DNA from: Vitrella brassicaformis CCMP3155
Lineage: Eukaryota > Protista > Chromerida
Direction: 5' to 3'
Assembly (NCBI GenBank): GCA_001179505.1
Contig: CDMY01000851.1
Location: 1-15,450 of the forward strand
DNA length: 15,450 nucleotides
Under the pieces are notes generated by a model, which saw only the letters and a list, made by a program, of their open reading frames with translations, made no database searches and was not told the DNA's origin. The position numbers and the translations under genes are program-made. Positions within the stretch are counted from its first letter, which is position 1, and each line of letters starts with the position of its first letter. This document shows positions 1-15,450 of the stretch, piece by piece.

Positions 1-268
1 GTAGGTAAGATGGAGGAGGGAGGAGAAGGCGCTGTGTGTAAATTACAGCAGGATCTACGTACGCACCTGGCCTTTTCAGGTGCATAGGACACTAAGGCAG
101 TCACTCGAATCGACTGAGAGATGGGAAGGAAAGGAGGGAAGGTGACTTAGACATATTTATGCACGAATTCCTGTATACATACAGTGTATCATGTTTTAAG
201 ACGTAGACTTCATCGTCGGATGTTAGCGACTGCCTCTCGTCGACGGATGGGAGCCTGGGGAGAGCAAG

Positions 269-514
269 TGGAGGACGGTGTGTAGAATCCTTCGCCGGCA
301 GACGAGAAACAAGAAGAGTCAGCACGTGCGTGACTGCGTGGATGGGTCCATCTACTTTACCCCTCTGATTGTCACGGTGGACGGGGTGTGGCAGAGAAAG
401 GCAGAGCACTCTTTCCATAGTCTGGTTGAGGCGTTGCGCATGAAACCTGCCTGGCGTGAGAAGTCGCCGGGGTAGGTGACGGGTTGGCTCCGTGCACGTT
501 TGTCCATGCATTAG
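269..514 (+). pseudogene. Remnant of the C-terminal restriction-like endonuclease (RLE) domain of a non-LTR retrotransposon
   Basis: Frame of ORF 278-475 reads RILRRQTRNKKSQHVRDCVDGSIYFTPLIVTVDGVWQRKAEHSFHSLVEALRMK, and past the TAG at 473-475 continues VTGWLRARLSMH. This follows the K-x-x-K/H..C..FTPLV-x-x-DG..A..L..W-x-RAR-x-S pattern I recall for RLE-clade LINE C-termini. It is broken by stops and no RT is visible. Confidence 0.55.
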
Positions 515-1237
515 CGCGTGGCGTAAGTTGGTGTGTGCATGGTGGCCGGCGCCATTGGGTTGTGAAGGGGGCGGGGTGGTAGATGGGACTGGCATGTTTG
601 TCGCTGATTGATAGATGACTGACCGATTCATGCGCTCTTGTATGTCTGACTCACAGACGTGTCGCTGCCGTCGCGCTATGCGTCAATGCCTGTATCACTC
701 ATCATTTCCGTAACTGTGGTCTCCATCTGATGAGAAAAATAAACTGAGGGGGCAAAAGAACGGTGCAGATAGACCGTTCTTCTCATCCACCCGCCTCAGC
801 AAGCCACATCGTAGTGCACGCATACGAATCCGCCCTCTTGCACCCCCCTTTCACCTATCCCCTGCCTCAATGCCCATCGTCTGGCAGGAAAAATAGGAGA
901 CGTATCCCTTCCTATGATACATACACGTAGCCCCCGTATTCCGCATCTACCCCCTTCGTCTTTTACCACTCATACATATTGCCACCACCCGCTCATCACC
1001 TATCATACACTGTACGTCTCACTGCTAGCACCCGAAACAGGAGCACCAGCCACTGTTGCATACGACCAACACGCACTACACTGCATCCTTGCTAAGCCAA
1101 ATAACTCGAAAACTGCTAGCCTGATCCAGAAAACGTTGAGTTGCCAGCCAACACACGATCCCATACACCTACCGATTGACTCCTTTGCTCTCGAGATCTC
1201 CTGCCATACACAGCATCATCTGTGTCTATCGGTACTT

Positions 1238-4200
1238 CTAAATGAAGCAGTAAAATGGCAGGTTGGCGGGGTCGAGGAGGTTAAACTTGCCGTCCTGGCC
1301 ATATTTGTCGCCAGGCAGAGAGCCCTCGCGCGCGTGGATCTTGGCCTGGATGGCCTCCATGGCTCTAGCGAATTCGCGCACGGAAGGTGCAGCATACTCA
1401 CCGAGGTCGATGGACTCGTACGAGTACATCAGAGAACAGGGACGATGGAGGGGGCGCACATACGCTGAGCCAACAAGTAAGTCTGTACAAGCAGGAAGGA
1501 AGAACACAGGCAGGCACCCTGCTTAAAGCTGCCCCGACCCCCCAAATTCCACATACTGTGTGCATACGCACGTTCCGCGAGGATATCTTCCTTGGTGAGG
1601 TCGTCATCGACTGTTTGGCTGATGTAGTAGGGCTGGAGGTCGACGGATTCGCCAGGCTGGGAGGGCATGGGATGGTGAAGGGTCATCGGCTTGTGCGGAA
1701 GGGCATACATATGCCAACTGAAGGAGGCAGCAACCGACAGGGAAGCAGGATTTGAGACATGCTCATACGTCCCTGTCACAACTCTCTCCCCATCCTCTTT
1801 GTTCGTATACTCCCCCCTCCGTGCGTGCGTGACGTTAATGCGTTGGTTCATACGTGTCGTCCGCATTCATGGTGTGATGGAGCGCCGCCGTGCGGTAGAT
1901 GCAGCTGGTCACCACTCTCACCACCTCATCCAACGACCGGAACGTGCCGGGGAAGCCGGGGATGACGCCGCAAGTCGCCACACCCCACGACTGCAATTCC
2001 CAGTCGGCCACCACGTCACCATCGCTGAAGTAGTAAGCTGACAAGTAGTTCTAGGGAAGGGGAAGGCGGGGGGGGAAGGGGGGGTGCGAGGATGTATCAT
2101 GTCACCGGCTGGTCACGCACTGGCTCGTCAGCTACCTTCACGAAGGTTCTGATGGCGTCGTAGAAGCTGATGAGGTCGTCCTGTCGCTTGAAGCCAGGAA
2201 TCTTGGCGGTGCCGCGCTGCGCCATGCGCACGTAGAGGTCGGCCTCCCAAAAGCTCCCCTCCTCCTCCAATCTCGTCCACGCATCAACAACCCACCTGCC
2301 CGTAGATACAAAGAAGAGTTACACATACAGCATCAGGACGAAGTGCCATGCCTCAGACGAAACTCCCTGTTGTGAGCACAGCCACTTGCACGTAGACGGC
2401 ATGTCCAAATCTATCCCGCGATACATACATGCCATGCCATCCGTCTGCCTATCTGGCGTACTTGTGCGAGCCGACAGAGCCCGGTCCAAACACCATGTCG
2501 ATGCCACCGCCGGGCGCGAAGAGGGCGAGGGAGATTGCTTGGAAATCGTTGAAGAAGAGCTGAGACATATGGTGCTCAAGGAGGACATGCACTGGGTGGG
2601 TGGGGTGTAGCTGACGATGCAATTCGACACGCACAGGGTCGAGTATCTGCAGGCAGACAGTTACAGAGGGATGCACATAAATAGGCCGATGTGAGACCAT
2701 CCCCATGCCAGCACACATGGTATGAGATGTCCATGTACTTCTCTTCTCAGCCCTTCCCGTCCCTACCTACCAGATGGACGTGNNNNNNNNNNNNNNNNNN
2801 NNNNNNNNNNNNNNNNNNNNNNNNNNNNNNNNNNNNNNNNNNNNNNNNNNNNNNNNNNNNNNNNNNNNNNNNNNNNNNNNNNNNNNNNNNNNNNNNNNNN
2901 NNNNNNNNNNNNNNNNNNNNNNNNNNNNNNNNNNNNNNNNNNNNNNNNNNNNNNNNNNNNNNNNNNNNNNNNNNNNNNNNNNNNNNNNNNNNNNNNNNNN
3001 NNNNNNNNNNNNNNNNNNNNNNNNNNNNNNNNNNNNNNNNNNNNNNNNNNNNNNNNNNNNNNNNNNNNNNNNNNNNNNNNNNCGTGCGTGACGCTAATGC
3101 GTTGGTTCATACGTGTCGTCCGCATTCATGGTGTGATGGAGCGCCGCCGTGCGGTAGATGCAGCTGGTCACCACTCTCACCACCTCATCCAACGACCGGA
3201 AGGTGCCGGGGAAGCCGGGGATGACGCCGGAAGTCGCCACACCCCACGACTGCAATTCCCAGTCGGCCACCACGTCACCATCGCTGAAGTAGTAAGCTGA
3301 CAAGTAGTTCTAGGGAAGGGGAAGGCGGGGGGGGAAGGGGGGGTGCGAGGATGTATCATGTCACCGGCTGGTCACGCAGTGGCTCGTCAGCTACCTTCAC
3401 GAAGGTTCTGATGGCGTCGTAGAAGCTGATGAGGTCGTCCTGTCGCTTGAAGCCAGGAATCTTGGCGGTGCCGCGCTGCGCCATGCGCACGTAGAGGTCG
3501 GCATCCCAAAAGCTCCCCTCCTCCTCCAACCTCGTCCACGCATCAACAACCCACCTGCCCGTAGATACAAAAATGCATTTACACATACAGCATCAGGACG
3601 AAGTGCCATGCCTCAGACGAAACTCCCTGTTGTGAGCACAGCCACTTGCACGTAGACGGCATGTCCCACTCTATCCCGCGATACATACATGCCATGCCAT
3701 CCGTCTGCCTATCTGGCGTACTTGTGCGAGCCGACAGAGCCCGGTCCAAACACCATGTCGATGCCACCGCCGGGCGCGAAGAGGGCGAGGGAGATTGCTT
3801 GGAAATCGTTGAAGAAGAGCTGAGACATATGGTGCTCAAGGAGGACATGCACTGGGTGGGTGGGGTGTAGCTGACGATGCAATTCGACACGCACAGGGTC
3901 GAGTATCTGCAGGCAGACAGTTACAGAGGTAGGCACATAAATAGGCCGATGTGAGACCATCCCCATGCCAGCACACATGGTATGAGATGTCCATGTACTT
4001 CTCTTCTCAGCCCTTCCCGTCCCTACCTACCAGATGGACGTGGATGAAGTGGTCGTAGGCTTGGGCGACACCCTCGGCAGCGTCCGCAGCCATCTTGGCG
4101 AGCTGCCACTCGCTCGCCGTGCTGTTGGTCCATTTGACCACGCGGCCGGTGGTGGGATCCTCCATCCCGGCCAGCTGGGGCGTGTAGGTGATACCGTTGT

Positions 4201-5928
4201 CGACCACGTGTATAGCGAAAACGATCAACTTCTCCTCGGCCTTAGGGATGAGGCCTTGGCCGTCACGACCGAGACTTCGTCGGTTGCTGATGACGGATAT
4301 CGGGTGGCCTGTAGCTGTGGTGCCTGATACTCGACAAAAATAGGCGATAGTCGAAGGAGTGTACTGCAGAAAGACACACACACACACACACACTCCACAC
4401 AGAGGGAAACACATACGTACAGCCGTAAGACACCCTCCCTCCCTCTCCTACTACCTTCCATGGCGTAGCTGGCTTGTTGTAGCGGTGCATTTCCGATATG
4501 TCCTGCGCACCCACACCCATGGAAGTCCATATCGACGCCTCTCTGTCCGTCGCTGTACCAAACGCCTGGCTTTCACGTGTCCATACATACATCCACCAAT
4601 ACCCACACCCACCACGATGAAAATGTCCTCGGCCTCCAGGAGCGACGGGAAGTCTCGCCCGCAGGCTTCGAGCGTCACGGAAGGGTTGTCATCAAAGCGG
4701 TTGGTGAAGCGCGGCTCGTTTGGTATCTGTTCGAGGCGAAAACCCTTGACTGATCCAAACAACAGGGACGCAGTAGGTACACGTGTATAGAGTATATCAT
4801 GATTGAGAAGGGTGTTGGAATGCCCTCGGAAAGTGCAGCCAATGGACCTGTGAGGCGGTCCATGGCAAAGGCTTCGTCATTGGTGCCACTACAGACAGGC
4901 AAATAGGGAGGGAGGGGGATGTCCCGTTCGATCCCACTTATCTGTGCCCTTCCCTCCCTGCCTGTAGGATGAGTAGGGACGGTCAAGCAGTCCAATCTTC
5001 TGAATGCTTTTGCTGTTCTCGAGCTCGCGGTACACCTCTTTGAAAAACTCCTCCCCGCGGGAAGGGGAGTCACGCAGCAGTCGCTTTAGCAGCTCAATGG
5101 CAAGATTCTTGCGTCTGTAGCTGTTCTTTTTCGTCATCGGCAGGGCGAAGAGGGCCGCGTCCTTCAGCAGAACTGTGCGACGTGCAGGACATACAACCAA
5201 GCATCGCTTACTACTCCTCTCTCTGACGAATGGCTTTGTCTGTCGACTCCCTGACGTACGTGTTTGGTATCGTGTGCAATCGTCCTCGCACATTAACGGG
5301 CTCAGCCTGCTGCTGTTAAACTCTTTCAACGGCGGGAGGGGACGAGGCATGGGACCTGCATGAGCGCACACAGGTGACGCCGACCGACACATGTAGGGTC
5401 AAAGAAGGCAAGTGAGGAGGCAACCCCGTTGCGTGCATTGTTGGATCAGTGGATGTCGTTAAGCGTGTGCAGGACATACAACCAAGCATCGCTTACTACT
5501 CCTCTCTCTGACGAATGGCTTTGTCTGTCGACTCCCTGACGTACGTGTTTGGTATCGTGTGCAATCGTCCTCGCACATTAACGGGCTCAGCCTGCTGCTG
5601 TTAAACTCTTTCAACGGCGGGAGGGGACGAGGCATGGGACCTGCATGAGCGCACACAGGTGACGCCGACCGACACATGTAGGGTCAAAGAAGGCAAGTGA
5701 GGAGGCAACCCCGTTGCGTGCATTGTTGGATCAGTGGATGTCGTTAAGCGTGATGCCTACCTGGCGGGAAGTCCTGATGAAACAAAACAGAGATAGCTTG
5801 CCATCGGGCGACGAGAGGTGAGCGCGTGCATGCACCCCTCCATCTCCTCCAATCCCTCCCTGCCTATCTGCCTGTCTTACCACGCCCGTGAAGCCGCCGT
5901 CATTGCGGAACCTGGATCCGATATAGAG
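1238..5928 (-). CDS. LOX: Lipoxygenase (non-heme metal dioxygenase), multi-exon, 5' end unresolved
   Basis: Hand-spliced GT-AG exons (minus strand): 5928-5881, 5773-5761, [5640-5545 duplicate], 5355-5260, 5172-4938 (3' border uncertain), 4888-4848, 4749-4613, 4565-4455, 4363-4031, 3906-3722, 3554-3395, 3309-3113, then 1717-1518, 1482-1238. The equivalent duplicate exons are 2646-2462, 2295-2136 and 2050-1854. All phases are compatible, giving ~666 aa with one copy of each exon. LOX motifs: DEAFAMDRLTV; EWQLAKMAADAAEGVAQAYDHFIHVHL|ILDPVRVELHRQLHPTHPVHVLLEHH; LFAPGGGID; YVRMAQRG; FYDAIRTFVK|NYLSAYYFSDGDVVADWELQSW; IYRTAALHHTMN; C-terminus FNLLDPANLPFYCFI-stop (terminal Ile ligand). No ATG was identified upstream. 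Confidence 0.9.
1824..4042 (+). repeat. ~960-bp near-identical direct duplication (1824-2782 vs 3083-4042) flanking a 300-N gap
   Basis: The offset is 1259/1260 throughout. There are about a dozen differences, mostly intronic. The copies abut the gap on both sides. Confidence 0.95.
2783..3082. other. Assembly gap (exactly 300 N)
   Basis: The N run has the same length as the second gap, so it is probably a placeholder. Confidence 0.99.
5182..5751 (+). repeat. 285-bp perfect tandem duplication (5182-5466, 5467-5751) containing a LOX exon
   Basis: The two units read as identical by eye. Each contains a 96-nt phase-1/phase-1 exon (GPMPRPLPPLKEFNSSRLSPLMCEDDCTRYQT) with CAG acceptor and GTACGT donor. 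Confidence 0.95.
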
Positions 5929-5945
5929 CTGCACCCACACATACA

Positions 5946-7114
5946 CAAACCAACAGAGACGGATGGCACGCTGGCAGGCAGCTGTCTACCCTCTGCGTGT
6001 GAGAACCAATGCCCCGAACACTTGATACGCCCCTAAGTGTACTACCAGTACTATTCACATATCCACAAACCTGTCTTGGGCCGTTGCGGAGGTCCTCGTC
6101 GCCCTGCACTCTCACAAGGTCGGCCTGGCGCGTTGCGGTGGGGAGGTGGGAGCGTTGAGGCAGACTCAGAATCCTTGTTGCGAGGGGCGAGGCTACCTCT
6201 GCGCCACCAAAGAGGAAACCGAGACAGCAATGATGTAGTGGCAGTTTCACCGTATCGTGCGTCCGACTCAGATGGCTGCCTGCTTACGGGCTTTCATTTC
6301 ACGAGCCAGGAAGACCGAGGCAATGGTGGCCAACGAGGCCAAGAGAGGGTGGAGGTTCGGCATTCCGGAGGAGGTTGTGCCAGACGTCACGTCACATCAG
6401 GTAGGAAACTGAGCAATGCTGCACGGTTGAGCTGGCAGAGGCACCACATCACGCGAGGGGAAAGGGTGTGCTGTGTGGGGTGGTTATCAAGCATCGCTTT
6501 TGCCCCCCACTCCTATCGTTTGCTTACGTGTGGTAGTCGGAGAAAGGACGACGAACACCGACGGATCTGGCTGCATGGGTTCACGTAAGGCCGGAGGTGG
6601 CCACCCGGCGATCTCCCACCTCAGCAGGCGTCGATCTGCCTTGTGTTATTGGCACGATTCATCGTGCGATTACGACCGATATGAGCACGGTCCCCCCGTG
6701 TGATATCGGGTGTTCTGAGACGCGGATGGGAAGAGCGCTTGGGACTCGCATCTTTGGGCCAGACGCGTCAGGCGGCTAGCTGTGAGCCGGTCTGTGCCTG
6801 CCTTCGCTCGCAGCGTTGTTTTTCATTCTCCATCAGCATGTCGAAGCGACCCTGCCAGCGTTGACCCCGCTCAGCTTCAGCGTGCCGCGGTGATGGCACA
6901 GGTAGATGTCCCTCTCACTGTGCCACCACCCCTTCCCTCGAGACACTTCAGACACAGATCCGGCAAACCGACAGAGACGGATGGCACGCAGGCAGGCAGC
7001 TGTCTACCCTCTGCGTGTGAGAACCAATGCCCCAAACACTTGATACGCCCCTCAGTGTACTACCAGCACTATTCATATATCCATAAACCTGTCTTAGGCC
7101 GTTGCGGAGGTCCT
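5946..7114 (+). repeat. 151-bp dispersed direct repeat (5946-6096 and 6964-7114)
   Basis: Both copies run caaacc(a/g)acagagacggatggcacg...gccgttgcggaggtcct. I counted 8 mismatches in 151 bp. Confidence 0.93.
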
Positions 7115-7160
7115 GTCAGAAGTGCAAGTCGGTCCACTGTAGATCGACGAGCCACTGACG

Positions 7161-7392
7161 TGTAAGACAGGACTGCGTGGTGAGTCTTTCGATGATGTCC
7201 GTGTCCAAGAGACAGGCCATGGCGGACAGGACGTCGGGCAGGATGGACTGATCTATGCTACATGCCATGCATGGACTTTCCACACAATCCCCAGACCTCA
7301 AGTTGCATTGACTTAATCCTTTATCCGGGACTGACCGCCCGGCTGATCCTCTCTTCACCATTCTCACCGCTTCTCTCCCACCTATTCTGACA
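7161..7392 (+). repeat. Putative 5' LTR (232 bp)
   Basis: It begins TGTAAGA and ends TCTGACA (TG...CA, imperfect inverted termini), and is immediately followed by a TGGT-initiated PBS-like motif. No second copy is in the window to confirm it. Confidence 0.6.
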
Positions 7393-7405
7393 TGGTCGCA
7401 GCGAG
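7393..7405 (+). promoter_or_regulatory. Putative primer-binding site TGGTCGCAGCGAG
   Basis: It directly abuts the LTR-terminal CA, starts with TGG (complement of tRNA CCA), and resembles initiator-Met-type PBSs (TGGTAGCAG.G). Confidence 0.55.
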
Positions 7406-7662
7406 TTGGTTTGTCTCTTCCGCCTGATCGGCAGTTGGGCAGATCCTAACAGGTCTGTCTGTCATCCGCCTTTCGGCAGTCTGTGCAGCAGCCAGTCTAT
7501 CGTCTGTCTATCAGCAGCTGATAGATCCTAACCGGTCTATCAGTCCGCATTCTCTCGGTGCTATCAGCCCCAAAAGACTTCTTCACTGTCAAGCGCCTCT
7601 TCAGCAGCAGCCAGTGTGACGATCCTGACCGGTCGACCTGAGCAGCAAGAAGAGCGGCAGCA

Positions 7663-8700
7663 ATGGCGCAGCCCATCTTTGCATTCGACCCCAAGACCGT
7701 CATCCGTACCTTTAATGGAGACAAGGACGACTGGCGTGAGTGGGAATTTACCCTCAGAGCCTTCCTCCTGGCCAAGGAGATGCCCACAGAGCGTTGATGC
7801 CTGAGAAGGAAGAAGACATTCCTCAGTTACCTGACCCGAATGATGATGGAGACCGTGGCGAGCAGCGAACGAAGGAGAGGAGTGTGTTACGACAGCTCTT
7901 CGGCTTCCTCGTCCTGCACACAGAAGGCAAGGTAAAACGGACCATCCAGTAGTCATTCGACAAGTATGGCGAGAATGGTGCACGAGCCTATTGGGAGTTG
8001 CGCAAGCGGTGCGTACCTGAGCGAGTCGTCTGTCGACATGAGGTCCTCCGCAACTTCTTCCAGTACCAGATGGAGAAGGACGATACCGACGACGCTCTCA
8101 CCGACTTCAACTTCCTGGCGAAGCAGTTGAGCGACATGGGAGAGAAACCAACACCGACAACACCAAGATAGCCGTCATGGTGAATGCCCTACCTCCTCGA
8201 TTTGAGCGTTTCAAAAGCTCGCTGGACTACCGCTTCAACGACCTCACATGGGAGCAATTCGAGGAAGCCCTCCGCAATGCCAACGACCGCATGCAGCATG
8301 CGAGAAGGATGAGCCAGCAGCGTGACCGCTTTCGACAGAAGGGCAACCAGAACGGACGCCAACATGGTCAGCCACACAATGGCAATCGACCTGACACATA
8401 TCAGGGAGGCAACAGGAACAACGAACGGCCTTACCGAGACAATCGTGACAGCCGCTACGAATGGCGACGCCAACCAAACGGCAACCCCACGGCAACAACA
8501 ACAGAAGGAACGGCAATCAGTGGAACTCATCAGGGGCGCCTTTCCGCACCTACCCGAGTGGCAATGGAGGACATCAAGGGGGCAACGGTGGACGCCAGCA
8601 GCAGCCCATCGTTCGTCACGACAAGAACGGAGATGTCATCATGAATGCGACGCGCACGAACGGCACGAGTAGCCGCAATCGGCGTGTCCACACGAATCAA
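7663..8700 (+). pseudogene. gag: Copia Gag, frameshifted
   Basis: ATG at 7663: MAQPIFAFDPKTVIRTFNGDKDDWREWEFTLRAFLLAKEM. Frameshift near 7790, in-frame TAG at 7950-7952, then ARAYWELRK...LAKQLSDMGE. Frameshift near 8160, then KIAVMVNALPPRFERFKSSL, followed by an N/Q/G/R-rich tail with another frameshift near 8485. Confidence 0.85.
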
Positions 8701-9198
8701 CTCGACGGGTGTGATCACATCAACGACACCTGCGAGCAGATAACAACCGACCTGGAAATGGTGGGGACCGTCACGGCCGTTGAGTGCGAGGAAGAGGTGG
8801 TCAACGTCAGCGGTGTGTCTGTGAGACCTACCTCCATGATGATCGATTCAGGAGCCGGCAAGACATGCTGCCACCAGCAGTTTCTCTTCGACGAAATCAA
8901 ACCACTTGACCGACACATCAAGATCGTCATGGCCGATGGCACGTCCGTACCGGCCAGAGGAGTCGGCCGCATCAAGTACACCTGTGAAGAGGTCAACAAC
9001 GGCAAGAAGACCGTGTGTGTGGATGGTGTGCTGTATGTGCCTGATCTGAAGTTCAACCTCCTCTCCGTCGCTCACCTGGTGGATCAATACTGCATCGAGT
9101 TTCTTATTGGCCCCGGCGGAGCCCACATGACCGCAACAAGGAGAGGAGACCGCTACCCGCTGGTCAGACGTGGTCGTTTCTGGTACCTGGACATGTAG
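8461..9198 (+). pseudogene. pol: Copia aspartic protease region of Pol
   Basis: MIDSGAGKTCC (D-S-G catalytic motif), IVMADGTSVPARGVGRI and VLYVPDLKFNLLSV are all present. It ends in a single TAG (9196-9198) that is in frame with the integrase ORF. Confidence 0.9.
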
Positions 9199-10620
9199 AG
9201 GAATGCCAACGACTGCCCCGTCTACTCACAGCCACGTGCCCTGCCGGCAGCAGAGTACACGACAGGCACAGCAACAGAAAGAATCATCGACTCGAGTGGT
9301 GATGATGGCGCGTTTCCCTGTTCACCTGCTGATGAAGGTCACAAGCAAACAGGAGCAATGATGGCCGAGGTCATCAGTGAGGAACTTGCCCATAAGCACT
9401 TCCTCCACTACCACGACGCAGCCGTCGACCGACTTTCTGAGGTCTGTCGCAACGCACCTGTGGTCAAGAAAGGCAAGAAGAATGAGAGAGAGCAGCGCAA
9501 GTGCGCAGTGTGTGTCCAAGCCAAGATGAAGATTCGTCCGTATCTGAACAATGCATTCCGGCATTCGTCACCTGGTGATCTGGTGCACGTCGACCTGGCG
9601 CAGATCAAGCAACTCAGCGAGAGAGGATTCAAGTACCTGATGGTCATGGTGGACGACCACAGCCGTTATGTGCAGGCCTACTTTCTCAAAAAGAAGTCCA
9701 TCGCACCGAAGGCATTTATGCACTACTGCACGGCCATCCGCATGCCCAAGGCAGTGAGGACCGACGGAGGGGCCGAGCTCATCGCCGGCACATGGAAGGC
9801 ATTCTGCGAGCAGCACCAGATACGCCAAGAACAAAGCCTACCGCACCATCAGTCACAAAACGGCGTGGCAGAACGAACGATTGGTGCGATTTGTCAGCTG
9901 ACCCGTGCAGCACTCTTTCAATCCGGCCTTCCCTCATTTTATTGGTGTTTTGCTGCGAAGACCGCCACCTACATCAAGAATCGAATGCCAACCAAGAGAA
10001 ATCCATCAGAGAAGACGCCATTTGAGCTTTTCTGGGGTTACCCACTATGCATCAGGCATATCCGCACATTCGGCGCAAGAGCCTATGTGCGTCAGCGCAA
10101 GGACCAGAGGGGCAAGCTGGATCCACGGGCGAAGTTGGGTATCCTCGTCGGCTTCGACCCCAACACGAAGGATGGTTATGTGATGTGGTTCCCTGATGAT
10201 CGTCAGTTCGTCATCTCACGAGACGTCGAAGTGGACGAGCACGTGTTTCTTGCAAAGGAGAAGCAACCAAGGGGACCACTAGGGATTGATGTGGTGTACC
10301 CCCAGACGCCCGTCTCACCTGACGAGCAGACCGACCACCATCAAGACCACCATCGTGCCCAGCAACCCGAAGATGATCGACAGCATCAAGAAGATGAGTG
10401 TGTCGACCAACACAGCCAAGATCAAGAGCCTGACAGCTCTGCATTGCGCGAAGGACCGCCAGCAGCACCACCAGTACCGCCGGCCGCTCAAGATGCTCCA
10501 GATGCAGAAGAAGCCGTCGCTGATACCGATGGAGGTGCCGCTGACAACTATCGAGTCATTCGAGAGGAAATGGGGATAGATGACGACAATGCCGAGCACC
10601 GAAGATCAGGCCGAAACCTG
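9199..10620 (+). CDS. Copia integrase (GAG-pre-integrase zinc-binding region, rve DDE core, SH3-like C-terminal region)
   Basis: The frame is open from 9199. Motifs: HKHFLH..CAVC, VHVD, VDDHSRY, RTDGGAEL, QNGVAERTI, FGARAYV, GKLDPRA, GYVMW and SRDVEVDE. The supplied ORF 9358-10704 runs past the truncation into non-element DNA. Confidence 0.9.
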
Positions 10621-11189
10621 TGTGTTGATAGTGTGTCACTACATTCCCGTCTATATCTGTGTGTGTTCATGTGTACCGAGGTGGGCGAGTATAAGCAGCG
10701 CTAAGTTAGTGACACAGCTTAGTTTCTTCCTCTTCCACATGTATATGTGTCTGTCTAGATAGATAGATACGAAACGAGCAGCACCCACATCATGCATACG
10801 AATTCATACATGCACCCCACCCATCCTAACCAGCCGGCCGCTCGGAGATGCCTTTTCAGTGCGGCTTGATGAGTGGATGGGAAAGCTATATCGTATTGTG
10901 CTTGTTTGCATGGCGATCGATCGACCGACAAACAACCAATACGACAGCGGCGTTTTCTTTCCTCCTTTTTCATTGATTAGCTTTTTGTGGATCGAGGCAT
11001 AGAGAGATGTTCATATCAGAGAAATGGCGGGCGAGGGGCGAAGATGGCCAAGGTGGATATAGAGAGGAATAATTCATTTGCTCACAGCAGTACGAATAGG
11101 AAGGCGGCTTTGTGTCAGTACTGTGTGGGTGCTTGCTGGAGATATACGTGTGAGGGCTGCATGACGGGTTGTGAGTCGATATGAATAGG

Positions 11190-11506
11190 CCTGATGCATG
11201 CATCCTGATGTGAGTATATACACACCTGCGCACAGAGACATTGGTCATATACACACACTCCAAGTCGACACGTGCATGCGCAGGGCTGCGCATACAGACA
11301 TTCATCATATATATACACACACACACACACACACTCCAAGTCCACACGTGCATGCGCAGATGTGCGCATAGAGACATTCATAATGTATACGCACTTGGAG
11401 ACATTCACCATATACACGCACTCCAAGTCCACAAGTGCATGCGCAGGTGTGCGCATATAGACATTTATTATAAAAACTCACTCCAAGTCCACAATGCACG
11501 CGCAGG
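11190..11506 (+). repeat. Degenerate minisatellite, ~60-87-bp unit
   Basis: The anchor cactccaagtc(c/g)aca..tgca(t/c)gcgcag occurs at 11256, 11332, 11419 and 11479, with variable CA/TA spacers. Confidence 0.85.
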
Positions 11507-12029
11507 TGTTGTATATACAGTGAACTGTACCTTGAACCTTGGTCCTTAACAGTCCCAGGGTTTCAAGGATACGTTTCCCTGCGGGGTGAAGGGCTAGGGA
11601 GGTCCGCCGACACGGAATGCAGGAATAAGACTTTTTGGTGTGTTTCTGGGATGCTCTTTATGTGTCATGACCGAATTGACAAATTGCAGTCGATGTGCAC
11701 ACAGTTGATTGAAGCTTAACGAACTGCCATCCATCCATTCATCGTCCATCGTGCATTGCATGCAGTGACACAAACGTCAATACACATAGACAGTGGGCTG
11801 CAAGGAGAAAAAATCCTCAGCCCAATCAGGCTATTTGCCGGCAGCAGTCCGCCGCCGCTGTCCAGCCCCATTTCGACGGCGCGCCCTGGGTCCGTCCGCT
11901 CGGGCCGGATCGGTTGGGACCACCCCGGTTCCCAAACGCCAGGCCCTTTTGGGTCGTCGTCCCAGGACGCAGCGTGTCCCGCTCCCTGCCAGCACAAGGA
12001 CGTGTCCGGCCAGCTGGGTGGGCGCCCGT

Positions 12030-12422
12030 TCACTCCGCAACGTTGCGCGGGCCCGCCACAACGATCCGATAGCCCTCCGGGCCCTCGAGCCAGATCTCGT
12101 GCTGCCGACCGTTGGGATTGTAGAGCGGCCCGTCCAGGACCTTTGCGCTCGCTTTCTCCACCCGAGCCACGAGCCCATCGAAGTCGTCGGTCGAGAACCA
12201 GAGAAGCACACCATTGCCGCGGGACGGATTCGACTCGTCGCCGAGGTGGGGATGCTCGTGGGTGTCCCAAGCGTGCAACTGGACGACCAGCGCTTCACCG
12301 TCCATGAGCATCTCGTATTCCTGACCTCCATGGCCGGAGCAAAGGCCGAGGACCTCCTGGAACCACTTCGAGCAGGCTTCGACGTCACGAACGACGATCA
12401 TCGGCTGGGGTCGCATCATCAC
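12030..12422 (-). CDS. VOC/glyoxalase-bleomycin-resistance superfamily protein, bacterial type, intronless (~130 aa)
   Basis: MRPQPMIVVRDVEACSKWFQEVLG...LVVQLHAW...GNGVLLWFSTDDFDGLVARVEKASAKVLDGPLYNPNGRQHEIWLEGPEGYRIVVAGP has the paired beta-alpha-beta-beta-beta VOC pattern. GC is high (40/60 in line 12241). Likely start is GTG 12422 or ATG 12419. Confidence 0.88.
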   Translation of the reverse strand: MMMRPQPMIVVRDVEACSKWFQEVLGLCSGHGGQEYEMLMDGEALVVQLHAWDTHEHPHLGDESNPSRGNGVLLWFSTDDFDGLVARVEKASAKVLDGPLYNPNGRQHEIWLEGPEGYRIVVAGPRNVAE

Positions 12423-12429
12423 TCTGGTC

Positions 12430-12436
12430 CCTCCTC
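12430..12436 (-). promoter_or_regulatory. Shine-Dalgarno sequence GAGGAGG
   Basis: It lies 7 nt upstream of the GTG at 12422 and 10 nt upstream of the ATG at 12419. Confidence 0.75.
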
Positions 12437-12530
12437 GTGCCGACAAGCGTGGCAGCGTCAGTCTGTTGTATACACAGCGAAACGCATCCTTGAAACCCTG
12501 GGACTGTTAAGGTCCCAGGGTTTCACTTAA

Positions 12531-12878
12531 CAGTCCCAGNNNNNNNNNNNNNNNNNNNNNNNNNNNNNNNNNNNNNNNNNNNNNNNNNNNNNNNNNNNNN
12601 NNNNNNNNNNNNNNNNNNNNNNNNNNNNNNNNNNNNNNNNNNNNNNNNNNNNNNNNNNNNNNNNNNNNNNNNNNNNNNNNNNNNNNNNNNNNNNNNNNNN
12701 NNNNNNNNNNNNNNNNNNNNNNNNNNNNNNNNNNNNNNNNNNNNNNNNNNNNNNNNNNNNNNNNNNNNNNNNNNNNNNNNNNNNNNNNNNNNNNNNNNNN
12801 NNNNNNNNNNNNNNNNNNNNNNNNNNNNNNNNNNNNNNNGCAGGGTTTCAAGGATGCGTTTCGCTGCGGGGTGAAGGG
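12531..12878 (+). mobile_element. Second left end of the same TIR family, split by the 300-N gap
   Basis: TTAA (12527-12530) is followed by CAGTCCCAG, then the gap, then CAGGGTTTCAAGGATGCGTTTCGCTGCGGGGTGAAGGG. The end shares the left-specific tail CGGGGTGAAGGG with 11582-11593. Confidence 0.75.
12540..12839. other. Assembly gap (exactly 300 N)
   Basis: The sequences on either side join into one TIR, so the true gap may be near zero. Confidence 0.95.
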
Positions 12879-13049
12879 TTTTGTTAGGGTGTGTTGACCG
12901 TGAAATGGTGCACATTTTGACGGACAATAATTGAATTTCAAAGTTAGTCTGCCCTCCCTCCCACTATGCACATCCCCTCCCGCTAAACATCTGTGCATCA
13001 CGCATCAACCATCTGTCCCGCCCGACTTCCCCTCCCTCCCTCCTGCTAT

Positions 13050-13370
13050 CTACACACCATTCACAAAAGGGTTGAACTCCTTCGTCTGGACGGATTTGTG
13101 TTCTTTGGTGATCTCATCCGTCTGCACTTCTTTGCTGATCTTGATATCGGGACCGAAGATAGATGCACATTTGAATGCGTTTGATGAGAAGAAATCTTGC
13201 GTCGGTGTCTTCGGCTGCTGCTTCGGCTTCTCATAGTTCAACCTCGTCCTCTTCTTTTTCTCCTCGTCCTCAAACTCTTCCTTTTTGTAACCGAAAGGAT
13301 TGGCGTGTGTATCCATGTATCCCTTGCCATCATAGCGTTTGACGCGTTTCATAGGGTCTTCTCCTGACAT
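13050..13370 (-). CDS. Hypothetical Lys/Glu-rich protein, divergent from polB
   Basis: It has a genuine ATG start and 106 codons with protein-like composition (MSGEDPMKRVKRYDGKGYMDTHANPFGYKKEEFEDEEKKKR...). No family was recognised, and it may be spliced at its 3' end. Confidence 0.4.
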   Translation of the reverse strand: MSGEDPMKRVKRYDGKGYMDTHANPFGYKKEEFEDEEKKKRTRLNYEKPKQQPKTPTQDFFSSNAFKCASIFGPDIKISKEVQTDEITKEHKSVQTKEFNPFVNGV

Positions 13371-13895
13371 GGACGCCGGAACAACGACGAAAAGGCCGAT
13401 GTGTATCCGCTTTGGCTCGGATAGATTAGTTTCACGAATGGATTAAGTTTCACGTACATATATAAAACTAATTGATATATTATATAAATAGAGGAGGTGA
13501 GAATAAACAAACCTTACAAACTACTACTCTTAAACCACCACCTGAATTGACACCCGAATATACAACATTAAGTCTCATACTTGAAGACGAAAACTTTCAA
13601 TAACTCATTGAAAGTATAATCTTCTTTTACAGTACTATTAGTAATATATGAGAATTAATAATGACTATCAGTATCGGTAATAAAAAATGGTAATGATGAT
13701 TGTTGAAAGTATGGATAATGAAAATTAATTTCAGTATTCAATAATGAGTATTCATCATTATCTTCTTTAGTTAGTCCTATGATATATCAGTATTACCACT
13801 TTCAAGTGCATAGACTTTAATGAAATAATAACCTGATCTATTGAATTTAAAACTTTTATTGTCGTCTTCATGCAGCGTTATGACATCGTAATTGA

Positions 13896-14941
13896 AATAC
13901 AACAGAGATATACGCATGTGGATACATGATTAATGGTCAGTATAATATGGACAAAGGTGAAGGTTGTTTTCAGGTATTTGTCAATAAGATCAAATATTTA
14001 TCTGATAAAATTATAACAGCATATAGCGGTTGCAGATTTGATTTCCATTATTTACTCTCTTATTTGATACACGATGGCGTTGAGATAAAAAAACTTATTG
14101 TTAACAGCGGAAGAATTATGGGGTTTGAGTTTGGTAATAATAACAAAGTATTTGATATTAATCTATTTCTTAACACTTCTTTGAAAAAAGCATGTGAGGA
14201 TTTTAAAATTGGTAAACCAAAAGGGGATTTTGATCATGAAAAGATTAAAATATAGGACGATGTGAAGCAATGGGAGTGCGAATGGAGACCGTATTTAAAA
14301 AGAGATGTTGAAGTATTGATGGAACTAATTGAAACGTTTGGTCGTCTTGTATATGATAAGTATCAATGTAATATTACAAGATTTATGACAGGCAGTCAGA
14401 TGACTTGCGATTTATGGCATTCACAATTAGTATTAGATGATTTTACTTATTTGCCAACAGAAGAGGAGAACAGAGTTAATAGAGAAGCGACAAGAGGTCC
14501 ACATTGTCTGCCTCATATCAAAGACTATGTAAGTAAGTTGTACAAATTAGTTGAAGCATTAAATTGTGTCAAAGAGTTTGATAAAAAACAAAGCATAAAG
14601 AAAAAGATGGATATATTAAGTGAAAGAGTAAATAGAGGAATAGTAGAAATTAACCAAAAATCTTCTCCTTTCCTAGTTATCATTCTATAAGTTATGATAC
14701 ATATATGTCAAGTGAATATAAGAAAATGCAAGAGAACTTTTATAACTACATCCAAGAAAGTAAAGATTATATGATCTGCATTGATGTCAGCAGTCTATAT
14801 CCAACAGCAATGGCAAAATGTGAGTATCCGGTTGGAAAACGCAGAAGATCGCTTAATCAGAAGCAAGAGTTTGAAAAAAGCACAATAGGAATATACTATA
14901 TTGAATACACACCACCAAGTAATATCAGAGTTCCCATATGA
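13896..14941 (+). pseudogene. polB: Family B DNA polymerase, protein-primed/Polinton-virus type, degenerate and 3'-truncated
   Basis: ExoII-like AYSGCRFDFHYLL; LNTSLKKACEDFKIGKPKGDFDH; ExoIII YLKRDV; palm motif A DVSSLYPTAM followed by YPVG. There is an in-frame TAG at 14253-14255 and a stop plus frameshift at 14688-14705. The region is AT-rich (~30% GC by eye), intronless, and cut off at ~14938 before motifs B and C. Confidence 0.88.
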
Positions 14942-15450
14942 TGCGTAGTGGACCCCTCGCATCGATGTTGTATATGTGGATCTGTGTTGCGAGTCCCGTC
15001 TATCCGTCCGACAAGGTGTGTACGAACCGGAAAGAAGAGCAGACAGACTGAAGGACGCATACATGGAATGAATGGATGTGTATGGACCGTCTGCCGCGCA
15101 CGCAACCGACCTGTATGTGGGTGTTCCCGCATCCACGTGACCACCGCCTCCGCATATGTGTGCAGCCGACGGCCGCGTCTACCATATATGTGAGCACAAA
15201 GTGTTTGTCTTGCTCGCGCCATGTGTATTTCGACGGATGTGTTGCGTGTCTGTCGATGGGTGCGTGCGAGTGACTGACTGCCTGTCTGCCTGGATGGATG
15301 GATGGATGTGTGTCTGGATAGATACATGGATGGGAGCCGATGGATGGGCATGGGAAAGAGAGAGATGTGAATGTGTCTTTGTCCACGGAGGAGAAGCGAG
15401 CCCTTACATGACATGAATGATGCTGTCTGTAGCCGTCATGGTGTAGCGTG

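Follow-up and report, generated by a model that had tools for sequence, protein, structure and literature searches.

A bacterial-type VOC gene within TTAA-flanked, transposon-like ends on a repeat-rich scaffold of Vitrella brassicaformis

Element E1 and its intact VOC gene

The stretch of DNA analysed here (the window) is an entire scaffold of Vitrella brassicaformis, comprising 15,450 bp of repeat-rich DNA. By direct reading, motif scans, a repeat finder and alignment of the ends, we delimited the sole complete element of the locus, E1, which spans 965 bp (11546-12510) and is bounded by a 32-bp terminal inverted repeat (36 bp counting the TTAA). Its left end, L1 (11550-11593, forward strand), follows a TTAA at 11546-11549 and consists of the repeat (11550-11581), which begins with CAGTCCCAGGGTTTCA and finishes with CTG, and of a 12-nt left-specific tail, CGGGGTGAAGGG (11582-11593). 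The right end, R1 (12449-12506, forward strand), starts with a right-specific tail (12461-12474, with weaker homology reaching back to ~12449), followed by the repeat (12475-12506) and a TTAA (12507-12510). The two repeats are identical at 30 of 32 positions, and a search of the window with the 32-mer, allowing up to three mismatches, returned two copies, L1 and R1, with none in 200 shuffles of the window.

Between these ends lie a non-coding interior and a gene. The non-coding interior (11594-12029, reverse strand), recognised by its GC profile and its failure to match the flanks of homologous genes, has a GC content of ~46% at 11594-11830 and of 65-71% at 11830-12029. Next to it is an intact gene of the VOC/glyoxalase family (12030-12419, reverse strand, 129 aa; PF00903, E = 4e-7), with a Shine-Dalgarno-like GGAGG motif located 8-11 nt upstream of its GTG/ATG start. 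The 457 homologues of this gene, the best showing 86% amino acid identity, occur in varied bacterial or metagenome contexts, and the protein retains every invariant column of a 10-sequence alignment. Its DNA similarity to relatives (77-79%) is confined to the coding sequence, and comparison with the flanks of 12 homologous loci revealed no remnant of a neighbouring bacterial gene in 11594-12045.

The VOC gene is transcribed. In an RNA run (X9) labelled with the same species as the DNA runs, contigs were found only over 11726-12437 and 13036-13409, at a depth of ~25, and none lay over the polymerase relic described below or the unique flanks. The first of these contigs (depth 24.7) continues from the VOC gene into the non-bacterial DNA of E1, which has 46% GC; part of the non-coding interior belongs to the VOC transcript as its 3' region. 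The second (depth 25.8) covers an ORF of 106 aa located outside E1 (13050-13370, reverse strand), for which searches for homologues and Pfam families were empty and the atlas gave no useful match. A single spliced transcript joining this ORF to the VOC gene was considered and rejected, as neither RNA contig carries junction sequence at its end and 13034-13035 is not a GT donor.

Neighbouring ends, TTAA junctions and flanking segments

An earlier note on this DNA had described four ends of one family in the order R0-TTAA-L1...R1-TTAA-spacer-TTAA-L2, and reading, motif scans, the repeat finder and alignment all place them where it claimed, with R0 and L1 sharing the one TTAA at 11546-11549, evident from direct reading. 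The left tail is common to L1 and L2 and the right tail to R0 and R1, and the interiors show no relation to one another; with their asymmetric left and right forms and a TTAA at every junction, these constitute a real family of ends.

R0 is a diverged solo right end, identified by its alignment to R1. The note had assigned it to 11507-11545, and while the likeness to a right end was borne out, the homology reaches further inward, giving a span of 11495-11545 (forward strand). The alignment of R0 with R1 covers ~55 nt (11495-11549) and scores 45, whereas 2000 shuffles averaged 14.6 (sd 3.1) and never exceeded 32. The two differ by several C/T and G/A exchanges and three small gaps; judging by these substitutions and gaps, R0 appears to be an older, decayed copy. 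No left-end partner for R0 was found in the scaffold. Inward, it abuts a satellite with monomers of ~76-87 bp (11200-11506, detected by the repeat finder), which is present in extremely high copy number, its word depth in the DNA runs being ~1e5 versus ~40 for the flanks. A derivation of this satellite from the element ends was rejected, since the two show no significant similarity.

On the other side of E1, direct reading and a motif scan identified a TTAA, a 16-bp spacer and a second TTAA (12507-12530 in all). The spacer (12511-12526) holds the 14-bp core of the repeat, GTCCCAGGGTTTCA, exactly, and is followed by the TTAA at 12527-12530; together with R1 it can fold into a perfect 14-bp hairpin (-20.7 kcal/mol, z = -5.4). 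Beyond it lies the second left end, L2 (12531-12878, forward strand). The note was right in calling this a left end, yet most of the span is a gap: nine bases (12531-12539) precede 300 N (12540-12839), after which 12841-12878 match the repeat and the left tail. The repeat part of L2 (12841-12866) is 100% complementary to R1, and R1 and the readable part of L2 make up a perfect palindrome with 36-bp arms. The VOC gene is transcribed from a start ~24 nt inside R1, which suggests that the R1-L2 palindrome region may supply the promoter. No right end for L2 was found in the scaffold.

We examined the gap using De Bruijn contigs from three DNA runs (X1-X3), of which X1 is an independent marine-sediment sample with its own SNPs. 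Among the contigs listed for any run, none crosses 12540-12839; those of X2 and X3 stop at 12504 and resume exactly at 12841, the X3 contig that starts there having 58 more letters leftward. Bin arithmetic implies a contig of single-copy depth over 12492-12539 in X2 and X3 but not in X1 (for X2, a depth of 15.2 over 166 bases, minus 13 bases of the E1 contig, amounts to ~41 over 48 bases; the same calculation gives ~17.6 for X3). Thus, the stretch from R1 through TTAA, spacer and TTAA to the start of L2 is present in the reads of two runs. If the flanking contigs overlapped by 4 nt (CAG exactly, with a mismatch at the fourth position, 12840), L2 would be a full left end of 48 nt, the same length as L1. 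The scaffold's second 300-N gap is flanked by contig ends that are nearly identical (946 of 959 positions over 959 bp), so 300 N looks like a placeholder length, and one gap or both are probably spurious.

TTAA stands at all three junctions, i.e., at both ends of E1 and at L2. The tetranucleotide is scarce, with 16 occurrences in the 12.8-kb GC-rich part of the scaffold, three of them exactly at the tips of the repeats. That R0 and L1 have a single TTAA between them is expected if TTAA is the target and not part of the element; as TTAA is itself palindromic and there is one complete element, a target duplication is indistinguishable from an extension of the repeat. Furthermore, the DNA just outside the two E1 TTAAs forms an imperfect inverted repeat, the tip of R0 resembling the reverse complement of the spacer. 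An equally apt description places E1 within an older end-to-end palindrome, at its central TTAA, and the inverted-repeat-like flanks are as compatible with a palindromic insertion site as with tandem insertion.

To the right of L2 and the transcribed 106-aa ORF lies an AT-rich block of ~30% GC (13420-14940, forward strand), which contains a polymerase fragment matched in three pieces by PF03175. The fragment comes from the inner part of a protein-primed family-B DNA polymerase; it is interrupted by one in-frame stop and one frameshift and lacks the N- and C-terminal parts of its relatives, which are ~1050 aa long. Its nearest relatives, none more than 44% identical, are metagenome sequences and not from Vitrella; one of them adjoins an rve integrase, as in Polintons. 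At ~14940 the block gives way to a 10-25x repeat, with no right end beyond it in the scaffold. A profile match places the sole rve domain of the scaffold in a copia-type pol at 9358-10704.

Polintons make 6-bp duplications, have much longer terminal repeats, and encode a protein-primed polymerase together with an rve integrase and capsid genes. The proximity of L2 to the polymerase fragment (~1 kb), along with the relative that adjoins an integrase, raises the prospect that the repeats once terminated a Polinton-like or other protein-primed, virus-like element, of which E1 would be a mini derivative retaining only the termini. We find this distinctly improbable: the polymerase fragment is internal, broken and confined to the 30% GC block, and ~540 bp of 42-55% GC, together with the unrelated transcribed ORF, separate this block from the end, which has 55% GC. 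Moreover, there is no capsid, integrase or ATPase gene and no right end beyond the polymerase, and a 32-bp repeat with TTAA matches neither the duplications nor the far longer repeats of Polinton/Maverick elements. The note had treated the satellite, the bacterial gene and the polymerase region as three cargoes. This was upheld for the bacterial gene in E1, but not for the satellite, which has no left end, or the polymerase, which has no right end; these two may be unrelated DNA lying beside the truncated solo ends R0 and L2.

Presence of the locus in the algal genome

In the original sequencing of Vitrella, 80% of the reads were bacterial and 620 contaminant scaffolds were removed (PMC4501334), and thus a segment as bacterial-looking as E1 called for a test of contamination. 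In the three DNA runs, the E1 contigs had depths of 10.3, 41.6 and 22.4, compared to 4.5, 34.6 and 12.8 for the left flank and 6.5, 44.1 and 18.7 to the right of L2. The depth of E1 is therefore within ~2-fold of that of its flanks in both culture and sediment, a proportionate, single-copy level indicating that E1 is not a contaminant. In addition, an X2 contig covering 11416-11573 with 0 differences runs from the satellite across R0 and the TTAA 24 bases into L1, and X2 and X3 contigs cover E1 itself, from 11544/11579 to 12504. Words spanning the junctions were found solely in runs of Vitrella brassicaformis.

Searches beyond the scaffold gave a concordant picture. Patterns made of the repeat and the right tail (19-26 nt) had no match in 185,579 bacterial and archaeal genomes and none in viral contigs; the plasmid collection gave no match to the repeat, and the repeat core was not found in JGI metagenome contigs. 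With zero matches in the bacterial and archaeal genomes and the viral contigs, a bacterial IS, MITE or integron site was rejected as the source of the ends. An exact 25-nt match to the left tail in a phage-like contig (L015) was attributed to chance, as it comes without the repeat core, TTAA or any other similarity. An adapter or vector origin, which the note had named as a possible pitfall, was likewise dismissed: R0 has diverged with indels, plasmids lack the repeat, and the junction words are confined to the runs of one species.

These results bear on the prospect that the locus is an assembly or contamination artefact, in which a short repeat common to both led a bacterial contig to be built into an algal scaffold. 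The abundance of bacterial reads in the source culture (PMC4501334), the Shine-Dalgarno-like motif kept by the VOC gene, the breaking of contigs at each copy of the repeat and the unbridged gap could all be cited for it. Nevertheless, we hold it to be extremely improbable, given the depth of E1 relative to its flanks in three DNA runs, the sediment included, and the absence of the repeat from the bacterial and archaeal genomes searched. Furthermore, the contig that bridges satellite, R0 and L1 has the A that is private to L1 (position 11571), which the E1 contig also has, and the RNA contig passes from the VOC gene into the non-bacterial part of E1. Thus, the locus is part of the algal genome and is not a bacterial contaminant, a vector, an adapter or a mobile element of bacteria.

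The same contigs bear on the number of copies. The X2 depth of 42.3 in the bin 11496-11661 is the sum of two local contigs, and no extra copies stack on the ends, an observation that sets no firm upper limit, as short shared repeats may escape placement. A break between contigs at 11544/11573 is a hint of an additional left-type copy or allele. In the sediment sample, the depth over the interior of E1 is ~2x that of the flanks, and the X1 contig over 11659-12471 follows the right tail for its first 8 nt and then departs from the window sequence, with 29 unlike letters after 12471; this depth and the departing contig could reflect a second genomic context of the VOC segment, e.g., a parental locus.

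Candidate origins of the ends and comparison with known systems

Taken together, these observations lead us to lean, with moderate confidence, toward a rare, low-copy, non-autonomous family of TTAA-targeting cut-and-paste elements with 32-bp repeats and distinct left and right subterminal tails, remnants of which persist at this locus. On the basis of its ends and interior, E1 can be filed, outside any assigned superfamily, as a TTAA-flanked element that behaves like a Pack-type non-autonomous transposon (PMC8903248). Its original interior would have been replaced by ~620 bp of bacterial-derived DNA, including the VOC gene, and ~240 bp of non-coding DNA of ~46% GC, the bacterial segment having been either acquired by the element or delivered within it. 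A transposase acting in trans would cut such elements out and paste them into TTAA; each insertion would regenerate a TTAA beside an end, offering the next target there, and such local hopping could lead to head-to-tail packing. R0 would then be an older, decayed right end and L2 the left end of a further copy, and the 16-bp core fragment may be the residue of a further truncated end or filler added during break repair.

Against the transposon family we counted the rarity of class 2 elements, which make up ~0.1% of the Vitrella genome (supplement to PMC4501334), the presence of only one complete element, and the lack of a transposase in the window. Among the window ORFs scanned by family, none encodes a transposase or recombinase for these ends, and the window holds no coding copy of the kind that the earlier note had envisaged. 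As for its proposal of a cargo-capturing family that accumulates foreign genes, one complete element does carry a foreign gene, but accumulation would rest on that single element.

The detection of these ends at one locus only, in the collections and runs searched, may also be explained without mobility. An ancestral inverted repeat could have been duplicated and scrambled by palindrome-driven errors of replication or repair, the bacterial gene having arrived through an unrelated transfer. The position of the locus in satellite- and repeat-rich DNA at the end of the scaffold fits such a history, and the identity of R1 and L2 where readable could reflect a recent duplication or gene conversion. 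However, R0 is far more diverged than R1 and L2, which points to events at different times, and clean TTAA junctions with exact 32-bp boundaries are hard to obtain by random repair. We consider this local rearrangement unlikely.

Turning to the transposon family in the light of known systems, the note had likened the targeting to that of piggyBac or Kolobok; TTAA is indeed at the junctions, but the termini fit neither. The termini of piggyBac are of the CCC type. Those of E1 read TTAA and then CAGTCCC..., and from this reading its CAG...CTG termini appear to be neither piggyBac nor Kolobok. E1 shares with piggyBac the TTAA at both ends, the short inverted repeats and the asymmetric subterminal sequence, and Teratorn, a piggyBac-superfamily transposon that carries a whole herpesvirus, provides a precedent for foreign cargo in a TTAA-type transposon (PMC5601938). 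It differs in that the window has no match to DDE_Tnp_1_7 (PF13843), the family is low-copy, and the cargo of E1 is a bacterial-type gene. Kolobok elements also target TTAA, with AG/RR as terminal nucleotides, and Kolobok/T2-MITEs include short non-autonomous derivatives, some of them associated with satellite-like repeats (PMC6004289). E1 is likewise flanked by TTAA, but its first base is C, not AG/RR, and no Kolobok transposase is found in the window. Pack-TYPE and Pack-MULE elements have been described in plants, where they carry fragments of host genes; like them, E1 has ends conserved over only ~50 bp, an unrelated genic interior and a captured sequence that is transcribed (PMC8903248). 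Unlike them, its interior is a complete bacterial-derived gene, and neither a parental locus nor an autonomous partner is known.

Genes of the VOC/glyoxalase type are common among integron cassettes, and the locus resembles an integron array in having unrelated single-gene units between imperfect palindromes of ~90 bp. The TTAA-centred palindromes could accordingly be read as the sites of a site-specific recombinase and the segments as cassettes, forming an integron-like array in a eukaryote, an option the note had also put forward. All ends share one orientation, the segments are mutually unrelated and partly foreign, R1 and L2 form a perfect palindrome, R1 and the spacer a stable hairpin, and the DNA outside the E1 TTAAs is palindromic too. 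Yet there are two sites only, the scaffold contains no recombinase gene, and the shared orientation of three units would arise by chance in one of four cases. The left and right halves bear different conserved tails, as transposon ends do, and in a test for integron attC sites the arms were found to begin with CAGCGAAAC and end with GTTTCGCTG, the RYYYAAC/GTTRRRY core being absent in the right order. The locus further departs from integrons in its eukaryotic host, its lack of an integrase and its sites, which are split into symmetrical halves around TTAA. With neither a recombinase nor a canonical site motif in its support, we judge the cassette array quite unlikely.

A bolder scenario, which we rate as highly improbable, is that of a eukaryotic landing pad, where a transposase or recombinase that recognises the TTAA palindrome repeatedly imports or exchanges foreign DNA, the palindrome itself conferring promoter activity. 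If true, this apicomplexan-related alga would possess a functional analogue of integron cassettes, with an expressed bacterial gene and a segment of viral derivation as its cargo.

Among free-living organisms, Vitrella is the closest relative of apicomplexan parasites. If the ends described here are only a local relic, they amount to a minor annotation note. We regard the locus as moderately interesting, chiefly for an expressed bacterial gene within transposon-like ends, an interest held back by the single locus, the missing transposase and the unbridged gap. Should the transposon family be correct, a TTAA-targeting family with unusual termini would extend the sparse catalogue of class 2 elements in alveolates, DNA transposons being very few in Vitrella. 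Moreover, if E1 is mobile, it would represent a concrete case of a bacterial gene inside transposon ends that is expressed in a eukaryote, and would illustrate a plausible way in which protist genomes fix, move and come to transcribe genes acquired horizontally.

Repeats and a possible false duplication left of E1

The complete TTAA-flanked inverted-repeat element, E1 (11546-12510), which carries a bacterial-type VOC/glyoxalase gene, is preceded by a satellite with monomers of ~76-87 bp (11164-11495). In the DNA runs, the word depth of this satellite is 1e5 to 2e5, compared with ~40 for single-copy DNA, indicating that its genomic copies number in the thousands. The RNA run contains the satellite as well, at a word depth of 1,300-2,000, and it may be transcribed. 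Just upstream, at 8461-10704, we found pieces of a copia-type pol (Pol_BBD, the rve integrase core and a retroviral SH3-like domain), placing the locus in a region rich in transposons and repeats. At its right end, the scaffold closes with a dispersed repeat (14982-15313) that reaches 10-25x single-copy depth and holds numerous variant positions in all DNA runs.

The first assembly gap, an N run at 2783-3082, is bordered by near-identical sequence: the 959 bp before it (1824-2782) and the 960 bp after it (3083-4042) match at 946 of 959 positions. These blocks are either an unmerged contig overlap, i.e., a false gap with a false duplication, or a real tandem duplication of 1.26 kb. Any gene model that crosses the gap, such as the putative lipoxygenase at 1238-4363, may contain a duplicated block.

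Sequence right of the second left end

The repeat and tail of the second left end, L2 (12531-12878), have a match in a phage-like metagenome contig, L015. The match is exact over 25 nt (window 12855-12879, L015 1235-1259) and, in L015, lies where the coding sequence of a small zinc-ribbon ORF ends. L015 has neither the repeat core nor a TTAA, and outside these 25 nt shares nothing with the window. The match is probably due to chance, despite odds of roughly 1 in 100 or less.

Beyond L2 lies a Lys/Glu-rich ORF of 106 aa on the minus strand (13050-13370), with no detectable relatives. An RNA contig (13036-13409) spans this ORF, with a depth equal to that of the VOC gene.

The AT-rich block at 13420-14940 holds the broken relic of a protein-primed family-B DNA polymerase. 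Within 13785-14806, contigs from two DNA runs depart from the scaffold, those of X2 at 16 positions and those of X3 at 7, and X3 carries an additional 27-nt insertion at 14195. All of these differences lie within the relic; elsewhere both runs agree with the scaffold almost completely. The differences reflect either several near-identical copies of the relic or misassembly of the AT-rich block. The 9-mer TGTTGTATA, from the tail specific to right ends, occurs in two further copies near the block's edges, in mutually inverted orientation: one on the minus strand ~130 bp inside the left edge (13551-13559), the other on the plus strand ~30 bp past the right edge (14966-14974). The chance expectation in the window is ~0.12, and the rest of the right end is absent after both copies.

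The locus in marine-sediment metagenomes

The whole algal locus (10500-15450) was found at ~4-10x in X1 and other marine-sediment metagenomes, from 2023 and 2025. These copies carry SNPs of their own, as well as a 16-nt insertion at 13417. This indicates that a Vitrella-like alga is abundant in those samples.

Follow-up and report, generated by a model that had tools for sequence, protein, structure and literature searches.

How does a complete bacterial gene, with a bacterial ribosome-binding motif in front of it, come to lie between inverted repeats in the DNA of an alga? The stretch of DNA that raises this question (the window) is 15,450 bp long and is the whole of scaffold CDMY01000851.1 in assembly GCA_001179505.1. 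The accession range is that of the Vitrella brassicaformis CCMP3155 assembly (Woo et al. 2015, PMC4501334). Of the reads from the Vitrella culture, 80% were bacterial, and 620 bacterial scaffolds were taken out of the assembly by hand (PMC4501334). Given so many bacterial reads, the prior for contamination is high, and a contaminant chimera is the first thing to exclude. The gene's product, a VOC protein, is already in public databases, where it has gone unremarked; the exact annotated protein, with 123 aa, has a single record, and that record is on this scaffold. Our literature search found no paper that links Vitrella to this VOC gene or to TTAA transposons. Elsewhere, the window holds a copia-type element with Pol_BBD and rve domains and a host gene:

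starting at about 6363, minus strand: multi-exon lipoxygenase gene (a gene call of 563 aa that runs off the fetched locus)

The VOC gene itself is a short reading frame:

12030-12419 (stop included), minus strand: VOC/glyoxalase-fold ORF of 129 aa, intact and without an intron
12429-12436, minus strand: Shine-Dalgarno-like motif GAGGAGGG, read from the sequence

An earlier reading of the sequence alone had described an intact, intronless, GC-rich ORF, and we confirmed this: the frame is uninterrupted over 12030-12446 (minus strand) and has 63% GC. It can be read from a TTG, which gives 138 aa. The ATG at 12419 is the start that is common to the bacterial homologues, and in the alignment the protein begins MMRPQPM. 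The public annotation starts from a later ATG. The same reading put a Shine-Dalgarno site about 30 bp inside the right end of the element; the motif is present, but its distance inward from the right arm's inner edge is about 39 nt. The GGAGG of GAGGAGGG ends 7 nt before a GTG (12422) and 10 nt before the ATG, and there is a similar purine-rich motif at the same place in most of the bacterial homologues. Also, wherever a column of the family alignment is invariant, the algal protein has the conserved residue.

What might this protein do? Read from the TTG, it matches Pfam family PF00903 (glyoxalase/bleomycin-resistance/dioxygenase) across residues 16-129 with 30.8 bits, as compared to the curated cut-off of 20.6 that we used, and this places it in the VOC superfamily. 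In an AlphaFold2 model (pLDDT 90.8, from an alignment of 120 sequences), the order of the elements is E-H-E-E / E-H-E-E-E, that is, the two beta-alpha-beta-beta-beta modules of the VOC fold. Foldseek found 303 matches in the PDB at E <= 0.001; those listed at the top have the VOC fold. The best matches are STM3117 from Salmonella, two integron-cassette proteins from Vibrio, FosA, FosB, and human GLOD5. By sequence, the best hit in the PDB has an E value of only about 7e-4. No NCBIfam model matched the protein at E <= 0.01, which means that there is no equivalog, and no PADLOC family matched it either. The family-invariant residues are H30, Y35, Q47, H49, H56, E108, and W110; their conservation suggests a putative metal or ligand site. 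Their correspondence to the four classical ligands of glyoxalase I (H/Q-E-H-E) is not a clean one, and at what we take to be the first metal-ligand position of glyoxalase I, going by the ligands of GloA/GLO1, there is a conserved Gln instead of His. Because of this Gln, and because there is no equivalog and no solved structure with above 24% identity, the substrate cannot be named. Our best guess is a homodimeric VOC protein in the cytosol, which would bind or detoxify a small electrophile or an antibiotic-like compound.

How much of the locus is bacterial in type? Both GC content and a 4-mer score point to about 620 bp:

11830-12451, no strand: bacterial-type block of ~620 bp, from GC content and the 4-mer score
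11830-12029, no strand: GC-rich 3' flank, 71.5% GC, apparently non-coding
11596-11829, no strand: host-like segment of the repeat-bounded unit, 234 bp, 47% GC

The block comprises 32 nt of 5' leader, the ORF, and the 200 bp of 3' flank. About 200 bp of GC-rich DNA had been described past the stop, and with 71.5% GC this flank is even richer than the ORF (63%), as compared to about 55% in the host DNA. The 4-mer score is a log-odds that was trained on the window's host DNA versus 102 kb of fetched bacterial loci. It is in the bacterial range (+0.11 to +0.13) across 11830-12446, as compared to 0.003 for the top 200-bp window of host DNA. In the segment at 11596-11829 it is -0.12, which is in the host range, so there is a sharp boundary at about 11830. 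On the other side, the block ends at about 12451, because homology to the left repeat unit begins at 12452. The ORF also stands out in its GC3, which is 0.79 versus 0.44-0.70 in the other (host) ORFs of the window, and in its CpG observed/expected ratio (1.14 versus 0.87). The 3' flank lacks a codon-position periodicity of GC in every frame. When we compared the locus to 25 bacterial or metagenomic loci with blastn and tblastx, there were no matches beyond the CDS, so there is no synteny for the 3' flank, and there was no DNA match in plasmid and phage collections. We considered a bacterial intrinsic terminator at 11833-11808 (minus strand) and rejected it: we found one weak hairpin with a T-run, and 0.8 would be expected by chance. 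Only 32 nt of the bacterial block lie upstream of the ATG, so the gene came without a recognisable bacterial promoter.

We think it probable that a promoterless fragment of about 620 bp with a bacterial VOC gene was integrated into the nuclear genome of Vitrella, next to host-like DNA and within a repeat-bounded unit. In this scenario, the fragment would have entered the cell as free DNA. Capture would have placed it inside a resident repeat element or between two of them, perhaps as filler DNA when a break or gap was repaired. The promoter, of the host or of an element, would lie to the right of 12437, with processing of the transcript near 11726, within the host-like segment. The role of a eukaryotic TIR element could not go beyond capture once the fragment was inside the cell; such an element could not have brought the gene over from a bacterium.

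What, then, are the repeats? The relevant features are:

11148-11500, no strand: satellite of 76-87-bp units, directly left of J1
11496-11620, plus strand: junction unit J1, with a degenerate right-arm-like half, TTAA, the left arm, and conserved asymmetric flanks
11549-11581, plus strand: left arm of the inverted repeat, with TTAA before it (11545-11548)
12475-12507, minus strand: right arm of the inverted repeat, with TTAA after it (12508-12511)
12452-12539 and 12840-12900, plus strand: junction unit J2, with the right arm, TTAA, a 16-nt arm fragment, TTAA, and the next left arm
12540-12839, no strand: scaffold gap of 300 N, which begins 21 nt past the right arm

The unit is 959 bp long between inverted repeats of 33 nt, or of 45 nt with an imperfect outer extension. 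The longer arms (11537-11581 and 12475-12519) are 91% complementary over the 45 nt, with no such pair expected by chance, and in this respect they are like the terminal inverted repeats of a TIR transposon. In contigs that were assembled from reads, the left arm is the reverse complement of the right arm and the two are identical over about 30-38 nt. The next left arm, in J2, is cut by the gap. The gap's true length is probably about zero, judging by its two edges, which overlap in arm sequence, and the palindrome is the probable cause. Right of the gap is a unit with a small ORF (13036-13409) and a polB fragment of 30% GC, which is frame-broken and encodes an organellar/viral-type DNA polymerase B. 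There are at least two or three units, head to tail. A candidate for the right end of the next unit, at about 14941, was rejected: only a 10-mer matched, which is below the maximum from shuffled sequences. We also rejected the idea that the palindrome is a library adaptor or linker, as its copies differ among themselves and are found in libraries from two centres and from several years. To our knowledge, no linker is identical to it.

The sequence-only reading had called this a eukaryotic TIR element with the gene caught in its vehicle. The inverted arms and the TTAA sites are there, but the arms are no more than candidate ends of a mobile element: with two copies of the repeat examined, we saw neither a transposase nor an empty site. 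An alternative is that the transfer is genuine and involved no vehicle. The repeats would be copies of a palindromic foldback or fragile-site unit of about 125 bp, and during break repair the bacterial DNA would have been captured between two copies or the unit would have been duplicated around it. J1 and J2 do align as direct repeats of about 125 bp with conserved asymmetric flanks, and each forms a hairpin with TTAA at its centre (z-scores for folding as DNA of -2.7 for J1 and -5.2 for J2). The inverted repeat runs on imperfectly beyond the TTAA, so the TTAA need not be a target-site duplication. More generally, because the TTAA on both sides is at the center of a larger palindrome at each junction, a duplication is indistinguishable from shared structure. 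Within the window there is no further copy of the arm to close the neighboring "elements," and there is no transposase. The arm has zero exact matches in JGI metagenomes and in IMG/VR, which also fits with a foldback unit. On the other hand, the conserved subterminal sequence with unrelated interiors resembles families of non-autonomous TIR elements. Arms that are identical over about 30-38 nt fit a young insertion or active homogenisation, and TTAA, which is a classic target site, flanks both arms. We lean against the foldback unit, yet we take it seriously. As far as the sequence goes, head-to-tail non-autonomous TIR elements and two foldback copies with captured DNA would fit equally well.

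A bolder idea is that Vitrella has a family of TTAA-flanked TIR elements without a transposase that takes up foreign DNA and lines its units up head to tail. The cargos here would be the VOC gene with its ribosome-binding site and then a polB fragment of virus/plasmid type, and the element ends would provide a promoter and 3' signals so that the ORF was expressed at once. We are doubtful about this full scenario. A part of it can be stated on its own: whatever the repeat unit or element is, it may now supply the promoter and 3' signals to the ORF.

Is the gene expressed? Two small runs (25-28 million letters of contigs), whose status as RNA is a tool's guess, each hold 0.56 of the sampled words. 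In one of these probable RNA runs, a 712-nt contig spans 11726-12437, and all of the DNA contigs extend further at both ends. In this run, the unique intergenic DNA at 10532-11147 and the AT-rich DNA at 13458-13900 have no coverage, and a contig over the neighboring ORF (13036-13409) has a depth equal to that of the 11726-12437 contig. This is suggestive only, but the contig could be a transcript that begins somewhere right of 12437 and terminates within the host-like segment, in which case the segment at 11596-11829 probably holds the 3' end of the transcript.

Could the gene be a contaminant instead? The unit might be a 961-bp piece of a culture bacterium or a plasmid that was joined to algal DNA by way of the satellite and the gap. 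Besides the high proportion of bacterial reads and the need to remove bacterial scaffolds by hand, there are two reasons to worry. First, small VOC genes are typical mobile cargo in bacteria, and Vibrio cassette proteins are among the best fold matches. Second, the unit is linked to unique host DNA only by the N gap and by a very high-copy satellite. The satellite at 11148-11500 has a summed depth of about 1e5, versus about 40 for single-copy DNA, and it is the sole link on the left. Every contig stops in the repeat arms, and none reaches unique host genes across the satellite or the gap; the arms share about 30-38 nt of identical sequence, so the de Bruijn graph breaks and the contigs end there.

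Nevertheless, the contigs join the repeat arms to the ORF, which was one half of the proposed check for a chimera, the other being depth. Logan contigs that contain the ORF, the host-like DNA at 11596-11829, and parts of both arms are available from ERR558151 (961 nt), ERR558149 (953 nt), ERR558200 (926 nt), and SRR505720 (926 nt). These four contigs were assembled independently and have 0-4 differences. Some of the Vitrella DNA was sequenced at a second center (PMC4501334), and SRR505720 is presumed to come from it. In single contigs, 286 bp of host-like DNA, which is outside the bacterial range of composition, is joined to the ORF and the arms. Every run that we examined has contigs that go unbroken from 11596-11829 into the ORF, and the ORF, the host-like DNA, and the arms are also contiguous in a sediment-metagenome run and in a probable RNA run. 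All six of the polymorphic sites among the contigs are outside of the ORF, but exact matches to the protein were used to fetch the contigs, which biases this set against variants within the ORF.

The depth of the unit also argues against a contaminant. We compared the unit to unique algal flanks in four runs (two of culture DNA, one of a marine-sediment metagenome, and one of probable RNA), using the word depths of contigs and not raw reads:

run X1: unit 41.6, unique flanks 34.6-44.1
run X2: unit 10.3, unique flanks 4.5-6.5
run X3: unit 22.4, unique flanks 12.8-18.7
run X9: unit 24.7, unique flanks 25.8

So the unit has 1.0-1.8 times the depth of the unique flanks in all four runs, as expected for single-copy host DNA. 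The copia element and the satellite hold their relative excess in the three DNA-type runs. We would not expect a culture bacterium to track the depth of the alga this closely in every preparation. Also, the repeat arms recur beside the contig that follows, which is at algal depth, and the discrete transcript-like contig, with intergenic DNA uncovered, would be surprising for a contaminant. Finally, there is no match to the protein with over 84% amino-acid identity among 185,579 prokaryote species (one genome each), and there is no plasmid or phage match. A limitation of this argument is that the culture-derived runs are all from one non-axenic strain. Furthermore, one of the runs with this stretch is labelled as another organism whose other runs lack it. 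A wrong label or carry-over would seem to be the reason, which makes the runs less independent than the labels imply, and the sediment metagenomes may be cross-contaminated as well. Overall, we consider contamination to be an unlikely source of the ORF, and a chimeric 961-bp piece of a culture bacterium or plasmid seems to us quite improbable.

Where did the gene come from? A word-based protein search found 390 relatives, the top ones with 80-86% amino-acid identity. The nearest proteins (83-86%) are from MAGs of Bradymonadales and Polyangiaceae and from a sediment metagenome. Most of the 390 homologues are metagenome proteins without an organism label. The named genomes that have relatives, with amino-acid identities, are:

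Bradymonadales, 84%
Polyangiaceae, 83%
"Deltaproteobacteria," 82%
Bradymonadaceae, 79%
Planctomycetota, 76%
Microvenator, 72%
Nannocystaceae, 68%
Microthrix, 66%

All of the named relatives are bacterial, and Myxococcota, Planctomycetota, and Actinomycetota are among them. The closest protein of all is from a sediment metagenome and has a dense gene context of bacterial type. The nearest clusters in the ESM Atlas are 100% Bacteria. These results agree with the high-GC bacterial origin that was proposed from the sequence. The homology search and phylogeny that were suggested along with it turned up no old eukaryotic clade. In a maximum-likelihood tree of 82 rows, which is almost unresolved (1 of its 79 inner branches is starred), the algal protein falls inside a shallow bacterial cluster, and its end branch is 0.19 as compared to a median of 0.25. 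In other words, the protein is nested among bacterial homologues and has no eukaryotic sister group, with weak branch support. On sequence grounds, the donor would best be explained as a high-GC marine bacterium of the Myxococcota/Bradymonadales kind.

It is very improbable that this is an old, vertically inherited eukaryotic gene that only looks bacterial: VOC proteins do occur in all domains and most of the closest matches are metagenome proteins, but the gene has no intron despite being on a scaffold with a neighboring 563-aa lipoxygenase call, it has a bacterial ribosome-binding motif and a conserved bacterial start, it is a sharp island of composition, it is 83-86% identical to proteins of bacterial MAGs in dense bacterial neighborhoods, and its nearest Atlas clusters are entirely bacterial.

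How old is the transfer? The sequence-only reading had it as very recent, which goes too far: among known donors, even the nearest has no more than about 80% DNA identity, across the CDS only. To us, the transfer looks real, fairly young, and little ameliorated, where the case for its youth consists of the unameliorated composition, the retained ribosome-binding motif, and the intact conserved residues.

When bacterial genes are reported from the genome of a protist, the cause is often a contaminated culture. The Vitrella VOC gene passes the obvious tests for contamination and still looks almost untouched by its new host. That a complete small VOC gene moved from a bacterium to the alga, apparently not long ago, is well supported. 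If so, this is a rare snapshot of the early assimilation of a gene, in a close relative of the apicomplexan parasites. What else it teaches us depends on the repeats. If they are the ends of mobile elements and carry expression signals, then the locus would show how a prokaryotic ORF that lacks a promoter can turn into a working gene of a eukaryote. If the idea of a cargo-collecting TIR family were correct, transposons would give an alveolate a way to fix and domesticate genes acquired by horizontal transfer. If the repeats are not mobile ends, then this is one more well-supported transfer of a single gene.

How does the locus compare to known systems? First, consider the protein. Small bacterial VOC proteins and their relatives with solved structures (STM3117, 3huh/3hnq; VCH_CASS1/VPC_CASS1, 3ey7/3ey8; FosA/FosB; human GLOD5) have a similar length, about 125-140 aa, and the same paired beta-alpha-beta-beta-beta fold as is predicted for the algal protein (TM 0.65-0.75, Foldseek E of about 1e-8). 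In sequence they are unlike it, with only 13-24% identity.

Second, the array of unrelated short cargos split by imperfect palindromes is reminiscent of integron cassettes, and VOC genes are common cargo of integron cassettes. In attC sites, the core sites R'' (RYYYAAC) and R' (GTTRRRY) are at the outer ends of the palindrome. Here, GTTAAC is central and the outer ends are CAGCGAAACG.../...CGTTTCGCTG, so the palindrome lacks core sites where attC has them. The algal depth and the neighbors (host-like DNA and the organellar/viral-type polB fragment) also speak against an integron, and we rejected this reading.

Third, the unit is like Pack-MULE and Pack-CACTA elements and piggyBac-like TTAA elements in having short TIRs, TTAA on both sides, and conserved subterminal sequence. 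As in Pack-type elements, the interior is unrelated and does not include a transposase. Pack elements carry pieces of their host's own genes, whereas the cargo here is bacterial. The ends of piggyBac are CCC...GGG, and the Vitrella arm, which starts with CAGTCCC, is unlike them. Units that are arranged head to tail and share single TTAA sites are also unusual.

Finally, the locus resembles the transfers of single metabolic or detoxification genes from bacteria to protists that have been described before. As in those, the gene is intronless, of bacterial ancestry, on a nuclear scaffold, and at host depth, and it may be transcribed. The VOC gene of Vitrella looks less assimilated than most of them: it has kept its Shine-Dalgarno motif, its bacterial GC3, and 200 bp of bacterial flanking DNA. 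And unlike them, it sits between inverted repeats.

The 959-bp unit that carries the bacterial-type VOC ORF (12030-12419, minus strand) between inverted-repeat arms lies among several other features:

8177-10704, copia-type retroelement with Pol_BBD, integrase core and SH3-like domains
11148-11500, tandem satellite of 76-87-bp units, with three to four copies in the window
12540-12839, gap of 300 Ns
13050-13370, minus strand, lysine/glutamate-rich ORF of 106 aa
13926-14941, DNA polymerase B of the protein-primed, organellar or viral type (PF03175), in three consecutive ORF pieces

Contigs from four runs of one strain differ at six sites within the unit (11578, 11672, 11849, 11955, 12438 and 12485), and the variants combine in mixed fashion from contig to contig, which suggests that the unit is present either as two haplotypes or as two copies. 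None of the six lies inside the 390-nt VOC ORF, a count that is biased because the contigs were fetched by an exact match to the protein.

The retroelement has roughly 40 times the depth of single-copy DNA. The summed contig depth of the satellite is about 1e5 to 2.5e5, as compared to about 40 for single-copy DNA, so we read the satellite as present in thousands of copies per genome. Its unit is similar to the left flank of J1, the junction that holds the left arm (11496-11620).

The stretch is also present in several marine-sediment metagenome runs from two studies (X2, X10, X14 and others). In X2, the retroelement and the satellite likewise occur at Vitrella-like proportions, and the same is true of X3, a run that is labeled as another organism and whose sister runs do not contain the stretch. 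Either these samples contain Vitrella DNA, or the matches reflect carry-over or mislabeling. The X2 contig continues past 12471 with 29 letters that have no match on the window, so the right repeat arm may be different or missing in that sample.

At the 300-N gap, the two flanking sequences overlap in the repeat arm (CAGTCCCAG ends one flank, and GCAGGGTTTC begins the other). The true length of the gap is probably near zero, and the palindrome is probably its cause. Beyond the gap, the 106-aa ORF has no match in Pfam. The probable RNA run has a contig over this ORF, and its depth equals that of the VOC contig from the same run (11726-12437). Farther right, the polymerase B block has a GC content of 30%, its pieces are interrupted by stops, and it ends abruptly at 14941, right behind a DVSSLYP motif. 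This block is a second cargo of foreign composition, adjoining the bacterial one (11830-12451).
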